This document shows positions 1-64,000 of a stretch of DNA of 64,000 bases, one piece after another. Source of the DNA: an uncultured Clostridia bacterium (GTDB taxonomy: Bacteria > Bacillota > Clostridia > Christensenellales > UBA1242); the NCBI GenBank assembly GCA_944332185.1, contig CALVJJ010000003.1, forward strand, positions 18,905 through 82,904, in the 5' to 3' direction. Under the pieces are notes generated by a model, which saw nothing but the letters and a program-made list of their open reading frames with translations, did no database searches and was not told the DNA's origin. Every line of letters starts with the position of its first letter. Position 1 is the first letter of the stretch. The position numbers and the translations under genes are program-made.

Positions 1-126
1 GTCAGTAAAGTAGCTGAAAAATTTGGTGGTGGTGGACATAAAATGGCTTCTGGGTGCAAAATTTATGGAACGTATGATACAGTGAAAGAAAAACTAATGA
101 CTGTATGTAAGGATTTTGTATGTTAG
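1..126 (+). CDS. C-terminal fragment of a DHH/DHHA1 phosphoesterase (NrnA-like), cut by the window edge
   Basis: Frame 1 is open from base 1 to TAG at 124-126. The translation ...AEKFGGGGHKMASGC... contains the DHHA1 GGGH motif. It lies directly upstream of truB. Confidence 0.55.
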   Translation, partial: VSKVAEKFGGGGHKMASGCKIYGTYDTVKEKLMTVCKDFVC

Positions 127-980
127 GATTTTTAAATATCAACAAACCAAGCGGAGTATCCAGTGCGCAAGTCGTAGGACAATTAAAGAAAAAATTTCAT
201 ATTGCGAAAATTGGACACATGGGAACACTAGATCCCATGGCAAGTGGGGTATTACCGATAGCAATAGGAAAAGCAACTAGACTTTTTGATTATTTTTTAA
301 AAAAACAAAAAACATACATAGCTGAATTTGAGTTTGGGTACCAAACAGATACGCTAGATGCTGAAGGAACGGTGACACAAACATCATTAACAATCCCTAC
401 CAAAGAACAAATACAAAAGGTCTTACATACATTGCTAGGAGATGTTTTGCAAATGCCTCCACAGTATAGCGCAAAGAATGTTCATGGTACAAGAGCTTAT
501 GTTCTAGCTAGACAAGGCAAAACGGTAAATTTAACACCTAAAAAAATACATATTGATCGCTTGAAATTACTACAACAAAAAACAAGATCAAAATTTGAAT
601 TTTTGATTGTTTGTTCTAGTGGAACTTATATTAGAAGTATTGGTAGAGATTTAGCAGAAAAATTAAATAGTTGTGCGACCATGACAGCACTCAAAAGAAT
701 TCAAAGTGGCTATTTTCACATAGAAAATGCACACACGGTAGAGGAGATTGATGATCTATCTAATTGTATCATTAGTCCTATGCAAGTATTTTCACAATAT
801 CCAGTTTTACAGGTAAGTCAGGACACTGTTAGAGCCATTACACAAGGGAAAATAGTTGAACTGGAACAAGCAGATGGCAAGTATTGGATTTGCTATCAAG
901 AACGTGTTGTGGGATTGGCCAAGATACAGCAGAAAAAAGTAAAAATGAACGTATATTTATGGGAGGAAGAAAAATGGTAA
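120..980 (+). CDS. truB: tRNA pseudouridine(55) synthase TruB
   Basis: 286-aa ORF with N-terminal GFLNINKPSGVSS and the catalytic Asp motif GHMGTLDPMASGVLP. It overlaps the upstream gene by 7 nt. Confidence 0.93.
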   Translation: MLGFLNINKPSGVSSAQVVGQLKKKFHIAKIGHMGTLDPMASGVLPIAIGKATRLFDYFLKKQKTYIAEFEFGYQTDTLDAEGTVTQTSLTIPTKEQIQKVLHTLLGDVLQMPPQYSAKNVHGTRAYVLARQGKTVNLTPKKIHIDRLKLLQQKTRSKFEFLIVCSSGTYIRSIGRDLAEKLNSCATMTALKRIQSGYFHIENAHTVEEIDDLSNCIISPMQVFSQYPVLQVSQDTVRAITQGKIVELEQADGKYWICYQERVVGLAKIQQKKVKMNVYLWEEEKW

Positions 981-1840
981 GATTTGGGCCATCAGGGAAT
1001 GATGATACATTTTATCAAGAAGGTTTTAAAAAGTCTGTAGAAGCGCCAAAATGGCTGGCAGACAAAGGTCTTTCTGCCTATGAATATTCTTTAGCAAAAG
1101 GTGTCAATCTAAAAGATGATACAGCTATTGCTATCGGGGAAGAAGCAAAAAAATATGATATTGCAATAAGCATACATGCGCCATACTACATCAATTTTGC
1201 CAATCCTAGTGAAGAAATGGCAGAAAAAAGTTATGGGTATGTTTTGGCTAGTCTAAGAGTACTAAAACTAATGCAAGGGAATCATCTTGTTGTGCATACG
1301 GCAACAGATGGAAAATTGTCTAGACAAGAAGCTTTGGAACTTGTGAAAAAACGGTTGCCTATTTTAGTGAGTAAAATACAAGAAGCAGGATATGATGATT
1401 TGTACATTTGTTTAGAAACCATGGGAAAACAAGCTCAAATCGGGACCTATGAAGAAATTATTGACCTATGTACCATCTATGATCATTTTATGCCAACATT
1501 TGATTTTGGACATATCAATGCTTTGACACAAGGATCTTTAAAAACCATGGAAGATTTTGAAAAGATTGTATTACGATCTTTTGAAAAATTGGGTGAATAT
1601 CGCACGAAAAATATGCATGTACATTTTTCTAAAATTGAATATGGTCCAAAAGGAGAGATCAAACATTTGACCTTTGAAGATACTATGTATGGTCCAGAGT
1701 TTGAACCATTTGCCAAAGTGATAAAAAAATATCATTTGACACCAACAATTATTTGTGAAAGCAAAGGAACAATGGCTTTAGATGCCGTCAAAATGAAAAA
1801 CATTTATGAAAAGGAGATAAACAATGATAGCAGCAAGTGA
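974..1840 (+). CDS. Endonuclease IV (Nfo) / AP-endonuclease-2 family TIM-barrel protein
   Basis: In-frame ATG at 974 within ORF 884-1840, preceded by GGGAGGAAG and overlapping the truB stop. The blocks SIHAPYYINFANP, LVVHTA, CLETMG, FDFGHINA and HVHFSKIEYG resemble the Endo IV metal-binding blocks. Confidence 0.6.
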   Translation: MVRFGPSGNDDTFYQEGFKKSVEAPKWLADKGLSAYEYSLAKGVNLKDDTAIAIGEEAKKYDIAISIHAPYYINFANPSEEMAEKSYGYVLASLRVLKLMQGNHLVVHTATDGKLSRQEALELVKKRLPILVSKIQEAGYDDLYICLETMGKQAQIGTYEEIIDLCTIYDHFMPTFDFGHINALTQGSLKTMEDFEKIVLRSFEKLGEYRTKNMHVHFSKIEYGPKGEIKHLTFEDTMYGPEFEPFAKVIKKYHLTPTIICESKGTMALDAVKMKNIYEKEINNDSSK

Positions 1841-2381
1841 ATTAAGAAGAGGAATGACTTTTAGTTATGAAGGAGAAATCTGGGTATGTTTGGATTTCCA
1901 ACATAACAAAACTGGCCGTGGTGGTGCAGTAGAAAGAATTAAAATGAAAAATATTATTACTGGTAATGTTAGAGAAACCACGTTCTTGCCAACGGAAAAA
2001 TTACCAAAAGCACATATTGAGAAAAAAGATATGCAATATATTTATAATGATGGCGATTTGTACTATTTTATGGACACAGAAACATACGAACAAATTCCAC
2101 TCAATAAATCTAATGTAGAAGATGCTATTCCATATTTGATTGATGGCACCATTTGTACCATACATTTTTATCAAGGCAATGCTTTTAGGGTAGAACCACC
2201 AATTTTTGTGAACATGAAAATTACATTCTGTGAACCAGCAGTAGCAGGAGATACAGCTAGAAGTGCACTAAAACCTGCAACACTAGAAACAGGTTTGGTG
2301 ATTCAAGTACCTTTATTTGTTAATGAAGGAGAAACGGTAAAAGTAGATACTCGTACTGGAGAATATGTAGAAAGAGTTTAA
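1824..2381 (+). CDS. efp: Elongation factor P
   Basis: 185 aa with an AAGGAG SD. EF-P pattern throughout, including the loop DFQHNKTGRGGAV and the C-terminal VDTRTGEYVERV. Confidence 0.93.
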   Translation: MIAASELRRGMTFSYEGEIWVCLDFQHNKTGRGGAVERIKMKNIITGNVRETTFLPTEKLPKAHIEKKDMQYIYNDGDLYYFMDTETYEQIPLNKSNVEDAIPYLIDGTICTIHFYQGNAFRVEPPIFVNMKITFCEPAVAGDTARSALKPATLETGLVIQVPLFVNEGETVKVDTRTGEYVERV

Positions 2382-2424
2382 CTTTTGTCATAAGCACACT
2401 CAATATATCGAAATATGTAAAAAA

Positions 2425-2460
2425 AGAGAAAACTATGACCTGGTTTTGCTCTTTTTTTTT
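2425..2460 (+). terminator. Intrinsic terminator after efp
   Basis: Stem AGAGAAAAC / GTTTTGCTCT (one bulge) with a 9-nt loop, followed by a T9 run. Confidence 0.7.
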
Positions 2461-2513
2461 ATTTTGCGTGCTTTTCTTTTTTTTCTTCTCATATAGTATT
2501 GCAAAGAGGTAGT

Positions 2514-3431
2514 ATGATGTTTGAAAAAATATTCCCAGCAAATTATATAATGGCGCTAAGCAAAGTCAATCTTTCTATGCTCAATGAAATACGTTTAAGG
2601 GTAGAGCAACCCATCGTGATCATGGCAAAAGGCGAAAGTTGTTACCTAGGTCCTCATGGTGCTACATTAGATAAAAATGATGCGTTGGTAGTAGGTAAAA
2701 AAGAATTGGAAGATATAGTATTGCGTTCGGCAGATTATTCCATGTATGCGATTAACGATCAGTTGATTCGAGGATATTTGTCTTTGGAAGGTGGGGTAAG
2801 AATGGGCATCTGTGGGGAAGTGGTCACAGAGCAAGGTAGCATCAAAACAGTCAAAAATATTACATCTGTCAATATTCGAATTCCTCATTGTGTCAAGAAT
2901 TGTAGTCTGCCTGTTTATCCCGTACTCATGAAAAATGGGTGCGTAGAAAATACCTTGATATTATCAAGCCCCGGTTGTGGGAAAACAACTTTACTGCGAG
3001 ATCTAGCCATGCAATTAGGACAAAGACAACCATTTGTGAATTTGTTGATCTGTGATGAAAGATGTGAAATTACTGGTATGAGTGAAGGAAATAGCATATT
3101 ACATATTGGTTCAAATTGCGATATAATTGCCAACTGTTCTAAAAAATATGCTTTTGAAAATGGTATTCGTAGTATGAAACCTGATGTCATTATGACAGAC
3201 GAAATCAATTTAGATGATGATATAGAGGCAATTAAAAACGCATTAACAAGTGGAGTCAAAGTAATTGCTACCATTCATGCAAAAGATATTTATGATCTAA
3301 AGAAAAAAGAAAAATTTCAGGATATTGTAAAAGATAAAATGTTTTCAAGATATGTGGTTCTGTCCAATCGAAATGGTGTGGGGACATGTGAAGGCGTATA
3401 TAATGAAAACCTTGCATGTATTTATGTATGA
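2514..3431 (+). CDS. spoIIIAA: Stage III sporulation protein AA (ATPase)
   Basis: ATG at 2514 follows AGAGGT. Walker A SSPGCGKTTLLRD. It is the first gene of an eight-gene cluster collinear with spoIIIA. Confidence 0.9.
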   Translation: MMFEKIFPANYIMALSKVNLSMLNEIRLRVEQPIVIMAKGESCYLGPHGATLDKNDALVVGKKELEDIVLRSADYSMYAINDQLIRGYLSLEGGVRMGICGEVVTEQGSIKTVKNITSVNIRIPHCVKNCSLPVYPVLMKNGCVENTLILSSPGCGKTTLLRDLAMQLGQRQPFVNLLICDERCEITGMSEGNSILHIGSNCDIIANCSKKYAFENGIRSMKPDVIMTDEINLDDDIEAIKNALTSGVKVIATIHAKDIYDLKKKEKFQDIVKDKMFSRYVVLSNRNGVGTCEGVYNENLACIYV

Positions 3432-3895
3432 TCAAGTATCTTATTTTATTTGGTATCTTATGTAGTTCTACAAGTATTGGTTGGTATATTCGAAAAATTA
3501 TGATAGAAAGACAAGCCTATTTTGAAGATTTGGTAAAATTTTGTGAAGCATTAAAACAAAATATTGGTAGTAAAAAAGATAAAATAAGTATTTTTGTGAT
3601 GAAATATCAAGATAGTTATCATCAGGCATTTCGTCAAGATATTCAGTCATTTTTTCTAGAACATCATAGTCTACAATTTGAATATTTGCAAGAAAAAGAA
3701 AAAAAAGAAATTATGGACTTTTTTACAAGGTTAGGGAGTTTGCCAATGCATGAAGAAATTGCCAATATTACTTCCTTTGAACTAGTGTTTCAACAAATGG
3801 CATTATCAGCAAAAACAATGTATGAAAAATACGGAAATTTGGTTGTAAAACTAAGTTCCTTAGCGGGGGCTATTATTTGTATTATACTTTTATAA
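3416..3895 (+). CDS. spoIIIAB: Stage III sporulation protein AB
   Basis: 159 aa with N- and C-terminal TM helices, in the second position of the spoIIIA operon. It overlaps the spoIIIAA stop. Confidence 0.8.
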   Translation: MYLCMIKYLILFGILCSSTSIGWYIRKIMIERQAYFEDLVKFCEALKQNIGSKKDKISIFVMKYQDSYHQAFRQDIQSFFLEHHSLQFEYLQEKEKKEIMDFFTRLGSLPMHEEIANITSFELVFQQMALSAKTMYEKYGNLVVKLSSLAGAIICIILL

Positions 3896-3906
3896 AGTAG
3901 GTGAGT

Positions 3907-4101
3907 ATGGGGATCGAGATAATCTTTAAAATTGCCGCCATTGGAATTTTGACAGCAGTTATCAATCAAGTGTTAAAATATGCAGGCAAAGATGAAATTG
4001 CTACCTTTGTGACATTGGCGGGTTTAATTATTGTATTAGTGATGATCATTAACATGATAAGTGAATTGTTTGTGACGGTAAAAAATTTGTTTATGTTATA
4101 G
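3907..4101 (+). CDS. spoIIIAC: Stage III sporulation protein AC
   Basis: The sequence MGIEIIFKIAAIGILTAVINQVLKYAGKDE matches the SpoIIIAC pattern (two TM helices, about 65 aa). The ATG at 3907 is preferred over the GTG at 3901. Confidence 0.88.
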   Translation: MGIEIIFKIAAIGILTAVINQVLKYAGKDEIATFVTLAGLIIVLVMIINMISELFVTVKNLFML

Positions 4102-4106
4102 ATGAG

Positions 4107-4499
4107 GTGTGCATGGATGTCGTAAAAATTGTTGGTATGGGACTCATCATTAGTTTATGTGTGATTCTCATAAAACAGGTAAAACCAGAATTGTCTTTTG
4201 CTGTATTGGTGGCTGGTTCCATCATTATGATTTCCATGATCTTTGAATATTTTACCAATGTTTTTGGAGTATTAGATACCATCATCAATGCTACTGGTAT
4301 TGATCAAGAATTATTCCAAATTGTTTTAAAAATTATTGGGATTGGATACATTATCGAATTTGGAGCAGGGCTTTGTAATGATACAGGGAATACTTCTATC
4401 GGAGAAAAAATGTTGCTTGCTGGTAAAATATTGATTTTAGTAATTTCTTTGCCTATCGTAACATCTTTATTCGATATCGTAATAGGGTTAATACCATGA
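4107..4499 (+). CDS. spoIIIAD: Stage III sporulation protein AD
   Basis: 130 aa with a GAGGTG SD. The motifs VKIVGMGLI and ILKIIGIGYIIEFGAGLCNDTG are SpoIIIAD-like. Confidence 0.88.
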   Translation: MCMDVVKIVGMGLIISLCVILIKQVKPELSFAVLVAGSIIMISMIFEYFTNVFGVLDTIINATGIDQELFQIVLKIIGIGYIIEFGAGLCNDTGNTSIGEKMLLAGKILILVISLPIVTSLFDIVIGLIP

Positions 4500-5689
4500 A
4501 AAAATTTAGTATACTCATCTGTCTTTTGCTCCTAAGTTATATGATGATCACAGATCAAGCTAGATCACGGTACATATTTGCAGAAGACAATTTGGATCAA
4601 ATAGAACAAGAACTTACAGATAGTACGAATGAGAATCTAGATAAAATTGATTTTAGTAGTTTGGAAAATATTGTGTCTTCTTTAGAAGATGGATATAGTA
4701 TTTTTGGTTCTAGTTCTTTTAAAGACAAAGTGCAACAGATTATCAATGGTGAATATTTTGATCAATATGATACCTTGTTTGGAGCTATATTTGATCTAAT
4801 TAGTGATGGGGTGGTAAGTATTGTACCAACCATTATGATGATCGTTGCTCTTGCTGTTTTGTCTACGATTGTGTCCTCGATGCGATCAAGCAGTCAAAAA
4901 TCTATGGGATCGGTGATTGATTTTGTTTGTTATGGAGCAATGGTCATTATTGTAATGGGTGTGATGAAGAATATGCTGACAATGACCAAGACAACGCTAG
5001 ATATTATGCAAAGTCAAATACAAGCGTTGCTTCCTATACTTTTGACATTGCTTACTGCTGTTGGTGGTTTTGTATCAGCGTCTATTTATAAACCGATTGT
5101 AGTCTTATTAACCAGTGGTATGATGTTACTATTTGAAAAAGTCATGTTACCCATCGTAGTTCTTACTTTTGTATTTACTGTCATCGGGCACTTAAATCCT
5201 AATATCAAATTAAAAAAATTTGGAGATTTTTTAAGTAGTTTATTCAAATGGATTTTAGGGACAGTTTTTACACTATTTTCTGGCTTTTTAACTGTTCAAG
5301 GTATCAGTGCTGGGAAATATGATGGAATTAGTATTAAAGCCACAAAATTCGCTGTAAAAAGTTATATTCCTTTAATTGGTGGGTATTTAAGTGATGGATT
5401 GGATTTTATGGTGCTAAGTAGTGTTCTCATCAAAAATGCCATAGGTCTTTCAGGTTTGCTTTTAATGGTAATTACCATCTTATCTCCTATTATTCAACTG
5501 ATTATTGTAAAATTAGGATTTCAACTGGCAGCTAGCATTATAGAACCATTAGGTAATTCACAAATGACTTCCTTTATCTCTAGTTGTGCAAAATTATTGA
5601 TCTATCCTATTGTATTGATTTTAGGTATGGCATTCATGTATATCTTAACCATATCTCTTATGATGTGTACTGCCAATGTTTTAGGATAA
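4496..5689 (+). CDS. spoIIIAE: Stage III sporulation protein AE
   Basis: 397-aa polytopic membrane protein with a signal-like N-terminus, in the fifth operon position. Its ATGA start overlaps spoIIIAD. Confidence 0.88.
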   Translation: MKKFSILICLLLLSYMMITDQARSRYIFAEDNLDQIEQELTDSTNENLDKIDFSSLENIVSSLEDGYSIFGSSSFKDKVQQIINGEYFDQYDTLFGAIFDLISDGVVSIVPTIMMIVALAVLSTIVSSMRSSSQKSMGSVIDFVCYGAMVIIVMGVMKNMLTMTKTTLDIMQSQIQALLPILLTLLTAVGGFVSASIYKPIVVLLTSGMMLLFEKVMLPIVVLTFVFTVIGHLNPNIKLKKFGDFLSSLFKWILGTVFTLFSGFLTVQGISAGKYDGISIKATKFAVKSYIPLIGGYLSDGLDFMVLSSVLIKNAIGLSGLLLMVITILSPIIQLIIVKLGFQLAASIIEPLGNSQMTSFISSCAKLLIYPIVLILGMAFMYILTISLMMCTANVLG

Positions 5690-5698
5690 GAGGTGACT

Positions 5699-6163
5699 AT
5701 GACAGCATGGATATTGAGTATTGTCGGGATTGTTTTTGTGGGTATTATCTTTGATATGATTAGCCCAGAAGGAAAGTTGTCGACATTTATTAAAAGTATA
5801 TTTGCCATTATTACTTTATTTGTTATTGTGAGTCCTATTCCAAAATTATTGCAAAAAAAATGGAATTGGGATTGGAATTTTGAATGGTCAGATGAATATT
5901 TACAATCTGTGACTACGGGTAAAGTACTGTATTATCAAGATCAAATCCGTCAAAATCTTGAAAACATGGGGTATCAACAGGTAGATGTGCTAATAGAATG
6001 GAATCAAGAAAATTCGACACAAAACATGGAAAAAATCTATATAGATTTTACAAAATACGTTCTAAATGGTGGGGACAAGCATAAGATAGAGTATGAGAAG
6101 ATAGAAGAAATGATTGTAAAATTGATCAATATTGAAAAGGAGAATATTATTTTTTATGGTTGA
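5699..6163 (+). CDS. spoIIIAF: Stage III sporulation protein AF
   Basis: ATG at 5699 follows AAGAGGTG. It has two N-terminal TM helices (WILSIVGIVFVGIIFDMISP), as SpoIIIAF does. Confidence 0.75.
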   Translation: MTAWILSIVGIVFVGIIFDMISPEGKLSTFIKSIFAIITLFVIVSPIPKLLQKKWNWDWNFEWSDEYLQSVTTGKVLYYQDQIRQNLENMGYQQVDVLIEWNQENSTQNMEKIYIDFTKYVLNGGDKHKIEYEKIEEMIVKLINIEKENIIFYG

Positions 6164-6767
6164 AATTAGTTCTATCCAACAACAAAAAATTACGGCAAAT
6201 AACAAAGCTTCTCCTCCAAAGACAAAATGGAAAAATATAAATTTTCAAACAGTAAAAAAATATAAAAAAATAATCATTCCGTTACTGTTGTTGATGGTGT
6301 TGGGTTGTTTGTATTTATACATTACATCTTTTCAAGTTGTTAGTACCAACAATCAATCTTCTGAACTTTCTTACACTTCTGCTGTTGCTTATCAAAAAGA
6401 TCTAGAATCCCGATTGAAAAATATATTAAGCACGATAAAGGGAGCAGGAAAAGTAGAAGTAATGGTCACGATAGATGGCAGTCCAGAATTAAAATTCGCT
6501 ACTACAGTAGAAGAAAAAACAACCACAACCACTTCTGCTGGAGGTAGTGAAAACAAAACAGTGACCGTCATCACTGATCCAATTATTTTGAATGTCAATG
6601 GTAAAGAACAACCCTTAATCTTAATGGAAATTTTACCAAAAGTAAAAGGGGTTGTGGTAGTGGCAACGGGTGCAAATGATACAAAAATAAAATTACAAAT
6701 GATAGAAGCAGTACAAGCCTTATTAGATGTGGCAAGTGATAAAATTGATATATTAGAAGGTGAATAG
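6156..6767 (+). CDS. spoIIIAG: Stage III sporulation protein AG
   Basis: N-terminal TM helix and C-terminal VKGVVVVATGANDTKIKLQMIEAVQALLDV, the SpoIIIAG ring-domain signature. The start is uncertain (6132 TTG or 6156 ATG). Confidence 0.8.
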   Translation: MVEISSIQQQKITANNKASPPKTKWKNINFQTVKKYKKIIIPLLLLMVLGCLYLYITSFQVVSTNNQSSELSYTSAVAYQKDLESRLKNILSTIKGAGKVEVMVTIDGSPELKFATTVEEKTTTTTSAGGSENKTVTVITDPIILNVNGKEQPLILMEILPKVKGVVVVATGANDTKIKLQMIEAVQALLDVASDKIDILEGE

Positions 6768-6780
6768 GAGGGAAATCATC

Positions 6781-7260
6781 ATGTTGTCAAAAAAGAAAAA
6801 AATTATTATTGTATCTTGTTTTACAGTTTTACTTGTGGGAGCAGGGATCTTAAACTTAATCTTGAATAATACATTATTATCCGATACAGATAATACAACG
6901 ACAGTTACAAATGCAAACTTTTTCTCAACTTATAGATTGGATAGAACAGACACAAGAAATCAAGAAATGTTGTATCTAGATGCAATTATTGCTAGTGATA
7001 GTGCTAGTAGTGAAGCAAAAGCGACTGCAGAACAGAAAAAACAAGAGTTGATTGCTACAATGGAAACAGAACTTGCTTTGGAAGGACTTATTAAAGCAAA
7101 GGGTTTTAATGATGCAGTGGTATCAACCTCTAGTAGTGCTATCAATGTAATCGTAAAAAGCGCAGAACTTACCACAGATGAAGTTGCACAAATCGTAGAT
7201 ATTATTCAAACTCAAACAGAATATAACATTGATAATATAAAAATAATACCTGTTGAATAA
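6781..7260 (+). CDS. spoIIIAH: Stage III sporulation protein AH
   Basis: ATG at 6781 follows TAGGAGGG. It has one TM helix and then a soluble domain, and is the last gene of the operon. Confidence 0.72.
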   Translation: MLSKKKKIIIVSCFTVLLVGAGILNLILNNTLLSDTDNTTTVTNANFFSTYRLDRTDTRNQEMLYLDAIIASDSASSEAKATAEQKKQELIATMETELALEGLIKAKGFNDAVVSTSSSAINVIVKSAELTTDEVAQIVDIIQTQTEYNIDNIKIIPVE

Positions 7261-7338
7261 TTTATTTTTAAGTGATATTTATTGATTTTTAAGATTTTGT
7301 ATGGTATACTTATGGTGAATTACATAAGGGGTATTACA

Positions 7339-7710
7339 ATGTATCAAAATAATAATTTGAATCCAGATGGTGGTTCTACTATACTTGATAAAAACATTAT
7401 ATTATCAGTTGTAAGTCTTGCGACAAAGGAAATTGCTGGAGTATGTGAACTTGCAGACAACTTTGCTTCTTCCATCAAAAGGTTGATTTCTAGCAATTAC
7501 GGCAATGGAGCAAAAATTAGTATAGTAAACGATAAAATATGTGTCGATGTATATATTACCGTTTTTTATGGATATAATGTGTCTGACATAGCATATAAAG
7601 TACAAGAGAATGTGAAGAATAGTATTTCTTCTATGGTAGATATCGAAATCGATAAAGTCAATATTCATGTAATGGGTGTTGTTTTTGATAAAGAAGAAGT
7701 AACAGAATAA
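7339..7710 (+). CDS. Asp23/Gls24-family alkaline shock protein (YqhY-like)
   Basis: ATG at 7339 follows AAGGGGT. Asp23-type motifs ILSVVSLATKEIAGV and VNIHVMGV. It lies between spoIIIAH and nusB, as yqhY does in Bacillus. Confidence 0.8.
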   Translation: MYQNNNLNPDGGSTILDKNIILSVVSLATKEIAGVCELADNFASSIKRLISSNYGNGAKISIVNDKICVDVYITVFYGYNVSDIAYKVQENVKNSISSMVDIEIDKVNIHVMGVVFDKEEVTE

Positions 7711-7718
7711 TACACAAT

Positions 7719-7754
7719 GGCTCTCTAGTAAAGTAGAGGGCCTTATGTTGTTTT
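7719..7754 (+). terminator. GC-rich hairpin (weak terminator or attenuator) ahead of nusB
   Basis: Nine-bp stem GGCTCTCTA / TAGAGGGCC (one G-U pair) with a 6-nt loop, followed by the interrupted T tract TTATGTTGTTTT. Confidence 0.45.
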
Positions 7755-7765
7755 AAGGAGAGACT

Positions 7766-8176
7766 ATGGAAAAACCTACAAATAGTAGAATCGCAACAAG
7801 AGAAATGATTTTCAAACTCATTTTTGAGACTTGTTTTCATGAACCGCAAGATAGTGTTATGTATGAAGAATTTTTACAAAACAACGAATGTAATGAAGAA
7901 GATTTGGAGTTCTTAAAAACTATTTATGTAGGGGTATTAGAACGAAAGAAAGAATTGGATAGTTTGATAGAATCAAAACTAAAAAATTATACATTGTCTA
8001 GACTTATGAAAGTAGATTATTCTATACTACTGATGAGTATCTATGAATTAAAATTCTATCAAAAAACATCTGCAAAAGTTGTCATCAATGAAGCGGTAAA
8101 ACTTGCAAAAAAATACTCCGATGAAAAAAGTTATGCATTTATCAATGGTGTTTTAAGAGAAATTGTAAAGGAGTAA
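7766..8176 (+). CDS. nusB: Transcription antitermination factor NusB
   Basis: 136 aa with an AAGGAGAG SD. NusB-like helices (REMIFKLIFE, INEAVKLAKKY, FINGVLR). Confidence 0.9.
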   Translation: MEKPTNSRIATREMIFKLIFETCFHEPQDSVMYEEFLQNNECNEEDLEFLKTIYVGVLERKKELDSLIESKLKNYTLSRLMKVDYSILLMSIYELKFYQKTSAKVVINEAVKLAKKYSDEKSYAFINGVLREIVKE

Positions 8177-8177
8177 T

Positions 8178-9350
8178 ATGGCTGAAACATACATTTCAAT
8201 ATCACAATTTTCTAACTATATAAAAAATATTTTTGATGCAGAAATTATGCTTCATCATATTTTTTTATATGGAGAGGTAAGTTCCTATAATGTATCCAAT
8301 CATATTGCTTATTTTACCCTTAAGGATCAAGATGCGTTATTAAACTGTGTTATGTTTAATGCATCAGCTTATCCTAAGCCCAATATTGGGGATATGGTAT
8401 TAGTACAAGGAAGTCCTAATTATTACATCAAAGGTGGCAGATTTAGTTTTCAAGTCTCTCATATAGAACCGTATGGGAAAGGAAAATTATATGAAGATTT
8501 TTTACAACTAAAAGAGAAATTGGAAAAATTAGGGTATTTTGACCCAAAACATAAAAAAGCTATTCCTCAAAATATCAAAAGAATTGGTGTTGTCACGAGC
8601 AAAGAAGGTGCTGTGATTCAAGATATTATCAATATCACAACGAGAAGGAATCCTATGATAGATATTGTGTTGTATCCTGTGAAAGTACAAGGAATAGGTG
8701 CCGAACAAGAAATAGCAGAAGGGATTCATTATTTTTCCAATTTTGGTGGAGTAGACTGTGTTGTAGTTGCTAGAGGTGGTGGAAGTGCAGAAGATTTGCA
8801 AGCATATAATACAGAAACGGTTGCACATGCTGTTTATAATTGTACACTACCGATTATCAGTGCAGTAGGTCATGAAACAGATGTGACAATTTGCGATTTT
8901 TGCAGTGATTTAAGAGTTCCAACACCATCAGCTGCAGCAGAAGTTTTAGCATGGGATTGGTATTCTACACATGATACAATTATCGCAATGCAAGATGAAA
9001 TGATAGAAAGTATGACACAAAGAATAACCAATTTGGAAACATCTCTTATGAATGCTATGAAACAAATGACAACAAAAATGAACTATGAAATAGAAAAAAG
9101 TAAAAATGCATTAGTATTATCTTGGCAAAAGCTAGTCAACAACATAGAAAAAAAGATTGATACAAAAGAGCATGGCTTGACAGTTGTCAAAACCCATCTT
9201 GATAATCTAAATCCTACAAAAATGATGAAAAAAGGATATGTAAAACTAGAAAAAGATGGTAAAATTGTAAAAAGTATAAAAGAGACGAGTAAAGGAGATG
9301 TAGTCTCTACTGTCTTCATAGATGGAAAATTGAATATGCGAGTAGAATAA
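8178..9350 (+). CDS. xseA: Exodeoxyribonuclease VII large subunit
   Basis: 390 aa with an N-terminal OB-fold region (ISISQFSNYIKNIFD), the blocks VVVARGGGSAEDL and SAVGHETD, and a coiled-coil tail. Confidence 0.92.
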   Translation: MAETYISISQFSNYIKNIFDAEIMLHHIFLYGEVSSYNVSNHIAYFTLKDQDALLNCVMFNASAYPKPNIGDMVLVQGSPNYYIKGGRFSFQVSHIEPYGKGKLYEDFLQLKEKLEKLGYFDPKHKKAIPQNIKRIGVVTSKEGAVIQDIINITTRRNPMIDIVLYPVKVQGIGAEQEIAEGIHYFSNFGGVDCVVVARGGGSAEDLQAYNTETVAHAVYNCTLPIISAVGHETDVTICDFCSDLRVPTPSAAAEVLAWDWYSTHDTIIAMQDEMIESMTQRITNLETSLMNAMKQMTTKMNYEIEKSKNALVLSWQKLVNNIEKKIDTKEHGLTVVKTHLDNLNPTKMMKKGYVKLEKDGKIVKSIKETSKGDVVSTVFIDGKLNMRVE

Positions 9351-9359
9351 AGGTGAAAT

Positions 9360-9578
9360 ATGGGGTTAGATGAGAAAATAAAACAATTAGAGGAATGTGT
9401 ATCAAAATTAGAAGATGATTCCGTGACCATTGAAGAAGCAATGTCTTTGTTTGAAAAGGGAAGTCAAATATCCAAAGATTGTCTAGAGCAATTAACACAA
9501 GCAAAAGGCAAAATATACATTATTAAAAAAGATGTAGAACAATTTAGAGAAGAATTAACAACAAAGGAAATGAAATAA
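9360..9578 (+). CDS. xseB: Exodeoxyribonuclease VII small subunit
   Basis: 72-aa helical protein (LEECVSKLEDDSVTIEEAMSLFEKG) immediately after xseA. Confidence 0.85.
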   Translation: MGLDEKIKQLEECVSKLEDDSVTIEEAMSLFEKGSQISKDCLEQLTQAKGKIYIIKKDVEQFREELTTKEMK

Positions 9579-11261
9579 ATGAAAGTATCAAAAATGTTTT
9601 TTAAAACGTATAGAGAAGCACCAGCAGATGCAGAACTTACAAGTCATAAGTTGCTAGTGAGAGCTGGATATATTAAAAAACAATCAGCCGGGATTTATAT
9701 TTATATGCCATTAGGGTTGCGTGTTTTAAAGAAAATAGAAAATATTGTTCGTGAAGAAATGGATAAAATTGGTTGCGTAGAACTCTCTATGCCAAAACTT
9801 ATGACAGAAGATGTGTATGCATTACGAATTGAAACATTTGGGAATAGTATGTTTAGACTCAAAGATCGTAATGGAAAACCAATGTGTCTAGGTCCTACAC
9901 ATGAAGAAGCTTTTACGCTTGCTGTGAAAGATAATATTACGAGTTACAAACAATTACCTATTACATTATATCAAATTGGTGAAAAATTCCGCGATGAGGT
10001 AAGACCAAGATTTGGATTACAAAGAGCCAAAGAATTCATTATGAAAGATGCTTATAGTTATCATGTTGATCAAGCATCATTAGATGAAGTCTATGAAGAT
10101 ATGAAACAAGCATATTGTAGAATTTTTGATCGACTAGGGTTGGATTATGTGCCGGTATTTGCTGATAACGGTGCCATGGGTGGTTCTGGAAGTCAGGAAT
10201 TTATGGTGAAAAGCACTGTAGGGGAAGATGAGATTGCATATTGCCCACATTGTAATTATGCTGCTAACGTAGAAAAAGCAGAAGTTGTTGTACAATCTTG
10301 TATGGACAAAGTGAAAGAATTGCCAATGGAAAAAGTTCATACGCCTAATATGAAAACAATACAACAACTTGTCGAATATTTTGGTAAAGAAGAAAAAGAT
10401 TTTCTAAAAGCTGTCGTATACAATGCAGATGGTAAAATCGTTGTTGCACTATGCCGAGGCGATAGAGAAATTGAAGAAGTAAAACTAGCAAATTATTTGG
10501 GCGTGAATGCAGATTCTTTAGCAATGGCAACACATGAACAAATTCAATCTATTGGTAGTGTAGCTGGTTTTGTAGGAGCTAATACTCAATTAAAAAATGT
10601 GCTCGTAGTAGCTGATCAAGAAGTGAAAAATATGCACAACTTTATCATGGGAGCCAATGAATTTGATTATCATTATGAAAATGTCAATCTAAAAGATTTG
10701 GTAGTAAAAGAGTATATTGATTTAAGAAAAATCGTCAAAGGAGATGTTTGTCCACATTGCCATACAGGAAAAATAGAAATTATTCGCGGCATAGAAGTAG
10801 GGCATATATTCAAACTAGGTACAAGATATACAAAAGCCTTAGATTGCAAATTCTTAGATGAAAATGGTAAGAGTCAGGTTATGCAAATGGGTTGCTATGG
10901 TATTGGTGTGTCTAGAGCTCTATCGGCTTGTGTGGAACAACATAATGATGAAAAAGGTATTATATGGCCAGAAAGTATTGCACCTTATCAAGTTTTGGTG
11001 GTAGTGGCCAATTATAAAGAACAAGTGCAAAATGATGTAGCAGAACAAATATATAATGCATTACAAAAGAAAAACGTGGAAGTATTACTAGATGATAGAA
11101 AAGAAAGTGCAGGGATAAAATTCAAAGATGCAGAACTAATTGGTGTGCCAAATATTGTAATTGTTGGTAGAAAAGCACCAGACGGTATTGTAGAATATGA
11201 GAATCGTATCACTGGACAAAAAGAGGAATATGTTTGGCAAGATATTGTCAATAGATTCTAA
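9579..11261 (+). CDS. proS: Proline--tRNA ligase (bacterial type with an editing insertion)
   Basis: 560 aa with class II motifs (FRDEVRPRFGLQRAKEFIMKDAYS, GCYGIGVSR). The ATG abuts the xseB TAA. Confidence 0.95.
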   Translation: MKVSKMFFKTYREAPADAELTSHKLLVRAGYIKKQSAGIYIYMPLGLRVLKKIENIVREEMDKIGCVELSMPKLMTEDVYALRIETFGNSMFRLKDRNGKPMCLGPTHEEAFTLAVKDNITSYKQLPITLYQIGEKFRDEVRPRFGLQRAKEFIMKDAYSYHVDQASLDEVYEDMKQAYCRIFDRLGLDYVPVFADNGAMGGSGSQEFMVKSTVGEDEIAYCPHCNYAANVEKAEVVVQSCMDKVKELPMEKVHTPNMKTIQQLVEYFGKEEKDFLKAVVYNADGKIVVALCRGDREIEEVKLANYLGVNADSLAMATHEQIQSIGSVAGFVGANTQLKNVLVVADQEVKNMHNFIMGANEFDYHYENVNLKDLVVKEYIDLRKIVKGDVCPHCHTGKIEIIRGIEVGHIFKLGTRYTKALDCKFLDENGKSQVMQMGCYGIGVSRALSACVEQHNDEKGIIWPESIAPYQVLVVVANYKEQVQNDVAEQIYNALQKKNVEVLLDDRKESAGIKFKDAELIGVPNIVIVGRKAPDGIVEYENRITGQKEEYVWQDIVNRF

Positions 11262-11281
11262 ATTTTAGGAAGATAATCTAG

Positions 11282-11312
11282 AAAAAACAGCCATAGTTTA
11301 TGGTTGTTTTTT
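11282..11312 (+). terminator. Intrinsic terminator after proS
   Basis: Stem ACAGCCAT / ATGGCTGT with a 5-nt loop, an A-run before it and a T-run after it. Confidence 0.85.
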
Positions 11313-11363
11313 CTATGTTATAGGGAAGAAAAAGCGAGAAATATAGCCATTTTTTACTTGTTA

Positions 11364-11442
11364 TGCATAATTATAAAAAATCTTTTTGCATAAATATTCA
11401 AAAACTACTTGCATAATTATAACCGTTAGTGTATAATTATGG
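11364..11442 (+). promoter_or_regulatory. argR promoter (-35 TTGCAT 11409-11414, -10 TATAAT 11432-11437, 17-bp spacer) overlapped by four ARG-box-like repeats
   Basis: The boxes are TGCATAATTATAA (11364-11376), TGCATAAATATTCA (11387-11400, 12/14 to the TGAATAAAAATTCA core), TGCATAATTATAA (11410-11422) and TGTATAATTATGG (11430-11442). They are spaced 23, 23 and 20 bp apart. Confidence 0.55.
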
Positions 11443-11486
11443 TACAACTAAAAAATAAAAATACATTTACGATATGAGGAACAAAT

Positions 11487-11939
11487 ATGGCTAGAAATTC
11501 GCGTCAAGCAAAGGTACTAGAACTAATATCTCAAAAAGAGATTGAGACACAAGAAGATTTGGTTGCAGAACTTAAAAATGCGGGATATGAAGTAACACAA
11601 GCGACCATTAGTCGTGATATTAAAGAATTAGCTTTAATAAAGATTGCGACAGAGAATGGTAAATACAAATATGCGACAATTTCCACAGGCAGTGCTACTG
11701 CATCAACGAAAGTTTCTGGTTTATTCAAACAATGTGTAGTTAGCATTAAAAAAGCCATGAATCTGGTTGTGGTCAAGACTCTAAAGGGAACAGCTCAAAT
11801 GGCTGCTACATATCTAGATCAAATGTCTATTAGCGAAGTATTGGGAATTACCTTTGGAACAGATGCTGTTATGTTGGTGACAGCTGATATCGAAGATGCG
11901 TACGTCGTACAAAATAAATTATTAGAACTTATCAAATAA
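11487..11939 (+). CDS. argR: Arginine repressor
   Basis: 150 aa. The N-terminal winged helix RQAKVLELISQKEIETQEDLVAELKNAGYEVTQATISRDIKEL is typical of ArgR/AhrC. It lies upstream of recN, as in Bacillus and Clostridium. Confidence 0.9.
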   Translation: MARNSRQAKVLELISQKEIETQEDLVAELKNAGYEVTQATISRDIKELALIKIATENGKYKYATISTGSATASTKVSGLFKQCVVSIKKAMNLVVVKTLKGTAQMAATYLDQMSISEVLGITFGTDAVMLVTADIEDAYVVQNKLLELIK

Positions 11940-11973
11940 CTATCTTTCATGATGGTTATTTTTTTATTTTATA

Positions 11974-12012
11974 GAACAAATGTTTTGTAAATGCTAGAAA
12001 ATATGCTATAAT
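11974..12012 (+). promoter_or_regulatory. recN promoter with a LexA (Cheo-type) box
   Basis: GAACAAATGTTT at 11974-11985 (GAAC-N4-GTTT) overlaps a -35-like TTGTAA (11985-11990). An extended -10 TGCTATAAT lies at 12004-12012. Confidence 0.6.
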
Positions 12013-12039
12013 AATCTTGATACTATAGTAGGGGAAAAT

Positions 12040-13758
12040 ATGCTAGTAAATTTAAAAATAAAAAATATTGCACTCATTAGCGAAGCAAATGTTGATTTTA
12101 AAAAAGGTTTTACAGTGATCACAGGTGAGACAGGGGCTGGGAAAAGTTTGCTGATTGATTCGTTGAATTTTGTATTAGGGCAAAGGGCAGACAAAACACT
12201 GATCAAACATGGTCAGCCTTATGCTCGTGTAGATGCTGTTTTTGAAGTTGATGTGTTTCATGAGAAAATCCAAGAATTTTTTCATATATTAGGTATTGAA
12301 GCAGAAGATACAGTGAGAATATCTAGATCTATGAGTTTAGAGGGTAAAAATGAATGCCGTATCAACGGAGAACAAGTCACAGTTGGTATGTTAAAAACTC
12401 TAACCAGCGAACTTGTAGATATCTATGGGCAACATGACAATCAGTATTTGCTGGATACAAAAAATCATTTGTTTTTACTAGATCAATTTGATGAAGAACA
12501 ATTACAAACGGCAAAACAGCAATTACGAGATCAGTTGGCACAGTTAAAAGATATTCAAGAACAAATCAAAACTCTTGGTGGACTTGATGAAGATAGAGAA
12601 AAAAATCTAGAACTGCTGGCTTTCAATATTGAGGAAATTGAAAGTGCAAACCTAGTTGTTGGACAAGAAGAAGAGTTGGAAAATGAACGCAACAAAATGC
12701 GTAATAGCGAGAAAATGTATGAAACTTTACGCAATGTGTACGAACAACTCAACCAAGGAAATTCGTTGGAAAATGTGATAAAATCGATGGTGTATCAAGT
12801 ACAATCGGTAGAGCAATATGATACAACATTACAACAAATGAAAGAAACACTTGAAAATATTCGTTATGAATTCATGGATTGGCAAGAGGAGTTTTTAGAC
12901 TATTACCAAAAATTAGACTATTCAGAAGATGCTCTTAATGATATAGAAGAACGACTAGAAGTGATCAAAGATCTTAAAAGAAAATATGGATTATCTGTAG
13001 AGGGCATTTTAGAGTATTTGCAAACTTTACGTCAAAAAAGAGAAATGCTATTACATAGTGAAGAAAAGTTACAAGAATGTCTTGTGCGTAAAAAACAAAT
13101 TTTGCAAAACATATATCAATCATGTTGTCAACTTACAAAAGTGAGACAACTCATTGCGCAAGTAGTCGAACAAGCTATCATGATGGAATTAAAAGATTTG
13201 GGTATGTACAATGCACAATTTAAGGTCAATTTTGATAATCAGTATACCATAGATACTATCGAGAAGGAGGTCACATCTACAGGGGCTGATCATATAGAGT
13301 TTTTATTTAGTGCCAATCTTGGGGAACCTTTAAAACCATTATCTAAAATTATATCTGGCGGAGAAATGAGTCGTTTCATGCTTGCTATAAAATGTGTATT
13401 AAACGCTCAAGATTATATGAAAACTTTGATATTTGACGAAATTGATGCTGGAATTGGTGGTAAAGTAGGGGGAATGGTAGGAGAAAAATTGTACAAATTA
13501 AGTTTAAAAAATCAAGTGCTTTGCATTACACATTTGTCCTCCATTGCATGTTTTGCTGATAAACACATGAAAATAGAAAAATCCAGTGACGACCATAATA
13601 CTTATACTAATCTTATCGTATTAAATGAGGAAGAAAAAATTAAAGAAATCATGAGAATGAATGGGTCATTTGATCAGTCTAATTATGGATATTTGCATGC
13701 TGTAGAAATGGTAAAAGATGCAAACAAAATCAAAGAAAATCTAAAATTTACCAAATAG
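12040..13758 (+). CDS. recN: DNA repair protein RecN
   Basis: 572-aa SMC-like protein with Walker A GETGAGKSLL, a long coiled coil, and C-terminal SGGEMSRFMLA and LIFDEIDAGIGG. Confidence 0.95.
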   Translation: MLVNLKIKNIALISEANVDFKKGFTVITGETGAGKSLLIDSLNFVLGQRADKTLIKHGQPYARVDAVFEVDVFHEKIQEFFHILGIEAEDTVRISRSMSLEGKNECRINGEQVTVGMLKTLTSELVDIYGQHDNQYLLDTKNHLFLLDQFDEEQLQTAKQQLRDQLAQLKDIQEQIKTLGGLDEDREKNLELLAFNIEEIESANLVVGQEEELENERNKMRNSEKMYETLRNVYEQLNQGNSLENVIKSMVYQVQSVEQYDTTLQQMKETLENIRYEFMDWQEEFLDYYQKLDYSEDALNDIEERLEVIKDLKRKYGLSVEGILEYLQTLRQKREMLLHSEEKLQECLVRKKQILQNIYQSCCQLTKVRQLIAQVVEQAIMMELKDLGMYNAQFKVNFDNQYTIDTIEKEVTSTGADHIEFLFSANLGEPLKPLSKIISGGEMSRFMLAIKCVLNAQDYMKTLIFDEIDAGIGGKVGGMVGEKLYKLSLKNQVLCITHLSSIACFADKHMKIEKSSDDHNTYTNLIVLNEEEKIKEIMRMNGSFDQSNYGYLHAVEMVKDANKIKENLKFTK

Positions 13759-13795
13759 ATGAAATATGTATAAAAAACAAATATCATAGTAAACT

Positions 13796-13819
13796 ACTCC
13801 TAGAAATAGGAGTTTTTTT
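13796..13819 (+). terminator. recN terminator hairpin that contains the spoIVB Shine-Dalgarno sequence
   Basis: Stem ACTCCTA / TAGGAGT with a GAAA loop, then a T7 run ending at the spoIVB ATG (13820). The AGGAG at 13808-13812 is in the 3-prime arm. Confidence 0.7.
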
Positions 13820-15043
13820 ATGTTTACAAAAAAACGATGGTTATGGGGAGTTTGGATCATTGCTAGCGGTATATTCTTATGGATCAGTATGGCGATCCCA
13901 TATTCTTTATTGTCTATCTATGATGAAGATATTATTGTAACGACAAAAGAATTTCAAGACTATTTAAAACCTATTGGTTTTGTCTATCCTACTATTACGA
14001 CAGTAGTTGCGATAGATGAACAAAAAGATCAAGAAATTCAACAATATACAGTGGATTACAAATTATTTAATTTGTTTAATATATTATCCTTGAAAGTTGA
14101 TGTTGTAGAAGATAGGCAAGTGTATGCTGGAGGGAATGCTGTTGGGTTTGTGTTAGATACAAAAGGTGTGATTTTGGTAGGGAGTAATGGGATTATTACC
14201 AAAGATGGACTTGTAGATACCTTAAAAGATTCTCAGTTGCGTATTGGAGATGTTATTACAAAATTAAATGCTATTGAAGTCAACTCTATGGAAGATATTG
14301 CTACGGTATTACAAGTGCATTTAGATGGTAAAGCAATAGATGTAGAATACAAAAGAAATGGTCAAATACATTATACAACCATACAACCTGTACTTGATGA
14401 ATTAACAAAACAATACAAATTAGGACTTTGGGTTAAAGATAATGCAGTCGGAGTTGGAACTCTTACCTATGTCAAACAAAATCTGGAATATGGAGCATTG
14501 GGACATGCTATTACAGATGTCAATACCACTCAACCTATTGAGGTAATAGGTGGACAATTATATTTGGCTAACGTTGTAGGCGTCAAAAAGGGGGTAGAAG
14601 GCGTTCCGGGAGAATTGATGGGGTTATTTATCCAAGGTAAAGATGCTATTGGGAATATTGACAAAAATACCAATTATGGGGTATATGGTAATATTTTAGA
14701 GAATAGTAGTTTTCTAGAAAAGAAGGCTCTTATACCTTTAGGAAGTCGTAGCCAAGCCAAACCCGGTAAGGCAAAAATTCTAACTTGTATCGATGGAGAA
14801 AATATTGAAGCCTTTGATGTGGAAATTATAAAAACTAATTATCAAGCAAGTGCAACAGAAAAAAGCATGATTATTAAGGTCACGGACAAGGAATTACTAG
14901 AACGCACAGGAGGGATTGTGCAAGGTATGAGTGGAAGTCCAATTATTCAAGAAGGAAAATTGATTGGAGCTGTAACACATGTGTTTGTCAGTGATCCTAC
15001 CAAAGGATTTGGGTTATATATTGATTGGATGCTATCAGCTTAA
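13820..15043 (+). CDS. spoIVB: SpoIVB signalling serine peptidase (S55)
   Basis: 407 aa with an N-terminal TM helix, a PDZ-like segment (GDVITKLNAIEVNSMEDI) and the catalytic Ser motif GMSGSPII. It follows recN, the conserved position. Confidence 0.9.
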   Translation: MFTKKRWLWGVWIIASGIFLWISMAIPYSLLSIYDEDIIVTTKEFQDYLKPIGFVYPTITTVVAIDEQKDQEIQQYTVDYKLFNLFNILSLKVDVVEDRQVYAGGNAVGFVLDTKGVILVGSNGIITKDGLVDTLKDSQLRIGDVITKLNAIEVNSMEDIATVLQVHLDGKAIDVEYKRNGQIHYTTIQPVLDELTKQYKLGLWVKDNAVGVGTLTYVKQNLEYGALGHAITDVNTTQPIEVIGGQLYLANVVGVKKGVEGVPGELMGLFIQGKDAIGNIDKNTNYGVYGNILENSSFLEKKALIPLGSRSQAKPGKAKILTCIDGENIEAFDVEIIKTNYQASATEKSMIIKVTDKELLERTGGIVQGMSGSPIIQEGKLIGAVTHVFVSDPTKGFGLYIDWMLSA

Positions 15044-15044
15044 A

Positions 15045-15069
15045 AAAGAACATTTTTGTTCTTTTTTTT
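15045..15069 (+). terminator. Intrinsic terminator after spoIVB
   Basis: Stem AAAGAAC / GTTCTTT with a 6-nt loop, then a T-run. Confidence 0.8.
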
Positions 15070-15085
15070 ATTTTTTTAGTAGTGC

Positions 15086-15113
15086 TTGACAACAAATTCG
15101 ACAATGGTCGACA
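15086..15113 (+). promoter_or_regulatory. TTGACA followed by two tandem Spo0A-box-like motifs
   Basis: TTGACA lies at 15086-15091. TTCGACA at 15097-15103 is the exact complement of the 0A box TGTCGAA, and GTCGACA at 15107-15113 matches 6/7. The two boxes are one helical turn apart. A 7-mer like this is expected several times by chance in 64 kb. Confidence 0.4.
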
Positions 15114-15210
15114 GTGAGGCAAAGGAATTATCATGTTTTTAAATGGTTTTTTTTGTAAATTTTCGTAGGTTTTGGTATGATTATATTGTATTTTAAATAA
15201 GGAGTGGAAA

Positions 15211-15594
15211 ATGAGTAGTGAACTAAAATGTTTGGCAAGTCAAGCAAAAAGAAGATTAAAAAATGCGGCTGAAAGTTCTTCAGGAAAATACACACGGATC
15301 AATCATATTGACAAATCGACCTATTTTTATAAAAATATGGCTATGTTACATAGAAAAGTAGGTGATGTCGAATTTGTGATGATTGACGATAAAGAAGATG
15401 AAAATTTTATACGAAAGGTAGAAAAAGTTGTATTAGAAGATAACTTACTCAATCCAATGAGTAAACTAATTGATCAAAAAATTTTTAGTACATTATCTGC
15501 AACAGAGCAACAGATGTATTTGTTAAAACTATTTGATCGATATAATAAGGTACGAGAAAAAATTGTAAAAGAAAACATGCAAACTATTTTGTAA
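15211..15594 (+). CDS. Hypothetical 127-aa protein between spoIVB and spo0A
   Basis: Strong SD AAGGAG 6 nt before the ATG. Charged, helical-looking sequence with no recognisable motif. Confidence 0.6.
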   Translation: MSSELKCLASQAKRRLKNAAESSSGKYTRINHIDKSTYFYKNMAMLHRKVGDVEFVMIDDKEDENFIRKVEKVVLEDNLLNPMSKLIDQKIFSTLSATEQQMYLLKLFDRYNKVREKIVKENMQTIL

Positions 15595-15724
15595 AAAATA
15601 ATTTGTAAAAAAAGAAAAAATATGTTAAAAATGATTTTTTTATTTTAAAATTTGTGAAATAAAGGGGGGAATAAATTGTTTTTAACATAATTTTTAAAAA
15701 TTTTATATTTTTTTACAAAAATAC

Positions 15725-15753
15725 TTGATTTTTGTAAAATATATTAGTATACT
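15725..15753 (+). promoter_or_regulatory. Sigma-A-like promoter upstream of the spo0A-like gene
   Basis: TTGATT at 15725-15730, a 17-bp spacer, then TATACT at 15748-15753. The AT-rich context makes chance matches likely. Confidence 0.4.
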
Positions 15754-15786
15754 GATACTAGAAATAAAACAAAAAAGGGAAAAACT

Positions 15787-16530
15787 ATGCCGACGAATGA
15801 ACAAAATATCACAAGAAATGCTATTTTTTATTCTCAACACAATGTTATGTTATACAACGACTTAAAAAGACAATGTAATGCAGAAAAGATCAATGTTATG
15901 ATTGCAGACAATCTGGGGACTTTGATGAATATTGTATATGGGGTGGATTTTTCTATCATCTTTATTGATGCAAAAACAAAGAAGTTAGATGAAGATTTTT
16001 TAAGTTTGTTAAGTCGTTGTGATAGAGTGTGTCAAGGGCTATCTATTATTATTGATGGTAAAGAAAACTATGAACATATAGCGCCTACCATTTTTTCTAT
16101 GACTGCTAGTGAGGTAATGTGTAAGATTCCAGATATCAAGAGAAGTGTAAAATTATTGGAATCTGCTACTTACAAAAACAATCATCATAGAGAACAAGAA
16201 GTGAAAGATGGGGATATTACGAATATGCTCGTAGAATACGGTTTTGATATAAAACTAGATGGTTTCAAATACATAAAGTCAGTTATTATGTTGTTTTTAA
16301 CGAATTTTGAAATAGCTACGCCTTTAAGCAGAAGTGCATATCCAATTGTAGCATCTATCTATAATACAAAACCTGAAAATGTCGAACGTAACATTCGTAA
16401 TGCCATTAAAGTTGCAACAAAATCTGAAAAATTCCAACAAAAATTAAAAAATGTTTTAAGTTCCAATCCTACTAATTTACAAGTTATCAATTATTTTGTA
16501 GCAATACAAAGGGGGAAAACTGTCATTTAG
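15787..16530 (+). CDS. spo0A: Spo0A-family regulator with a divergent (pseudo-)receiver domain
   Basis: The C-terminal 105 aa align by eye with the Spo0A_C domain ([55 protein letters not shown]). It lies downstream of spoIVB. The N-terminal 125 aa look like a (beta-alpha)5 fold but lack most receiver signature residues. Confidence 0.8.
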   Translation: [247 protein letters not shown]

Positions 16531-16549
16531 ACGTTCTTTGTTTAAAATG

Positions 16550-16577
16550 AGAGCAATAAAAAATTGCTCTTTTTTTA
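16550..16577 (+). terminator. Intrinsic terminator after spo0A
   Basis: Stem AGAGCAAT / ATTGCTCT with an AAAAA loop, then a T-run. Confidence 0.85.
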
Positions 16578-16646
16578 TTTTTTGTGTGAAAAATTACTTT
16601 TTACGAATATATATACTATATATAGTGTATTTAAGAGTGGAGTAGT

Positions 16647-17276
16647 ATGAATGCAAATTATCAAAGAGTTCAATTAAAAGGGAAAAGTTGGCTAGGCAAA
16701 TTCTTTAGATTCTATCGTGGTTGGTTACTTTTTTTTGGAATACTCGCACTACTTGCATTCGTAACAGGTATTTTAACAGTATCTAAAGTAAGTGATGACC
16801 TTGAATTAGACAAATTACCAAGCAAAGCCATCATTGTGCTATTTGAAGATCCCAAAAATAATTGGGGATATTTTATACAACAATTATTATCTTTTTTTTA
16901 TATTATTGCCATTGTATTATTGTGCAACTTTCACCCTTGTATGATATGGGTGGATATCTTAATTGTCTTATATCACTTTTATTGTTTTGGGTTTTGTTTT
17001 TTAGGAATTATTCTCCTATATAGTGTTGCAGGTTTTTTTAATTTACTTCTTTTTATATTGCCATTTTTTCTACTTTATAGTTTTATTATTTTATTACTTG
17101 TTTGTATATGTGTAAAAAGGTGTATTTTAAAAAGAAAATATGGAAGTGTTTGTTCTCCTACATTTTCCTATAAAGAATTGCAAGCGATGGTATGGGTATT
17201 GGTAGTCAGTTTGTTGCTTATTTTATTATTGCAAACATTACTTATTCCTATTATTTCTATTACAATCATTGTATAG
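16647..17276 (+). CDS. Polytopic membrane protein, possibly SpoIIM-like
   Basis: 209 aa with a GAGTGGAG SD, a short cytoplasmic N-terminus and then about 5 TM helices. Size and topology resemble SpoIIM, but the sequence match could not be verified. Confidence 0.45.
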   Translation: MNANYQRVQLKGKSWLGKFFRFYRGWLLFFGILALLAFVTGILTVSKVSDDLELDKLPSKAIIVLFEDPKNNWGYFIQQLLSFFYIIAIVLLCNFHPCMIWVDILIVLYHFYCFGFCFLGIILLYSVAGFFNLLLFILPFFLLYSFIILLLVCICVKRCILKRKYGSVCSPTFSYKELQAMVWVLVVSLLLILLLQTLLIPIISITIIV

Positions 17277-17327
17277 AATACATATTTTTTCATAACTTGC
17301 ACACTTTATTAAAAAAGGTGGTGTATT

Positions 17328-18488
17328 ATGAAAAAAATAACGATTTTATTTTTACTATGTTGTTTTGTGGTCTTAAGTTGTCTACACTCTACTACACAAA
17401 TTGAAGCTATCATGAATCAATCACTAGATATAAAAAGTTCAAGTTATATTCTAGTGGATATGGATAGTCAGACAATTTTACTTTCTCATAATGAACATGA
17501 AAAATTGCCAGTAGCTAGTATTTGTAAATTGATGACCACATTGCTAACAATGGAAAAACTGGAAAATGGAGAAATTCATTTAGAAGATATGATTACTGCA
17601 AGTCCCTATGCTTGTAGTATGGAAGGGTCTCAAGCATTTTTAGATGCAGGAAGCCAGTATTCTGTAGAAGACTTGTTAAAGAGTGTGATTGTTGCTAGTG
17701 CAAATGATAGTAGTGTAGTGTTGGCAGAATTGATTGCAGGTACAGAACAAAATTTTACAAAACTCATGAATGAAAAAGCTTTATCATTAGGTATGAATGA
17801 TACGGTATATGTGAATGCAAATGGACTGCCTGCCATGGGGCAACATAGTACAGCTTATGATACAGCAATCTTATTAAAGGAAGTATCAAAGTACGATTTG
17901 TACCATAAATACTGTCAAATTTGGATGGATCAACTCGTACATCCTAGTGGCAGAGTCACAGAATTAGTCAATACCAATCGTTTAATTAAATATTATGATA
18001 AATGTATTTCTGGAAAAACAGGATTTACAGATGAAGCAGGATATTGCTTGGCAAGTCATGCAAAATATAATAATTTAAATCTTATTGCAGTTGTTTTACA
18101 GTGTGATTCTATGGCAGATAGATTCAATGAAAGTGTCAAGTTATTTGATTATGGATTTGCCAATTATGAAACAAAACTGATTGTAGATGCAAGCCAAATG
18201 TTAGAGGAAAATTTTGACGTTAAAAGATCTAGTCAATCCTTACAAATTAGACCAATAGAAAATTATTATTTACTATCTAAAAAAGGAGAAGATCCATCAT
18301 ACACTATTGAATATGAGATAAAACCAATGAAAGCACCTATATATGAAAATGATGTTTGTGGAAAATTGCTAGTTATAAAAGATGGTGTGGTAATAAAGGA
18401 AATTAGTCTTGTTGCTTCTCATACTGTTTTAGAAAGAACATATACAGAATCTATGGAAGAAATTATCAAAGAATGGAGTATAAAGTAA
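17328..18488 (+). CDS. D-alanyl-D-alanine carboxypeptidase (PBP5 class, DacB/DacF-like)
   Basis: Signal peptide plus SxxK (ASICKLMT), SxN (SANDSS) and KTG (GKTGFT) motifs. Confidence 0.85.
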   Translation: MKKITILFLLCCFVVLSCLHSTTQIEAIMNQSLDIKSSSYILVDMDSQTILLSHNEHEKLPVASICKLMTTLLTMEKLENGEIHLEDMITASPYACSMEGSQAFLDAGSQYSVEDLLKSVIVASANDSSVVLAELIAGTEQNFTKLMNEKALSLGMNDTVYVNANGLPAMGQHSTAYDTAILLKEVSKYDLYHKYCQIWMDQLVHPSGRVTELVNTNRLIKYYDKCISGKTGFTDEAGYCLASHAKYNNLNLIAVVLQCDSMADRFNESVKLFDYGFANYETKLIVDASQMLEENFDVKRSSQSLQIRPIENYYLLSKKGEDPSYTIEYEIKPMKAPIYENDVCGKLLVIKDGVVIKEISLVASHTVLERTYTESMEEIIKEWSIK

Positions 18489-18546
18489 GAATTTCTTACT
18501 TTATATTTTTTTGTATAATTTTTTAATCATTACAAAAAATAAAAAT

Positions 18547-19119
18547 ATGAATATAGTTTTTATTAGTATAGCCATTAGCATTGTTATGATCAATATTGCA
18601 CTTACTTTACAAATTTCTTTACGTTATGATTTATTAAAAAATTTAGGAAAAGTGCAATTACGATTATTTGGAATTCTTTTGTTTAGTGTGCCGTTTACTT
18701 TTGTGGATAAATATTTGGAATTTACTACAAAGAAAAAAGTGGTGAAAATAAAAATTGACTTAGCTGATAAAAACATTATCTTTTTTGAAAAACTAGGAAA
18801 AAGAATTTTAGCAAAAATATATTTGGATTGGCTTACCGTAAAATTGATTTTTTGTCAAGACAATCCCATGAGAGTGTCTGTTTTGGGAGGGGTGTGCAAT
18901 ATTCTTTTACAGATCATGGGACAAAAAATTCAAATGAAACATAAAGATGCTACTATTTCAACACAAACAGATTTTGGATTTCGACATAATTATATTCAAA
19001 TATATTTTGATACTAAAATTATGATTAGTCTTTTTGATATATTATCATCGGTTTTGATAACAATAATTAAAATGTGGGGTGCAGATCATGCAGAAAAACA
19101 AAAACAACACCAAAAATAA
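18547..19119 (+). CDS. YtfI-like (DUF2953) sporulation membrane protein
   Basis: ATG at 18547 within ORF 18511-19119. It has an N-terminal TM helix and lies immediately upstream of ytfJ, overlapping it, as ytfI does in Bacillus. The call is mainly by position. Confidence 0.5.
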   Translation: MNIVFISIAISIVMINIALTLQISLRYDLLKNLGKVQLRLFGILLFSVPFTFVDKYLEFTTKKKVVKIKIDLADKNIIFFEKLGKRILAKIYLDWLTVKLIFCQDNPMRVSVLGGVCNILLQIMGQKIQMKHKDATISTQTDFGFRHNYIQIYFDTKIMISLFDILSSVLITIIKMWGADHAEKQKQHQK

Positions 19120-19495
19120 TGAATTTCAGGAAAACGTATCAAAAATTATTGATGATACCATGAAAAATTTAAAAAATATCGTTGATGTGAATACAATACT
19201 GGGTTCACCCATTACAACACCAGATGGGACGATTGTAATACCTGTATCAAAGATCATGGTAGGCTTTGTATCTGGGGGTGGAGAATTTTCAGTTCCTAAT
19301 ACAAAAGTGGCTACACCGAATTTTCCTTTTGCAGGTGGATCAGGTTCTGGTTTTACGGTTGTACCATTAGGTTTTTTAGTGGGAATGCAAGGTCAATATA
19401 GATTTGTATCCACAAGTAATGAATCTTATAATGATTTTTTAAATTTAACCAATTCTTTACTAAGTACCATTATGGAGGAAATAAAAAAATCATGA
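19088..19495 (+). CDS. ytfJ: Sporulation protein YtfJ (GerW family)
   Basis: The motifs ILGSPITTPDGTIVIPVSKIMVGFVSGGGEF and FAGGSGSGFTVVPLGFLV are the Spore_YtfJ signature. The ATG at 19088 follows GTGGGGTG. Confidence 0.8.
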   Translation: MQKNKNNTKNNEFQENVSKIIDDTMKNLKNIVDVNTILGSPITTPDGTIVIPVSKIMVGFVSGGGEFSVPNTKVATPNFPFAGGSGSGFTVVPLGFLVGMQGQYRFVSTSNESYNDFLNLTNSLLSTIMEEIKKS

Positions 19496-20646
19496 AACAA
19501 TTTTTAAAATTCTTTAGTGTTGCATTATTTATTTGTTGTTTTAGTTTGCTTACATGGAATAGTCCAATCTATGCAGATACAGAAGAAAAAAATGTAGATG
19601 TATTAGCTCCTAGCAAAGCCATGGCTGTCATGGAAGGAAATACCTATCAATTACTTTATGGAAGTGCAGAAAATATGAAATTACCTATGGCAAGTACCAC
19701 TAAAATTACTACTTGTATTGTAGCTATAGAAAATGCAAAGGATCTCAATGAAATGGTCAAAATTAATGATCATGCTGTGGATATTGAAGGAACAAGTATT
19801 TACTTAAAAAAAGGAGAAGAAATGCCTTTAAAAGATCTTTTACTTGGTCTTATGTTGGCTAGTGGTAATGATGCTAGCGTTGCAATAGCTTATCATATTG
19901 GAGGAACGGAAGAAAACTTTGTACGTATGATGAATGACTATGTACAATCTATTGGGGCGACCAATACCCATTACGATAATCCTCATGGTTTAGATAGTGA
20001 CATGCATTACACGACAGCAAAAGATTTGGCACTTATTACAAGTCATGCGTTGCAAAATGATATATTTCGAGAAATTGTTTCCACAAAATTTGCTACCATT
20101 CAAGGTAATGATGAAGTGAAAGCAAGATACTTAAAAAATAAAAATAGAATTTTATTTGAAGATGAAGACTGTATCGGGGTAAAAACTGGATTTACGGATA
20201 ATGCTGGAAGATGTTTAGTGAATGCTTGTGATAAAAACGGAATGAGAATTGTAAGCGTAGTACTGAATTGTGGACCTATGTTTGAAGAATGTACTAGACT
20301 TACCAATTTGGCAATCCAAGAGTATGAAATGGTGGATTTTATTCAGCCATACACTTATGTTGGCTCTGTTGCAATTACAAGTGGAGATAAAGAAAACATG
20401 AATCTAGTGACAATAGATGGTTTTAGATTGCCGGTAAAAAAGACTGAAAAAGATTTGTATGAAGTCAAAGTAGATATTCCTACTGTACTAAATGCTCCAG
20501 TCGAAAAAAATCAAGTGGTAGGCAGTATATCTGTGTATTATAAAGGGGAAAGCATATATACAGGGGAAGTCTATACAATAGATGAATCAAAAAATTTAGA
20601 TTTTCGATATACATTAGACAATATTCTACAAAGGTGGTATAATTAA
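19492..20646 (+). CDS. D-alanyl-D-alanine carboxypeptidase (second paralog)
   Basis: Signal peptide plus SxxK (ASTTKITT), SxN (SGNDAS) and KTG (VKTGFT) motifs. Its ATGA start overlaps ytfJ. Confidence 0.85.
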   Translation: MKQFLKFFSVALFICCFSLLTWNSPIYADTEEKNVDVLAPSKAMAVMEGNTYQLLYGSAENMKLPMASTTKITTCIVAIENAKDLNEMVKINDHAVDIEGTSIYLKKGEEMPLKDLLLGLMLASGNDASVAIAYHIGGTEENFVRMMNDYVQSIGATNTHYDNPHGLDSDMHYTTAKDLALITSHALQNDIFREIVSTKFATIQGNDEVKARYLKNKNRILFEDEDCIGVKTGFTDNAGRCLVNACDKNGMRIVSVVLNCGPMFEECTRLTNLAIQEYEMVDFIQPYTYVGSVAITSGDKENMNLVTIDGFRLPVKKTEKDLYEVKVDIPTVLNAPVEKNQVVGSISVYYKGESIYTGEVYTIDESKNLDFRYTLDNILQRWYN

Positions 20647-20666
20647 CTCATAGAAAGGAAATGTAT

Positions 20667-21377
20667 ATGAGAATCAATAAATATCTAGCTAATTGTGGAT
20701 ATGGAAGCAGACGTAAAGTAGAAGAGTTGATCTTATCTGGTAGGGTGTATGTCAATGGTGTACGTATTGAAGATTTGGGACACACCATACAAGAAGGGGT
20801 TGATAAAGTACAAGTAGATCAAAAACAAGCTACATTAGAAGACAGAAAAGTATATTACATGATGCATAAACCTCAAGGGTATTTATGTACTGTAAAAGAT
20901 GATAGGGGAAGGCCAACTGTCTTACAGCTTGTGAAAGGGATTAAAGAAAGAATATATCCAGTAGGAAGATTAGATTTTAACACAACAGGACTCCTAATTT
21001 TAACGAATGATGGGGAATTAACCTATCAATTAACACACCCAACCAAGCATATTTCAAAAACTTATGATGTCAAAACCAAATATCCTTTACGAGTTGAGCA
21101 AAAAAGATTATTTCAAAAAGGTGTCAATATTGGAGATTATGTTACAAGGCCAGCTATTGTCGAACAATCACAACAGGTGGCAGACAAGTTCTTTACTAGA
21201 ATTACCATATTTGAAGGGAAAAATAGACAAATTAGAAGAATGTTTGAGGTTATTGGTTTACAAATTCTAGAATTAAAAAGAATTGCTATTGGACACTTGG
21301 AATTGGGAGATTTGCCTGTAGGGAAAATGAGAAAATTAACAGAAAAAGAATTAGAGTTATTAAAAAAGAGCAGGTAA
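20667..21377 (+). CDS. rluB: 23S rRNA pseudouridine synthase, RsuA/RluB family
   Basis: S4 domain (RINKYLANCGYGSRRKVEELILSGRVYVNG) and catalytic block VGRLDFNTTGLLILTNDGEL. The ATG at 20667 is best spaced from AAAGGAA. Confidence 0.85.
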   Translation: MRINKYLANCGYGSRRKVEELILSGRVYVNGVRIEDLGHTIQEGVDKVQVDQKQATLEDRKVYYMMHKPQGYLCTVKDDRGRPTVLQLVKGIKERIYPVGRLDFNTTGLLILTNDGELTYQLTHPTKHISKTYDVKTKYPLRVEQKRLFQKGVNIGDYVTRPAIVEQSQQVADKFFTRITIFEGKNRQIRRMFEVIGLQILELKRIAIGHLELGDLPVGKMRKLTEKELELLKKSR

Positions 21378-21464
21378 GCAACCTGCTTTTTTCTAGTAGT
21401 ATTTTATAGATAATGGTTGGATAAAATGAATCAAAATGGTATAATACAGTCAAAGAGAGGGAAT

Positions 21465-22130
21465 ATGAAAAAAATTACAATAGCTATTGATGGACCAAGT
21501 GGAAGTGGAAAAAGTACCGTTGCTAATATGGTTGCACAAAAATTGGGTATTTTATATCTTAATACTGGAGCGCTCTATAGAGCTATAGGGATCAAAGCAT
21601 ATAGACTAGGATTGACCGTGAATCAAGTTCATGAAATAGAAAAATATTTACAGGATATCACGATTGATGTTCGGTATCATAATGGCAACCAATACACCTA
21701 TCTAAACGGAAAAGATGTGACACAATATTTGAAAGGCGAGATTGCTGATACGTACTCAGCTGCAGTTTCAGATTGTTTGCCAGTTAGAGAAAAAATTTTA
21801 GAAATTCAAAGAAAAATAGCAACACAAATGAGTGTTGTTATGGAAGGGAGAGATATAGGAAGTGTAGTGCTACCTAATGCTCCGTACAAATTTTTCATCA
21901 CTGCTTCCTTAGCTATTAGAGCGAAAAGAAGATTTTTGGAATACCAGTCTAAAGGCATACAAATGACATTACAAGAGGTAGAGGAAGGGCTAAAAGAAAG
22001 AGATGAAAAAGATGAACATAGAAAACATTCACCTTTGATCATTCCTAAAGATGCAATAATCATTCATACTGATGAAAAATCTGTAGAAGAAATAGTACAT
22101 GAAATCATTTTATATGTGAGAGGTAAGTAG
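21465..22130 (+). CDS. cmk: Cytidylate kinase
   Basis: The ATG at 21465 gives MKKITIAIDGPSGSGKSTVA (P-loop) and the Cmk pattern throughout. Confidence 0.9.
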   Translation: MKKITIAIDGPSGSGKSTVANMVAQKLGILYLNTGALYRAIGIKAYRLGLTVNQVHEIEKYLQDITIDVRYHNGNQYTYLNGKDVTQYLKGEIADTYSAAVSDCLPVREKILEIQRKIATQMSVVMEGRDIGSVVLPNAPYKFFITASLAIRAKRRFLEYQSKGIQMTLQEVEEGLKERDEKDEHRKHSPLIIPKDAIIIHTDEKSVEEIVHEIILYVRGK

Positions 22131-22132
22131 AT

Positions 22133-22900
22133 ATGTTGTTTTATATTGTTTATATTCTATTATGGATTCCTTTACATCTTATTTTTCCAACGAAAATTAT
22201 AGGAAAAAAGAATTTACCTAAAAAAGGCAAAATGATTTTTTCAGCCAATCATCAAACAGTCAATGATGTTTTAATTGTGGGTATTCATTTACCTAGAAAA
22301 TTTAAGTATATGGGAAAAGGTCCATTATTTAAAAACAGATTTATTGGTTGGTTCCTAACAAAAATGGGGGCATATCCAGTTCATCATGGGCAAAACGATA
22401 TCGCTAGTGTAAAAAAGACATTAAAATTTTTAAAGGAAGATCGCGCTGTATGTATTTTCCCAGAAGGGTCAAGACTAACTTCCGATGAAAAAAATCAACT
22501 ACAAAACGGTGTTGTAATGTTTTCTTTAAAATCAAAAGCACCTATTGTGCCTGCAATGTTTATGAAAAAAACTTTAGCATTTAGGAAAAATACGTTGATG
22601 ATCGGAAAACCTTTAAAACTTTATGATCAAGCAGAGTTCCAAAATATAAAGTTAGATAAGGCTACTTTGGAAAAAGCAAGTAATATTTTAAGGGAAGCTA
22701 TTTATTCTTTAAAGCGTAAATATATTGAAATGCTGCAAGATAAAGTATATCAAAAGTATCAAAGAAAAATTATCAAGTTAGAAAGAAAAAAAGCAAAAGT
22801 ATATACTTTTGCAAAAAATATAAATAGTATAACTTCTCTTGATAGTAAAATACATACTATAGAAACAATAAAAAATCAAAAAATAGCAAAAATACAATAA
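22133..22900 (+). CDS. plsC: 1-acyl-sn-glycerol-3-phosphate acyltransferase with a Lys-rich C-terminal tail
   Basis: Acyltransferase motifs NHQTVNDV (HX4D) and FPEGSR, with an N-terminal TM helix. Confidence 0.8.
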   Translation: MLFYIVYILLWIPLHLIFPTKIIGKKNLPKKGKMIFSANHQTVNDVLIVGIHLPRKFKYMGKGPLFKNRFIGWFLTKMGAYPVHHGQNDIASVKKTLKFLKEDRAVCIFPEGSRLTSDEKNQLQNGVVMFSLKSKAPIVPAMFMKKTLAFRKNTLMIGKPLKLYDQAEFQNIKLDKATLEKASNILREAIYSLKRKYIEMLQDKVYQKYQRKIIKLERKKAKVYTFAKNINSITSLDSKIHTIETIKNQKIAKIQ

Positions 22901-22981
22901 AAAAAAGTAAATGCTTCTACCATTTACTTTTCTTATATAAAACAAAAAAGGGGGATTTGGTGTTGTCTTTTGACAGACAAC
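22899..22981 (-). ncRNA. Candidate small RNA of about 83 nt (speculative)
   Basis: On the minus strand: -35 TTGACA (23016-23011), a 17-bp spacer, -10 TATTAT (22993-22988). The predicted transcript has a 5-prime hairpin GUUGUCU/AGACAAC, a single-stranded UCCCCC and the 22906-22928 hairpin with a U-run. Confidence 0.25.
22903..22931. terminator. Bidirectional hairpin terminator after plsC
   Basis: Stem AGTAAATG / CATTTACT with a 7-nt loop, flanked by an A-run on one side and a T-rich run on the other. The T-run is better on the minus strand. Confidence 0.7.
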
Positions 22982-23280
22982 GAAGATATAATACAATATT
23001 AAAAAAAATATGTCAACAAAAAATTCAATATTTTTTAAAAAATTTTAAAAATTTTTAAAGTAAGATTATTGGCTTTTTATGTATGCATCAATTACGTATC
23101 AAAAAGCACTTAATAAGGAATATATTCCTAGTAAAAAATTGCTAACCAATACATGGATAGCAATTTTTTTATGTGTAAAGTTTTGTATTTAGCAATTCAA
23201 TCAAAAAGATGAGTAAAGGGAAGAGAAGTAGAAAAAATGTATTCTAATCTTTTGTGTAAAATAAAAAATATATAAAATAA

Positions 23281-23308
23281 AAACAAAAAAACGACTATAG
23301 TAGTCGTT
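23281..23308 (-). terminator. Intrinsic terminator of the tRNA operon
   Basis: On the minus strand: stem ACGACTA / TAGTCGT with a 3-nt loop, followed by a T-run (TTTTTTTGTTTT). Confidence 0.8.
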
Positions 23309-23312
23309 TCTT

Positions 23313-23397
23313 TGGTGGGCAGGGATGGATTCGAACCATCGAAGACGTAGTCGACGGATTTACAGTCCGTTGCATTTGACCGCTCTGCAACCTACCC
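23313..23397 (-). tRNA. tRNA-Tyr (anticodon GTA)
   Basis: 85 nt. The reverse complement reads GGGTAGG...GGACTGTAAATCC...GGTTCGAATCC...CCCACCA, with a long variable arm and an encoded CCA. Confidence 0.92.
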
Positions 23398-23404
23398 ATA
23401 AAAA

Positions 23405-23480
23405 TGGAGCTGGCAATAGGAATCGAACCTACAACCTGCTGATTACAAATCAGCTGCTCTGCCAGTTGAGCTATGCCAGC
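23405..23480 (-). tRNA. tRNA-Thr (anticodon TGT)
   Basis: 76 nt. It reads GCTGGCATAGCTCAACTGGCAGAGC...CTGATTTGTAATCAG...GGTTCGATTCC...CCAGCTCCA. Confidence 0.92.
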
Positions 23481-23496
23481 AAAAGTTAATAATATA

Positions 23497-23572
<76 letters not shown>

Positions 23573-23582
23573 AAACATATAA

Positions 23583-23659
23583 TGGCGACCTGGAAGGGAC
23601 TCGAACCCTCGGCCTCTAGCGTGACAGGCTAGCGTTATAACCAACTTAACTACCAGGCC
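23583..23659 (-). tRNA. tRNA-Asp (anticodon GTC)
   Basis: 77 nt. It reads GGCCTGGTAGTTAAGTTGG...CTAGCCTGTCACGCTAG...GGTTCGAGTCC...GTCGCCA. Confidence 0.92.
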
Positions 23660-23673
23660 ATATTATATATGTT

Positions 23674-23750
23674 TGGTGGGCATTCAGGGACTCGAACCCC
23701 GGACCGACCGGTTATGAGCCGGTTGCTCTAACCAACTGAGCTAAATGCCC
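23674..23750 (-). tRNA. tRNA with anticodon CAT (elongator Met or lysidine-type Ile2; not an initiator)
   Basis: 77 nt. It reads GGGCATTTAGCTCAGTTGGTTAGAGC...CCGGCTCATAACCGG...GGTTCGAGTCC...GCCCACCA. Positions 1 and 72 form a G-C pair and there is no GGG/CCC anticodon stem, so it is not tRNA-fMet. The D-arm resembles tRNA-Ile. Confidence 0.85.
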
Positions 23751-23771
23751 TTATCAGCATTGTGATATATT

Positions 23772-23849
23772 TGGTCGGGGCGAAGGGACTCGAACCCCCG
23801 GCCTCATGATCCCAAATCATGCGCGCTAGCCAAACTGCGCTACGCCCCG
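23772..23849 (-). tRNA. tRNA-Pro (anticodon TGG)
   Basis: 78 nt. It reads CGGGGCGTAGCGCAGTTTGG...CATGATTTGGGATCATG...GGTTCGAGTCC...CCCCGACCA. Confidence 0.9.
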
Positions 23850-23875
23850 ATATGTCCTCGAATGCTGACAATAGA

Positions 23876-23904
23876 ATTTTACTATATAGTTAGGGGAATG
23901 TCAA
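23876..23904 (-). promoter_or_regulatory. Sigma-A promoter of the six-tRNA operon
   Basis: On the minus strand: TTGACA (23904-23899), a 17-bp spacer, TAAAAT (23881-23876), about 25 nt upstream of tRNA-Pro. Confidence 0.6.
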
Positions 23905-24056
23905 GAAAAAATACGAAAAATTTTTACTTTTTTTCTAAGTTTTTATTTTTAAGATGGTTTGGACAAAAATCGACCTATTTTGAGTATTTATCTTAATTTT
24001 GGTATATGTTCTTGTGGTTATAATATAGGTAGCAATAAGGGAATAAGGAGGAAAGT

Positions 24057-24365
24057 ATGACAATAAAACACAGAATTGAAAATCATGTATTATATATCAT
24101 TTTATCGGGGGAACTAGATGAGTGTACATCTAATTTTGTAAGACAAAAATTAGACCAAATTTTAGAAGATAAAAACTATCAACAAGTAATATTTGATTTT
24201 TCTGAATTGGAATTTATGGATAGTACAGGAATTGGGGTTTTGATTGGTAGATACAAAAAATTAAAACAACATAAAATACCTATTTTTATCTATAATCCCA
24301 GTTCTCAAGTAGAAAAAATATTTAAAATGAGTGGCTTATATGAAATTATGCCACGCATAGCATAA
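24057..24365 (+). CDS. spoIIAA: Anti-sigma-F factor antagonist SpoIIAA (STAS domain)
   Basis: 102 aa with the phosphorylatable-Ser context FMDSTGIGVLIGRYK. It is the first gene of the spoIIA operon. Confidence 0.9.
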   Translation: MTIKHRIENHVLYIILSGELDECTSNFVRQKLDQILEDKNYQQVIFDFSELEFMDSTGIGVLIGRYKKLKQHKIPIFIYNPSSQVEKIFKMSGLYEIMPRIA

Positions 24366-24374
24366 GGAGAAAAT

Positions 24375-24821
24375 ATGAACTATTATAATGAAATGAATTT
24401 ACATATTTTAGCTGTTAGTGAAAATGAAAGTTTTGCAAGGGCAGTAGTAGGGGCTTTTTGTTTGCCCCTCAAACCAAGTTTAGAAGATATTGCAGATATA
24501 AAAACTGCAGTGAGTGAAGCTGTAACGAATAGTGTTGTGCATGCCTATCCAAATAAAAAAGGCTATATCGATATTTATGTTGCGATCAAAGATTGCACCA
24601 TTGCTATTGAGATAAAAGATTATGGGGTTGGTATTGTAGATGTGCAAAAAGCAAAACAACCATTCTTTACATCACTAAAAAATAGTGAACGAAGTGGTAT
24701 GGGATTCACGGTTATGGAAGGTTTTATGGATCAGGTAACTGTTGATTCAATTCCGGGACAGGGAACAACGGTAAGAATGCAAAAAACAATTACCAATTTA
24801 AAAACTGCTTTTGGGGGCTAG
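24375..24821 (+). CDS. spoIIAB: Anti-sigma-F factor SpoIIAB (Ser kinase)
   Basis: 148 aa with GHKL ATPase blocks (EAVTNSVVHAY, DYGVGI, ERSGMGFTVM). Confidence 0.9.
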   Translation: MNYYNEMNLHILAVSENESFARAVVGAFCLPLKPSLEDIADIKTAVSEAVTNSVVHAYPNKKGYIDIYVAIKDCTIAIEIKDYGVGIVDVQKAKQPFFTSLKNSERSGMGFTVMEGFMDQVTVDSIPGQGTTVRMQKTITNLKTAFGG

Positions 24822-24822
24822 A

Positions 24823-25548
24823 ATGCGAAGTCAAGAAGAAATTGCACAGCTCATTAAAAAAGCTCAAAACGGTGATGCAACAAGTAAAAATATCTTGGTT
24901 ACAGAAAATGCACCACTAATTAAAAGTGTTATTAAAAATTTTAAAAATAGAGGTATAGAATATGATGATCTTTACCAGCTAGGTTGTATGGGTTTTTTAA
25001 AAGCAATCCAAAATTTTAACGAAAGTTTTCAAGTGAAATTTTCTACTTATAGTGTACCTATGATTGCGGGGGAGATCAAAAGATTTTTACGAGATAATGG
25101 AATTATAAAAATCAGTAGAAGTACAAAATCTTTACATATTGCAATCAATCGTTTTGTGGACCAGTATATGAATGAATATGAACATAGTCCTGCTATTGAT
25201 GTTATTGCACAGCATTTTAATATTACAGAGCAAGAAGTTGTTTTTGCTATGGAAAGTGGAAGAGCACCAATTTCTTTAAACAGTATTGTGGGTGATGATG
25301 AAGGTAAAGATCTTACTTTAATGGATAGAGTTGCAAGTGAAGATTCTATAGAGAAAGGAATGGATAAAGTGGCATTGCTTAATATTATTAAAAATCTAGC
25401 TCCAAGAGATAAAAAAATTATTTTTTTAAGATACTTTAGAGATAAGACGCAAAGTGAAATTGCAAGTGAATTGGGGGTGTCTCAAGTGCAGGTAAGTAGA
25501 TTAGAAAGTAAAATCTTAAAAAACATTAAAGAACAACTTATTCAATAA
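24823..25548 (+). CDS. sigF: RNA polymerase sporulation sigma factor F
   Basis: Region 2 (DDLYQLGCMGFLKAIQNFNESFQVKFSTYSVPMIAGEIKRFLRD) and region 4 (TQSEIASELGVSQVQVSRLE). It is the third gene of the spoIIA operon. The ATG at 24823 follows GGGGG. Confidence 0.9.
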   Translation: MRSQEEIAQLIKKAQNGDATSKNILVTENAPLIKSVIKNFKNRGIEYDDLYQLGCMGFLKAIQNFNESFQVKFSTYSVPMIAGEIKRFLRDNGIIKISRSTKSLHIAINRFVDQYMNEYEHSPAIDVIAQHFNITEQEVVFAMESGRAPISLNSIVGDDEGKDLTLMDRVASEDSIEKGMDKVALLNIIKNLAPRDKKIIFLRYFRDKTQSEIASELGVSQVQVSRLESKILKNIKEQLIQ

Positions 25549-25615
25549 ATATACAAAAATAAGTATACATATACACCCAATAAATATCACAAACTATAAA
25601 TAAAGAGGGGTATGT

Positions 25616-26860
25616 ATGGAATATGAAAAATTAGATAATGGCATTACTGTTATTGTCGATAATAATCAAGAATCACTAAGCACAGCTTGTGTATTTCAAT
25701 TTTTTGTTGGAGCAAAAGATGAACAGAATCATCGTGGTGTAGCTCATTTTTTAGAACATATTCTTTTTGCAGGCACTACGTCGAAAAGTAAAGAAGAAAT
25801 AAGAAAGTTGTTCCAAGATAATGGTTGTTATTTTAATGCAAGTACGAATTTGTTAAAAACAAAATTTTATATAAAAACAATCAATGAATACTTTTTTAAT
25901 GCCTTTAAAATACTAGCAGATGTTATATCTAATCCACTTTTTGACAATAACATGATAGAAACTGAAAAAAAGATTATAAAAGATGAAATATTAAAAAACA
26001 ATGAAAATGATATAAATTTTTATGTAGAACAACAACGAACTAGAATTTTTAGGAACACCCATCTTGAAAAATATGTGTTGGGAACAATAGAAGATATTGA
26101 TAAAATTACTAAAGAAATACTACAAGATTTTTATTATAAGAATTATGTCACTGGCAATTTAGTAATTGCTTTTTCCGGTAAAATTACAAAAACACAAGCT
26201 CTAGCATTAGTGCAACACTATATTCATTTGCCTATGCAACATAGGGAAAATCACAACATTGAAAATGTTTTAGTTACAAAGGATTTAACCCTTATACCAA
26301 AAGAAACACAACAAGCTACAGTGTGTATATTTATGCAAGGATATGGTGCTTACAATGATTCTTATTTTGCTTATCAATTAATAGTAGCAATTATTGGTGG
26401 GAATATATATAGTAGATTGTTTCAAAAAATAAGAGAAGAAATGGGACTAGTTTACCATATTCAGACATTTACAGAAAATTATTTAACTTTTGGTCTTTGG
26501 GGAATTTCTTTTTCTTGTGAAATTGGCAACGTAAAAAAAGTACTGATGGCAATATCTCAGACACTTAAAGAAATAATTGATAAAAAACTGATCACAGATC
26601 AAGAATTGGAACAGGCAAAAAAGGATTATAAAGTATCCCTTATAACAGGGTTGGAAACTTCATCTTCTAGAGCAAACTTTTTAGCTACTCAGTTTTGGAA
26701 TAAAAATTATCTAACTAACATTTATCAAAATGTGGAAATGATAGAAAAAGTAAGTATACATCAAATTAGACAAGTATCCCAAAAATTACTTAAAGCAATA
26801 CAAATGAATGTTTTAATTGTTGGGGGAGACTTTCAAAAAGAAGAATTTGATTTTTTATAA
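25616..26860 (+). CDS. M16-family (insulinase-like) zinc peptidase
   Basis: 414 aa with the inverted zinc motif HFLEH near the N-terminus. Confidence 0.8.
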   Translation: MEYEKLDNGITVIVDNNQESLSTACVFQFFVGAKDEQNHRGVAHFLEHILFAGTTSKSKEEIRKLFQDNGCYFNASTNLLKTKFYIKTINEYFFNAFKILADVISNPLFDNNMIETEKKIIKDEILKNNENDINFYVEQQRTRIFRNTHLEKYVLGTIEDIDKITKEILQDFYYKNYVTGNLVIAFSGKITKTQALALVQHYIHLPMQHRENHNIENVLVTKDLTLIPKETQQATVCIFMQGYGAYNDSYFAYQLIVAIIGGNIYSRLFQKIREEMGLVYHIQTFTENYLTFGLWGISFSCEIGNVKKVLMAISQTLKEIIDKKLITDQELEQAKKDYKVSLITGLETSSSRANFLATQFWNKNYLTNIYQNVEMIEKVSIHQIRQVSQKLLKAIQMNVLIVGGDFQKEEFDFL

Positions 26861-26897
26861 AGCAAAGATATAGACTCTTTGCTTTTTATTTTTTTAT
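26860..26897 (+). terminator. Intrinsic terminator after the M16 peptidase gene
   Basis: Stem AAGCAAAG / CTTTGCTT with a 9-nt loop, followed by a T-rich run. Confidence 0.8.
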
Positions 26898-27011
26898 TAT
26901 ATACTTAAAAAATATAGCTAAATCTATTCAAAATGGTTTTCTTATCTAAAATATTTGTGTTATAATTTATTTAAGAATATATATTTATCATATTATCATA
27001 TCGAGGTTGCT

Positions 27012-29825
27012 ATGCCTATTTATACAAAGCGAACTATGAATAAAAAGTATACAAAAAAACAAATTCTCGGAATCTGTTTTTCTATATTATTTTCTTTATT
27101 ACTTGTCAATTTTTTATTCAATATTGTGACACAAATCAATCACTTTTTTTTAGGATTCCTAGGTCTTAACTATGTCTTAGTGCTTATAACCATGATTGTT
27201 ATTGGTATGATGATGGTTTTAGAAAAAAAAGGAAGAAAAGAATACAAAATTGAAGTTGGTATTGGCATTGCTATTTTTATGCTTATTTTGGCTTTATTGC
27301 ATTTGGCAACAGTGTCAAGTATTCCTTTTGATGGATTTTTAAATACCATGAAAGCTATATATGACTATCAATATTCCATGGGGGGAATTTTGTTTTCCAC
27401 TATTTTATATCCACTTATTGCTTTTACTCATAAAATTGCGACAATGGTATTTTTATTCATTCCCACTATTATTTTAGTAGCAATCTTGGTTTATAGAATT
27501 TATTTGCGACTTACCGGCTCCTTAGGTGTGATAAAAAAGACACAAGAAAAAGCAATTATGCCTGAAAAACTTGTGCAACAAGAAATTCAATCGTTTGAGC
27601 AAGAAAAAGAAGAAACACAAAAAGAAAAAAGTCAAAAAATTGATGATACCATATTTATTAGTGATGAAAGTCTAGAAAAAGAAACTGAAATTGCTAATGA
27701 AAAAAATCATGCAAAAGAAATATTGGGATTAACGCCAAAGCAAGCCAATTTACAACAAGACACGAGTCAAGTAGAACAATTAAAAATAGATACTTTAGAA
27801 GAATCAGAAGGGAAAAGACCAAAGAAAATTGTTCATAAAGGAGATATTTGGCATGATGATTTACCAAACTCTTATACTAAAAATAAGGTATTATCAGAAA
27901 ACGATAGAAAAAATCTTGCATTTTTACGTTCTATTCAAGGTAAGTCTATGCAAGATTTAAAAGAACAAGAAAAACAACTAGATATTTATGATGATCATGT
28001 AACAAAAAATAATTATAAAAATTTTGTAAAGCCAAAATTTGAAAATCCAGAAATCAAATACGATGCATTTCATCAAAACGATTTTAAAATTGATCAAGAT
28101 GCACAATCTTTAAAACCATCGAATACGTTTGGACAACAAGATCCAGAAAAATGGTCATTCCCAGCGGGAAATAAGGAAGATAATACTACATCAAATACCA
28201 CAGAAAACAATTATAAAGTAAGCAATGTTTTAGGTGGTTACAATCAAATGTTTTTTAATGGGACTAAAGATAAACAAACACAAAAAAATGAAGAAAAAAC
28301 ATCAAAATCCGATTTGGATTTTACAAAAAAACCGGTTGCTGAAGTGCAAAAATCAAAACCTAAAAAACCATATCATTATGTAGCACCACCCATTGACTTA
28401 TTAAACAAAGTAGAGTCTTCTCCTGATGATTACAGTGAAGATTTTGAAGAAAAAGCAAATATGCTAGAACAAACATTGGCAAGTTTTGATATCAATGCAA
28501 AAGTTGTGTCCATCACCCATGGTCCTGCATTCTCTAGATTTGAATTACAAATGCCACCAGGGGTACCAGTGAGAAGGGTAAGTGGATTTGTGGACGATAT
28601 GGCAATGGCTCTAGAAAGTCATGGTAATATTCGTATGGAGATTCCAATCAAAGGACGTAATACTTTTGGTGTGGAAGTACCAAATAAAAAGATTGAAAAG
28701 GTTCCTTTAAGAGATATAATTGATAGTGAACAGTTCCGTTCTATAAAATCGCCGACAGCTTTTGCATTAGGAAAAGATATTACAGGCGAACCACAAGTGA
28801 CAAGAATTGACAAGTTAAAACATGTTTTGATTGCTGGTTCTACAGGTAGTGGTAAAAGTGTATGCATGAACTCACTTCTTCTTAGTATTTTGTATAAAGC
28901 ATCACCAGAAGATGTTCGATTGATTATCATTGATCCTAAGAGAGTGGAATTCACTCCTTACAATGGTATTCCACATTTGCTTATACCAAATGTTATATGC
29001 GAAGTAGATAAGGCTGTCATGGCTCTTAATTGGGCGATTGGAGAGATGGAAAGAAGGTTCCAATTATTTTCAAAAGAATTTGTGAGAGATCTTGGAGAAT
29101 ACAACCAAACAGAAGGGGTAAGAAGTGGTGTCAATCAAAAACTTCCTTATATTCTAATTATCGTTGATGAATTGGCAGATTTGATGTTACAGAACAAAAA
29201 AGAAATAGAAGAGTCCTTGAATCGATTACTTGCAAAAAGTAGAGCTGCTGGTATTCACTTAATTCTTGCAACACAAAGACCTAGTGTTGATGTTATTACA
29301 GGAACATTAAAGAATAATTTACCAGCAAAAATTGCATTCAAAGTAAGTTCTATGCCAGATAGTAAAACAATCATTGGAACAGGTGGAGCTGAAAAATTAC
29401 TAGGCAGAGGAGATATGCTCTTTGTCCCAGAAGACAACCCTGACGGACACAGAATTCAAGGCGCTTTGGTAGAAAATAGCGAAATCGGTGCTGTCGTTAA
29501 TTTTGTGAAAGAACACAATGAAGCAGATTTTGATGAAGCGATTGAAGAAGCAATGTTTAATAAAAATGCTGCTAGTGGCACAGCTGGACCACGAGAAACA
29601 GAATATGATCCATTGTTTAAAGATGCTTGTAGGAATACTATTATTGCAAATTCTATTTCTATTAGTAAAATTCAAAGACTATTTGGAATTGGGTACCCAA
29701 GAGCTGCAAAAATTGTAGATCAAATGATAGCTGCTGGATTTATATCTGATAGAGATAGTAATAACAAGTACACTATATTTATTACACAACAAGAGTTTGA
29801 AGAAAAATTTGGAGAAGATTTATGA
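27012..29825 (+). CDS. ftsK: DNA translocase FtsK/SpoIIIE
   Basis: ATG at 27012 follows GAGGT. It has N-terminal TM helices, a long low-complexity linker, a motor domain (AGSTGSGKS, IIVDELADL) and a C-terminal gamma winged helix (SISKIQRLFGIGYPRAAKIVDQM). An extended -10 TGTTATAAT lies at 26958-26966. Confidence 0.92.
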   Translation: MPIYTKRTMNKKYTKKQILGICFSILFSLLLVNFLFNIVTQINHFFLGFLGLNYVLVLITMIVIGMMMVLEKKGRKEYKIEVGIGIAIFMLILALLHLATVSSIPFDGFLNTMKAIYDYQYSMGGILFSTILYPLIAFTHKIATMVFLFIPTIILVAILVYRIYLRLTGSLGVIKKTQEKAIMPEKLVQQEIQSFEQEKEETQKEKSQKIDDTIFISDESLEKETEIANEKNHAKEILGLTPKQANLQQDTSQVEQLKIDTLEESEGKRPKKIVHKGDIWHDDLPNSYTKNKVLSENDRKNLAFLRSIQGKSMQDLKEQEKQLDIYDDHVTKNNYKNFVKPKFENPEIKYDAFHQNDFKIDQDAQSLKPSNTFGQQDPEKWSFPAGNKEDNTTSNTTENNYKVSNVLGGYNQMFFNGTKDKQTQKNEEKTSKSDLDFTKKPVAEVQKSKPKKPYHYVAPPIDLLNKVESSPDDYSEDFEEKANMLEQTLASFDINAKVVSITHGPAFSRFELQMPPGVPVRRVSGFVDDMAMALESHGNIRMEIPIKGRNTFGVEVPNKKIEKVPLRDIIDSEQFRSIKSPTAFALGKDITGEPQVTRIDKLKHVLIAGSTGSGKSVCMNSLLLSILYKASPEDVRLIIIDPKRVEFTPYNGIPHLLIPNVICEVDKAVMALNWAIGEMERRFQLFSKEFVRDLGEYNQTEGVRSGVNQKLPYILIIVDELADLMLQNKKEIEESLNRLLAKSRAAGIHLILATQRPSVDVITGTLKNNLPAKIAFKVSSMPDSKTIIGTGGAEKLLGRGDMLFVPEDNPDGHRIQGALVENSEIGAVVNFVKEHNEADFDEAIEEAMFNKNAASGTAGPRETEYDPLFKDACRNTIIANSISISKIQRLFGIGYPRAAKIVDQMIAAGFISDRDSNNKYTIFITQQEFEEKFGEDL

Positions 29826-31138
29826 TAAATATTGATCAACTAAAGAAAAAGAAAGTGGCATTTATTTCGCTTGGCTGTGATAAAAATCGGGTAGATCTAG
29901 AAAAAATGATTGCCGATATTCAAGCATTTGGATTTTGTATTACTCAAAATCAAGAAGAAGCCAATATTCTAGTTATTAACACTTGTGCATTTTTACAAAC
30001 TGCTAGAGAAGAAAGTATTGATACAATTTTAGAAGCTTTACCTTTAAAAAATGGAAATCTAGAAAAAATTGTTGTAACAGGGTGTTTACCTCAGTACAAA
30101 TTGCAAGAAGTGAAAGAAGCAATTCCAGAGATAGATATTTTATTGACTTTGGACCAAAATGAAAAAATAGTAGATAAAATTGTAGAAAGTTATCAACTAA
30201 AAAATCCTTCCTTTTTATCTATACAAGACCGTGTGGTAACGACACCAAAGCATTATGCATATTTAAAAATTGCAGAAGGTTGTAACAATTTTTGTGCTTA
30301 TTGTACCATTCCATATATTCGTGGAAGATATCAAAGTGAACCAATAGAAAAATTGGTAGCAGAAACAAAAAAACTAGTAAAAAATGGGGCAAGAGAGATT
30401 ATTCTTGTGGCACAAGATGTAACCAAATATGGTCAAGATTTGTACGGTGAGAAAAAATTGGTTACGTTGTTACAAGAATTATCTAAAATTAAAGATTTAA
30501 AATGGATACGTCTGCTTTACTGTTATCCAGAACTAGTAACAGATGAACTTATGAAAGAAATGACTGAAAATCCAAAAATATGTCATTACATTGATCTGCC
30601 ATTACAACACGTCAATGATGAAATTCTAAAGGCAATGAATAGGCACAATACAAAAGCACAATGTGAACTGACTATTCAAAAATTAAGAGAAGCTATACCT
30701 GATATTGCAATTAGAACAACATTTATTATTGGGTTGCCAGGAGAAAATAATAAAAAATTCCAGGAATTGATGGAATTTGTACGCAATCAAAAATTAGATA
30801 ATGTAGGCTTTTTTGCCTATAGTAGAGAAGAAGGAACAAGAGCATATAGTATGAAAAAACAAGTATGGTCTTGGATAAAACAAAAAAGACTAAAAAAGAT
30901 TAGTCTACTTCAAGAAATGATTGCTTATGATCATAACGAAGCTTCTATTGGTAAAACTATGGAAGTAGTTGTAGATGATATTGTAGGAGATATGGCTATT
31001 TGTCGAAATGAGCAAATGGCGCCACTTGTTGATGGTGTGATCTATGTTCCAAAATCCACTATGCAAATTGGTCAATTTTATCAAATAAAAATTACAAAAG
31101 TATTTGGATCTTATGATCTAGAAGGAGAATTAGTATGA
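29822..31138 (+). CDS. rimO: Ribosomal protein S12 methylthiotransferase RimO
   Basis: 438 aa with a UPF0004 N-terminal domain, the radical SAM motif CNNFCAYC and a TRAM-like C-terminus. It lies in the ftsK-rimO-pgsA-cinA-recA order typical of Clostridia. Confidence 0.88.
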   Translation: MINIDQLKKKKVAFISLGCDKNRVDLEKMIADIQAFGFCITQNQEEANILVINTCAFLQTAREESIDTILEALPLKNGNLEKIVVTGCLPQYKLQEVKEAIPEIDILLTLDQNEKIVDKIVESYQLKNPSFLSIQDRVVTTPKHYAYLKIAEGCNNFCAYCTIPYIRGRYQSEPIEKLVAETKKLVKNGAREIILVAQDVTKYGQDLYGEKKLVTLLQELSKIKDLKWIRLLYCYPELVTDELMKEMTENPKICHYIDLPLQHVNDEILKAMNRHNTKAQCELTIQKLREAIPDIAIRTTFIIGLPGENNKKFQELMEFVRNQKLDNVGFFAYSREEGTRAYSMKKQVWSWIKQKRLKKISLLQEMIAYDHNEASIGKTMEVVVDDIVGDMAICRNEQMAPLVDGVIYVPKSTMQIGQFYQIKITKVFGSYDLEGELV

Positions 31139-31716
31139 ATTTACCAAACAAATTAACATTATTAAGAGTAATATTAGTGCCAGTGTTTTTATTCTTTTAT
31201 TTGGCAACCTTTTTGCCATCTTATACAAAAATCATTGCATTAGCAATATTTGTAATTGCTGAATTGACAGATTTTTTAGATGGTTATATTGCAAGAAAAT
31301 ATAATATGGTTACGGATTTTGGAAAATTTTTAGATCCTATAGCTGACAAAATTTTAAGTGTAGCCGGTGTTTTAGTATTAGTGGTAGACCAAATTATACC
31401 AGCACCTTTTGGGGTAATTTTTGCTTTTCTAATGATATTTAGAGATTTTATTATGAGTGGACTTCGTTTGCTAGGAGCAAATAAAAATGTAGTCATTATG
31501 GCAGACAAATTGGGTAAAATCAAAACAATCTTTTTGTTTATTACGCTTATATTAGGGTTACTGATCAGTTATCTAGTAAGTTTGTCCATTAGTGCAAGTG
31601 TTATCAATGGCTTGTATTTGGCATTCTATATTTTATTAGGTATTACAGCAATTTTAATTGTGCTTAGTTGTGTCAATTATTTATTTAATAACAGAAATTT
31701 GATCACGACAAAATAG
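31135..31716 (+). CDS. pgsA: CDP-diacylglycerol--glycerol-3-phosphate 3-phosphatidyltransferase
   Basis: Contains the CDP-alcohol phosphatidyltransferase motif DFLDGYIARKYNMVTDFGKFLDPIADK. Confidence 0.9.
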   Translation: MNLPNKLTLLRVILVPVFLFFYLATFLPSYTKIIALAIFVIAELTDFLDGYIARKYNMVTDFGKFLDPIADKILSVAGVLVLVVDQIIPAPFGVIFAFLMIFRDFIMSGLRLLGANKNVVIMADKLGKIKTIFLFITLILGLLISYLVSLSISASVINGLYLAFYILLGITAILIVLSCVNYLFNNRNLITTK

Positions 31717-31744
31717 TATTGGAACAAAAGAGAGGGGAAAAATC

Positions 31745-32983
31745 ATGAAAGTGTCTTGTCTATGTATTAGCAATGACTTATTACTTGGAAAACGCCAAGA
31801 CAACATTACTGCAATTCTTGCAAAGAAATTGTTGGAAAATGGTATTACATTTTCTCGCGTATATACGATTCACAACAATCCAGAGTCTATTAGAGAAGCT
31901 TTGAGTCAATTACAGGATAAAATTATCTTTATCATTGGGGACAACAATTCTGTAAAAAATGCACACATCAAAAAGGCAATCGCTGAAATTTGTGGTGTAG
32001 ATATGGCAGAAAGCAATATTGCAAATTTGGCTGTAAAAAATTATTTTAAAAAAATGAATTTGCCTATTACTTATGATAGTGAAAATGAAGTATTTCTACC
32101 AAGAAATAGTAGGTGTTTAGTCAATCAAAATAGTGTGTTACAGGGATTTGCTATTTATAAAGGAGAGCAGTTACTGATTTTTATTCCTGATGATGTATAC
32201 AGTATTTATTCTTATTTGGATACATCTGTTTTGCCAATGCTATTTGATAAGTTTAATGTATTTTACGAAAATATTACTTTAAAAACATTCGGCATTTGTG
32301 AAAGAGACATTCTTTCTCTTTTAGGGGATTTGTTAAAAAATAAATATAAAATCAATGTTACAACTTACCCTAATGGGTTAGAAACTACGATTGTCATACG
32401 ATACAATAAAGGATTAGATCAAAGTATTATTTCTGATTTTATGCAAAAAATATATGCGAAACTTGCAAAATTTATATATGCGACAGAAGATATGTCACTA
32501 TTTGCAACAGTGTTTAATTTGCTAAAACTAAATAAAAAGAAAATTGCTATTGCTGAAAGTATTACTGGGGGAACCATTGTGAGTTCCTTAATACAAGAAA
32601 ATGCAGGGATTAGTGAATATTTGATTGAAGGAATTGTTGCTTATTCTAATAATTCCAAAACCAATCGTTTAAAAGTGGGAGAGAATATCTTGAATACCTA
32701 TACTGCTGTGAGTGTTGAAGTAGCTTACGAGATGGCTGCAGGACTCTTAGAGACAAGTGGGGCAGATATTGTTGTCACAACTACGGGGTATGCATCAAAA
32801 GATGAAGGGCATGATGCTTATGCATACATTGCTGTAGGAGATATGGACGGCATTCATGTGTATAAAAATGTGTTTTCAGGAAGTCGTGAAGAAGTCATTG
32901 ATAGTGTTACGAAAACTAGTATGTTTTATTTAATTAAAAAATTGAAGCAAAATGATTTGCTTTTTAATCACACTATGGTATAA
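31745..32983 (+). CDS. cinA: CinA-family competence/damage-inducible protein (PncC-type C-terminal domain)
   Basis: 412 aa with C-terminal AIAESITGGTIVSSL. It lies immediately upstream of recA. Confidence 0.85.
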   Translation: MKVSCLCISNDLLLGKRQDNITAILAKKLLENGITFSRVYTIHNNPESIREALSQLQDKIIFIIGDNNSVKNAHIKKAIAEICGVDMAESNIANLAVKNYFKKMNLPITYDSENEVFLPRNSRCLVNQNSVLQGFAIYKGEQLLIFIPDDVYSIYSYLDTSVLPMLFDKFNVFYENITLKTFGICERDILSLLGDLLKNKYKINVTTYPNGLETTIVIRYNKGLDQSIISDFMQKIYAKLAKFIYATEDMSLFATVFNLLKLNKKKIAIAESITGGTIVSSLIQENAGISEYLIEGIVAYSNNSKTNRLKVGENILNTYTAVSVEVAYEMAAGLLETSGADIVVTTTGYASKDEGHDAYAYIAVGDMDGIHVYKNVFSGSREEVIDSVTKTSMFYLIKKLKQNDLLFNHTMV

Positions 32984-33004
32984 TACTATAAAACAAATGT
33001 TCGA
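32976..33004 (+). promoter_or_regulatory. recA promoter (extended -10) with a LexA box
   Basis: TGGTATAAT lies at 32976-32984, inside the 3-prime end of cinA. AAACAAATGTTCG at 32991-33003 has a perfect GTTCG half-site and a one-mismatch half-site. Confidence 0.6.
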
Positions 33005-33017
33005 TGAGGTATAAATT

Positions 33018-34010
33018 ATGGACGAAAGCAAAAAGAAATTATTAGACCAAGCTATTTTGCAAATTGAAAAACAATTTGGAAAAGGTTCTATTATGAAATT
33101 AGGAGATGAATCAGCCAAAACAACCATTGATGTTATTCCAACTGGTTGTTTAACACTTGATGTTGCATTAGGGATTGGAGGTATTCCTAGAGGTAGAATT
33201 ATTGAGATCTATGGACCAGAAAGCAGTGGTAAAACAACTGTTGCTCTACACATGGTGGCTGAAGCACAAAAAAGAGGAGGAACTGCTGCATTCATTGATG
33301 CAGAACATGCACTGGATCCTTCTTATGCAAAAGCGTTGGGTGTCAATACAGATGAATTATTGATTTCCCAGCCAGATACTGGAGAGCAAGCATTAGAAAT
33401 ATGTAAAACATTGGTAGCAAGTGGGGCAGTAGATATTGTGATTGTAGACTCAGTGGCTGCTCTTACTCCAAAAGCAGAAATTGATGGAGAAATGGGTGAT
33501 AGTCATGTAGGTTTACAAGCAAGACTTATGAGTCAAGCTTTAAGAACATTGACTCCTGTAACCAATAAAAGTAAAACGATCATTGTATTTATTAACCAAT
33601 TAAGAGAAAAGATTGGAGTAATGTTTGGGAATCCAGAAACCACAACTGGTGGGAAGGCATTAAAATTCTATTCTAGTATCCGTCTTGATGTACGAAAAGT
33701 AGATACAATTAAAGATGGTGACAATGTAATTGGAAATAAAACCAAAATTAAAGTTGTCAAAAACAAGATGGCTCCACCATTTAAAGTTGCTGAATTTGAA
33801 ATCATGTATGGGAAAGGAATTAGTAAAGAAGGTTGTTTAATTGATTTGGCAGTAGCGAATGATATTATTCAAAAAAGTGGTGCTTGGTATGCTTATAAAG
33901 GAGAAAAAATTGGGCAAGGTAAAGAAAATACAAAAGCATATTTAGCCAATAATCCAGATGTATATGATGAGATTGAAACACAAATTCGAGAAATCTTATC
34001 TGCAAAATAA
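33018..34010 (+). CDS. recA: Recombinase RecA
   Basis: 330 aa with [12 protein letters not shown], Walker [10 protein letters not shown] and [22 protein letters not shown]. Confidence 0.97.
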
Positions 34011-34044
34011 TGGGTATATAGTACTCATTGCAAATTGATAAAAG

Positions 34045-34070
34045 TCTTATCTACTTAGATAAGATTTTTT
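34045..34070 (+). terminator. Intrinsic terminator after recA
   Basis: Stem TCTTATCTA / TAGATAAGA with a 2-nt loop, then T6. Confidence 0.85.
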
Positions 34071-34202
34071 ATTGTTTGGTAAGTGCTAATAGAAATTGAA
34101 CATGTACCATATAGTAAAAAGAAAAAAGATATAAAAAATCTAAAATTCTTTATGTACTCGTTCATGATATATAATGGTATATTCTGTATAAAAAATGATA
34201 TG

Positions 34203-34237
34203 AAAAAAGAACATACGATAAAAGTATGCTCTTTTTT
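34203..34237. terminator. Bidirectional terminator downstream of the PBP gene
   Basis: Stem AGAACATAC / GTATGCTCT (one mismatch) flanked by an A-run and a T-run. Confidence 0.7.
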
Positions 34238-34264
34238 ATTTGCATATCATAGGAAAATTATACC

Positions 34265-36592
34265 TTATTGAAATAGAAAAGATATATCATCTACTGTTGT
34301 TTCTTTTTGTAATAGGGAATCTAATACTTTTTCTTTTTTAGCCGTTTTAATCGTGGTAGGGGAAGAAGTTTTAATAATTTGATCCCCACATTTTACGACG
34401 ATATAATATGTATATTTTTGATTGTAATCTAGCTGGTAATCTACAAAATGTATTGGTTCATTTTTATCTTGATATTTTTCTATGATTTTATCTTCTCCAC
34501 TAGGACTAATACGATGTATTTCATAATCAAAATTTTGAATAGCATCAAAAGTAATATTGGTAGCATGATTTTGATGATTGATAGATAAAGAAGTAAGACA
34601 AGTATGAAGATAATCTTGATCCAAAATAAGATGTTGAGAACTTGCTCCTACTAAGATTTCCTTTGTGTATCTATCAGGCATATAGCTAGGTGCTTTCCAT
34701 AATTGCTGATTGTTGTCATAGGCAACTCTATCAATTTTGACTGATTGTACACTATCTGGAATGGAAAATGGTTCTGGTTTTTCATCTTTATAATGTTCTT
34801 TGAAAGTATCTGCAATCAGTTGTGTGGCCATGGTACCACCATTATTATTGTGTGGCAAGATATATTCTTTTTGATTAGAGTAATTACCATACCATACACC
34901 CATAGTAAGATCACTAGTATATGCAATACTAATTGCATCACTATTGTCATTAGTATGAGGAATAGCAACAGTACCAGTTTTCCCAGCAATATCAAAATCA
35001 AGAGTAGACAGTCTTTTACTAGTACCTGTTTTTACACCTTCGATTAACATATCTGTCATAAGATAAGAGGTATCTTCGGAAAATACTGGAATTGGGGATT
35101 CCTTGTTTTCATAAAGCAAAACGCCAGCACTAGAGCGAATACTACGAATAAAATGACTTTTTGTGTAGTTGCCTTGATTCGTATAGGGAATATATGCATT
35201 GGTCAAATCTTTCAAAGTAACACCTGTGGTGAATCCTCCTAGAGCAATGGCATATCCTTGATCTAGAGCATCAAATGTAATCCCTGTTTTTTCGGCATAA
35301 TTTTTACATTTTTCAATACCTATGCGTTGCATAATTTTGACAGCTGGTACATTTAAGCTTTTTGCCACGCTATATTTTGCTGTCACATATCCGTGTTCTA
35401 CGTTTCCTAAATTGTGAGGAGTGTATCCATCAATGGTAATATTTTCATCTAAAATAAGACTATCAGGTGTGATGATTCCTTCTTCTAATGCTGGAGAATA
35501 GACTAGAATTGGTTTGATTGCACTGCCGGGTTGTCTTTTAAAATTAACGAGATCATAAGTAGATTTTCCAGCATACGCTACAACGCCAGCTGTATGATTA
35601 TCAATGATAATACCAAGACCATCAGCAATATTACCGTAAGTATTTTGAATATCATAGTCTTCACTAGAAATTTTTTCTGCTAAATTTTTTTGTAGGGCAT
35701 CATGATAATAGGTGTAAATTTGATACCCACCAACAGCAATTTCTTTTTCTGTTTTGCCTAAGAGTTGACTTGCTTCTTGTAAAGTGGCACGGTAATATAA
35801 GTTTGCATATTGCTCACTATGTTGATCGGTAGCAAGCGTAACTGTTTCTTGTTTTGCTTGAGTATACTGCTCTTTGGTAATATGTCCATCTTCTAACATT
35901 TCTTGTAACACTACATCTCTTCTTGCAATACTTTCTTCATAATGATACCTTGGAGAATAAGTGGCAGGGGACTTAATCATACCAGCAAGTAGGGCACTTT
36001 CGCTTAGTGTTAAATCTTCCACATCTTTGCCAAAATATGTTTGACTAGCTTTACTAATTCCATAGGAATTTTCTCCAAAATAAATAACATTCAAATACAT
36101 TTCTAAAATTTCATCTTTTGTAAATTGTTCTTCCAATTTTTTAGTCAAAATCATTTCTTTTAACTTTCTATCAATCGTTTTTTCATTGGTTAGATGTGTA
36201 TTCTTAATGAGTTGCTGGCTAATGGTACTTGCTCCTTCTACAAAAGCACCTTGTTTTATATTATTCAGCATGGCTTTGGCGATTCGTTTATAGTTGAGTC
36301 CATGATGCTTATAAAAACTTTTATCTTCTATCGCAATAAAAGCATTTTGTGTCAATTTTGGAATAGAAGATAAAGGGACAATATTTTTATTCGTTGCATT
36401 TAATGGGGCTATTTCTTCATTGTTGGAGTCATACATTTTAATCTGTGAATTCATGTAGATTAAGTTTTCTTTTGAAAAGGTTACAGAGTTTTTCACAGTA
36501 TAAAAATATATCATAAAACTACCAATGGCAAGAATGGTAATTACAGAAAAAATAATAAGTAATATTAAAAATATTTTTTTTGTCTTTTTCAT
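34265..36592 (-). CDS. Class A penicillin-binding protein (PBP1A type) with a C-terminal extra domain
   Basis: 775 aa with a TM anchor, glycosyltransferase motifs (EDKSFYKHHG, GASTISQQL) and transpeptidase motifs SxxK (GSAIKP) and KTGT. About 150 aa of beta-rich tail follow. Confidence 0.9.
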   Translation of the reverse strand: MKKTKKIFLILLIIFSVITILAIGSFMIYFYTVKNSVTFSKENLIYMNSQIKMYDSNNEEIAPLNATNKNIVPLSSIPKLTQNAFIAIEDKSFYKHHGLNYKRIAKAMLNNIKQGAFVEGASTISQQLIKNTHLTNEKTIDRKLKEMILTKKLEEQFTKDEILEMYLNVIYFGENSYGISKASQTYFGKDVEDLTLSESALLAGMIKSPATYSPRYHYEESIARRDVVLQEMLEDGHITKEQYTQAKQETVTLATDQHSEQYANLYYRATLQEASQLLGKTEKEIAVGGYQIYTYYHDALQKNLAEKISSEDYDIQNTYGNIADGLGIIIDNHTAGVVAYAGKSTYDLVNFKRQPGSAIKPILVYSPALEEGIITPDSLILDENITIDGYTPHNLGNVEHGYVTAKYSVAKSLNVPAVKIMQRIGIEKCKNYAEKTGITFDALDQGYAIALGGFTTGVTLKDLTNAYIPYTNQGNYTKSHFIRSIRSSAGVLLYENKESPIPVFSEDTSYLMTDMLIEGVKTGTSKRLSTLDFDIAGKTGTVAIPHTNDNSDAISIAYTSDLTMGVWYGNYSNQKEYILPHNNNGGTMATQLIADTFKEHYKDEKPEPFSIPDSVQSVKIDRVAYDNNQQLWKAPSYMPDRYTKEILVGASSQHLILDQDYLHTCLTSLSINHQNHATNITFDAIQNFDYEIHRISPSGEDKIIEKYQDKNEPIHFVDYQLDYNQKYTYYIVVKCGDQIIKTSSPTTIKTAKKEKVLDSLLQKETTVDDISFLFQ

Positions 36593-36708
36593 GTCGTACT
36601 ATCTCCAACTATAGTATTGGAAATATAAGGTAAGTTATGAACATTTTTATGGTATGGAAAAATTTAACATTTCTCTTGATGAATTTCCTACGAAAATCGA
36701 CAAATATC

Positions 36709-36737
36709 TTGTAAAACATCAATTTTTATAGTATACT
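36709..36737 (+). promoter_or_regulatory. Sigma-A-like promoter of miaB-mutS-mutL-miaA
   Basis: TTGTAA at 36709-36714, a 17-bp spacer, TATACT at 36732-36737. Confidence 0.45.
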
Positions 36738-36804
36738 TATACTGAGAAATATCGTGGGAATTATCTTATTCTCATTTTGTAGCGAAAAATAGATAGAGGT
36801 TAGT

Positions 36805-38121
36805 ATGACAAAAAATTATTTTATCAAAACGTATGGCTGTCAAATGAATATTCATGAGAGTGAAAAATTGGCTGGTATGCTACAATCGTTAGGGTATACT
36901 AGTTGTGACAAAGAAGAAGATGCAGATGTTATTGTTTTTAATACTTGTTGCATACGAGATGGGGCTGAAACAAAAATTTTTGGGAATATTGGAGCTTTAA
37001 AAAACTTAAAGAAAAAGAATAAAAATTTGATCATTGCTGTTTGTGGGTGTATGACACAACAAAAAGAAAGAGTAGCACAGATCAAAGAAAAGTATCCTTA
37101 TGTGAATATTGTTTTTGGTACACATAATTTGAATGAATTTAAAGAATATATGCAACAATACCTTAGTAGTCACAAAAATGTGTATGAAGTTTGGGATCAA
37201 GAAAAGGCTATTGATGAAGATGTAGAAATGTATCGAACCAGTGGTTGGAATGCATGGGTCAACATTATGTATGGGTGTAATAATTTTTGCTCTTATTGTA
37301 TAGTTCCTTATGTGAGAGGTAGAGAAAGAAGCAGAAATATGTTAGATATTCACAAAGAAGTCGAGCATTTGGTGCAACAAGGGTACAAAATCATTACCTT
37401 ACTTGGTCAAAATGTGAATAGTTATGGGAATGATATTGATGATAAAAATATCACATTTGCTAATTTACTTAAAGATCTTTGTACTATTCCAGGAGATTTT
37501 AGAATCAAATTCATGTCTTCGCACCCAAAAGATCTAACAGATGAAGTGATTGATGTCATTGCGACTAATAAAAAAATGAGTAAAGCTGTGCATTTGCCGG
37601 TACAGTCTGGTAGCAATGCTATTTTAAAAGCAATGAATCGTAAATATACCATTGAACATTATTTGGAATTAGTAGACAAATTGCGTCATAAAATTCCAAA
37701 TTGTAGAATTACTACTGACATTATTGTAGGTTTTCCAGGAGAAACAGAAGAAGATTTTGCTATGACTTATGATCTTGTAAAAAAAGTAAGATATAGTGGA
37801 GTTTTTGCTTTTATGTATTCACCAAGAAAAGGAACAGTGGCTGCTTCTATGGACCATCAAATCCCCCAAGAAGAAAAAAATAGAAGAGTCAATAAGTTGC
37901 TTGCTTTATCCAAACAAATTATCAAAGAACAAGCAGAAGAATTTTTACATACAAGACAAGAAGTTTTAGTGGATCATAAAACAGAGCAAGGTGAATTTGT
38001 TGGTATTTTAGATTGTGGGAAAGATGTCATTTTAAATGGACAAAATTATACACTTGGACAGTATCAAAATATTATGATTACGGATAAGAAAAACAATCAA
38101 TTATATGGTTGTGCTGAATAA
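36805..38121 (+). CDS. miaB: tRNA-i6A37 methylthiotransferase MiaB
   Basis: 438 aa. N-terminal YFIKTYGCQMN, the radical SAM motif CNNFCSYC and a TRAM C-terminus. It lies upstream of mutS, as is typical. Confidence 0.9.
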   Translation: MTKNYFIKTYGCQMNIHESEKLAGMLQSLGYTSCDKEEDADVIVFNTCCIRDGAETKIFGNIGALKNLKKKNKNLIIAVCGCMTQQKERVAQIKEKYPYVNIVFGTHNLNEFKEYMQQYLSSHKNVYEVWDQEKAIDEDVEMYRTSGWNAWVNIMYGCNNFCSYCIVPYVRGRERSRNMLDIHKEVEHLVQQGYKIITLLGQNVNSYGNDIDDKNITFANLLKDLCTIPGDFRIKFMSSHPKDLTDEVIDVIATNKKMSKAVHLPVQSGSNAILKAMNRKYTIEHYLELVDKLRHKIPNCRITTDIIVGFPGETEEDFAMTYDLVKKVRYSGVFAFMYSPRKGTVAASMDHQIPQEEKNRRVNKLLALSKQIIKEQAEEFLHTRQEVLVDHKTEQGEFVGILDCGKDVILNGQNYTLGQYQNIMITDKKNNQLYGCAE

Positions 38122-38132
38122 AGGAGTTTTAC

Positions 38133-40721
38133 ATGGGTTTATCACCAATGATGCAACAATACATGCAGACAAAAGAAAAATATAAAAATGCTTTGCTATT
38201 CTATAGATTAGGCGATTTTTATGAAATGTTTTTTGATGATGCAGTGATTGCAAGTAGAGTTTTAGAGTTGACATTGACTGGAAGAGATTGTGGTCTAGAA
38301 GAAAGAGCACCAATGTGTGGTGTGCCATATCATGCAGTCGATACCTATATTGCAAAACTAATTCAAGCAGGATATAGTGTGGCTATTTGTGAACAACTAA
38401 CAGAACCAACAAAAGGGAAGATGGTAGAACGTGATGTGGTTCGTGTTATAACTCCCGGTACAGTAATGGAAAATAATATTCTGGAAGAAAAGAAAAATAA
38501 TTTTATTGCTGCATTATGTTATCGCCAAGGTGGATTTGGAATTGCATTTTGTGATATCTCTACAGGAGAAACTTATGCTAACCAATATGAAGGGGAAGAA
38601 TATTTTACCAAATTGAATGATATTTTGGTGACTATGAAACCTAGTGAAATACTAGCCAATGAAAAAGCAAAAGAAATAGAAAAAGATTTGCCAATTATTA
38701 AGTTACAGGCAATTCCTGCTTTTTCCTATGGATTTGACGACTATTTTGATTTTGACAAAGCTTATGCATCACTAAAGACACAATATAGCAGTCAATTAAA
38801 AGGTTCTGGTATAACAGATAAAAAAGATATTATTATGGCTTTTGGTACTTTGCTTCAATATCTATTTGACACGCAAAAAAGAAGTCTAAATCACTTAAAA
38901 CCAATTGAAATTTTGCATAATGAAGAATATGTGAATTTGGATATGAATACCAGAAGAAACCTAGAGTTATTAGAAAATTCTAAAGACCATAAAAAACATG
39001 GATCGTTACTATGGTTGTTAGATAAGACACAGACAGCCATGGGGGGAAGATGTTTAAGAAGTTGGGTAGATAGACCACTTTATAATTACACGCTAATTCA
39101 AAGAAGATTACAAGCTGTCAAAGAATTGGTAAATAACGTATATGCTAGACAAACCATGACTGAAATCTTAAGATCAGTATACGATATTGAAAGATTGGTA
39201 GGAAAGGTTAGTTATGGATCTATTAACCCAAGGGACTGTGAAGCTTTGGGAAAATCATTATCCAATTTGCCAAAAATCAAAGAATATCTTGCAGGATTCA
39301 AATCAACATTATTAAAAAATATCTATGAAAATATTTTTAATTTTGATGATATTACGTCCATGCTTACTTCTGCCATTGTAGATAATCCACCAATGGTTTT
39401 AAAAGAAGGTGGATTCATTCGTAAAGGGTATAATGCGCAAATGGATAAATTGACAGAACTTGCTGAAAATGGTGTAAAACTCATTGTAGCTTTGGAAAGT
39501 AAAGAAAAAGAAGAAACCGGTATTAAAAACTTAAAAATAGCCTATAACAAAGTGTTTGGGTATTATGTGGAAATTCCAAAGAGTCAACAAGATTTAGTTC
39601 CATATAGATATGTAAGAAAGCAAACTACTGTGAATTCTGAAAGATATATTTTTGAAGAATTAAAAGTCCTGGAAGATAATATGTTACATGCAAAAGAAGA
39701 TAAATTGCAGTTGGAACTAGAACTATTCAACCAAATTAAAGATGTGCTGAAACAAAACATTACTCCTTTACAAACAACAGCAAAAAATATTGCTATGTTA
39801 GATGCATTGCTTTCACTCGCAAACGTTGCAGTAGAAAGAAATTATGTCATGCCAAAAGTAGAAGAAAAATCAAAAGTCATCGAAATTATAGATGGAAGAC
39901 ACCCAGTAGTCGAGGCATTGTCTAAAGAAGAACAGTTTGTGCCAAATGATACCCATCTTGATGATGGAGACAATCGAACTATGATTATTACTGGACCAAA
40001 TATGGCTGGTAAAAGTACATATATGAGACAAGTAGCATTGATTACACTCATGGCACATATTGGTAGTTTTGTACCAGCAAAAAGTGCTACCATTTGTCTA
40101 ACTGACAGAATCTTTACGCGAATTGGAGCAAGTGATGATTTGGCTGCTGGGCAAAGCACTTTTATGGTAGAGATGGTAGAAGTCAGCAACATTATAAAAA
40201 ATGCCACCAACAACAGTTTAATTATCTTAGATGAAGTTGGTAGAGGCACCAGTACTTTTGATGGACTAAGTATTGCACAAAGTGTGATGGAATACTTAGC
40301 AACTCATTTAAGAGCAAAAACATTGTTTGCAACACATTATCATGAATTAACAGAGTTGGAAGGCAAATTAGAAGGTGTAAAGAATTATAAAGTCAGTGTC
40401 AAAGAATACAACAACTCTATTATTTTCTTACGAAAAATTGTCCGTGGAGGAGCAAACCGAAGCTTTGGAATTGAAGTAGCAGGTCTTGCTGGATTACCAA
40501 AAGAATTATTGGATCGTAGTAGAGAAATTTTACATGAACTAGAAGAAAAATCTTTATTAAATTTTGCTGATAAACAAGCAAAAGATACACAATTACAACA
40601 AGCAAAAGATGCAAAACTTGCGAATCAACTTTTGTTACAAATCAAAGATATAGATATAAATTACTTGACTCCAATAGGGACATTTGAAATTGTGTGTGAT
40701 CTAGTACAAAAAACAAAATAA
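38133..40721 (+). CDS. mutS: DNA mismatch repair protein MutS
   Basis: 862 aa with TPMMQQY, GDFYEMF and Walker A GPNMAGKSTYMRQ. Confidence 0.97.
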   Translation: MGLSPMMQQYMQTKEKYKNALLFYRLGDFYEMFFDDAVIASRVLELTLTGRDCGLEERAPMCGVPYHAVDTYIAKLIQAGYSVAICEQLTEPTKGKMVERDVVRVITPGTVMENNILEEKKNNFIAALCYRQGGFGIAFCDISTGETYANQYEGEEYFTKLNDILVTMKPSEILANEKAKEIEKDLPIIKLQAIPAFSYGFDDYFDFDKAYASLKTQYSSQLKGSGITDKKDIIMAFGTLLQYLFDTQKRSLNHLKPIEILHNEEYVNLDMNTRRNLELLENSKDHKKHGSLLWLLDKTQTAMGGRCLRSWVDRPLYNYTLIQRRLQAVKELVNNVYARQTMTEILRSVYDIERLVGKVSYGSINPRDCEALGKSLSNLPKIKEYLAGFKSTLLKNIYENIFNFDDITSMLTSAIVDNPPMVLKEGGFIRKGYNAQMDKLTELAENGVKLIVALESKEKEETGIKNLKIAYNKVFGYYVEIPKSQQDLVPYRYVRKQTTVNSERYIFEELKVLEDNMLHAKEDKLQLELELFNQIKDVLKQNITPLQTTAKNIAMLDALLSLANVAVERNYVMPKVEEKSKVIEIIDGRHPVVEALSKEEQFVPNDTHLDDGDNRTMIITGPNMAGKSTYMRQVALITLMAHIGSFVPAKSATICLTDRIFTRIGASDDLAAGQSTFMVEMVEVSNIIKNATNNSLIILDEVGRGTSTFDGLSIAQSVMEYLATHLRAKTLFATHYHELTELEGKLEGVKNYKVSVKEYNNSIIFLRKIVRGGANRSFGIEVAGLAGLPKELLDRSREILHELEEKSLLNFADKQAKDTQLQQAKDAKLANQLLLQIKDIDINYLTPIGTFEIVCDLVQKTK

Positions 40722-40731
40722 AGGAGATAAT

Positions 40732-42747
40732 ATGGCAAGAATCAATATTTTGGATAAATCTATTTTTTCAAAAATAGCAGCAGGGGAAGTTGTAGAAAGA
40801 CCAAGTAGTGTCATTAAAGAAATGGTGGAAAATAGTATCGATGCAAAAGCTACACAAATTACCATTGAGATTAAAGAAGGTGGTATTCAACTCATTAAAG
40901 TGGTAGATAATGGAATAGGGATCGATAAAGAAGATTTTCACAAAGCTTTTTTACCTCATGCTACCAGTAAAATTTGTCGTGTAGAAGATCTATCATCTAT
41001 CGCAACATTAGGTTTTAGAGGAGAAGCTCTTAGTAGTATTGCAGCTGTAAGCAAGGTTACCTTAGTGTCTAAAACACCCGATGCACCGATTGGGTATACC
41101 ATGTCCATCGAAGATGGAGAAGTGCAGTATGAACATGAAATGGGCTGTCCTCAAGGGACTACAATTAGTGCAAGTGATTTGTTTTACTGTGTGCCTGCAA
41201 GAAAAAAATTTTTGAAAAAACCAAAGCTAGAAGAAGCTGAATGCACGAATATCGTTAGTAGACTAATCCTTGCCAATCCTAATATTGCTATCAAATATAT
41301 TGCTGATGATAAAACGATCTTTCAATCAACTGGTACAGGTCTAAAAGATGCAATTTTTTGTGTGTATGGAAAAACTTTTGTGGACCAAATGGAAGAAATT
41401 GAGTATGACGATGGTCAACTACAAATTTATGGATTTATTTCAAAACCTAATTTTATAAAAGCCAATAGAACATATCAAACACTGATCATCAATGGAAGAT
41501 ATGTTTTAAATAGTCAAATTTCTGCTGCTGTTTATAAAGCCTATGAAGGGTTTTTGATGAAAGGGGGGTTTCCTGTCTTTATTATTCAAATGCATATTCC
41601 ATTAGATAAAATTGATGTGAATGTTCACCCTAACAAATTAGAAGTAAAGTTTGATGATAGTTCGCATATTTTCGGTATTATTTTAAAAGTGGTAGCTGAA
41701 AAATTGCATCACATGAATCATGTACAAAAGATAGAAGAAAATCAAAGAAAGTTGATAGAAGTTTTTGGCACAAATGATACCGTTTATGAATCAAAACCTT
41801 TTGTTGAAAAAATAGAAAGGGAAATCCCAAGTTCTACCAAAACATCAATAAAAGAAGTTAGTATTCTTAATGATCGAATGAATTCTGTTGCAAGAATGGG
41901 GCAAGGATATACGACTGTAGATACTTTCTCACTCGATAATCATGATGTACAAAATAACAATATCACGGAAAAATATGAACAAACAGAAACGCAAGCTCAA
42001 GATCGTGTGATTGCTGACAAGATGAATACGATTAGCAAATTATTTGATGATGGAGAAAACAAACTAAGAAGTGACAATGGATATTTTGCTGATCTAACAA
42101 AAAAAATTATAGAGCAAGAACAATTACAAAGTGACAAACAAGAAAAACAAGAGCAAATTACCAATCTAAATATACCAGATTATAAACAAATTGGCATTGT
42201 ATTTAATACTTTTATTTTAATAGAAAAAGGGGATCATTTGCTTGTCATTGATCAACATGCTGGACATGAAAGATTATTATATGATCAACTCAAACAACAA
42301 TATAATGACAGCGAAATTATGATTCAAGATTTGCTTGTTCCTTATGTTATGGAACTCAATCCTATAGAATATGCTTTCTTATTAGAACATAAAAACGCTT
42401 TTGAAAAAATAGGAATAGTGCTTGATTCTTTTGGAGATCATGCGATCAAGATATCTAGTGTACCATTGATCTTGAAAAATATAGATTTTGTAGAGTATAT
42501 GAATACAATTTTAAAAGATACACAAAATTTATCTATTAAAAAAAGTGATATGCTAGAAGATTATTTGGCAAGAACTGCTTGTAGAAGCGCCGTGAAAGCG
42601 AATGATATCTTATCGAAGGAAGAAGTAGATATTCTTATAAAAATGTTAGGGCATGAAGATCAAGTCTTATTGTGTCCACATGGAAGACCAATCGTTGTGG
42701 ATATAGATAAGAAGGAGATGGAAAAATGGTTCAAACGAATAGTTTAA
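40732..42747 (+). CDS. mutL: DNA mismatch repair protein MutL
   Basis: 671 aa with the GHKL N-terminus (IAAGEVVERPSSVIKEMVENSIDA, GFRGEAL) and the endonuclease motif DQHAGHERLLY. Confidence 0.95.
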   Translation: MARINILDKSIFSKIAAGEVVERPSSVIKEMVENSIDAKATQITIEIKEGGIQLIKVVDNGIGIDKEDFHKAFLPHATSKICRVEDLSSIATLGFRGEALSSIAAVSKVTLVSKTPDAPIGYTMSIEDGEVQYEHEMGCPQGTTISASDLFYCVPARKKFLKKPKLEEAECTNIVSRLILANPNIAIKYIADDKTIFQSTGTGLKDAIFCVYGKTFVDQMEEIEYDDGQLQIYGFISKPNFIKANRTYQTLIINGRYVLNSQISAAVYKAYEGFLMKGGFPVFIIQMHIPLDKIDVNVHPNKLEVKFDDSSHIFGIILKVVAEKLHHMNHVQKIEENQRKLIEVFGTNDTVYESKPFVEKIEREIPSSTKTSIKEVSILNDRMNSVARMGQGYTTVDTFSLDNHDVQNNNITEKYEQTETQAQDRVIADKMNTISKLFDDGENKLRSDNGYFADLTKKIIEQEQLQSDKQEKQEQITNLNIPDYKQIGIVFNTFILIEKGDHLLVIDQHAGHERLLYDQLKQQYNDSEIMIQDLLVPYVMELNPIEYAFLLEHKNAFEKIGIVLDSFGDHAIKISSVPLILKNIDFVEYMNTILKDTQNLSIKKSDMLEDYLARTACRSAVKANDILSKEEVDILIKMLGHEDQVLLCPHGRPIVVDIDKKEMEKWFKRIV

Positions 42748-43667
42748 CTCCATATAATTCCATTATGATTTTAGGGCCGACAGCAAGTGGGAAAACTGCT
42801 ATTTCTTTACAAGTAGCAAAAAAACTCAATGGCGAAATTATTAGTGCAGATAGTATGCAATTTTATAAAGGATTGGATATTGGAACTGCAAAAGCAACTA
42901 AAGAAGAACAGAATACAATCAAGCATCATTGTATTGATATGCTAGATTGGAATGACACCTATAATGTGGCAAACTTTAGAATAGATGTAGAACAAATTTG
43001 TAAAGATCTGTCTAAAAAAGGGAAAACGCCAGTGATTGTTGGTGGATCTGGATTTTATGTAAAGACACTACTAGATCCAGAGTTTCAAGACATTGATCTT
43101 GATTACACAAAAGAAAAAGAAAAACTGTCAGACTTGTTGGAAAAGAAATATTCTGATCATCAACTATACGAAATGCTACAAGAAAAAGATGCACAGTTAG
43201 CGAGTTCTATTCACTCTAACAATAAAAAAAGAGTGTTAAATTACTTAATCAAACTTATCTTACAAGAAAAAGAGAAAAAAAGTGTGTATCATAGCCAATT
43301 TACTTTAAAACCTTGTATTATTGTGTTATGTCCTGAAAGATCTGTTTTATATGAAAGAATCAATACACGAGTTGACCAAATGATGCAAGAAGGATTGCTT
43401 CAAGAAGCAAAAATGGTATATGATACTGTAACAAATCCTCATGCACAATGCTTGGGGGCTATTGGGTATAAAGAGTTTTTTCCTTATTTTAAACAAGAAA
43501 AATCACTGGAAGAATGTATTGATACCCTAAAACAAAAAACTAGGAATTATGCTAAAAGACAAATTACTTGGTTAAAACATCAAGTAAGTGGTGCTGTTTG
43601 GTATGATCCCATGAAGGAACAAAATCTGGCTGATATCATAGTTAGATTGTATCAAAAAACCAACTAG
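42726..43667 (+). CDS. miaA: tRNA dimethylallyltransferase MiaA
   Basis: 313 aa with the P-loop GPTASGKT. It overlaps the mutL 3-prime end by 22 nt. Confidence 0.9.
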   Translation: MVQTNSLTPYNSIMILGPTASGKTAISLQVAKKLNGEIISADSMQFYKGLDIGTAKATKEEQNTIKHHCIDMLDWNDTYNVANFRIDVEQICKDLSKKGKTPVIVGGSGFYVKTLLDPEFQDIDLDYTKEKEKLSDLLEKKYSDHQLYEMLQEKDAQLASSIHSNNKKRVLNYLIKLILQEKEKKSVYHSQFTLKPCIIVLCPERSVLYERINTRVDQMMQEGLLQEAKMVYDTVTNPHAQCLGAIGYKEFFPYFKQEKSLEECIDTLKQKTRNYAKRQITWLKHQVSGAVWYDPMKEQNLADIIVRLYQKTN

Positions 43668-43670
43668 CTA

Positions 43671-43701
43671 AAAAAGAAAGAATGAACTTCTTTCTTTTTT
43701 T
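43671..43701 (+). terminator. Intrinsic terminator after miaA
   Basis: Stem AGAAAGAA / TTCTTTCT with a 5-nt loop, then a T-run. Confidence 0.85.
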
Positions 43702-43746
43702 GTTAGTTATTGGAAATCCAAATGTTGAAAAAAACAAGCATTTTTC

Positions 43747-43775
43747 TTGATTATTGGAACTAATTATTATATACT
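43747..43775 (+). promoter_or_regulatory. Sigma-A-like promoter for the M50 protease / scpAB unit
   Basis: TTGATT at 43747-43752, a 17-bp spacer, TATACT at 43770-43775. Confidence 0.45.
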
Positions 43776-43897
43776 TATAATATGTAGAATAGGAGTACTA
43801 TGCAATTTGTATAGAACAACTTTATCATTCTAAAAAGAATAATATATGGATATAATGATATATTTATCAAAATGAATAAGAACAAAAAGAGGCATAT

Positions 43898-44551
43898 ATG
43901 TTTTTTATATTAGATAGTTTACCTAAAGATATGATACTTATAGGTGGTTTGGCATTCTTAATTGCCATGATTTTTGCACTTAGTATTCATGAATTTGGTC
44001 ATGCCTATGTAGCATACAAATGTGGAGATTCGACAGCAAAAGTAATGGGAAGAATGACCATCAATCCATTAGTACACATGGATCCATTAGGAGTCATTTG
44101 TTGTTTTTTATTTGGATTCGGTTGGGCAAAACCTGTGCCTATCAATCCATTGAGATTTCATAAATATAAAAAGGGAATAGCTCTTACTTCTCTTGCTGGT
44201 GTCACCATCAATTTCGTGCTTGCCTTTTTTAGTTGCGGATTTGCAATGCTTATATCTAAATATGCAAATTTGGAAAATCAGTTTTTATTGTTCCTTTATT
44301 TTCTATTTGAGTTTAGTTATGCAATCAACTTAATTCTTGCTATATTTAATATTTTGCCAATTTATCCTCTAGATGGGTTTAGAGTGGTAGAAACATTTAC
44401 GAGTTATCAAAATAGTTATGTATCTTTTATGAGACAATATGGACCATTTATACTAATTTTAGTGATGTTGCTTGGTAGTCAGTTTTTGTCTTGGTTGTAT
44501 ACTATGATAGAAATACCAATTATGTTATTTTGGGGGCTGATCATTTTATGA
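43898..44551 (+). CDS. Site-2 protease family (M50) membrane metalloprotease
   Basis: 217 aa and polytopic, with HEFGHA in a TM helix and a downstream NILPIYPLDG motif. Confidence 0.8.
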   Translation: MFFILDSLPKDMILIGGLAFLIAMIFALSIHEFGHAYVAYKCGDSTAKVMGRMTINPLVHMDPLGVICCFLFGFGWAKPVPINPLRFHKYKKGIALTSLAGVTINFVLAFFSCGFAMLISKYANLENQFLLFLYFLFEFSYAINLILAIFNILPIYPLDGFRVVETFTSYQNSYVSFMRQYGPFILILVMLLGSQFLSWLYTMIEIPIMLFWGLIIL

Positions 44552-45324
44552 TGGAAGAAGAAAAGAAAGAAGATGGTTTGGCATTGCAAAATAACGAACT
44601 AAGTTTCAAATTGGAAAATTTTGAAGGGCCACTTGATTTGTTATTACATTTGATTCGAAAGAATAAGATGGAAATAGAGAATGTGCAATTAAGTTTGATC
44701 ACAGAACAATATCTAGCCATCATTGCTGATGCCAAAAGAATTGATATGGAAGTGGCTAGTGAGTTTATTGAAATGGCAGCATATCTAATTGAGATAAAAT
44801 CAAAATCTTTGCTTCCAAAACTGAATGAGGAAGAAGAGGAAGATATTGATGAAGAATCATTACTATTGCAAAGATTAAAAGAATATGAAGCAATCAAAGA
44901 AACATTAGACAAAATGAAAGCAATAGAGAATGTAGACCGCTTTTATCGTCAACCAGACAAACAAGCAGGGAAATTCCGTTTTGTTTTAAAAGATATGAGT
45001 TTTGATATGTTGCTTGATGCTTTTTCAAAATTACTAGTAAAAGCAACTTTACAAGAAGAAAAACCAGAACCAAAAGAAATCAAAAAAGAAGTATTTACCG
45101 TAGCACAAAAAATCGCAGCAATCAAAGATACATTAGTCATTAGGAAAAAGGTCATGTTTAGTGAACTTTTTGCACAATTTCGATCTAAAGACGAAATTGT
45201 GACAACTTTTATGGCATTGCTAGAAATGTTAAAATTGCAAGAAATAAAAGTGAACCAAACAGAAAATTTTGCCGATATTGAAATCGTGAAGAATGAAGAA
45301 AATACAGAAAGTGAGATAGTTTAA
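44548..45324 (+). CDS. scpA: Segregation and condensation protein A
   Basis: The ATG at 44548 forms an ATGA overlap with the upstream stop. FEGPLDLLLHLI is the ScpA signature. Confidence 0.85.
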   Translation: MMEEEKKEDGLALQNNELSFKLENFEGPLDLLLHLIRKNKMEIENVQLSLITEQYLAIIADAKRIDMEVASEFIEMAAYLIEIKSKSLLPKLNEEEEEDIDEESLLLQRLKEYEAIKETLDKMKAIENVDRFYRQPDKQAGKFRFVLKDMSFDMLLDAFSKLLVKATLQEEKPEPKEIKKEVFTVAQKIAAIKDTLVIRKKVMFSELFAQFRSKDEIVTTFMALLEMLKLQEIKVNQTENFADIEIVKNEENTESEIV

Positions 45325-45325
45325 T

Positions 45326-46027
45326 ATGGAAAATTTAAAATCAATCATTGAGTCTATTTTGTTTGTTTCTGGTGATGGAGTAGAAATTTTTGACATTGCA
45401 GACAAACTGCATATAGAAGAAAAAGAAGTCAATGCCGCTATTGAAGAATTAAAAAAAGACCATGAAAATACTGGAATTCAAGTAATTACCTATAATAAAA
45501 AAGTACAATTATGCTCCAATCCAAATAATGCTTCTTATGTCACAGAAGTTTTGAATCCAATTAAAGAAAAACAAATGACAAAAGCTGTTCTAGAAGTAGC
45601 AGCAATTATTGCATACAAACAACCAATTACGAGATTAGATGTAGAAAATGTGAGAGGTGTTAATTCTGATTATGCTATCTCCATGTTATTAGACAATCAA
45701 ATGATAGAAGTTGTAGGCAGAAAAGATGCAATAGGAAAACCTTTATTGTTTGGAACAACAGACCAATTTTTAAAAAGATTTGGGTTGCAGTCCATCGAAG
45801 ATTTGCCTGATTATGAAGAACTATTGAATCGTATTCAGGTTATTCATCAACCTAAAGATGAAGTTTCTTTGTTTGATTTTGAAAAACCAATGGATATCAA
45901 TCAAATTGAACAAAACGAAGATAAGATAGATGAAGAAGAACAAGTCAAACTTTATCATGAAAAAAAAAAAAAAATACAAGAAATGGAATCTCATTATCAA
46001 CAAGATGATGAAGAAAGCGCTTCTTAA
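45326..46027 (+). CDS. scpB: Segregation and condensation protein B with an acidic C-terminal extension
   Basis: N-terminal IESILFVSGDG and ITRLDVENVRGV motifs. It contains an A15 run at 45960-45974. Confidence 0.85.
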   Translation: MENLKSIIESILFVSGDGVEIFDIADKLHIEEKEVNAAIEELKKDHENTGIQVITYNKKVQLCSNPNNASYVTEVLNPIKEKQMTKAVLEVAAIIAYKQPITRLDVENVRGVNSDYAISMLLDNQMIEVVGRKDAIGKPLLFGTTDQFLKRFGLQSIEDLPDYEELLNRIQVIHQPKDEVSLFDFEKPMDINQIEQNEDKIDEEEQVKLYHEKKKKIQEMESHYQQDDEESAS

Positions 46028-46050
46028 ATATCACAATACAATGCAAATAA

Positions 46051-46086
46051 AAATACTATGGATTTTATTTCCATAGTATTTTTTTA
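46051..46086. terminator. Bidirectional terminator between scpB and lexA
   Basis: Twelve-bp stem AAATACTATGGA / TCCATAGTATTT flanked by an A-run and a T-run. Confidence 0.85.
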
Positions 46087-46169
46087 AATCATCTTTTTGT
46101 ATTATATAGGGTAAATAATGTGGTGTTTTTAGATAAGGTATAAGTATATGCTTAGTATCTTATTTTATT

Positions 46170-46790
46170 TTAAAATTTTCTAACAAGACCAATTACTTTA
46201 CCTAATATTTCAACATGATCTGTATAAATAGGCTGCATAGTGTCATTTTCTGGCTGTAAGCGATACATTCCATTTTCTTTATAGAATCTTTTAATCGTAC
46301 TATATCCATCAATCATAGCGGCTACGATATCACCATTTTCAGCATAAGGGGTTTGTTTTACCACGACTTTATCTCCATCGAATATACCGGCATTGATCAT
46401 ACTTTCTCCGGATACTGTCAACATAAACAATCCTTCTCCATGGAAAAGGTTAGGTGAGACCATAAAATATTCATCATATTGTTCTACTGCCAAAATTGGT
46501 TGTCCAGCAGTGACCACACCAAGCAAAGGAATACGAATATAGGAATCAGCATTTGGCAGGGAAGTAGGGGTAGAGTTTAGTTTATCTACTACTTCGATTG
46601 CTCTATTTTTATTAGGATTTTTCTTAATATATCCATCTTGTTCTAATTTTTGCATATAGTAGGCGATCGTACTAGTGCTACTGACCTTGACTGCATGACA
46701 CATCTCTCTAACTGTAGGTGGATACCCAAAATTGTTCAAGTGCTCTTTAATAAATTGTAATAATTGTTCTTCTTTATTTGTTTTCTTCAT
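46170..46790 (-). CDS. lexA: LexA repressor
   Basis: N-terminal winged helix (GYPPTVREMCHAV..SSTSTI) and an S24 peptidase domain (VSGESMINAGI...VVVKQ). The ATG at 46790 aligns with the Bacillus LexA N-terminus. Confidence 0.9.
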   Translation of the reverse strand: MKKTNKEEQLLQFIKEHLNNFGYPPTVREMCHAVKVSSTSTIAYYMQKLEQDGYIKKNPNKNRAIEVVDKLNSTPTSLPNADSYIRIPLLGVVTAGQPILAVEQYDEYFMVSPNLFHGEGLFMLTVSGESMINAGIFDGDKVVVKQTPYAENGDIVAAMIDGYSTIKRFYKENGMYRLQPENDTMQPIYTDHVEILGKVIGLVRKF

Positions 46791-46819
46791 AGAATTTTTC
46801 CCCATATCTTATTTTTACC

Positions 46820-46858
46820 ATTGTAACAGAATTTGTGACCATTGTCAAACAAATGTTC
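46820..46858 (-). promoter_or_regulatory. lexA promoter with an overlapping LexA box
   Basis: On the minus strand: GAACATTTGTTT (46858-46847) overlaps -35 TTGACA (46848-46843), followed by a 17-bp spacer and -10 TACAAT (46825-46820). Confidence 0.65.
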
Positions 46859-46868
46859 TATATTTTTA

Positions 46869-47918
46869 TTATTTTTCTCTAAGCTTTACTTTGGTAGAAG
46901 CTTGTCTTCGAATGTCATCACTCATAGCAGCATAATGTTTTCTTGTTGTATTCACATCTTTATGTCCCAACACATCTGCCACTACATAAATATCATTGGT
47001 TTCACGATATAGATTTGTACCATAAGTACTTCTTAATTTGTGAGGAGTGATATGTTTTAAAGGAGTAACCAAACTGGCATATTTTTTTACTAAAAGTTCT
47101 ACAGAGCGAACAGACATTCGTTTGTTTTGCAAACTTAAGAATAGGGCATGTTCTTCTTTTGGAATATCTTTCCTATTTAGTCTTTCTTCCATATAAGGTC
47201 GTAAAGCATCAGCTACTTCATCAGAAAAATATAAAACAACACGATTACCACCTTTGCGGGTAATACGAAAGGCATTTTCATTCAAATTGATATCTTCTAC
47301 ATCAAGACCTACACACTCTGATATACGAATACCTGTCCCCAAGAATAAAGATAACATTGCAAAATCTCTAGCTTTAGTATGTTTATGAAAACCTAATTGT
47401 TGTTTTGTCATGCCGTTACCATCTTCACTAGTATTAAGCATTTTGACAACTTCATCTGATTCTAATCTTATAATTTCGCCAAAGTGAATTTTAGGGGTTT
47501 CTAATTTGCTACCAACATTAGAAGATATTTTTTCTTTTTTAAAAAAATACTTCAAAAGTGCTCGAATGCTACTTAATTTTCTAGCTTTTGCTTTTTCTCC
47601 ATTACGATAAGTTCTACCATCTTGTTTGTAAACAGTCAAATAACTTAAAAACATCTCTAAGTGCGTGCTTGTGACTTTATTCAAATCTTCTAGCGTTAGT
47701 TGTCTAATGTCTTTATGGTAAAATTCTTCTGTTTCGTTGACTAAATATTCAAAGAATAGTTTGAGATCTCTTGCATAGCCTAAACGGGTCAAACTAGAAG
47801 TATTTTGTTCAATTCCCATTAAAAATTCTGAACAAAAGAAGGGTAGGGAGAGTCTCAATTCTCTAATTTTTAATATGTTTTCTTCATCTCTCTGTGTAAA
47901 ATAATCAATGTTTGCCAT
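46869..47918 (-). CDS. Tyrosine recombinase, Xer-like with an extended N-terminal domain (XerS-sized)
   Basis: 349 aa from the ATG at 47918 (the ORF opens with TTG at 47930). Catalytic residues sit in TGIRISEC (R), HKLRSTYGT (HxxR) and LGHKDVNTTRKHY (H, Y). Confidence 0.85.
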   Translation of the reverse strand: MANIDYFTQRDEENILKIRELRLSLPFFCSEFLMGIEQNTSSLTRLGYARDLKLFFEYLVNETEEFYHKDIRQLTLEDLNKVTSTHLEMFLSYLTVYKQDGRTYRNGEKAKARKLSSIRALLKYFFKKEKISSNVGSKLETPKIHFGEIIRLESDEVVKMLNTSEDGNGMTKQQLGFHKHTKARDFAMLSLFLGTGIRISECVGLDVEDINLNENAFRITRKGGNRVVLYFSDEVADALRPYMEERLNRKDIPKEEHALFLSLQNKRMSVRSVELLVKKYASLVTPLKHITPHKLRSTYGTNLYRETNDIYVVADVLGHKDVNTTRKHYAAMSDDIRRQASTKVKLREK

Positions 47919-47959
47919 GTTTTCACCCAAATATCTTATTTTATTTTTCTATTCCTAGT

Positions 47960-47987
47960 ATATCACGAACATAACTATTCGCAAAAT
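47960..47987. repeat. Imperfect inverted repeat (10-8-10) in the recombinase promoter region
   Basis: ATATCACGAA-CATAACTA-TTCGCAAAAT, with arms 7/10 symmetric and the inner CGAA/TTCG perfect. Positions 47973-47986 (AACTATTCGCAAAA) are identical to an arm of the 49240-49275 palindrome. A candidate -35 TTGCGA / -10 TATACT on the minus strand overlaps it. Confidence 0.5.
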
Positions 47988-48096
47988 GTTTTATAATATT
48001 TTTTTTATTATGATAAATAATATACAAAAGGTTAGAGTTTTTGATATAATAACAATAGAATATATTGGATCAGAATAAGGAAATAGGAGAAAACAA

Positions 48097-48996
48097 ATGT
48101 TACTTGATAAACTATTAGAAATACTGCAACCAGTAGGATATCAAACAATTATTCAAAATATAAAAAAGATTGTGAAAAGTGCGATAGAAGACTTTATTCA
48201 AGACAAACCAATGTTTTCTATAGAAGATTTTACTATTTATGAATATGATGATTATTTGATGAATACGAATATCACCAATCAAAATGTATATAGAATATTT
48301 GTAAGAATAAATCAAAACAATAATATCAAACAAAATGTTGCTAGCACTTTAATTACGCAATCAGGTGAGGTCAAACAAATTAAAAATAAAGTGCCAGAAT
48401 TATTCATGGGATTGCAAAAAATAAAAAAAGCACTGCTGGAACAATTAAGATATTATTTTGATGAAACAACTATTTTCGAAGAACAAAAATATGGTATCAA
48501 AATACAAGGCAAAGACATACTAGAAGATGGTATTATACAACCATACTATATTATGATTATTCCTTGTATAGAGTATCACGAAAAAGATCATGCAGGAATT
48601 ATGTATTATGATGACTCCAAAATTGATGTTCAAATAGAATATCATGAGGATTGTTTAAAAAATTTTATTGATAAATATCAAGCAACGAATGGTTTGTTCT
48701 ATCAATACATTATTTTATTGAAACATGTTTTTAATATCACTGAAAAAGAAAGAATGTTACCTTATGAAATATTTGAAACGCTTTTGTATAATGTACCAAA
48801 TGAATGTTATATAGATTTATCAAAAGATACAGCTTTAAAAATTATTCATTATTTAAGTCATTGCGATCTAGGAAAGATGACAGGGTTAGATGGATTAGAT
48901 TATGTCTTTACTTCAAAATATAGATCAATGTCTTATCTATATGCAAAAAAAGTTATTAAGACCATAGGGGAAAATCTTAAAATGTTGAATTTTTAA
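48097..48996 (+). CDS. Hypothetical 299-aa protein, possibly a nucleotidyltransferase-fold protein with a degenerate active site
   Basis: TAGGAGAA SD. The C-terminal half (IMIIPC...EYHEDCLKNFIDKYQATNGLFYQYIILLKHVF...LPYEIFETLLYNVP) resembles the core and helical region of minimal NTases, but no GS...DxD motif is visible. Confidence 0.55.
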   Translation: MLLDKLLEILQPVGYQTIIQNIKKIVKSAIEDFIQDKPMFSIEDFTIYEYDDYLMNTNITNQNVYRIFVRINQNNNIKQNVASTLITQSGEVKQIKNKVPELFMGLQKIKKALLEQLRYYFDETTIFEEQKYGIKIQGKDILEDGIIQPYYIMIIPCIEYHEKDHAGIMYYDDSKIDVQIEYHEDCLKNFIDKYQATNGLFYQYIILLKHVFNITEKERMLPYEIFETLLYNVPNECYIDLSKDTALKIIHYLSHCDLGKMTGLDGLDYVFTSKYRSMSYLYAKKVIKTIGENLKMLNF

Positions 48997-49025
48997 AAAG
49001 CCTTTCATTTAAGATGATGAAAGAA

Positions 49026-49131
49026 TACTATGCAAAGTATATGTGTAGAGTATATAGATAAAAAACAGCCAATCGGGGCTGTTTTTTTATGATATAGTAC
49101 TACTATGCAAATTCGAATAGTACTATGCAAA
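49026..49131 (+). repeat. Three direct copies of TACTATGCAAA
   Basis: Copies at 49026-49036, 49101-49111 and 49121-49131. The last two are 20 bp apart, each preceded by ATAGTAC. The related AGTACTATGCAA also occurs at 43794-43805. Confidence 0.7.
49060..49088. terminator. Bidirectional intrinsic terminator downstream of ORF 48097-48996
   Basis: Stem ACAGCC / GGCTGT with a 6-nt loop, flanked by an A-run and a T-run. Confidence 0.85.
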
Positions 49132-49239
49132 AAATAAATGAAAAAATAAGAATAAGGAATCATATCATCATGATAGAAGTTTTTGAAGCAAAAATAGATT
49201 GAAGAAAATCAAAATGTCTATATTGCTGATTTTTATGGT

Positions 49240-49275
49240 AAACTATTCGTAAAACTTGCCTTTTGCGAATAGTTT
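49240..49275. repeat. Near-perfect 15-6-15 palindrome (candidate recombinase core / dif-like site)
   Basis: AAACTATTCGTAAAA-CTTGCC-TTTTGCGAATAGTTT, with one T/C asymmetry. No T-run follows on either strand. It lies in a convergent intergenic gap. Confidence 0.55.
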
Positions 49276-49360
49276 AAGAAAGCTCTTATGCCTCATTTTT
49301 CCCACTCTCCCCTTAAATTTTTTCATATTATAAAAAAAAGAAGCTTTTTTTTATCTTACT

Positions 49361-50032
49361 TTATATTGATAAAAGATAGCTGTATTCTTTTAATTTTTTT
49401 CTCTGTATCGCCCACCCTGGCATTACACTTTCTATAACTTGATAAAATTTTTTAGAATGATTGAATTCTAATAAATGAGCTAATTCATGGATTACAATAT
49501 AATCTATTATTTTTGGAGGGAGCATAGAAAGTTTGTAATTAAAACTTATCTTCCCTTCACTACTACAAGTCCCCCACCTATTGATAGATTTCATAATTTT
49601 TAAAGATTGATAATCTAGGGACATTAAATTGCTAAAAAATTCTATTCTTTGTTTTGTAATATATGCAGTCTGTTGTTCTATCCAATGTTTTAAAAAAATT
49701 TTTCTTTCTTCCTTACTTTCAATATATGGAATATAGATATACTTATCAGTAATTTCTGGAGATTGATTCTTTTGTATGGATATTACTTCATGGGGCTGAC
49801 CTAAAAATAAAATAGAATCCATTGTGATAATAGATTGATTTTCAGTTTTTGTTTTTAAGACTTCTGTTTGTTTTTTTATGATCCATTTTTCTTTTTCTTG
49901 AATAAAATTTTCTATATATTCCATAGATACCCTTTTAGGAGCATGAACAACAAGAGAACCATCTTTCGTAATTAAAAGAGACAAAGTTTTACGGTTGGTA
50001 CGAACAATCTTATTTGGCGTAATCATATTCAC
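49361..50032 (-). CDS. DUF45 / YgjP-like (M48-related) zinc metallopeptidase
   Basis: 223 aa with a GGTGA SD. It has the HExxH motif in VIHELAHLLEFNHSKKFY and the WGTCS block typical of the family. Confidence 0.85.
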   Translation of the reverse strand: MNMITPNKIVRTNRKTLSLLITKDGSLVVHAPKRVSMEYIENFIQEKEKWIIKKQTEVLKTKTENQSIITMDSILFLGQPHEVISIQKNQSPEITDKYIYIPYIESKEERKIFLKHWIEQQTAYITKQRIEFFSNLMSLDYQSLKIMKSINRWGTCSSEGKISFNYKLSMLPPKIIDYIVIHELAHLLEFNHSKKFYQVIESVMPGWAIQRKKLKEYSYLLSI

Positions 50033-50277
50033 CTCGTTTATGGTATTGTATCAAAAAATAGAAATCATAGCAAAGAAAATAAAATGACTCCCCTGCAAAA
50101 TTTGTCCAAATCTGTAAATCTTATGATTTTGGTGTGGAATACCAATAAAAGGTAAGAGGAAGAAATTCCCCTTTTATATTGAAACGATTGACTTTTATGA
50201 TAGAATTATATAGTATAATAATAACGATAGAAGTAGAAAGATCTATTCTTTACTGGAACTATGTTAGGAGGTGTTTA

Positions 50278-52068
50278 ATGCCTGCAAGACACAAAAGACC
50301 ATTGGCCAGAGGTTTTGTAAATAATAAAATTTTAGAAAGCCTGTTAGATGGAGATAAGTATGGGTATGAGATAATCAAAGAAGTCAAAGAAAAAAGTGGT
50401 GGTAAAATTGAACTAAAACAACCTAGTCTTTACAGTAGTCTAAAAAGGTTCGAACAAAAAGGACTGATCTCTTCTTATTGGGGAGATAGTGATATTGGAG
50501 GAAGAAGACATTATTACTCTATCACTGAAGTTGGTAAAAATTATTATTATACTGCAAATGATCGCGATGACTTTGATACCGTATTAGAAAAAGAAAATGA
50601 AGATGTAGATATTGAGGAAGATCAATTACGTATACCTTCCCCTACCCTCGAACATAGCGATGTCTATGATGAGGTGCATGGTTCTTTTGAAATAGATCAA
50701 CCAAATGATCACGATGATGATATACACACAGATCAGGTACAAGAACAAGATTTGACAAAACAAAACCAATTCTTAACTGATGATATTTTGGAAAAAATGA
50801 AACAACAATATCAAGTAGAAGATCATGTTGATACCATGGAAGAGAAAGAAAAACCAATATTTTCCTTTCAAAGTACTGAAGACAATGATCAACATCTTCA
50901 ACAAAATTTATTTAGTACAACAATGAGTGATGCTATTACCAACGATGAAGTTGTTCCAAACTTTGAAAAAATACAAGAATTAAAAGATATGACTCCTACC
51001 AAAGAGCCTACTAAAGAAAAACCTAAAAAAGAAATTCCTTTGTATCAAGAAAAACCAATGCAATATCATGATTGGGAAGATATGAAAAAACAAGCGACAA
51101 TGAAAAAATCATTTGATATGAATGATGAATCTATTGTGTCTGATAGTACAAAGGAAATGTTTAACCAAAAGATATTCCTAGATCAAGATGAAAGAATTGA
51201 TGTTGGAGACAATGTCAATATGTCTTTAAATCATAAAAAATTAGATGAAAAAAGATATTATTTTACTAAAGATGATAGCTCTATTACACCAAAACCATCT
51301 TATGAAGAAGAAAAGAAAAACCAACAAGAAGATATTGATTATAGAAGCATTTTGGGTGAATTAGTGAATTCCACTGATCCAAAACAAAAAGAACATGCTT
51401 ATATGGTACAAGAAGAATTACTTGGCAAAATGAAGCAGATGAATCAAAAATATATAAAAAATTTTGAAGAAGAAAAAGATACTACGACACAAATTGCTGA
51501 TGCTGATGAATATAAGGTGTCTAATGTACAAATATCTCAAAATGAGCATACTTCTATCTTGCCTTCTATCAAAGATATGGGCATTCAATATTATGAGCCT
51601 GTGTTAAAAGACGCTAAAGATAGAAATTTTGTAAAAATCAATAAAGTCAATATGATTACTTCTTTTATACTAGCACCTATTATTTTATTACAAATGCTAA
51701 TCATTCTACTTGTGCAATATTACTGCCCTACCCTACTTATTGATGGACAATTACCAATGATTGCTGGTGCACTTTATATCATCGTAGCTTCTGCTGCTGT
51801 ACTGATACCTATCTTCTTTACGATTGTATACTTTATGAATCCTAATAAGAAAAAGAAACGACTCTATTTGACAAAGAATTTCATTTGGAACGGTATGATT
51901 GCGTTCTTTGCAGTCTTACTTTTAATTCTTACTCTTAATATGTTGTTTGGTTGTCGAGTGTATAATTGGAAAAATTATTTTGCCCAACTTTTTATTCCAG
52001 CAATATTGGCTACGAACTTTATCATTTATCCTATTGTCAAAGGTTGGATGATTCAAAAGATAAAATAA
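50278..52068 (+). CDS. Membrane-anchored PadR-family transcriptional regulator
   Basis: The ATG at 50278 follows TAGGAGGTG. It has an N-terminal PadR winged helix (ILESLLDGDKYGYEIIKEV...PSLYSSLKRFEQKGLISSYW...RRHYYSITEVG), about 370 aa of acidic low-complexity linker, and 4 predicted C-terminal TM helices. Confidence 0.8.
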   Translation: MPARHKRPLARGFVNNKILESLLDGDKYGYEIIKEVKEKSGGKIELKQPSLYSSLKRFEQKGLISSYWGDSDIGGRRHYYSITEVGKNYYYTANDRDDFDTVLEKENEDVDIEEDQLRIPSPTLEHSDVYDEVHGSFEIDQPNDHDDDIHTDQVQEQDLTKQNQFLTDDILEKMKQQYQVEDHVDTMEEKEKPIFSFQSTEDNDQHLQQNLFSTTMSDAITNDEVVPNFEKIQELKDMTPTKEPTKEKPKKEIPLYQEKPMQYHDWEDMKKQATMKKSFDMNDESIVSDSTKEMFNQKIFLDQDERIDVGDNVNMSLNHKKLDEKRYYFTKDDSSITPKPSYEEEKKNQQEDIDYRSILGELVNSTDPKQKEHAYMVQEELLGKMKQMNQKYIKNFEEEKDTTTQIADADEYKVSNVQISQNEHTSILPSIKDMGIQYYEPVLKDAKDRNFVKINKVNMITSFILAPIILLQMLIILLVQYYCPTLLIDGQLPMIAGALYIIVASAAVLIPIFFTIVYFMNPNKKKKRLYLTKNFIWNGMIAFFAVLLLILTLNMLFGCRVYNWKNYFAQLFIPAILATNFIIYPIVKGWMIQKIK

Positions 52069-52097
52069 ACATGTTCTGTTTACGGAACATGTTTTTT
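52067..52097. terminator. Bidirectional hairpin shared by two convergent genes
   Basis: Ten-bp stem AAACATGTTC / GAACATGTTT with an 8-nt loop. It overlaps the stop codons of both the PadR gene and the TVP38 gene. Confidence 0.75.
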
Positions 52098-52964
52098 ATT
52101 ATGCTTATGTGGTAACCAGTTCAGTACCTTTTTTTCTATTTTTTCTTGATTTTTAGTCAAATAATAAATACTAAAAAGTATAATGATTGCAAGGGCTATC
52201 CATACATAGATTCCCCACCCTTGAAAAGGAATAATATATCCTCCACCAAAATAACACATACAAATTACACCGATGGGACGAGTAATCAAAGCCACAAAAA
52301 AGAAATATTGAAAACTCATGGTAGTGATACCGGCGATCAGACATAATATATCATCTGGGAAAAGAGGTAATAAAAAGGCATAGAATAAGAAAAATTTTCC
52401 ACGATCGTTAATAATACTAGCATATTTGGTGGCATTTTGATATCCCACAATCCAAGATACTAATTTGAACCCAAATATTTTGCCTAGACAAAAGGAAACA
52501 TAAGATCCAAGTAAAACACCGATACTATCTAACACACCTCCCCACAACGGTCCCCATATAGCTACACCTGCTAATGTAATGATGCCTGCAGGAATAGGTA
52601 AAAAAATAACTTGAGCCATTTGAATAAGGATATAGACTATCATACCCTTTTTGCCAGTGCTTAATATGAATATTTTGAGGTTGGTAATAGAAGAAAAAAT
52701 ATACATAAGTTGATAATACTGTAATATGGAAGCTATAATCAGTGCAGATACACACAAAAACTCAGTAACGAATAGAACTTTATAAATCCAGTTATGAAGA
52801 TAATAATAAGTAATCATCACGAGACAACTGACAAAAATGACACTGCTTAGTATAATGACTCGAACAAAAAAGGATTGTATAAAATACGGATTCCACAAAA
52901 AAGATATGAATAAAGATATTGGTAAGAGCACAATCATACCTAGTAAAAATAACATCTTTTTCAC
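52080..52964 (-). CDS. TVP38/TMEM64 (DedA-related) family membrane protein with extra N-terminal TM helices
   Basis: 294 aa with a GTG start after GGAG. The motif LPLFPDDILCLIAGITTMSF is typical of the family. Confidence 0.8.
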   Translation of the reverse strand: MKKMLFLLGMIVLLPISLFISFLWNPYFIQSFFVRVIILSSVIFVSCLVMITYYYLHNWIYKVLFVTEFLCVSALIIASILQYYQLMYIFSSITNLKIFILSTGKKGMIVYILIQMAQVIFLPIPAGIITLAGVAIWGPLWGGVLDSIGVLLGSYVSFCLGKIFGFKLVSWIVGYQNATKYASIINDRGKFFLFYAFLLPLFPDDILCLIAGITTMSFQYFFFVALITRPIGVICMCYFGGGYIIPFQGWGIYVWIALAIIILFSIYYLTKNQEKIEKKVLNWLPHKHNKKHVP

Positions 52965-53013
52965 AAAAACAATCTCCTTTTTTAAAAAAACAAAAAATCT
53001 TCTTGTATAAATA

Positions 53014-53042
53014 TTGGAATAAGTAAAAATATTTGATATAAT
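53014..53042 (+). promoter_or_regulatory. Sigma-A-like promoter of the ABC transporter operon
   Basis: TTGGAA at 53014-53019, a 17-bp spacer, and TATAAT at 53037-53042 preceded by TGA (extended -10). Confidence 0.5.
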
Positions 53043-53136
53043 GATATAATAAAAGATATGATTTATTTTCGTTGAATATATCCTTTTTATACAATATGCT
53101 AGTGTTGTAAAAAATAGAATATGGAGGTATCATCTA

Positions 53137-54078
53137 GTGGATTTTAAAGTAGTACTTGACGTACGCAATGTCGTCAAAGAATATGGGGAAAGAAAAGCAG
53201 TCAATCAAGTTTCTTTCCAGATACATGAAGGAGAAATATTTGGTTTTTTAGGACCTAATGGAGCGGGAAAAACCACAACGATGAAGATGATATGTGGGCT
53301 TACAAAAATTTCTTCTGGCGAGATCTATGTTTGTGGAAAATCAGTCACGAAAGACAAAGAATATTGCTTGAAAAATATTGGTGCCATGATTGAAACTCCT
53401 CTTATGTATGGATATATGTCTGGATATGATAATTTGAAATATTATGCTACCCTACATGAAGGTATTACAAAAGAAAATATCTTGTCTGTTGCTCGTGTGG
53501 TAGGACTGGAAAATCGTTTGAAAGATAAAGTCAAGACTTATTCTTTAGGTATGCGTCAAAGATTGGGTATTGCGCAAGCATTACTACATAATCCAAAACT
53601 TTTAGTGTTAGATGAACCACTCAGTGGACTAGATCCTGCTGGTGTAAAAGAAATAAGAGATTTTTTAAAATATTTAGCAAAAAAGCATAAAATCGCTATC
53701 TTTATTTCTAGTCATATGTTAAGTGAAATGGAAATGCTATGTGATACTATTGGCATTATTAACAACGGATATTTGTTGGAAGTAAAACATCTAAAACAAT
53801 TAAAGGAAGGTCTAAAAGGCCAACAAAGGATTAGAATTAAAGTGGACTACCCTAATTTTGCTGGTTCTATTGTTATAAAAGTCTTAAAATTGCCAGTAGA
53901 AATTGCTGGGAATAGCATTTTAATTAAAGCAGATGAAAAGCAAGTATCAAAAATTACAAAATGTTTACTTGATCATGGAGTGAATATATTTAGTATTGAA
54001 TTTGTAGAAAAAACACTAGAAGAAGTCTTTATGGAAATCATAGATAAGAAAACCAACGGAAAGAACTCTATTTTATAA
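53137..54078 (+). CDS. ABC transporter ATP-binding protein (ABC-2 exporter type)
   Basis: GTG start 8 nt after GGAGGT. Walker A GPNGAGKTT, signature LSLGMRQRL and Walker B LLVLDEPLSGLDP. Confidence 0.9.
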   Translation: MDFKVVLDVRNVVKEYGERKAVNQVSFQIHEGEIFGFLGPNGAGKTTTMKMICGLTKISSGEIYVCGKSVTKDKEYCLKNIGAMIETPLMYGYMSGYDNLKYYATLHEGITKENILSVARVVGLENRLKDKVKTYSLGMRQRLGIAQALLHNPKLLVLDEPLSGLDPAGVKEIRDFLKYLAKKHKIAIFISSHMLSEMEMLCDTIGIINNGYLLEVKHLKQLKEGLKGQQRIRIKVDYPNFAGSIVIKVLKLPVEIAGNSILIKADEKQVSKITKCLLDHGVNIFSIEFVEKTLEEVFMEIIDKKTNGKNSIL

Positions 54079-54088
54079 GAGGTGAAAC

Positions 54089-56215
54089 ATGGGTATATTT
54101 AGAATTGCAAAAGCAGAATTCATAAAAATTTTTAAAAAGCCAAGTATTTATATTATGGCTTTGGTTTTGCTTATAACCATCTTATTTTCTACTACCTTTT
54201 TCAAACCAAATAAAGTTTCCAATTATATGGTAAGAGATTTAGGCAATACTGTTTCAGAGATTTATACAAGTTATCATGATGGAGATGGTCAAGATACAAA
54301 AGCAAACTATCAAAATTTAGTGTATACTGCACTTGGTAAAATTGAATTTTATCAAAATCAAAATTTAAGAAATGATGATATTACCTTAAAAATGCTAACC
54401 TTGCAAGATGCTTATTACTTATATTATGATATTGTTCAAAACGATAAAACAAATACAACTGCCCTTCAATCTGTTAAAAATTCTTTTATTGTAGCATTAA
54501 AAGATTTACAATCTTCTTTAGGAAATTTTGATCATATTGATGGTATGGAATATGCTACATTTGACTTATTTACAAAGTATACGAATAGTTCTATGTATCA
54601 AACAGATATGACAACAATGAGTGATTTTATTGCAAAAAGTTTTATGAATGATATTTCTTATTTTAATTATTTACAACAAGAAAATTTTCTAGAAAAAATG
54701 CAAACAATAGCTAGCAATCACAAAAATTATATTGGAATTACATTATCTTCTTATCTAATAGATTATGAAAATAAATATGCAGCTTTTCTTAATAATTTGG
54801 ATCAAAGCAGTAGTACTTCTACCATTCAAAATGCTGTCATCAATTTGATAGATTCTCTTCGTGTTATGCAAGAGTATTACCAAACGTTGTTTACCACTTC
54901 TCCCCTTTTAAGAGATGGGCAAACCACAGAAAAAATACCTTTAATCTTAACAACAACCAAGAGCTATACTGCTTATAATGAATTGTTTGAGGAATATCAA
55001 CAGGTATTAAGTTCTGGAGATACATTTGAAAAGTTTACAGAAATTAGTGCAACCATTACCAAGAATAATTATCATACACAAATTCAAACAATAGATAGTG
55101 ATTACGAGCTTGTAACAATAGATCAAACTCAACTAGTATCTTTACAAGAATATATGCAAAAATATGTATATCCACATATTGATGCGATTATTGATGATAA
55201 AACTGGAACTATTTATCAAATGTATATTGAAAATCCAGCTAGCAGTAGTTTGACAGATACACAAAATATTCTAACAGAAATTACCAAAGCAAAATCTGTT
55301 GCAAGCAACACCAATGATTACATTCAAAATCAACTGATTATGATGATCACAAATGGTAAAACAGATGCAGAAATCAATACCTTGTATGGATTTGATTTTG
55401 CTCAATATTCTCTGTATGAATCTCAAGAATCTTCTACGAGAATCAATTATTTGCTAACCAATCGAAAATATGATTTTGAATACGATTATGCCTTTGCTGA
55501 TGGGCAAACAAGTGGGACAAAAACGAATGCCTATGATTTTGTATATTATGCTTTAAAGTGGTCTGTTTTATTAGTTTCTATCTATGTGATCGCTATGGCA
55601 AGTAGCTCTATTGCAACAGAACAAGAAAATGGAACAATAAAATTATTATTAGTACGCCCATACAAACGATTTAAGATTATTACAGGCAAATTTTTATCTA
55701 TTATGAGTTTCGCATTTATCTTTATGTTGTTTAGTCTTTTAGCTTCCTTTTTCGTAGGATATGGACTATATGGACTGCAAAGTCAAACTATTCTTACAGT
55801 TTTCAATGCAAACACTGCCTTTACCATTAGTCCGGTTGGATTGATGCTACTCAATTTTGTGTTTAGTTTCTTGGAAGTCTTGATTTATTTATGCATTGCA
55901 GTGATGTTTGCAACTGTCTTTAAATCTTTTGCGTCTTCTTTCTCTGTATCTTTAATTGTTTTTGTATTACTCTTATTCTCTAATGTTTTATTAGGATCTA
56001 CTTATGTATTTGGTGTCTTGCCTTTTGCTCATTTTAATTTATACAAATTCTTTGGAGGTGTTTTTAGAGCTGGAGATGTTAGTGGGATTAACTCATTATT
56101 TGCAACACATTTGATAGGTGTTGTGCACATAGGCTGGGCTATTTTATATAATGCAATTATTGTATTGATTACGAGTATTATTACCTATGTCGTATTTAAA
56201 CATAGAGATTTTTAA
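54089..56215 (+). CDS. ABC-2 family permease with a large extracytoplasmic domain of about 450 aa
   Basis: 708 aa. TM1 at residues 20-40, then a long soluble segment, then 5 TM helices at the C-terminus. GAGGTG SD. Confidence 0.8.
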   Translation: MGIFRIAKAEFIKIFKKPSIYIMALVLLITILFSTTFFKPNKVSNYMVRDLGNTVSEIYTSYHDGDGQDTKANYQNLVYTALGKIEFYQNQNLRNDDITLKMLTLQDAYYLYYDIVQNDKTNTTALQSVKNSFIVALKDLQSSLGNFDHIDGMEYATFDLFTKYTNSSMYQTDMTTMSDFIAKSFMNDISYFNYLQQENFLEKMQTIASNHKNYIGITLSSYLIDYENKYAAFLNNLDQSSSTSTIQNAVINLIDSLRVMQEYYQTLFTTSPLLRDGQTTEKIPLILTTTKSYTAYNELFEEYQQVLSSGDTFEKFTEISATITKNNYHTQIQTIDSDYELVTIDQTQLVSLQEYMQKYVYPHIDAIIDDKTGTIYQMYIENPASSSLTDTQNILTEITKAKSVASNTNDYIQNQLIMMITNGKTDAEINTLYGFDFAQYSLYESQESSTRINYLLTNRKYDFEYDYAFADGQTSGTKTNAYDFVYYALKWSVLLVSIYVIAMASSSIATEQENGTIKLLLVRPYKRFKIITGKFLSIMSFAFIFMLFSLLASFFVGYGLYGLQSQTILTVFNANTAFTISPVGLMLLNFVFSFLEVLIYLCIAVMFATVFKSFASSFSVSLIVFVLLLFSNVLLGSTYVFGVLPFAHFNLYKFFGGVFRAGDVSGINSLFATHLIGVVHIGWAILYNAIIVLITSIITYVVFKHRDF

Positions 56216-56221
56216 AAAAAA

Positions 56222-56262
56222 GAACACACAGTAAGAAAAACTTATTGTGTGTTTTGTTTTTT
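56222..56262. terminator. Strong bidirectional terminator between the ABC permease gene and rnhA
   Basis: Thirteen-bp stem AACACACAGTAAG / CTTATTGTGTGTT flanked by an A-run and a T-run. Confidence 0.85.
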
Positions 56263-56278
56263 CATGTATTGGTAACTA

Positions 56279-56719
56279 TCAAATTTTATGCTTTGCAATT
56301 TCCCCTGTTGCTAATTGATCACATCGATTATTATATTGGTTATCTGCATGTCCCTTTACTTTAACAAATTGATATTCATGTCTAGATAGTAAAGATAACA
56401 ATGTGATCCACAAATCTTGATTGGCAACAGGTTTCTTATTGGCAGTTTTCCAATTATTTAGTTGCCAATTTCGAATCCACCCTTGCTCAAAAGCATTCAT
56501 AGTATAAGCACTATCAGTATAAATCGTGATATTGCATGGTTCTTTTATTTTTTTTAATCCTTCTATGACTGCCGTAATTTCCATTTTATTGTTGGTTGTT
56601 TCAGCATCATAACCACTAAATTCTTTGATAAGATCCTTATAGATCAGCACAACACCCCACCCTCCTGGTCCAGGGTTTCCACTACAAGCCCCATCTGTAT
56701 ACATATCGATATGTTTCAT
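56279..56719 (-). CDS. rnhA: Ribonuclease HI
   Basis: The ATG at 56719 follows GGTG. The sequence MKHIDMYTDGACSGNPGPGGWGVVL and the conserved D/E/D/D pattern match RNase HI. Confidence 0.9.
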   Translation of the reverse strand: MKHIDMYTDGACSGNPGPGGWGVVLIYKDLIKEFSGYDAETTNNKMEITAVIEGLKKIKEPCNITIYTDSAYTMNAFEQGWIRNWQLNNWKTANKKPVANQDLWITLLSLLSRHEYQFVKVKGHADNQYNNRCDQLATGEIAKHKI

Positions 56720-56805
56720 CTTATTCACCTACTATAAAAAGTATAGCATACTTGCTATCATTTTCCTATTAAATAAGGAATTTTATAAAAAAATATCAGT
56801 TTTTA

Positions 56806-56834
56806 TTGACGACAATTATAAAATAGTATATAAT
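56806..56834 (+). promoter_or_regulatory. Sigma-A promoter of tRNA-Trp
   Basis: TTGACG at 56806-56811, a 17-bp spacer, TATAAT at 56829-56834, 13 nt upstream of the tRNA. Confidence 0.6.
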
Positions 56835-56847
56835 AAAACTTGTATAT

Positions 56848-56921
56848 AGGGGCGTAGTTCATCGGTAGAATAAGAGTCTCCAAAACTCCTGAGGTGGGTT
56901 CGATTCCTTCCGCCCCTGCCA
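56848..56921 (+). tRNA. tRNA-Trp (anticodon CCA)
   Basis: 74 nt: AGGGGCGTAGTTCATCGGTAGAA...GTCTCCAAAAC...GGGTTCGATTCC...CGCCCCTGCCA. It is close to the Bacillus tRNA-Trp as I recall it. Confidence 0.9.
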
Positions 56922-56926
56922 AGTAT

Positions 56927-56955
56927 AAGAAGTGGTTAGCACACTTCTTTTTTTG
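56927..56955 (+). terminator. Intrinsic terminator after tRNA-Trp
   Basis: Stem AAGAAGTG / CACTTCTT with a 7-nt loop, then a T-run. Confidence 0.8.
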
Positions 56956-57089
56956 TGTGATTTATCATTAAAAATTTAACTACCGAATAAGCAATATCTA
57001 TAAGAAATTACTAATCAATGGTTTACATATACAATATGTCATCTAATAGGACGTATGTCAATATATCACTTGAGTGATAAAAGAAAAGC

Positions 57090-57119
57090 AAAAAATAAAA
57101 AGCACGTATGGTGCTTTTT
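57090..57119 (-). terminator. Intrinsic terminator after rny
   Basis: Stem AAAAGCAC / GTGCTTTT with a 5-nt loop, overlapping the rny stop codon. A T-rich run follows on the minus strand. Confidence 0.8.
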
Positions 57120-58707
57120 ATTTTGCGTAATCTACACTTCTTGTTTCTCTAATAACATTGACTTTGATTTGACCTGGGTATTCCATTTCTTTTTCAATCT
57201 TTTGTGCAATATCTTTTGCTAAGAAAACGGCTTGTTCATCACTAATTTGTTCAGGTTTTACGATAATACGTATTTCTCTACCAGCTTGCATTGCAAAAGA
57301 TTTTTCTACACCTTTGAAGTCATTGGCTATTTCTTCTAGTTTTTGCAAACGCTTAATATATGTTTCTAAACTTTCTCTTCTTGCTCCTGGTCTAGAACTA
57401 GAGATTGCATCAGCTGCTTGTACCAAAATAGCTTCTACACTATGATACTCTACCCCACCATGGTGTGCTTCAATACAATGAATTACTTCAGGACTTTCTT
57501 TATATTTCGTAGCAAGTTCGACACCAATGGTGACGTGTGTGCCTTCCACTTCATGATCCAAAGCTTTTCCAATATCGTGTAAGAGCCCACCACGTTTTGC
57601 TACATTGACATTCGCTCCCAATTCACTAGCCATAAGTCCTGCTAAATAAGCTACTTCTAGGCTGTGTTTTAACACGTTTTGTCCATAACTTGTACGATAT
57701 TTTAAACGACCTAGTATTTTCACTAATTCTGGATGCATACCATGAATACCTGCTTCAAAAACGGCCGATTCTCCTGCTTCTTTCATTGTTTGTTCTACAT
57801 CTTTTGTTACTTTTTCCACCATCTCTTCAATTCTAGCAGGATGTATTCTTCCATCTAAAATCAATTTTTCTAGACTGATTCTTGCTATTTCCCTTCTTAC
57901 AGGATCAAAACAAGATAATACTACAGCTTCCGGTGTATCATCAATGATCAAATCTACACCTGTAGCTTGCTCCAAAGCTTTGATATTTCGTCCTTCACGA
58001 CCAATAATTCTACCTTTCATTTCATCACTAGGCAATGTCAAACTAGATACTGTCACTTCACTAGCTTGATCAGTAGCAATTTTTTGAATGGCAAGTGTGA
58101 CAATATTACGGGCTTTCTTTTCTGCTTCTTCTTTTGCTTCTTGTTCTATATTTCTAACTAAGATAGCAGCATCTTTTTTCGCTTCATCTTCATAAAAATG
58201 AATCAATTGTTGTTTTGCTTCATCTTTTGATAATCCGCTTAATTTTTCTAATTTTTCAACCATTTGATCTTTTATCTGGTTTTGTTCTTCAATAGCTTTT
58301 TCAATATCAGCTTCTTTTTGTTTAATTGCTTCCCTTTGTGTTTCTAAATTTTCAATTTTCTTTTCAAGAATTTCCTCTTTTTTGTTAATAAAGTCTTCAC
58401 GTTGAGCAATTCTATTTTCTGTTCGTTGTATTTCGGCACGTCTTTCTTTCAACTCTGCATCACATTCTGATCGCAAACGATGCGTTTCTTCTTTTATTTC
58501 CAAAGCAGCTTCTTTTTTAGCAATTTTTGCTTCATTTAAGGCTTCTTCTAGCATTTTTGCAGCCGTTTTTTTACTGCTTGAAAGTTTATTTTTCAAAACA
58601 ACGTGTTGGATTAGAAAACAAAGTCCTGCTCCAACAATAGCACATATGATTGCAGTAATTGTCGTAACTGTAGCCGAAACTCCCAACATTGTGGTTATTC
58701 CGTTCAT
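57118..58707 (-). CDS. rny: Ribonuclease Y
   Basis: The ATG at 58707 follows AAGGAG. It has an N-terminal TM helix, a coiled coil, a KH domain ([13 protein letters not shown]) and an HD domain (LLHDIGKA). Confidence 0.95.
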
Positions 58708-58809
58708 AATTACTCCTTTTGTATAAACTATACACAAATATTGTAAAGCAAATAATTTTTAATGTCAATGATATAGATAAAATTACAAAAAAAGATGTGC
58801 TGGACACAT

Positions 58810-59991
58810 CTAAATCATTTCGACAAAATTTTTGGTTTCTAAAATTTCTTCGCTATCTAATGCTTCTTGTAGTAAAGATGCTATATCCAATTTCTTTTCT
58901 TCCATCTCAACTTGTTCTAGTTTTGGTTTGATAACTGGGTGTTTTGGTAAAAACACGGTGCAACAATCTTCATAAGGTAAAATACTTGTTTCAAAAGTTC
59001 CAATTTTTGTAGCAATGACCGTAATATCATCTTTATCTAATCCAATCAGTGGTCTAAATATTGGCAAATCTTGTACGACATGATTGGTTACAGTAATACT
59101 TTCTACTGTTTGAGAAGCTACTTGTGCAAGACTTTCTCCTGTAATAATAGCCTTTAAATGATTCTTTTTTGCTATGATTTCAGCGATACGCATCATGATA
59201 CGTCTCATAATGGTAATCATGTATTCATCTTTACAGTATTTGTGGATAGCTTCTTGTACTTTTGTAAAGCTTATCATATGTAAAGTAATATTTCCTGTAT
59301 ATTCACTAAGAATGGTTGCAAGTTTTATGACCTTTTGTTTTGCCAAATCACTTGTATAAGGAAAACTATGAAAGTGTATAGCATGTAAAGGCATTCCTCG
59401 TCTAGCTAATTGATATCCTGCTACTGGACTATCAATCCCCCCGCTTAATAAAAGAAGACCACTGCCACTTGTTCCAATAGGCATACCATTAGCACATCGA
59501 ATAACTTCATGATAAATATACGATTTTTTATTTTCTCTAATATCTACATAGATAATGGTTTCTGGTTTGTGAAGATCTACATGTACATGAGAATTGTTGT
59601 CAAGGATAATACCCCCTAAGAAAGCAGCGAATTCTGTAGAGTGAATGGGAAAACTTTTGTCTGCTCTCGTAACTGCCACCTTAAAAGAAGAAACAGAAAG
59701 AGGTAAATGTATTTGGGTTACTACATCTTGAATAGATTGTGAATTCGTATCTATTTCCAAAGCTGGACTAATGGAATAGATACCAAAAACTTTTTTAAGA
59801 GATTCTATCACGAAAGATTCTTCATCATCTTGATAACCTTCTACGACATATCTTCCACTAATTTTACTTACTTTTGCTCCGAATTTTGTAATTGCTTCTT
59901 GAATATTATGAGCAAGTATTTTTTCAAAGAATCCTCTATTTTTTCCTTTTAAATGAATTTCGCTATAACGAACTAATATCATTTTATTCAT
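58810..59991 (-). CDS. thiI: tRNA 4-thiouridine(8) synthase ThiI
   Basis: 393 aa with a THUMP-type N-terminus and the PP-loop LLLSGGIDSPVA. Confidence 0.9.
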   Translation of the reverse strand: MNKMILVRYSEIHLKGKNRGFFEKILAHNIQEAITKFGAKVSKISGRYVVEGYQDDEESFVIESLKKVFGIYSISPALEIDTNSQSIQDVVTQIHLPLSVSSFKVAVTRADKSFPIHSTEFAAFLGGIILDNNSHVHVDLHKPETIIYVDIRENKKSYIYHEVIRCANGMPIGTSGSGLLLLSGGIDSPVAGYQLARRGMPLHAIHFHSFPYTSDLAKQKVIKLATILSEYTGNITLHMISFTKVQEAIHKYCKDEYMITIMRRIMMRIAEIIAKKNHLKAIITGESLAQVASQTVESITVTNHVVQDLPIFRPLIGLDKDDITVIATKIGTFETSILPYEDCCTVFLPKHPVIKPKLEQVEMEEKKLDIASLLQEALDSEEILETKNFVEMI

Positions 59992-59999
59992 AAGTGCTC

Positions 60000-61130
60000 C
60001 TATTTTTTATAAAGAATAGACAAATATCTATCTACTTCATATTTTATTTTTTCCACTAAATATTGTACTTCTTCTATAGTTTGTTCAAAAGAAAAACTAA
60101 TACGTATAGAACTTATCATTTCCTCTTGAGATAGTCCCATAGCTTGTAACGTTCTATTGTTTGTTTTCTTACTGCTACAAGCTGATCCTGTGCCAATATA
60201 AATATCATATTGTTCTAAACTATGAAGCAAGGTCTCTGCTTTCATACCAATAAAAGAACAAGAGATAATGTAAGGACTACCAAAACTGTGATTTCTAAAT
60301 GGCGCATATCCTTTCATACTATCTAAAAAATATTGTTTTAAAGATAGTACGTGTTGATAATGTTGTTCAATATCTTTTGTAATATTGGTTGCTGCATCTG
60401 CAAAGGCTACAATAGCTGGTACATTTTCTGTTCCACTACGTTTTCCGTTTTCTTGACCACCACCAAGCAATACAGGTTTTATAGTAATGCCTTGTTTGAC
60501 ATATAATGCGCCGATTCCTTTAGGTCCATGAATTTTGTGCCCACTAATGGTGTATAGATCTACTCCTAGTTGCTGTACATTCACTTTAATTTTCCCAAAA
60601 GCTTGGACTCCATCACTATGAAAAATAATGGAAGGATTGACTTGTTTTGCAATTTGTACTAATGAAGCAATGGGATTGATGGCTCCTGTTTCATTACTAA
60701 TATGCATGATCGATATAAATACAACGTCAGGTGTACATTTCTTTTTAAAGTCTACAATATCGACTACCCCTTCCTTTGTTAATTTTATAAATTCTATTCT
60801 ATATCCTTTTTGTCCCAAATCTTTTGCTTCTTGATCAATCGCAGGGTGTTCCCCTTCTGCAAATAGCAGTTTGCCTCCATTCTTTCTAATACTACCGAGT
60901 ATGGCTAATTGATCGGCTTCTGTTGCTCCAGAAGTAAAGATCAGTTGATCAAGCATAGATGCATTCAAGCATCTTTTTATGATAGATCGAGATTTTTCTA
61001 CATAATTTTTAGCTTCCAATCCTTTTTTATACAAAGCAGAAGGATTGTAATAACAATTTTCACTTACTTCTACATATTGCTGTAAAGAAGATGGAAAAAT
61101 TTTTGTTGTACTTGCATGATCAAAAAACAT
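60000..61130 (-). CDS. Cysteine desulfurase (NifS/IscS class, ThiI partner)
   Basis: The ATG at 61130 follows GGAGATG. The PLP lysine lies in ISGHKIHGPKG and the catalytic Cys in GTGSACSS. Confidence 0.9.
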   Translation of the reverse strand: MFFDHASTTKIFPSSLQQYVEVSENCYYNPSALYKKGLEAKNYVEKSRSIIKRCLNASMLDQLIFTSGATEADQLAILGSIRKNGGKLLFAEGEHPAIDQEAKDLGQKGYRIEFIKLTKEGVVDIVDFKKKCTPDVVFISIMHISNETGAINPIASLVQIAKQVNPSIIFHSDGVQAFGKIKVNVQQLGVDLYTISGHKIHGPKGIGALYVKQGITIKPVLLGGGQENGKRSGTENVPAIVAFADAATNITKDIEQHYQHVLSLKQYFLDSMKGYAPFRNHSFGSPYIISCSFIGMKAETLLHSLEQYDIYIGTGSACSSKKTNNRTLQAMGLSQEEMISSIRISFSFEQTIEEVQYLVEKIKYEVDRYLSILYKK

Positions 61131-61195
61131 GGTACATCTCCTTTTTATTAACAAGATATTGTACCATGTTTTGTTTTGATTGACAAGTGCTTTTA

Positions 61196-61882
61196 TCAAT
61201 ATGGAACAAAGTTCAACAATGTGTCCAAACTATCGCTATAGAGATATACTTCTGGTACTTGTCCTACAATAATACTTTCACTGATCAAGATTTGATGTTC
61301 TATATCGATTTTTTTATTTGACATAGGCATGACTATTCCAACGCTTGCATTTACTTTTAAATATATTTTATGATTTGTTTGATTGATTCCTGCAGATACA
61401 AACTGAGAGATAAAACTACAATTTACAGATCCTACAGGATTGACTTTAATTCTTACATCTGGGCCTGTCCCCACAAAAATAGGGATACCACTAAATGTGC
61501 CTAAAGGAATTGTGATTCCATCTTGTCCATATTCTTCAATTCTATGTTCTGTGACTTGAGCTAAGTCTTTTGACAGATTGTTGATTTCTAAAGAATTGGC
61601 TTGAATCATGCTGATATTCCCTAATTCATCGGTAATGATATTGATGAGATCATCATATACCACGGAATTCATTACAACATCAGCAACAGCGCTATTGATT
61701 GCTTTTGTGGTTAAAGATTTTCCTTTGACTTCTACCATGTTATGAATGACAGGATTGATACTAACTGCAAAATAATACCATGCAAGCAGACCAATAAAAA
61801 GGAAAATACTGACAACAATAATTTTCCTTTTTTTTAAAGAATAATAATCTTGCAAATAGTGAAATATTTTTATTTTTTTCAT
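61196..61882 (-). CDS. yunB: Sporulation protein YunB
   Basis: N-terminal TM helix and then a Spore_YunB-like domain (ITIPLGTFSGIPIFVGTGPDVRIKVNPVGSV). The start is uncertain (61882 or 61909). Confidence 0.75.
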   Translation of the reverse strand: MKKIKIFHYLQDYYSLKKRKIIVVSIFLFIGLLAWYYFAVSINPVIHNMVEVKGKSLTTKAINSAVADVVMNSVVYDDLINIITDELGNISMIQANSLEINNLSKDLAQVTEHRIEEYGQDGITIPLGTFSGIPIFVGTGPDVRIKVNPVGSVNCSFISQFVSAGINQTNHKIYLKVNASVGIVMPMSNKKIDIEHQILISESIIVGQVPEVYLYSDSLDTLLNFVPY

Positions 61883-61925
61883 CTTATCATAAGATATGAT
61901 AAAGATCATCTTTTTAGCACAAGAA

Positions 61926-62291
61926 TTAGTATTTTTTTGTTTTGCTACTAAATAATAAAGAGAAAATATAAGCAAAAATAACAGCTGCAGCTATACCGCC
62001 TGCTGTGGCAGTAAGTCCACCTGTAAATACACCAAGCAAACCTTGTTGTTTTACAGCATCAATAGCACCTTTTGCTAAACTTCGACCAAAGCCGGTAATA
62101 GGCACAGTAGCTCCAGCACCTGCAAATTCTACAATAGGATCATATAAGCCCAGCGCTTCTAAAATAGCACCGATTGTGACGAATAAAACAAGAATTCTGG
62201 CACTAGTAATATTGGTCTTAATGATTAAAATTTGACCTAACATACAGATCAATCCGCCAACCAAAAAAACTTTTAAATATAATAACCACAT
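61926..62291 (-). CDS. spoVAE: Stage V sporulation protein AE (SpoVAEB type)
   Basis: 121-aa membrane protein with FAGAGATVPITGFG. It follows spoVAD. Confidence 0.85.
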   Translation of the reverse strand: MWLLYLKVFLVGGLICMLGQILIIKTNITSARILVLFVTIGAILEALGLYDPIVEFAGAGATVPITGFGRSLAKGAIDAVKQQGLLGVFTGGLTATAGGIAAAVIFAYIFSLLFSSKTKKY

Positions 62292-62292
62292 A

Positions 62293-63300
62293 TTATGCTC
62301 CTTCTACAATGATTGCATGACAGATCCCTGGAATACTTTCCCCTTGTTGCGAACTAGTGGTACTAAGCAAAGCCCCTGTTGCTGCAAAAATGATTTTTTT
62401 GTATTCTTTCTTCTTTAATTTGTCTACTAGATAAGAATTAAAAACAACAGCACTACAACCTGCTCCGCTGCCACCTTGATATGTTTTTTGATTGTTGGTA
62501 TACATCATTTGCCCACAATCAGCATAATTTTTACCCAAGGTATATCCTTTATTTTCCATTAGATCCATCAAAATTTCTGATCCTAATTTTCCCAAATCTC
62601 CAGTAACAATCAAATCATAATCTTTTGGTTGTGTATGAGTATCTTGAAAAAGAGTAATAAGTGTATCCATTGCAGCAGGCGCCATGGCAGCTCCCATATT
62701 ATTCACATCTTTTATGTTGTAATCCATGACTTTGCCAAAGGTGACATGTGTAATTTTTGGTGCATTACCTTCTTTAGACAACATGCTAGCTCCTGCGCCC
62801 GTAATGGTCCATTGTGAAGTTGGTGGTCTTTGATTGCCTAACTCTAGTGGATAACGGTATTGACGTTCTGCTGTTGTAAAATGACTGCCTGTAGCACATA
62901 AAATATGGTCATAAGCGCCGGTATCCATCAATAAAGCTCCAATACCTAATATTTCAGACATGGTACTGCAAGCTCCATAAATCCCTAAATAAGAACAATC
63001 CAATTCTCTTGCTGAAAAGCTAGCCGAAATAATTTGATTTAATAGATCTCCTGCCAAATACAGTTCAACTTGGGAAGTTGTAAGATGTGCTTTGTGTAAA
63101 CAACCTTTAATGGCTTCTAACATCATCTTTTTTTCTGCTTTTTCGTATGTTTTTTGCCCATATTTGTCATCTTTTAAAATCATATCAAAGTATGATGCAA
63201 AATTACCCTGCCCTTCTTTTTCCCCAACGATACTAAAATTACCTATAATTTTTGCAGGGTGATCTAACATAATAGTTTGTTTCCCTAATTTTTTACCCAT
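62293..63300 (-). CDS. spoVAD: Stage V sporulation protein AD
   Basis: 335 aa, thiolase-like (GIYGACSTMSE...TGALLSTTSSQQGESIPGICHA). Confidence 0.9.
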   Translation of the reverse strand: MGKKLGKQTIMLDHPAKIIGNFSIVGEKEGQGNFASYFDMILKDDKYGQKTYEKAEKKMMLEAIKGCLHKAHLTTSQVELYLAGDLLNQIISASFSARELDCSYLGIYGACSTMSEILGIGALLMDTGAYDHILCATGSHFTTAERQYRYPLELGNQRPPTSQWTITGAGASMLSKEGNAPKITHVTFGKVMDYNIKDVNNMGAAMAPAAMDTLITLFQDTHTQPKDYDLIVTGDLGKLGSEILMDLMENKGYTLGKNYADCGQMMYTNNQKTYQGGSGAGCSAVVFNSYLVDKLKKKEYKKIIFAATGALLSTTSSQQGESIPGICHAIIVEGA

Positions 63301-63309
63301 ATTAGCTCC

Positions 63310-63756
63310 TTAAATAAATAGATAAATTAAACCTATAATAAACGAAATGACAACACCATTGACAATGACTGGTCCTGCGACAGAAAACATCTTGACACAG
63401 ATTCCAAAGATAATTCCTTCTTTTTTATATTCCATTGCCGGACTGGTAATGGAGTTAGAAAATCCAGTAATCGGCACAATAGAACCACCACCTGCAAAAA
63501 TTCCAATTTTATCATATAAGCCAAGCCCTGTTAAAAAACTAGCAATGAATATCAAAACAATCAGCATCCAGACATTAGCTTGTTCTTGGGTTACTTGAGG
63601 CCAAATCGCTAAAATAGCATCATGAATCCCTTGTCCTAACAAACAGATGATTCCACCTACTAGATAAGAATAAATTAAAGTCGGAAAGTTTTTGGTTTTT
63701 GGAATTTTTGCTTGTACATAATCATTATATTTTTTATCTCTTTCAATATCATTCAT
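63310..63756 (-). CDS. spoVAC: Stage V sporulation protein AC
   Basis: 148-aa membrane protein with FAGGGSIVPITGFSN and a GAGGTA SD. Confidence 0.9.
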   Translation of the reverse strand: MNDIERDKKYNDYVQAKIPKTKNFPTLIYSYLVGGIICLLGQGIHDAILAIWPQVTQEQANVWMLIVLIFIASFLTGLGLYDKIGIFAGGGSIVPITGFSNSITSPAMEYKKEGIIFGICVKMFSVAGPVIVNGVVISFIIGLIYLFI

Positions 63757-63863
63757 ATTCTACCTCATCGTGTATAGTAATGCTTGACAAAACAAAAAAA
63801 TTTTATACTGCAATAAATATATTTTGTTTTTTTACGCACAATAGTAAAAAATGGAGGTATATT

Positions 63864-64000
63864 ATGAAAAAATCAATTGTGGTAGCTACATCTTTGTCTA
63901 CAGCAGTTTTAATGCTTGCAGGATGTACACAACCTACTACATCGGCAGAAATTGCAGAAAAATTAAATAAAAATCTAAATGTTTTAGGATCTACCGTAAA
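63864..64000 (+). CDS. Putative lipoprotein, N-terminal fragment (runs off the window)
   Basis: GGAGGT SD. The signal peptide ends in the lipobox LAGC (MKKSIVVATSLSTAVLMLAGCTQ). Confidence 0.6.
   Translation, partial: MKKSIVVATSLSTAVLMLAGCTQPTTSAEIAEKLNKNLNVLGSTV

Follow-up and report, generated by a model that had tools for sequence, protein, structure and literature searches.

A conserved small-protein gene between spoIVB and an atypical spo0A in uncultured Clostridia, probably under 0A-box control

For the decision to enter endospore formation, the paradigm is Spo0A with its autoregulated locus, and the junction between spoIVB and spo0A is among the most conserved gene orders in endospore formers. 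In Bacillus subtilis, spo0A is transcribed from a distal sigma-A promoter, Pv, and from a sigma-H promoter, Ps. Small modulators of Spo0A and the phosphorelay, such as the Spo0E/YnzD/YisI phosphatases, Sda, KipI and SinI, act on phosphorylation. At the abrB promoter and in the 1LQ1 crystal, 0A boxes stand head to tail in tandem with a 3-bp spacer. Autoregulation of B. subtilis spo0A involves 0A boxes and two promoters, with the boxes lying between the promoters (PMC12090719). Spo0A of Clostridioides difficile binds DNA upstream of its own gene, and G2, C4 and G5 of the box TGTCGAA are the bases that Spo0A contacts specifically (PMC3485338).

Here we describe a spo0A locus within a 64-kb stretch of DNA, the whole of which is called the window below (Table 1). 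As in B. subtilis and C. difficile, the spo0A-like gene lies downstream of spoIVB, has putative 0A boxes at its locus and encodes an intact Spo0A DNA-binding domain; a distal and a proximal promoter (P1 and P2), the pair known from B. subtilis, are predicted for it from consensus and conservation. Unlike in B. subtilis, the gene of a 127-aa protein (ORF127) separates the distal promoter from spo0A, the boxes precede the distal promoter with none between the promoters near P2, the proximal promoter looks sigma-A-like rather than sigma-H-like, and the regulator carries a pseudo-receiver. We consider it reasonably probable that a Spo0A-autoregulated distal transcript of the spo0A locus begins with ORF127 as its first cistron, with P1 reading into spo0A and P2 being independent of Spo0A.

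Table 1. Features around ORF127 (positions counted from the first letter of the window).
Feature	Position	Strand	Description
spoIVB (S55 peptidase)	13820..15043	+	PF05580 E=1e-80; TIGR02860 387 bits (cutoff 305)
Intrinsic terminator of spoIVB	15042..15075	+	11-bp stem 15042-15067, then T-run
TTGACA hexamer	15086..15091	+	probably a chance match
0A box B (putative)	15097..15103	-	TGTCGAA, exact consensus match; TTCGACA on + strand
0A box A (putative)	15107..15113	-	TGTCGAC, 6/7; GTCGACA on + strand
Conserved block (A/T)TCATnTTTTT	15130..15140	+	between boxes and P1; mostly kept in five-lineage alignment
Distal promoter P1 (predicted)	15153..15181	+	TTGTAA 15153-15158, 17 bp, TG 15173-15174, 1 base, TATGAT 15176-15181
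Shine-Dalgarno AAGGAG of ORF127	15199..15204	+	6 nt 5' of ATG; read from sequence
ORF127	15211..15594	+	127 aa; ATG 15211, stop 15592-15594
Cluster of 4 TTTGTAAAA motifs	15588..15739		at 15588, 15602, 15711 (- strand) and 15731; ORF127-spo0A spacer
Proximal spo0A promoter P2 (predicted)	15725..15753	+	TTGATT-17-TATACT (promoter scan)
Spo0A-like regulator	15787..16530	+	PF08769 (Spo0A_C) E=1e-17; pseudo-receiver N domain and intact C domain
Intrinsic terminator closing the ORF127-spo0A unit	16549..16571	+	terminator scan

ORF127 has spoIVB on one side and the gene with the Spo0A_C domain on the other. A preliminary description, made from the sequence alone, had reported a well-formed extra gene at this junction, and this is confirmed: in a deeper relative, L012, spo0A directly follows spoIVB. 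Its coordinates for TTGACA, both boxes, AAGGAG, the ATG and the 127-aa frame were all correct. Orthologues lie between spoIVB and spo0A in four other lineages (L001, L008, L011 and L017), so that absence or lack of conservation in close relatives, which had been raised as a possible objection, did not occur. Identity to the orthologues is 78-80% (64% for L017), and the 78-80% exceeds the values for SpoIVB (69-71%), RecN (67-68%) and the Spo0A-like protein (55-60%). Across the orthologues dN/dS is 0.03-0.11, with synonymous sites near saturation, and residues 1-56 are almost invariant in four lineages (dN 0.04 vs about 0.2 in the C-terminal half). The frame is intact in all five lineages (127 aa, or 124 aa in L017) and the start codon and Shine-Dalgarno sequence are kept, with GGAGG in the same place in relatives. 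These sequence comparisons show that ORF127 truly encodes a protein and is under strong purifying selection.

The product is soluble and helical; its N-terminal half is basic (pI 9.8) and its C-terminal half acidic (pI 5.4). Its AF2 model is all-helical and of moderate confidence (pLDDT 73, pTM 0.44), so no function can be read from it. Scans of Pfam, NCBIfam and PHROGs gave no credible family for ORF127 or for members of the family described below, and a sequence-profile search of the PDB returned nothing at E<0.17. There was no structural or fold match either. With the alignment of the orthologues, a GTDB scan recovered one species only, a MAG labelled Clostridia bacterium, and a JGI metagenome scan gave no match. 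An exhaustive HMMER search placed ORF127 in a family, here called family X, that comprises about 83 clusters at 50% identity (83 representatives reach E<=1e-3 and 13 reach E<=1e-10, mostly matched over most of their length). The earlier statement that the protein has no recognisable family is hence right for curated libraries and wrong beyond them. Family X members are small (about 60-165 aa, mostly 100-140 aa), helical and unannotated; a Pfam/NCBIfam scan of 38 of them found no match, and their hosts are uncultured low-GC Clostridia. Positions R15 and Y103 are invariant and A9, A12, K13, V70, L86 and D88 are at least 90% conserved. ORF127 fits the family profile over most of its length, including the N-terminal AKxRL helix and the C-terminal NPIxxLxD...QxYIL module.

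The usual position of family X genes is a different one. All five distant members that were looked up (L015, L018, L019, L021 and L022) are immediately upstream of pcrA, and rpsU precedes four of them. The members in the order rpsU-X-pcrA-ligA (P0009, P0010, P0033 and P0047) are homologous to ORF127 over most of the length (E 7e-17 to 2.5e-5) and similar in length, and they have in common with it an N-terminal LKxLAxxAKxRLK helix, a C-terminal NPIGxLxD...EKQxYILxLxEKYNK module and the basic and acidic halves. Unlike these members, ORF127 is located after spoIVB and before spo0A instead of before pcrA, and it has 0A boxes upstream, which the pcrA-linked members lack. The gene follows spoIVB in the window, L001, L008, L011, L017 and L013, and the 64-kb window contains neither pcrA nor an rRNA gene. 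In L013, where the closest outgroup member of the family is found, spo0A is not adjacent to the gene. Because the distant members adjoin pcrA, ORF127 looks like a relocated copy of a gene normally found upstream of pcrA. Our best guess is that it acts as a small adaptor for nucleic acid or protein binding, with a function originally not specific to Spo0A.

Boxes A and B form a head-to-tail tandem with a 3-bp spacer, 10 bp from centre to centre. The preliminary description had warned that a single 7-mer is expected by chance, and a single TGTCGAA is indeed not informative: the window has 11 copies where 3.8 are expected, and coding DNA accounts for 10 of them. What it had called suggestive, namely the tandem arrangement and the location, holds up better. 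The tandem TGTCG-N5-TGTCG has a single occurrence on the two strands of the 64 kb and none in 100 dinucleotide-preserving shuffles (about 0.007 expected in a Markov-2 simulation), and box B is the only intergenic one among 21 matches to TGNCGAA. The TGTCG core, which includes the contact positions G2, C4 and G5, is kept in both boxes in four lineages. In box B this core is invariant in all five lineages (CGACAAT on the plus strand); in box A, the window, L001, L008 and L011 all have TGTCGA, and L017 has the degenerate TGTAGGA. Outside the core the boxes vary: the last base of box A is C or G, and in relatives positions 6-7 of box B are degenerate, giving TGTCGGT or TGTCGTT instead of the full TGTCGAA in three of the four close lineages. 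In this the pair differs from the tandem at abrB and in 1LQ1, which it resembles in its 7-bp boxes, head-to-tail order, 3-bp spacer and conserved TGTCG core.

The distance from the boxes to the -10 of P1 in the five lineages is 77, 78, 78, 78 and 88 bp, that is, in helical phase. A 0A box also lies 3' of spoIVB in L013 (TGTCGAA) and in L012 (TGACGAA), the latter at a locus without ORF127, which suggests that the operator is older than the insertion of ORF127. The ORF127-spo0A spacer (15592-15790) contains no CG dinucleotide, so the spo0A locus has no possible 0A sites other than the boxes that precede ORF127. Two other readings of such words were rejected. The boxes could be read as a hairpin (TCGAC-N4-GTCGA, terminator-like on the minus strand), but L001, L008 and L011 keep the direct repeat and have lost the inverted symmetry. 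A second exact TGTCGAA, at 15366 inside ORF127, lies in coding DNA and is CGTCGAA in L001.

P1 is predicted by promoter scan as a sigma-A promoter with an extended -10. Orthologous sites read TTGTCA-18-TATGAT with TG in L001 and TTGAAA-17-TATGAT in L017, and all five lineages keep the -10, which is TATCAT in L008. The candidate spo0A promoter proposed earlier is the P2 recovered by the scan; L017 has identical hexamers and spacing, and the alignment of L001, L008 and L011, judged by eye, shows TTGTTT or TTGTGT, 17 bp, and TATCCT, TATTCT or TATGCT. P2 has sigma-A-type hexamers, and no conserved AGGA...GAAT motif was seen. Promoter-like hexamers are not enriched relative to shuffled AT-rich DNA (19 found vs 17.7 expected), so the P1 and P2 calls are carried by conservation alone, which covers only five lineages, three of them close to one another. 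The TTGACA that had been listed upstream of ORF127 is at the position given but was rejected as a -35 element: it is CTGATA, TTGATA and ACTACA in L001, L008 and L011, and the scan found no -10 partner. Upstream of ORF127, AAAGGAATT at 15121 resembles a sigma-H -35 but is not conserved and has no GAAT -10, and a sigma-H promoter at this place was rejected.

The terminator of spoIVB has a fold energy of -9.8 kcal/mol (z=-4.4; none of 200 shuffles was as good), and its stem shows compensatory changes across lineages (GAACA/TGTTC, GGACA/TGTCC, GTGACA/TGTCAC), with equivalent hairpins detected in L001 and L017. Terminators equivalent to that at the end of the ORF127-spo0A unit follow spo0A in the same two lineages; neither there nor in the window did the terminator scan find one separating spo0A from ORF127. 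The TTTGTAAAA cluster brings four of the window's 10 exact copies within 150 bp, and 2-4 copies lie upstream of spo0A in L001, L008, L011, L017 and L012.

The regulator encoded downstream is not a canonical Spo0A (TIGR02875 51 bits vs a cutoff of 200), and it has no Response_reg match in Pfam. By structure comparison, its modelled N domain matches receiver folds and the KaiA pseudo-receiver. Of the five active-site residues of a receiver (DD, D, T/S, K), only D61 remains, with an invariant YS in place of the DD pair; canonical phosphorylation is unlikely for such a protein. L012 has the same YS...D type of pseudo-receiver. The C domain, in contrast to the receiver, is intact: its model superposes on 1LQ1 with a TM of 0.80-0.82 and an rmsd of 2.0-2.3 Å, and the clade has an invariant recognition helix, NVERNIRNAI, which aligns to RVERAIRHAI of 1FC3 and 1LQ1. 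A metagenome scan with the alignment of the Spo0A-like proteins recovered only a different, high-GC Spo0A-like group without spoIVB or family X nearby.

Our favoured reading of the locus is as follows. A copy of a family X gene would have landed after spoIVB, in a stretch that serves relatives as the upstream control region of spo0A, and the order would be the spoIVB terminator, the tandem 0A operator, P1, ORF127, P2, spo0A and a terminator. The Spo0A-like protein would bind the two boxes as a tandem pair on one helix face, about 45 bp upstream of the -35 of P1, and would thereby modulate P1. Transcription from P1 would cover ORF127 and then read through into spo0A, because no terminator intervenes, and this distal transcript would be autoregulatory and comparable to that from Pv of B. 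subtilis, with P2 giving Spo0A-independent expression of spo0A. Conservation of the boxes at the contact positions, together with the intact DNA-binding domain, makes control of ORF127 by Spo0A plausible, and in a few uncultured gut-type Clostridia Spo0A probably switches this gene. The inferred P1 start site is about 75-91 bp away from the boxes, which precede P1, unlike in B. subtilis; the arrangement is thus a different one and does not reveal the sign of regulation. Against this reading stand the degenerate box A of L017 and the pseudo-receiver, which puts dimerisation of the Spo0A-like protein on tandem boxes in doubt. As P2 is conserved, spo0A may not depend on read-through at all.

Other explanations fit parts of the evidence. 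ORF127 might be no functional gene but an open frame that arose by chance in an AT-rich spacer, or a remnant decaying there, as the lack of a curated family or structural match would allow, but this has next to no chance of being right: the low dN/dS and the frame, Shine-Dalgarno sequence and start codon intact in five lineages effectively refute it, and a family of 83 clusters exists. A more serious alternative, improbable in our judgement though worth keeping in mind, is that Spo0A does not bind the boxes. The CGACAAT-N3-CGACAG repeat would then be conserved as the site of another regulator or for a reason linked to the 3' end of spoIVB, and ORF127 would be a relocated housekeeping gene with its own constitutive promoter. 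Such a regulator may be a response regulator whose sites are direct repeats spaced by one helical turn, or it may be SpoIIID-like; the SpoIIID-type consensus is WWRRACAR-Y, and TTCGACAA fits it at seven of eight positions in our own comparison. The incomplete box B of three close lineages also speaks for this alternative, as do the over-representation of TGTCGAA in the window's coding DNA, which means that composition favours the word, and the place of the boxes far upstream of P1, atypical by comparison with B. subtilis spo0A. However, the invariant positions are exactly the TGTCG core with its contact bases, and the head-to-tail order with a 3-bp spacer is the one known for Spo0A on tandem boxes. 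In addition, a 0A box recurs after spoIVB in L012 and L013 in different sequence contexts, and the pcrA-linked members are without boxes, which ties the boxes to the spoIVB/spo0A locus and not to the gene.

The preliminary description had gone further and seen in ORF127 a Spo0A-controlled partner of the atypical Spo0A; control is plausible on the evidence above, but the partner role finds no support in gene context. As a dedicated partner, ORF127 would bind the Spo0A pseudo-receiver as an activator, an anti-activator or a phosphorelay surrogate and be kept adjacent for co-expression, in a phosphorylation-independent form of control. Several observations are in line with this: ORF127 adjoins spo0A in five lineages and is likely co-transcribed with it, since no terminator lies between; a receiver with one of five active-site residues needs some non-phosphoryl input; ORF127 is unusually conserved, above all in residues 1-56; and its probable 0A-box control would close a feedback loop. 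Like Spo0E, Sda, KipI and SinI, the protein is small, helical and in a sporulation-initiation context. Unlike them, it has no Pfam or NCBIfam similarity to these families (nor do the 38 scanned relatives) and no conserved SQELD-type motif; a Spo0E-like reading of its N-terminal 'SSELK' was rejected, as the motif is not conserved in family X. Those modulators also act on phosphorylation, which the Spo0A here probably cannot undergo in the canonical way. Gene context argues against partnership more directly: the five distant members looked up are next to pcrA and not spo0A, the L013 copy follows spoIVB with spo0A elsewhere, and L012 combines the same pseudo-receiver with no adjacent ORF127. The conserved YF(Y/I)KN of ORF127 also occurs in the pcrA-linked P0009 and P0010 and so is not a Spo0A-specific innovation, and the contrast between a fast Spo0A-like protein and a nearly frozen ORF127 speaks against tight co-evolution. 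Overall, we regard the dedicated partner as unlikely. A shade less likely still is that ORF127, brought from the pcrA locus into the spo0A operon under 0A-box control, serves as the protein input that switches a phospho-chemistry-deficient Spo0A on or off; if true, this would be a phosphorelay-free feedback circuit for sporulation initiation that works through a protein partner.

Even if ORF127 is only a passenger in the Spo0A-autoregulated transcript that we favour, it would still be a useful example of operon capture by the promoter of a master regulator. The comparison also defines a new family of small proteins, with about 83 clusters and a striking linkage to pcrA, that is annotated in no database. 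In this clade, a gene of an uncharacterised family behind a 0A operator, a Spo0A unlikely to be phosphorylated canonically and strong conservation of the operator coincide, and the locus thus offers a concrete, testable case for sporulation initiation in uncultured, reduced, low-GC Clostridia.

The gene order in this region is xseA-xseB-proS-argR-recN-spoIVB-ORF127-spo0A-(209-aa membrane protein)-dacB...ytfJ, and the motif, Shine-Dalgarno and ORF coordinates of the preliminary description all proved exact on direct reading (see table). ORF127, the gene lying between spoIVB and the Spo0A-like gene, had been described there as a well-formed extra gene, and comparative evidence bears this out. 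At least 23 contigs, drawn from many samples, encode the identical protein, and diverged orthologues occupy the same slot in four related loci, L001, L008, L011 and L017 (80%, 78%, 80% and 64% identity to the window protein, respectively). For the four closest lineages, dN/dS ranges over 0.03-0.11 with synonymous differences close to saturation (pS 0.4-0.7), so it is the protein rather than the DNA that is constrained. Judging from these comparisons, ORF127 is a real gene. It is also more conserved than most of its neighbors: identity between the window and the three lineages of the L001 group is 85-87% for ArgR, 78-80% for ORF127, 69-71% for SpoIVB, 67-68% for RecN, 62% for the 209-aa membrane protein and 55-60% for the Spo0A-like protein, which is 33% identical to its L017 counterpart and is encoded by the fastest-evolving gene of the neighborhood. 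The organism's DNA comes only from MAGs and metagenome contigs (e.g., GCA_949296045.1), and a GTDB scan found an ORF127 orthologue in one species representative only, labeled 'MAG: Clostridia bacterium'.

Features of the spoIVB-spo0A region and of related loci (positions are those of the respective locus)
Feature	Locus	Position	Details
spoIVB	window	13820-15043	PF05580 E=1e-80; TIGR02860 387 bits, above cutoff
spoIVB terminator	window	15042-15075	11-bp hairpin and T-run after stop codon; -9.8 kcal/mol, z=-4.4
TTGACA hexamer	window	15086-15091	sequence read directly
TTCGACA (box B)	window	15097-15103	sequence read directly
GTCGACA (box A)	window	15107-15113	sequence read directly
Putative P1, sigma-A-type, extended -10	window	15153-15158; 15173-15181	TTGTAA, 17 bp, TG-n-TATGAT; scan and conservation
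AAGGAG (Shine-Dalgarno of ORF127)	window	15199-15204	sequence read directly
ORF127	window	15211 (ATG)-15594	127 codons, open frame
Putative P2, ORF127-spo0A spacer	window	15725-15753	TTGATT-17-TATACT
Spo0A-like gene	window	15787-16530	247 aa; PF08769 E=1e-17; TIGR02875 51 bits, cutoff 200
P1 counterpart	L001, L008, L011		TTGTCA-18-TGaTATGAT (TATCAT in L008)
P1 counterpart	L017		TTGAAA-17-TATGAT
Box A-spacer-box B, minus strand	window		CTGTCGAC-CAT-TGTCGAA
Box A-spacer-box B, minus strand	L001		CTGTCGAC-TAT-TGTCGGT
Box A-spacer-box B, minus strand	L008		CTGTCGAC-TAT-TGTCGTT
Box A-spacer-box B, minus strand	L011		CTGTCGAG-TAT-TGTCGGT
TTTGTAAAA(AA) cluster	L001	6429-6472
TTTGTAAAA(AA) cluster	L008	4883-4925
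TTTGTAAAA(AA) cluster	L011	4937-4978
TTTGTAAAA(AA) cluster	L017	4410-4503
TTTGTAAAA(AA) cluster	L012	3404-3528
rpsU-X-pcrA	L015, L018, L021		ligA next in L018 and L021
X-pcrA	L019
X-pcrA	L022		Pfam-confirmed

The earlier statement that ORF127 has no recognizable family holds for Pfam and NCBIfam, but when 1.84 billion representatives were scanned exhaustively with HMMER, 83 unannotated relatives emerged at E<=1e-3 (13 at E<=1e-10); a word-indexed search returned the two closest clusters only. Members of this family, here called X, range from 59 to 164 aa (mostly 100-140 aa), and the majority align over most of their own length; they come from Firmicutes or Clostridia MAGs and are named there simply as 'hypothetical protein'. 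Their alignment comprises an N-terminal helix (LKxLAxxAKxRLKxGxY, R15 invariant), a variable middle section and a C-terminal module (DxxFxxKV...NPIGxLxD...L...EKQxYILxLxEKYNKxKE, Y103 invariant). Across the family, the median pI is 10.1 for the basic N-terminal half and 5.2 for the acidic C-terminal half. The remote homology search proposed in the preliminary description gave no credible match of members in Pfam, NCBIfam or PHROGs and none of the profile in the PDB. Structure prediction, also proposed there, yielded an all-helical AF2 model from 25 homologues (helices 2-23, 36-49, 64-75, 82-86, 89-94 and 97-126; mean pLDDT 73, pTM 0.44), with confidence peaking in the C-terminal module at residues 61-120 (pLDDT mostly 80-92). 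Foldseek found no significant match to the model in PDB or BFVD.

The five distant X members looked up all directly precede, in the same orientation, a UvrD/PcrA helicase gene, and no pcrA is present within the 64-kb window. P0008 (E=2e-18), the nearest outgroup of ORF127, belongs to L013 (GCA_947629745.1), where positions 4600-6700 hold, in this order, spoIVB, a TGTCGAA box without mismatch, the X homologue, six minus-strand tRNA genes and spoIIAA-spoIIAB-sigF, and spo0A is not adjacent to the X homologue. The ~8-kb spo0A-to-plsC block that lies between X and the tRNAs/spoIIA operon in the window is missing at that position in L013. In the deeper relative L012, whose Spo0A-like protein is only ~30% identical, spo0A follows spoIVB directly with no ORF between them. 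The parsimonious reading is that a pcrA-linked family member relocated to the 3' side of spoIVB, ahead of spo0A.

The sole domain recognized in the Spo0A-like protein by Pfam and NCBIfam scans is the Spo0A C-terminal domain. It aligns with the Spo0A C domains 1FC3 and 1LQ1 (recognition helix NVERNIRNAIKVA versus RVERAIRHAIEVA), and the recognition-helix stretch NVERNIRNAI is invariant across the clade. In the AF2 model (pLDDT 78), the C domain superposes on 1LQ1 (TM 0.80-0.82, rmsd 2.0-2.3 A) and the N-terminal alpha/beta domain matches response-regulator receivers and the KaiA pseudo-receiver. Only one of five receiver active-site residues, as defined in bioRxiv 10.1101/2025.06.23.661182, is kept, namely the phospho-acceptor position D61; an invariant Y15-S16 replaces the DD pair, and the T/S and K positions are unconserved. 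The protein is thus a Spo0A homologue whose DNA-reading head is intact and whose receiver is a pseudo-receiver. The L012 protein has the same features, and ORF127 is not adjacent to its gene. The gene calls in L001 (6495-7292) and L011 (5001-5795) carry an 18-residue N-terminal extension (264-265 aa); their alignment suggests that the start in both is the equivalent of window position 15787. A steadier neighbor of the Spo0A-like gene than ORF127 is the gene of the 209-aa multi-pass membrane protein (window 16647-17276; no Pfam or NCBIfam family), which follows it in L001, L008, L011 and L017 too, and even in distant L012. A separate high-GC Spo0A-like group on JGI/ENA metagenome contigs (L023-L030) has the recognition helix TTPENVERNMRTAI, receivers with the phospho-acceptor Asp apparently replaced (..VVLGLA..), and neither spoIVB nor an X homologue adjacent.

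Upstream of ORF127, the caution that such a 7-mer is expected several times by chance in 64 kb was justified, and a lone match means little: the window has 11 exact TGTCGAA copies, more than the 3.8 expected (0 of 100 shuffles reach 11), and 10 of them fall in coding DNA, including 15366 inside ORF127 and 16380 inside spo0A (NVER recognition-helix codons). The tandem arrangement, previously called suggestive, gains weight: TGTCG-N5-TGTCG occurs once in 64 kb on both strands and never in 100 dinucleotide-preserving shuffles (expectation ~0.007 per window by Markov-2 simulation), and only the 15097 box is intergenic among 21 TGNCGAA matches in the window. The boxes stand head to tail with a 3-bp spacer, an arrangement known from the tandem boxes of abrB and from the DNA complex of the Spo0A C domain (1LQ1). 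The window, L001, L008 and L011 all keep the TGTCG(A) cores unchanged, and positions 6-7 vary; L017 has a perfect TGTCGAA as box B and a degenerate box A. In these alignments, the conserved positions coincide exactly with G2, C4 and G5, the bases of TGTCGAA contacted by Spo0A (PMC3485338). In L013 and L012, too, the spoIVB stop codon is followed by a 0A box (TGTCGAA and TGACGAA, respectively), and none lies upstream of the pcrA-linked X members, where the sole TGTCGA/TCGACA is the rpsU terminator stem of L015; they are therefore a property of the spoIVB/spo0A locus rather than of the gene family, and the boxes are probably older than the ORF127 insertion. The TTGACA at 15086, listed in the preliminary description, is not kept in relatives, has no -10 partner and is regarded as chance.

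The spoIVB terminator stem shows compensatory changes across lineages. No terminator separates ORF127 from spo0A in the window, L001 or L017, and one follows spo0A in all three. The distal candidate promoter, P1, lies downstream of the boxes, and the distance from box B to its -10 element is 77, 78, 78, 78 and 88 bp across five lineages, so helical phase is kept. The candidate promoter proposed earlier for spo0A itself (P2) finds identical hexamers in L017 and, by eye, counterparts in L001, L008 and L011 (TTGTTT or TTGTGT-17-TAT(C/T/G)CT). Promoter-like hexamer pairs number 19 in this 31% GC window versus 17.7 expected from shuffles, and P1 and P2 are putatively assigned on conservation alone. 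The spacer 15592-15790 contains zero CG dinucleotides, which leaves the boxes upstream of ORF127 as the sole possible 0A sites of the spo0A locus. A conserved block, (A/T)TCATnTTTTT (15130-15140), between the boxes and the P1 -35, aligns in L001, L008, L011 and L017. Four of the ten exact 64-kb copies of TTTGTAAAA(AA) cluster within 150 bp upstream of spo0A (15588-15739), and all relatives, including L012 without ORF127, have 2-4 copies of it, in one orientation or the other, in their spo0A-proximal DNA; the motif may be a regulator site or reiterated -35-like elements. A ~23-bp lineage-specific insertion in the spacer (15649-15690) contains AAAGGGGGGAATAAATTG, which as a Shine-Dalgarno with TTG start would open only a four-codon frame.

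In the best-supported model, the Spo0A operator of the locus would be the tandem boxes, which lie on one helix face upstream of P1 and are ancestral to the insertion; P1 would now transcribe ORF127 and, via read-through, spo0A, and P2 would give box-independent spo0A expression. Spo0A binding, co-transcription and the sign of any regulation are inferences of this model. The B. subtilis spo0A locus has two promoters and 0A-box autoregulation (PMC12090719), and C. difficile Spo0A binds upstream of its own gene (PMC3485338); with binding as predicted, the present locus would be a variant of both. It departs from them in that a protein gene separates the distal promoter from spo0A, the boxes precede the distal promoter instead of lying between the two, the proximal promoter does not resemble a sigma-H promoter, and the regulator has a pseudo-receiver. 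To our knowledge, an architecture in which a conserved cistron sits in the spo0A leader, downstream of a putative tandem 0A operator and beside a pseudo-receiver Spo0A, is undescribed; our literature searches found nothing on one. The X protein family is unannotated, and the individual parts of the locus are of known kinds.

The preliminary description had suggested that ORF127 could be a dedicated partner of the atypical Spo0A, and the need of a pseudo-receiver for some input makes this idea attractive. We consider it improbable, since the family is elsewhere pcrA-linked, L013 has X after spoIVB without adjacent spo0A, and L012 has a pseudo-receiver Spo0A without adjacent X. Moreover, the most conserved segment of ORF127 (YFYKN...) is common to pcrA-linked members, and ORF127 is nearly frozen while the Spo0A-like gene evolves fastest nearby. 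Our working guess is that ORF127 is a small adaptor combining a basic helix with an acidic helical module, that its ancestral role had nothing to do with Spo0A and may have involved PcrA, and that in this clade its expression was captured by a promoter predicted to be under Spo0A control.

Follow-up and report, generated by a model that had tools for sequence, protein, structure and literature searches.

A likely single-recombinase Xer/dif module of the XerS/XerH type at the probable replication terminus of an uncultured gut Clostridium

The locus analysed here, part of a stretch of DNA of 64,000 nucleotides (the window), is likely to be a single-recombinase Xer/dif module for chromosome dimer resolution of the XerS/XerH type, as judged from comparative sequence data. 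In this uncultured gut Clostridium the module very probably lies at the replication terminus, and hundreds of related species very probably share it; it seems to be related to the known systems XerS and XerH but not to have been described so far. The features of the locus are:

46170..46805, minus strand: lexA (TIGR00498, 204 bits)
46869..47918, minus strand: XerS-like tyrosine recombinase, 349 aa (profile matches)
47957..47984, minus strand: predicted recombinase promoter (consensus scan only)
47973..47986, no strand assigned: lone half-site AACTATTCGCAAAA inside the recombinase promoter, an exact copy of one palindrome arm
48097..48996, plus strand: orphan gene with a CD-NTase (CdnE-like) fold (PADLOC, AlphaFold and PDB matches)
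48965..49314, no strand assigned: KOPS-like switch interval of G-rich polar words (words ranked on the other 59 loci)
49027..49131, plus strand: arm-like polar 10-mer ACTATGCAAA, three copies at 49027, 49102 and 49122 (word counts)
49240..49275, no strand assigned: dif-like core site ('PAL') with 15-bp inverted arms and a 6-bp spacer (sequence, conservation)
49361-50032, minus strand: YgjP-like metallopeptidase (Pfam)
50239-52068, plus strand: PadR-domain protein with a long C-terminal extension (Pfam)

The dif-like site is a 36-bp palindrome of 15-6-15 architecture, AAACTATTCGTAAAA-CTTGCC-TTTTGCGAATAGTTT, with one mismatch between the arms, and is located in the gap between convergent genes. 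Its 12-6-12 core pattern was matched only once in the window even when three mismatches were allowed, and not at all in 100 shuffles. A terminator or RNA element at this position was considered and rejected, as the terminator scan was negative at the palindrome, the Rfam matches were all below threshold and attributable to chance, and a hairpin energy of -16.4 kcal/mol is expected of any palindrome. The inverted repeat without a terminator that the earlier note had described was thus confirmed, and it is unique in the window. The same note had made its reading depend on the palindrome being conserved in relatives that retain the recombinase, and such conservation was found: among related loci of Christensenellales-type gut Clostridia, the palindrome was present in 61 of 84 at no more than two mismatches per arm, and further variants in 8 and then about 5 loci brought the total to about 74 of 84. 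Each of these loci carried one palindrome (counted over the 64 kb of the window and some 13 kb of each relative), in every case upstream of the recombinase gene, at a distance ranging from 40 bp to 5.5 kb (40-300 bp in 24 loci, 1.3 kb in the window), and the recombinases of the palindrome-bearing loci were 53% to 100% identical. The palindrome stayed with the recombinase gene where the PadR and YgjP neighbours were absent, and housekeeping genes such as serS may sit between it and the recombinase promoter. Across 60 sites the consensus was AAACTATTCGYAAAA-N6-TTTTRCGAATAGTTT, with a spacer that was 6 bp throughout and variable in sequence. The arms were identical or differed at 1-2 positions in most species, without any consistent left/right difference, and in some lineages both arms co-varied (CTTTGCGCAAAA..TTTTGCGCAAAG in L044, L060 and L065). 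Such near-identical arms fit a single protein species.

The position of the site relative to the replichores was assessed from gene strand, GC skew and polar words. The flip in gene orientation noticed earlier was borne out, with long ORFs on the plus strand up to 46027 (one exception, 34265-36592), on the minus strand from 56279 and on both strands in between. GC skew in the window followed the same division, at +0.04 to +0.30 up to 46 kb, mixed at 46-56 kb and -0.09 to -0.16 after 56 kb. Third-codon-position skew in the window alone reached a plateau after about 45 kb, without clear reversal; because of this plateau it cannot place the switch, and pooling across loci was therefore needed. 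When about 50-60 loci were pooled, GC skew was +0.060 in the 500 bp before the palindrome and -0.029 after it, growing more negative farther past the site, and third-position skew assigned the YgjP and PadR genes to one replichore and the recombinase and LexA genes to the other. The third-position skew of the CD-NTase-like gene (9 loci) pointed to a possible position of the mutational switch about 1 kb from the palindrome, on its recombinase side.

Polar words were ranked on the other 59 loci, which left the window as held-out data. The ranked words showed strong polarity (toward:away 99:5 for AGGGGAG, 96:6 for AAGAGGG and 23:2 for the B. subtilis SRS GAGAAGGG), and AGGGGA occurred at 85:12 to the left of the site and 11:170 to its right across the 59 loci. 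In the window, all 43 occurrences up to 48966 were on the plus strand and all 25 from 49307 on the minus strand, although many of these words overlap and represent about 29 and 15 distinct sites rather than 68. The last plus-strand word, TAGGGGAA, was found at 48965 and the first minus-strand word (AAGGGGAG) at 49307-49314, on the two sides of the palindrome. The split was independent of gene strand, as seen for the word at 47837 in a minus-strand gene and those at 50637 and 54900 in plus-strand genes, and it opposed the local GC skew at 49.3-56 kb. G-rich words are partly expected to track GC skew. The skewed polar words of both replichores thus converge at the palindrome, as KOPS would, and may be recognised by a translocase. 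The earlier assignment of the region to a replication terminus was supported, as pooled GC skew and held-out polar words both flip at the palindrome.

Further evidence came from phages integrated in relatives, where three ssDNA prophages, two microviruses and one inovirus, were located exactly at the palindrome and flanked by degenerate copies of it. In L058, a microvirus (capsid, Rep and pilot proteins) lies between a perfect and a degenerate site; for this prophage no empty-site comparator was close enough, the best reaching about 73% DNA identity with homology starting only at the promoter. In L106 the order is LexA, recombinase, CD-NTase-like gene, full site, microvirus and degenerate site. 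The element in L102, which resembles an inovirus (rolling-circle Rep, Zot-like protein), is bordered by degenerate sites at one end and a full site at the other. Most of the L102 element was also present in a related host contig, L104, on the opposite side of the palindrome and in reverse orientation. No integrase-sized ORF was found over the full length of the L102 and L106 elements, and extra site copies with odd spacing (9-11 nt spacers) were present beside all three prophages. The three elements have the features of an integrative mobile element exploiting Xer (IMEX), namely an integrase-less element at dif with dif-like flanks, and the dif-like site also serves such integrase-less ssDNA phages as an attachment site. 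Tailed prophages were not detected at the site in host loci by terL and terS queries. The palindrome was also observed in tailed-phage contigs, between terS and terL. Phage contigs bearing the palindrome contained neither the recombinase nor host neighbours, except for the host-junction contigs L104 and L106.

By general criteria, a dif site is an intergenic palindrome of about 30 bp and low GC that has a 6-bp centre and occurs as a single copy near the terminus (PMC2731167, PMC9765430). The palindrome has a 6-bp centre, is intergenic, lies at the skew switch and occurs once in the window and once per related locus. Three independent lines, the GC-skew flip, the polar-word flip and the ssDNA prophages at the site, identify the palindrome as a dif site, a reading that conservation in about 74 of 84 loci, the two flips and the prophages make much stronger than it was from sequence alone.

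The 349-aa protein encoded next to the site matched Pfam Phage_integrase (E 1.7e-34) and contains the TRKGG, ITPHKLR and LGH blocks. In an alignment of 25 homologues R198, K222, H293, H319 and Y329 were invariant and R296 was kept in at least 90%, so that the R, HxxR, H and Y residues noticed earlier form part of a conserved R-K-H-R-H-Y catalytic set. The profile comparison proposed earlier ranked the NCBIfam XerS model NF003462 first (190.5 bits), ahead of XerA (165), XerC (150) and XerD (142). Six diverse family members scored 178-200 bits against the XerS model with an identical ranking, and XerS was thus the top family for all seven recombinases, over about model positions 5-356 of 360. 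NF003462 is an equivalog model with a curated cutoff of 267 bits; because the score falls below this cutoff, the recombinase is XerS-like, not XerS. The nearest solved structures were XerA, XerD and XerH, and the AlphaFold model (pLDDT 68, catalytic domain of low confidence) gave only general Xer-type similarity in a fold search. No other tyrosine recombinase, no codV/ripX and no canonical dif were found within the 64-kb window, which agrees with the earlier view of a lone XerS-like enzyme. The best matches to the B. subtilis and E. coli dif sites, queried with approximate sequences, had 8 mismatches in 28 positions and were regarded as noise. The best true phage match to the recombinase was 32% identical and the best plasmid match 38.5%, while two 'phage' records at 48-52% were host contigs with LexA, recombinase and palindrome. 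The protein is therefore unlikely, from these comparisons, to be the integrase of a mobile element.

A second copy of one arm was found in the recombinase promoter, where the exact 14-mer shared with the palindrome that the earlier note had reported was verified: AACTATTCGCAAAA at 47973-47986 is the exact reverse complement of the palindrome's right arm. As a 12-mer, the half-site had only three exact occurrences in 64 kb, all at the recombinase locus, and 35 of 82 loci had a half-site in the 140 bp preceding the recombinase gene, compared with a background rate of 0.022 per 140 bp. The predicted promoter consists of a -35 TTGCGA within the half-site, a 16-nt spacer and a TG-extended -10 TATACT; equivalent promoters were seen in relatives, in which the half-site mostly adjoins a TTGACA -35 hexamer. 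The stretch 47960-47987 had been read as a 10-8-10 'hybrid' recombination site, a reading that did not hold, as relatives conserve only the arm on the TTCGCAAAA side and the other 'arm' (GTGATAT) is part of the extended -10 element. It is instead a promoter-associated half-site, also present in L028 and L029, where no gene lies between palindrome and recombinase. Being lone, in the promoter and conserved in relatives, the half-site is probably an autoregulatory operator. A LexA box at this promoter was rejected, CGAAC-ATAA-CTAT misfitting the GAAC-N4-GTTC form.

Many loci share the order PadR, YgjP, palindrome, recombinase, LexA, with lexA lying downstream of the recombinase in 58 of 83, and both flanks are syntenic across species with recombinases 53-100% identical. 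An SOS box (AGAACATTTGTTTG) at 46846-46859, read directly from the sequence, overlaps the -35 element of lexA itself. The copies of ACTATGCAAA flank the terminator hairpin of ORF 48097-48996 and are oriented toward the palindrome; in relatives 45 copies pointed toward it and 7 away, with a 29-fold enrichment within 620 bp on the recombinase side.

ORF 48097-48996 sits between the recombinase gene and the dif-like site. Its product matched the PADLOC oligonucleotide cyclase model over its full length (E 9.5e-11), and its AlphaFold model (pLDDT 88.7) had CdnE as top PDB matches (TM 0.67-0.70). In the ORF family (47 proteins) acidic residues were not conserved at the expected GS/DxD positions, the expected catalytic position reading VRINQ in the window and YVEINQ in relatives. 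No effector gene adjoins the ORF either, so that the locus does not qualify as CBASS, in which an active CD-NTase (GS...DxD...D) is encoded beside an effector gene. The family occupies the same place and orientation in 22 loci, with recombinases 54-100% identical to that of the window, and is present in all close relatives, its products being 66% and 54% identical where the recombinases are 89% and 88% identical. The gene is a conserved, fast-evolving orphan and is best interpreted as a resident neighbour that takes no part in the recombination machinery.

Mechanistically, two monomers of the XerS-like recombinase would bind the near-identical arms of the palindrome, two such sites on a chromosome dimer would synapse, and strands would be exchanged at the borders of the 6-bp spacer, for which a single recombinase would be sufficient. 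An FtsK/SpoIIIE-type translocase, steered to the site by the converging G-rich words (AGGGGA-type), could couple dimer resolution to division, and the promoter half-site probably lets the recombinase regulate its own synthesis.

Several other explanations were weighed against this reading. The dif site could be recombined by two enzymes, the 349-aa protein and a XerC/XerD-like partner encoded elsewhere in the genome, given that two Xer proteins are usual in most Firmicutes besides streptococci and lactococci according to the literature and that the search for a second recombinase, which found none, covered the 64-kb window. This is quite improbable, as XerC/XerD sites have distinct arms, whereas those of the palindrome are identical or show 1-2 differences, and a gene-adjacent dif is a reported hallmark of single-recombinase modules. 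It is very unlikely that palindrome and half-site are only transcriptional operators, bound by a recombinase-like repressor or a PadR-type protein without any recombination. The half-site in the promoter in 35 of 82 loci would suit such a role, and the catalytically dead recombinase-fold repressors MrpR, YopR and SroF were among the fold matches, but the complete set of catalytic residues, tyrosine included, has been conserved. Moreover, the palindrome can be separated from the promoter by as much as 5.5 kb and by housekeeping genes such as serS, it is kept in loci without PadR and YgjP, copies of it flank prophages, and both skew and polar words reverse there.

Integrative elements typically carry a tyrosine recombinase next to its site, and the interval between gene and site varies in content here, so that recombinase and palindrome might instead belong to a mobile element, domesticated or resident, as its integrase and attachment site, and lie near the terminus by coincidence. 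The shared synteny of both flanks, the single full site per locus, the lack of close phage or plasmid relatives and a position that matches the switch of skew and polar words both across the pooled loci and within the window make this highly improbable. The earlier suggestion that the 1.25-kb segment with ORF 48097-48996 is an excisable or invertible cassette between one good and one hybrid site drew on the exact 14-mer common to 47973-47986 and the palindrome arm, and is extremely unlikely. The proximal element is a half-site that also occurs without an intervening gene (L028, L029), the 12-6-12 scan gave no second full site in the window, direct or inverted, and position and orientation of the ORF family are constant in 22 loci, including relatives with 88-89% identical recombinases, with no orientation polymorphism. 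Xer capture of elements at this site, as proposed earlier, hence stands for the elements in L058, L106 and L102 but is not supported for the window's own ORF, a lone gene flanked by one full site and a promoter half-site.

An extension of the preferred single-recombinase reading would be a terminus organiser with layers undescribed for any Xer system, namely a promoter-gating half-site, ACTATGCAAA arrays and a tailed-phage dif. This is unlikely. The arrays, pointing at dif from both sides, could be accessory or fork-trap-like sites or relics of repeated IMEX traffic, and Xer integration of tailed phages with dif between terS and terL may split the packaging operon in the lysogen; if true, this dif would be an integrase-free lysogeny switch.

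In the literature examined, the single-recombinase dimer-resolution systems described were only XerS, XerH and XerL in bacteria and XerA in archaea, and the literature searched yielded none reported from Christensenellales-type Clostridia. The lineage is large (at least 579 species-level genomes were matched in one lineage scan), and many members are abundant, uncultured gut bacteria. If confirmed, the module would help to assemble and orient Christensenellales-type MAGs by marking the terminus precisely and supplying a candidate KOPS motif, and would explain lysogeny of gut Clostridia by integrase-less microviruses and inoviruses. As a compact recombinase/site pair whose target is a near-perfect palindrome, it would also lend itself to studying strand-exchange order in a homomeric Xer enzyme.

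Among known systems, XerS/difSL of streptococci and lactococci (Le Bourgeois et al. 2007, PMC1914069; Nolivos et al. 2010, PMC2965235) also forms one module with the site upstream of the gene at the GC-skew switch, as found here, and shares a single recombinase of about 350 aa (XerS 356, here 349) and a Firmicute host; the XerS model was moreover the best match end to end. In contrast, the family here scores below the equivalog cutoff (178-200 against 267 bits), the host belongs to the Christensenellales-type Clostridia, a separate promoter half-site is present and genes may lie between site and gene. Furthermore, difSL, compared by description, is 31 bp with imperfect, unequal repeats bound asymmetrically by XerS, whereas the site here is a near-perfect 12-15 bp palindrome. 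XerH/difH of Helicobacter and Campylobacter (Carnoy and Roten 2009, PMC2731167; Bebel et al. 2016, PMC5241119) likewise relies on a single recombinase (XerH 354-362 aa) with a usually gene-linked site, gene-adjacent dif being a reported hallmark of XerS and XerH modules. Both difH (TATTGAAAA-CTATAA-TTTTCAAATA) and the site here (TATTCGCAAAA-N6-TTTTGCGAATA) have a 6-bp spacer and A-tract-ended arms in a common TATT..AAAA-N6-TTTT..AATA layout, but the arms here exceed those of difH by two bases (CG insert) and are more symmetric, the hosts belong to different phyla, and XerH is a weak sequence match to the recombinase (E 1.2e-7 vs 2.8e-17 for XerD). XerL/dif of Legionellales (PMC9765430) also combines a single recombinase with dif arms that are long uninterrupted inverted repeats, and in both systems the site was exposed by integrase-less mobile elements with a dif mimic; however, xerL is more than 400 kb from dif in L. 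pneumophila, while gene and site are adjacent here, and XerL, set apart here by description, forms a distinct, divergent clade. Finally, known IMEX that exploit Xer include CTX-type filamentous phages and microvirus prophages at dif (PMC5357621; Bacteroidetes microviruses, PMC3091885), which the ssDNA phages in L058, L106 and L102 resemble in having one good and one degenerate site copy. They differ in the extra copies with 9-11 nt spacers beside all three prophages and in residing in Clostridia with a XerS-like enzyme, the window itself being free of such an element.

The palindrome lies between the recombinase gene and a YgjP-like gene, in the following order:

ending at 46027, plus strand: scpA and scpB
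46170-46805, minus strand: lexA
46846-46859, minus strand: SOS box of the Gram-positive type, AGAACATTTGTTTG, a good match by sequence reading
46869-47918, minus strand: tyrosine recombinase gene (349 aa)
48097-48996, plus strand: ORF of 299 aa
49240-49275: palindrome, 36 bp
49361-50032, minus strand: YgjP-like metallopeptidase gene
50239-52068, plus strand: gene for a protein with a PadR domain and an extended C terminus

The SOS box overlaps the -35 element of the lexA promoter within the 63-bp gap past the recombinase stop codon, and no comparable box was found at the recombinase promoter of the window. In the PadR protein, Pfam places a winged-helix domain of the PadR type at the N terminus; in the translation this is succeeded by a long acidic stretch of low complexity, and the C-terminal part is hydrophobic and looks as if it spans the membrane. 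A DNA-binding protein with such an anchor encoded beside dif is unusual. One related locus (L019, 1-6290) differs from all others in that the block of PadR, YgjP and palindrome is turned round with respect to the recombinase gene, with the palindrome at position 18, YgjP on the minus strand and PadR on the plus strand.

The palindrome reads AAACTATTCGTAAAA-CTTGCC-TTTTGCGAATAGTTT, with a single mismatch between the arms. Its 12-6-12 core has one match in 64 kb even at three mismatches (0/100 shuffles), and the exact 12-mer half-site occurs three times in the window, as the two palindrome arms and at 47975-47986, so that the four sequence observations from which the earlier note had proposed a Xer/dif module proved correct. 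A genome scan yielded at least 579 loci with the recombinase, mostly from MAGs labelled Clostridia, Christensenellaceae, Christensenellales, 'Candidatus' Onthoplasma, Scatosoma or Gallimonas; 80 of these were kept and combined with three closer relatives and the window (n = 84). The pattern CTATTCG[C/T]AAAA-N6-TTTT[G/A]CGAATAG was present in 61 of the 84 loci at no more than two mismatches per arm, relaxed searches added 8 and then about 5 further variants, and the loci without it mostly had too short upstream sequence. There was never more than one copy per locus, single-copy status being judged over 64 kb in the window and about 13 kb per relative. In every case the palindrome was upstream of the recombinase start codon, by 40 bp to 5.5 kb, and it was retained with the gene where the PadR and YgjP neighbours are absent. 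The arms co-vary (CTTTGCGCAAAA...TTTTGCGCAAAG in three loci, L044, L060 and L065; CTATGCGTAAAA...TTTTACGCATAG in L055), and the spacer is always 6 bp with a freely varying sequence. Such joint arm changes around a fixed but variable spacer fit a site that would be read by two copies of a single protein. The spacer families CACAGC/GACAAG and their reverse complements GCTGTG/CTTGTC are found in different clades, which indicates that the core site has been flipped relative to the recombinase gene between lineages.

In three relatives, ssDNA prophages are located exactly at the palindrome:

L058: perfect site (478-507), microvirus of about 5.2 kb, degenerate copy with a one-base insertion (5697-5727), extra copy with a 9-nt spacer (5789-5820), promoter half-site, recombinase gene
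L106: LexA, recombinase gene, CD-NTase-like gene, full site (3570-3598), a different microvirus, degenerate site (8477-8505), copy with a 10-nt spacer (8519-8551)
L102: host gene, degenerate sites (499-531 and 607-637), inovirus-like element, full site (5957-5986)

Among the L058 microvirus proteins, the major head protein matches phrog_514 (E 8e-126) and the replication initiator phrog_942, and there is a pilot protein; the L102 element has a Rep of the rolling-circle type (phrog_3419) and an assembly ATPase resembling Zot (phrog_197). In the L102 and L106 elements, whose ORFs were listed in full, none was of integrase size. A related host contig (L104) carries the recombinase gene, the host gene of L102, the palindrome and then most of the L102 element in opposite orientation. 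What defines IMEX is that they integrate at dif without an integrase of their own and leave a good copy of the site together with a defective one (PMC5357621), and XerL was discovered by IMEX logic of the same kind (PMC9765430). Judged from these junctions, mobile elements appear to use the palindrome as dif. Besides the degenerate copy with a 6-nt spacer, each of the three prophages comes with a further copy whose arms are good but whose spacer is 9-11 nt long (L058 5789-5820, L106 8519-8551, L102 499-531); that this recurs suggests that the copy belongs to the design of the phage attachment region and is not a product of decay.

IMG/VR contigs with GC contents of 28-55% also contain the exact palindrome (15 contigs; 21 when the pattern was relaxed); by a rough estimate this is far above chance for 24 specified bases. 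In several unrelated tailed-phage contigs with differing TerL families (L089, L090, L093, L094 and L096) it is situated either between terS and terL, the two terminase genes, or a short way upstream of terL, with no recombinase gene nearby, and could there serve for attachment without an integrase or for multimer resolution. The spacer GGATAG is common to L084, L095, L097 and the host locus L002.

GC skew in the window is positive to 46 kb, mixed from 46 to 56 kb and negative thereafter, but third-position skew merely plateaus, and the switch can therefore not be placed from the window alone. When about 50-60 loci were aligned on the palindrome, pooled GC skew was +0.060 in the preceding 500 bp and -0.029 after it, falling to about -0.1 farther past the site, and third-codon-position skew pooled per gene assigned YgjP and PadR to one replichore and the genes for the recombinase and LexA to the opposite one. 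The test with the sharpest resolution was the polarity of short words, for which 7- and 8-mers were ranked by orientation toward the palindrome in 59 other loci, with the window left out. The top words were G-rich (AGGGGAG, 99 toward and 5 away; AAGAGGG, 96:6; AGAAGGG, 58:7), and GAGAAGGG, which SpoIIIE recognises in B. subtilis, was distributed 23:2. In the window, the ranked words were on the plus strand in 43/43 cases up to 48966 and on the minus strand in 25/25 cases from 49307 (about 29 and 15 distinct sites, respectively, after merging of overlapping words), and the palindrome falls inside the 341-bp interval in which the polarity switches. This polarity is independent of gene strand, as seen from a word at 47837 within the minus-strand recombinase gene and words at 50637 and 54900 within plus-strand genes, and at 49.3-56 kb, where the local GC skew is slightly positive, it runs opposite to that skew. 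Similarly, AGGGGA in the related loci flips at the site, with plus:minus counts of 85:12 to the left of the palindrome and 11:170 to the right. The words behave as KOPS/SRS-type translocase-guiding words converging on dif, and we infer that here they are read by a translocase.

The recombinase family is large (at least 8000 candidates at E<=1e-20), the best 120 matches being 66-100% identical and about 349 aa long. It contains the phage-integrase catalytic domain and a SAM-like N-terminal domain (Pfam), with R198, K222, H293, R296, H319 and Y329 of the catalytic site conserved. The NCBIfam XerS model ranked first (190.5 bits), followed by XerA (165), XerC (150) and XerD (142), and six diverse relatives scored 178-200 bits against the XerS model over about positions 5-356 of 360, yet the score lies below the XerS cutoff of 267 bits. 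The collinearity with the XerS class that the earlier note had stated thus holds; the family is closest to XerS but is not XerS by the curated definition. Sequence and fold searches of the PDB returned XerD, XerA and XerH first, the predicted recombinase model being of low confidence. Identity to true phage relatives is at most 32% and to plasmid relatives at most 38.5%, and two 'Bacteriophage sp.' records of 48-52% identity are host contigs with LexA, recombinase and palindrome. These two GenBank entries, MT835555.1 and MT835478.1 (L099 and L100; 'UNVERIFIED: Bacteriophage sp.'), are, at least in part, bacterial terminus DNA rather than phage.

The third copy of the half-site bears on the suggestion that 47960-47987 is a second, hybrid recombination site. 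A single arm-like half-site occurs within 140 bp upstream of the recombinase start in 35/82 loci, against a background of 0.022 per 140 bp, usually arranged as AACTATTCGYAAAA-TTGACA-N17-(TG)nTATAAT with the half-site abutting the -35 hexamer. The window and its closest relatives carry it in inverted orientation, with the predicted -35 (TTGCGA) inside it and a TG-extended -10, TATACT; what had been taken for the left arm of the hybrid site is this -10 region of the predicted promoter. The half-site is also present in L028 and L029, where the full palindrome lies only about 100 bp farther upstream with no intervening gene, and so it was not created by cassette capture; 47960-47987 holds a promoter half-site only. 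Since XerS binds a single half-site as a monomer (PMC1914069; PMC2965235), it is reasonable to suppose that the half-site may mediate positive or negative autoregulation of the recombinase.

The content of the interval between palindrome and recombinase gene varies across the clade: it is empty in about 24 loci, holds an ORF of roughly 300 aa of the window's family in 22 and serS in about 8, and contains prophages in the ssDNA-prophage loci above. In L027 (5098-5886) and L074 (5107-5892) the interval ORFs, of about 262 aa, comprise the seryl-tRNA synthetase N-terminal domain only, whereas other serS-bearing loci have full-length serS (about 427 aa) at this position. The product of ORF 48097-48996 is confidently modelled with a CD-NTase fold (pLDDT 88.7), its best structural matches being those to CdnE (TM 0.67-0.70), and PADLOC cyclase models align with the whole of the protein (E 9.5e-11). 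Where catalytic acidic residues would be expected, the family shows no conservation of them, so the product is probably not an active cyclase; no effector gene is adjacent. The family is small (47 members) and fast-evolving, with 66% and 54% identity where the recombinase has 89% and 88%, and is always beside the dif-like site in the loci examined. Its position and orientation are constant in 22/22 loci. The ORF is a resident neighbour of the site and not an element recently captured by Xer recombination, and the alternative of an invertible segment found no support; both had been raised in the earlier note.

A polar 10-mer, ACTATGCAAA, which looks like the dif arm ACTAT[TC]GCAAAA shortened by two bases, is found in the window at 49027-49036, 49102-49111 and 49122-49131, and also at 31058. 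On the recombinase side, clusters of 2-3 copies lie 80-600 bp away from the palindrome and flank the CD-NTase-like gene's terminator; the 10-mer occurs in ten related loci (L001-L008, L081 and L083). In the relatives, copies oriented toward the palindrome outnumber those facing the other way by 45 to 7, and TTGCATAG shows a 29-fold enrichment on the recombinase side near the palindrome. Clusters are also present in the PadR-YgjP intergenic region of L003-L008, and the short-gap clade has a different motif, containing TACTATG. Possible explanations are accessory sites, relics of IMEX traffic or the operator of a regulator.

Taken from sequence, the architecture is that of the XerS/difSL and XerH/difH modules, and no description of the present module was found in the literature searched; in it, one recombinase would be sufficient and would act FtsK-dependently. 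Shared with both modules are a single recombinase of about 350 aa, a site beside its gene at the terminus, and A-tract-ended arms around a 6-bp spacer. In contrast to XerS, the present recombinase fails the XerS family cutoff, and in contrast to both modules the palindrome is longer and near-perfect, which brings it nearer to the uninterrupted repeats of the XerL dif (PMC9765430), a separate promoter half-site is present, and the host clade is a different and very large one.
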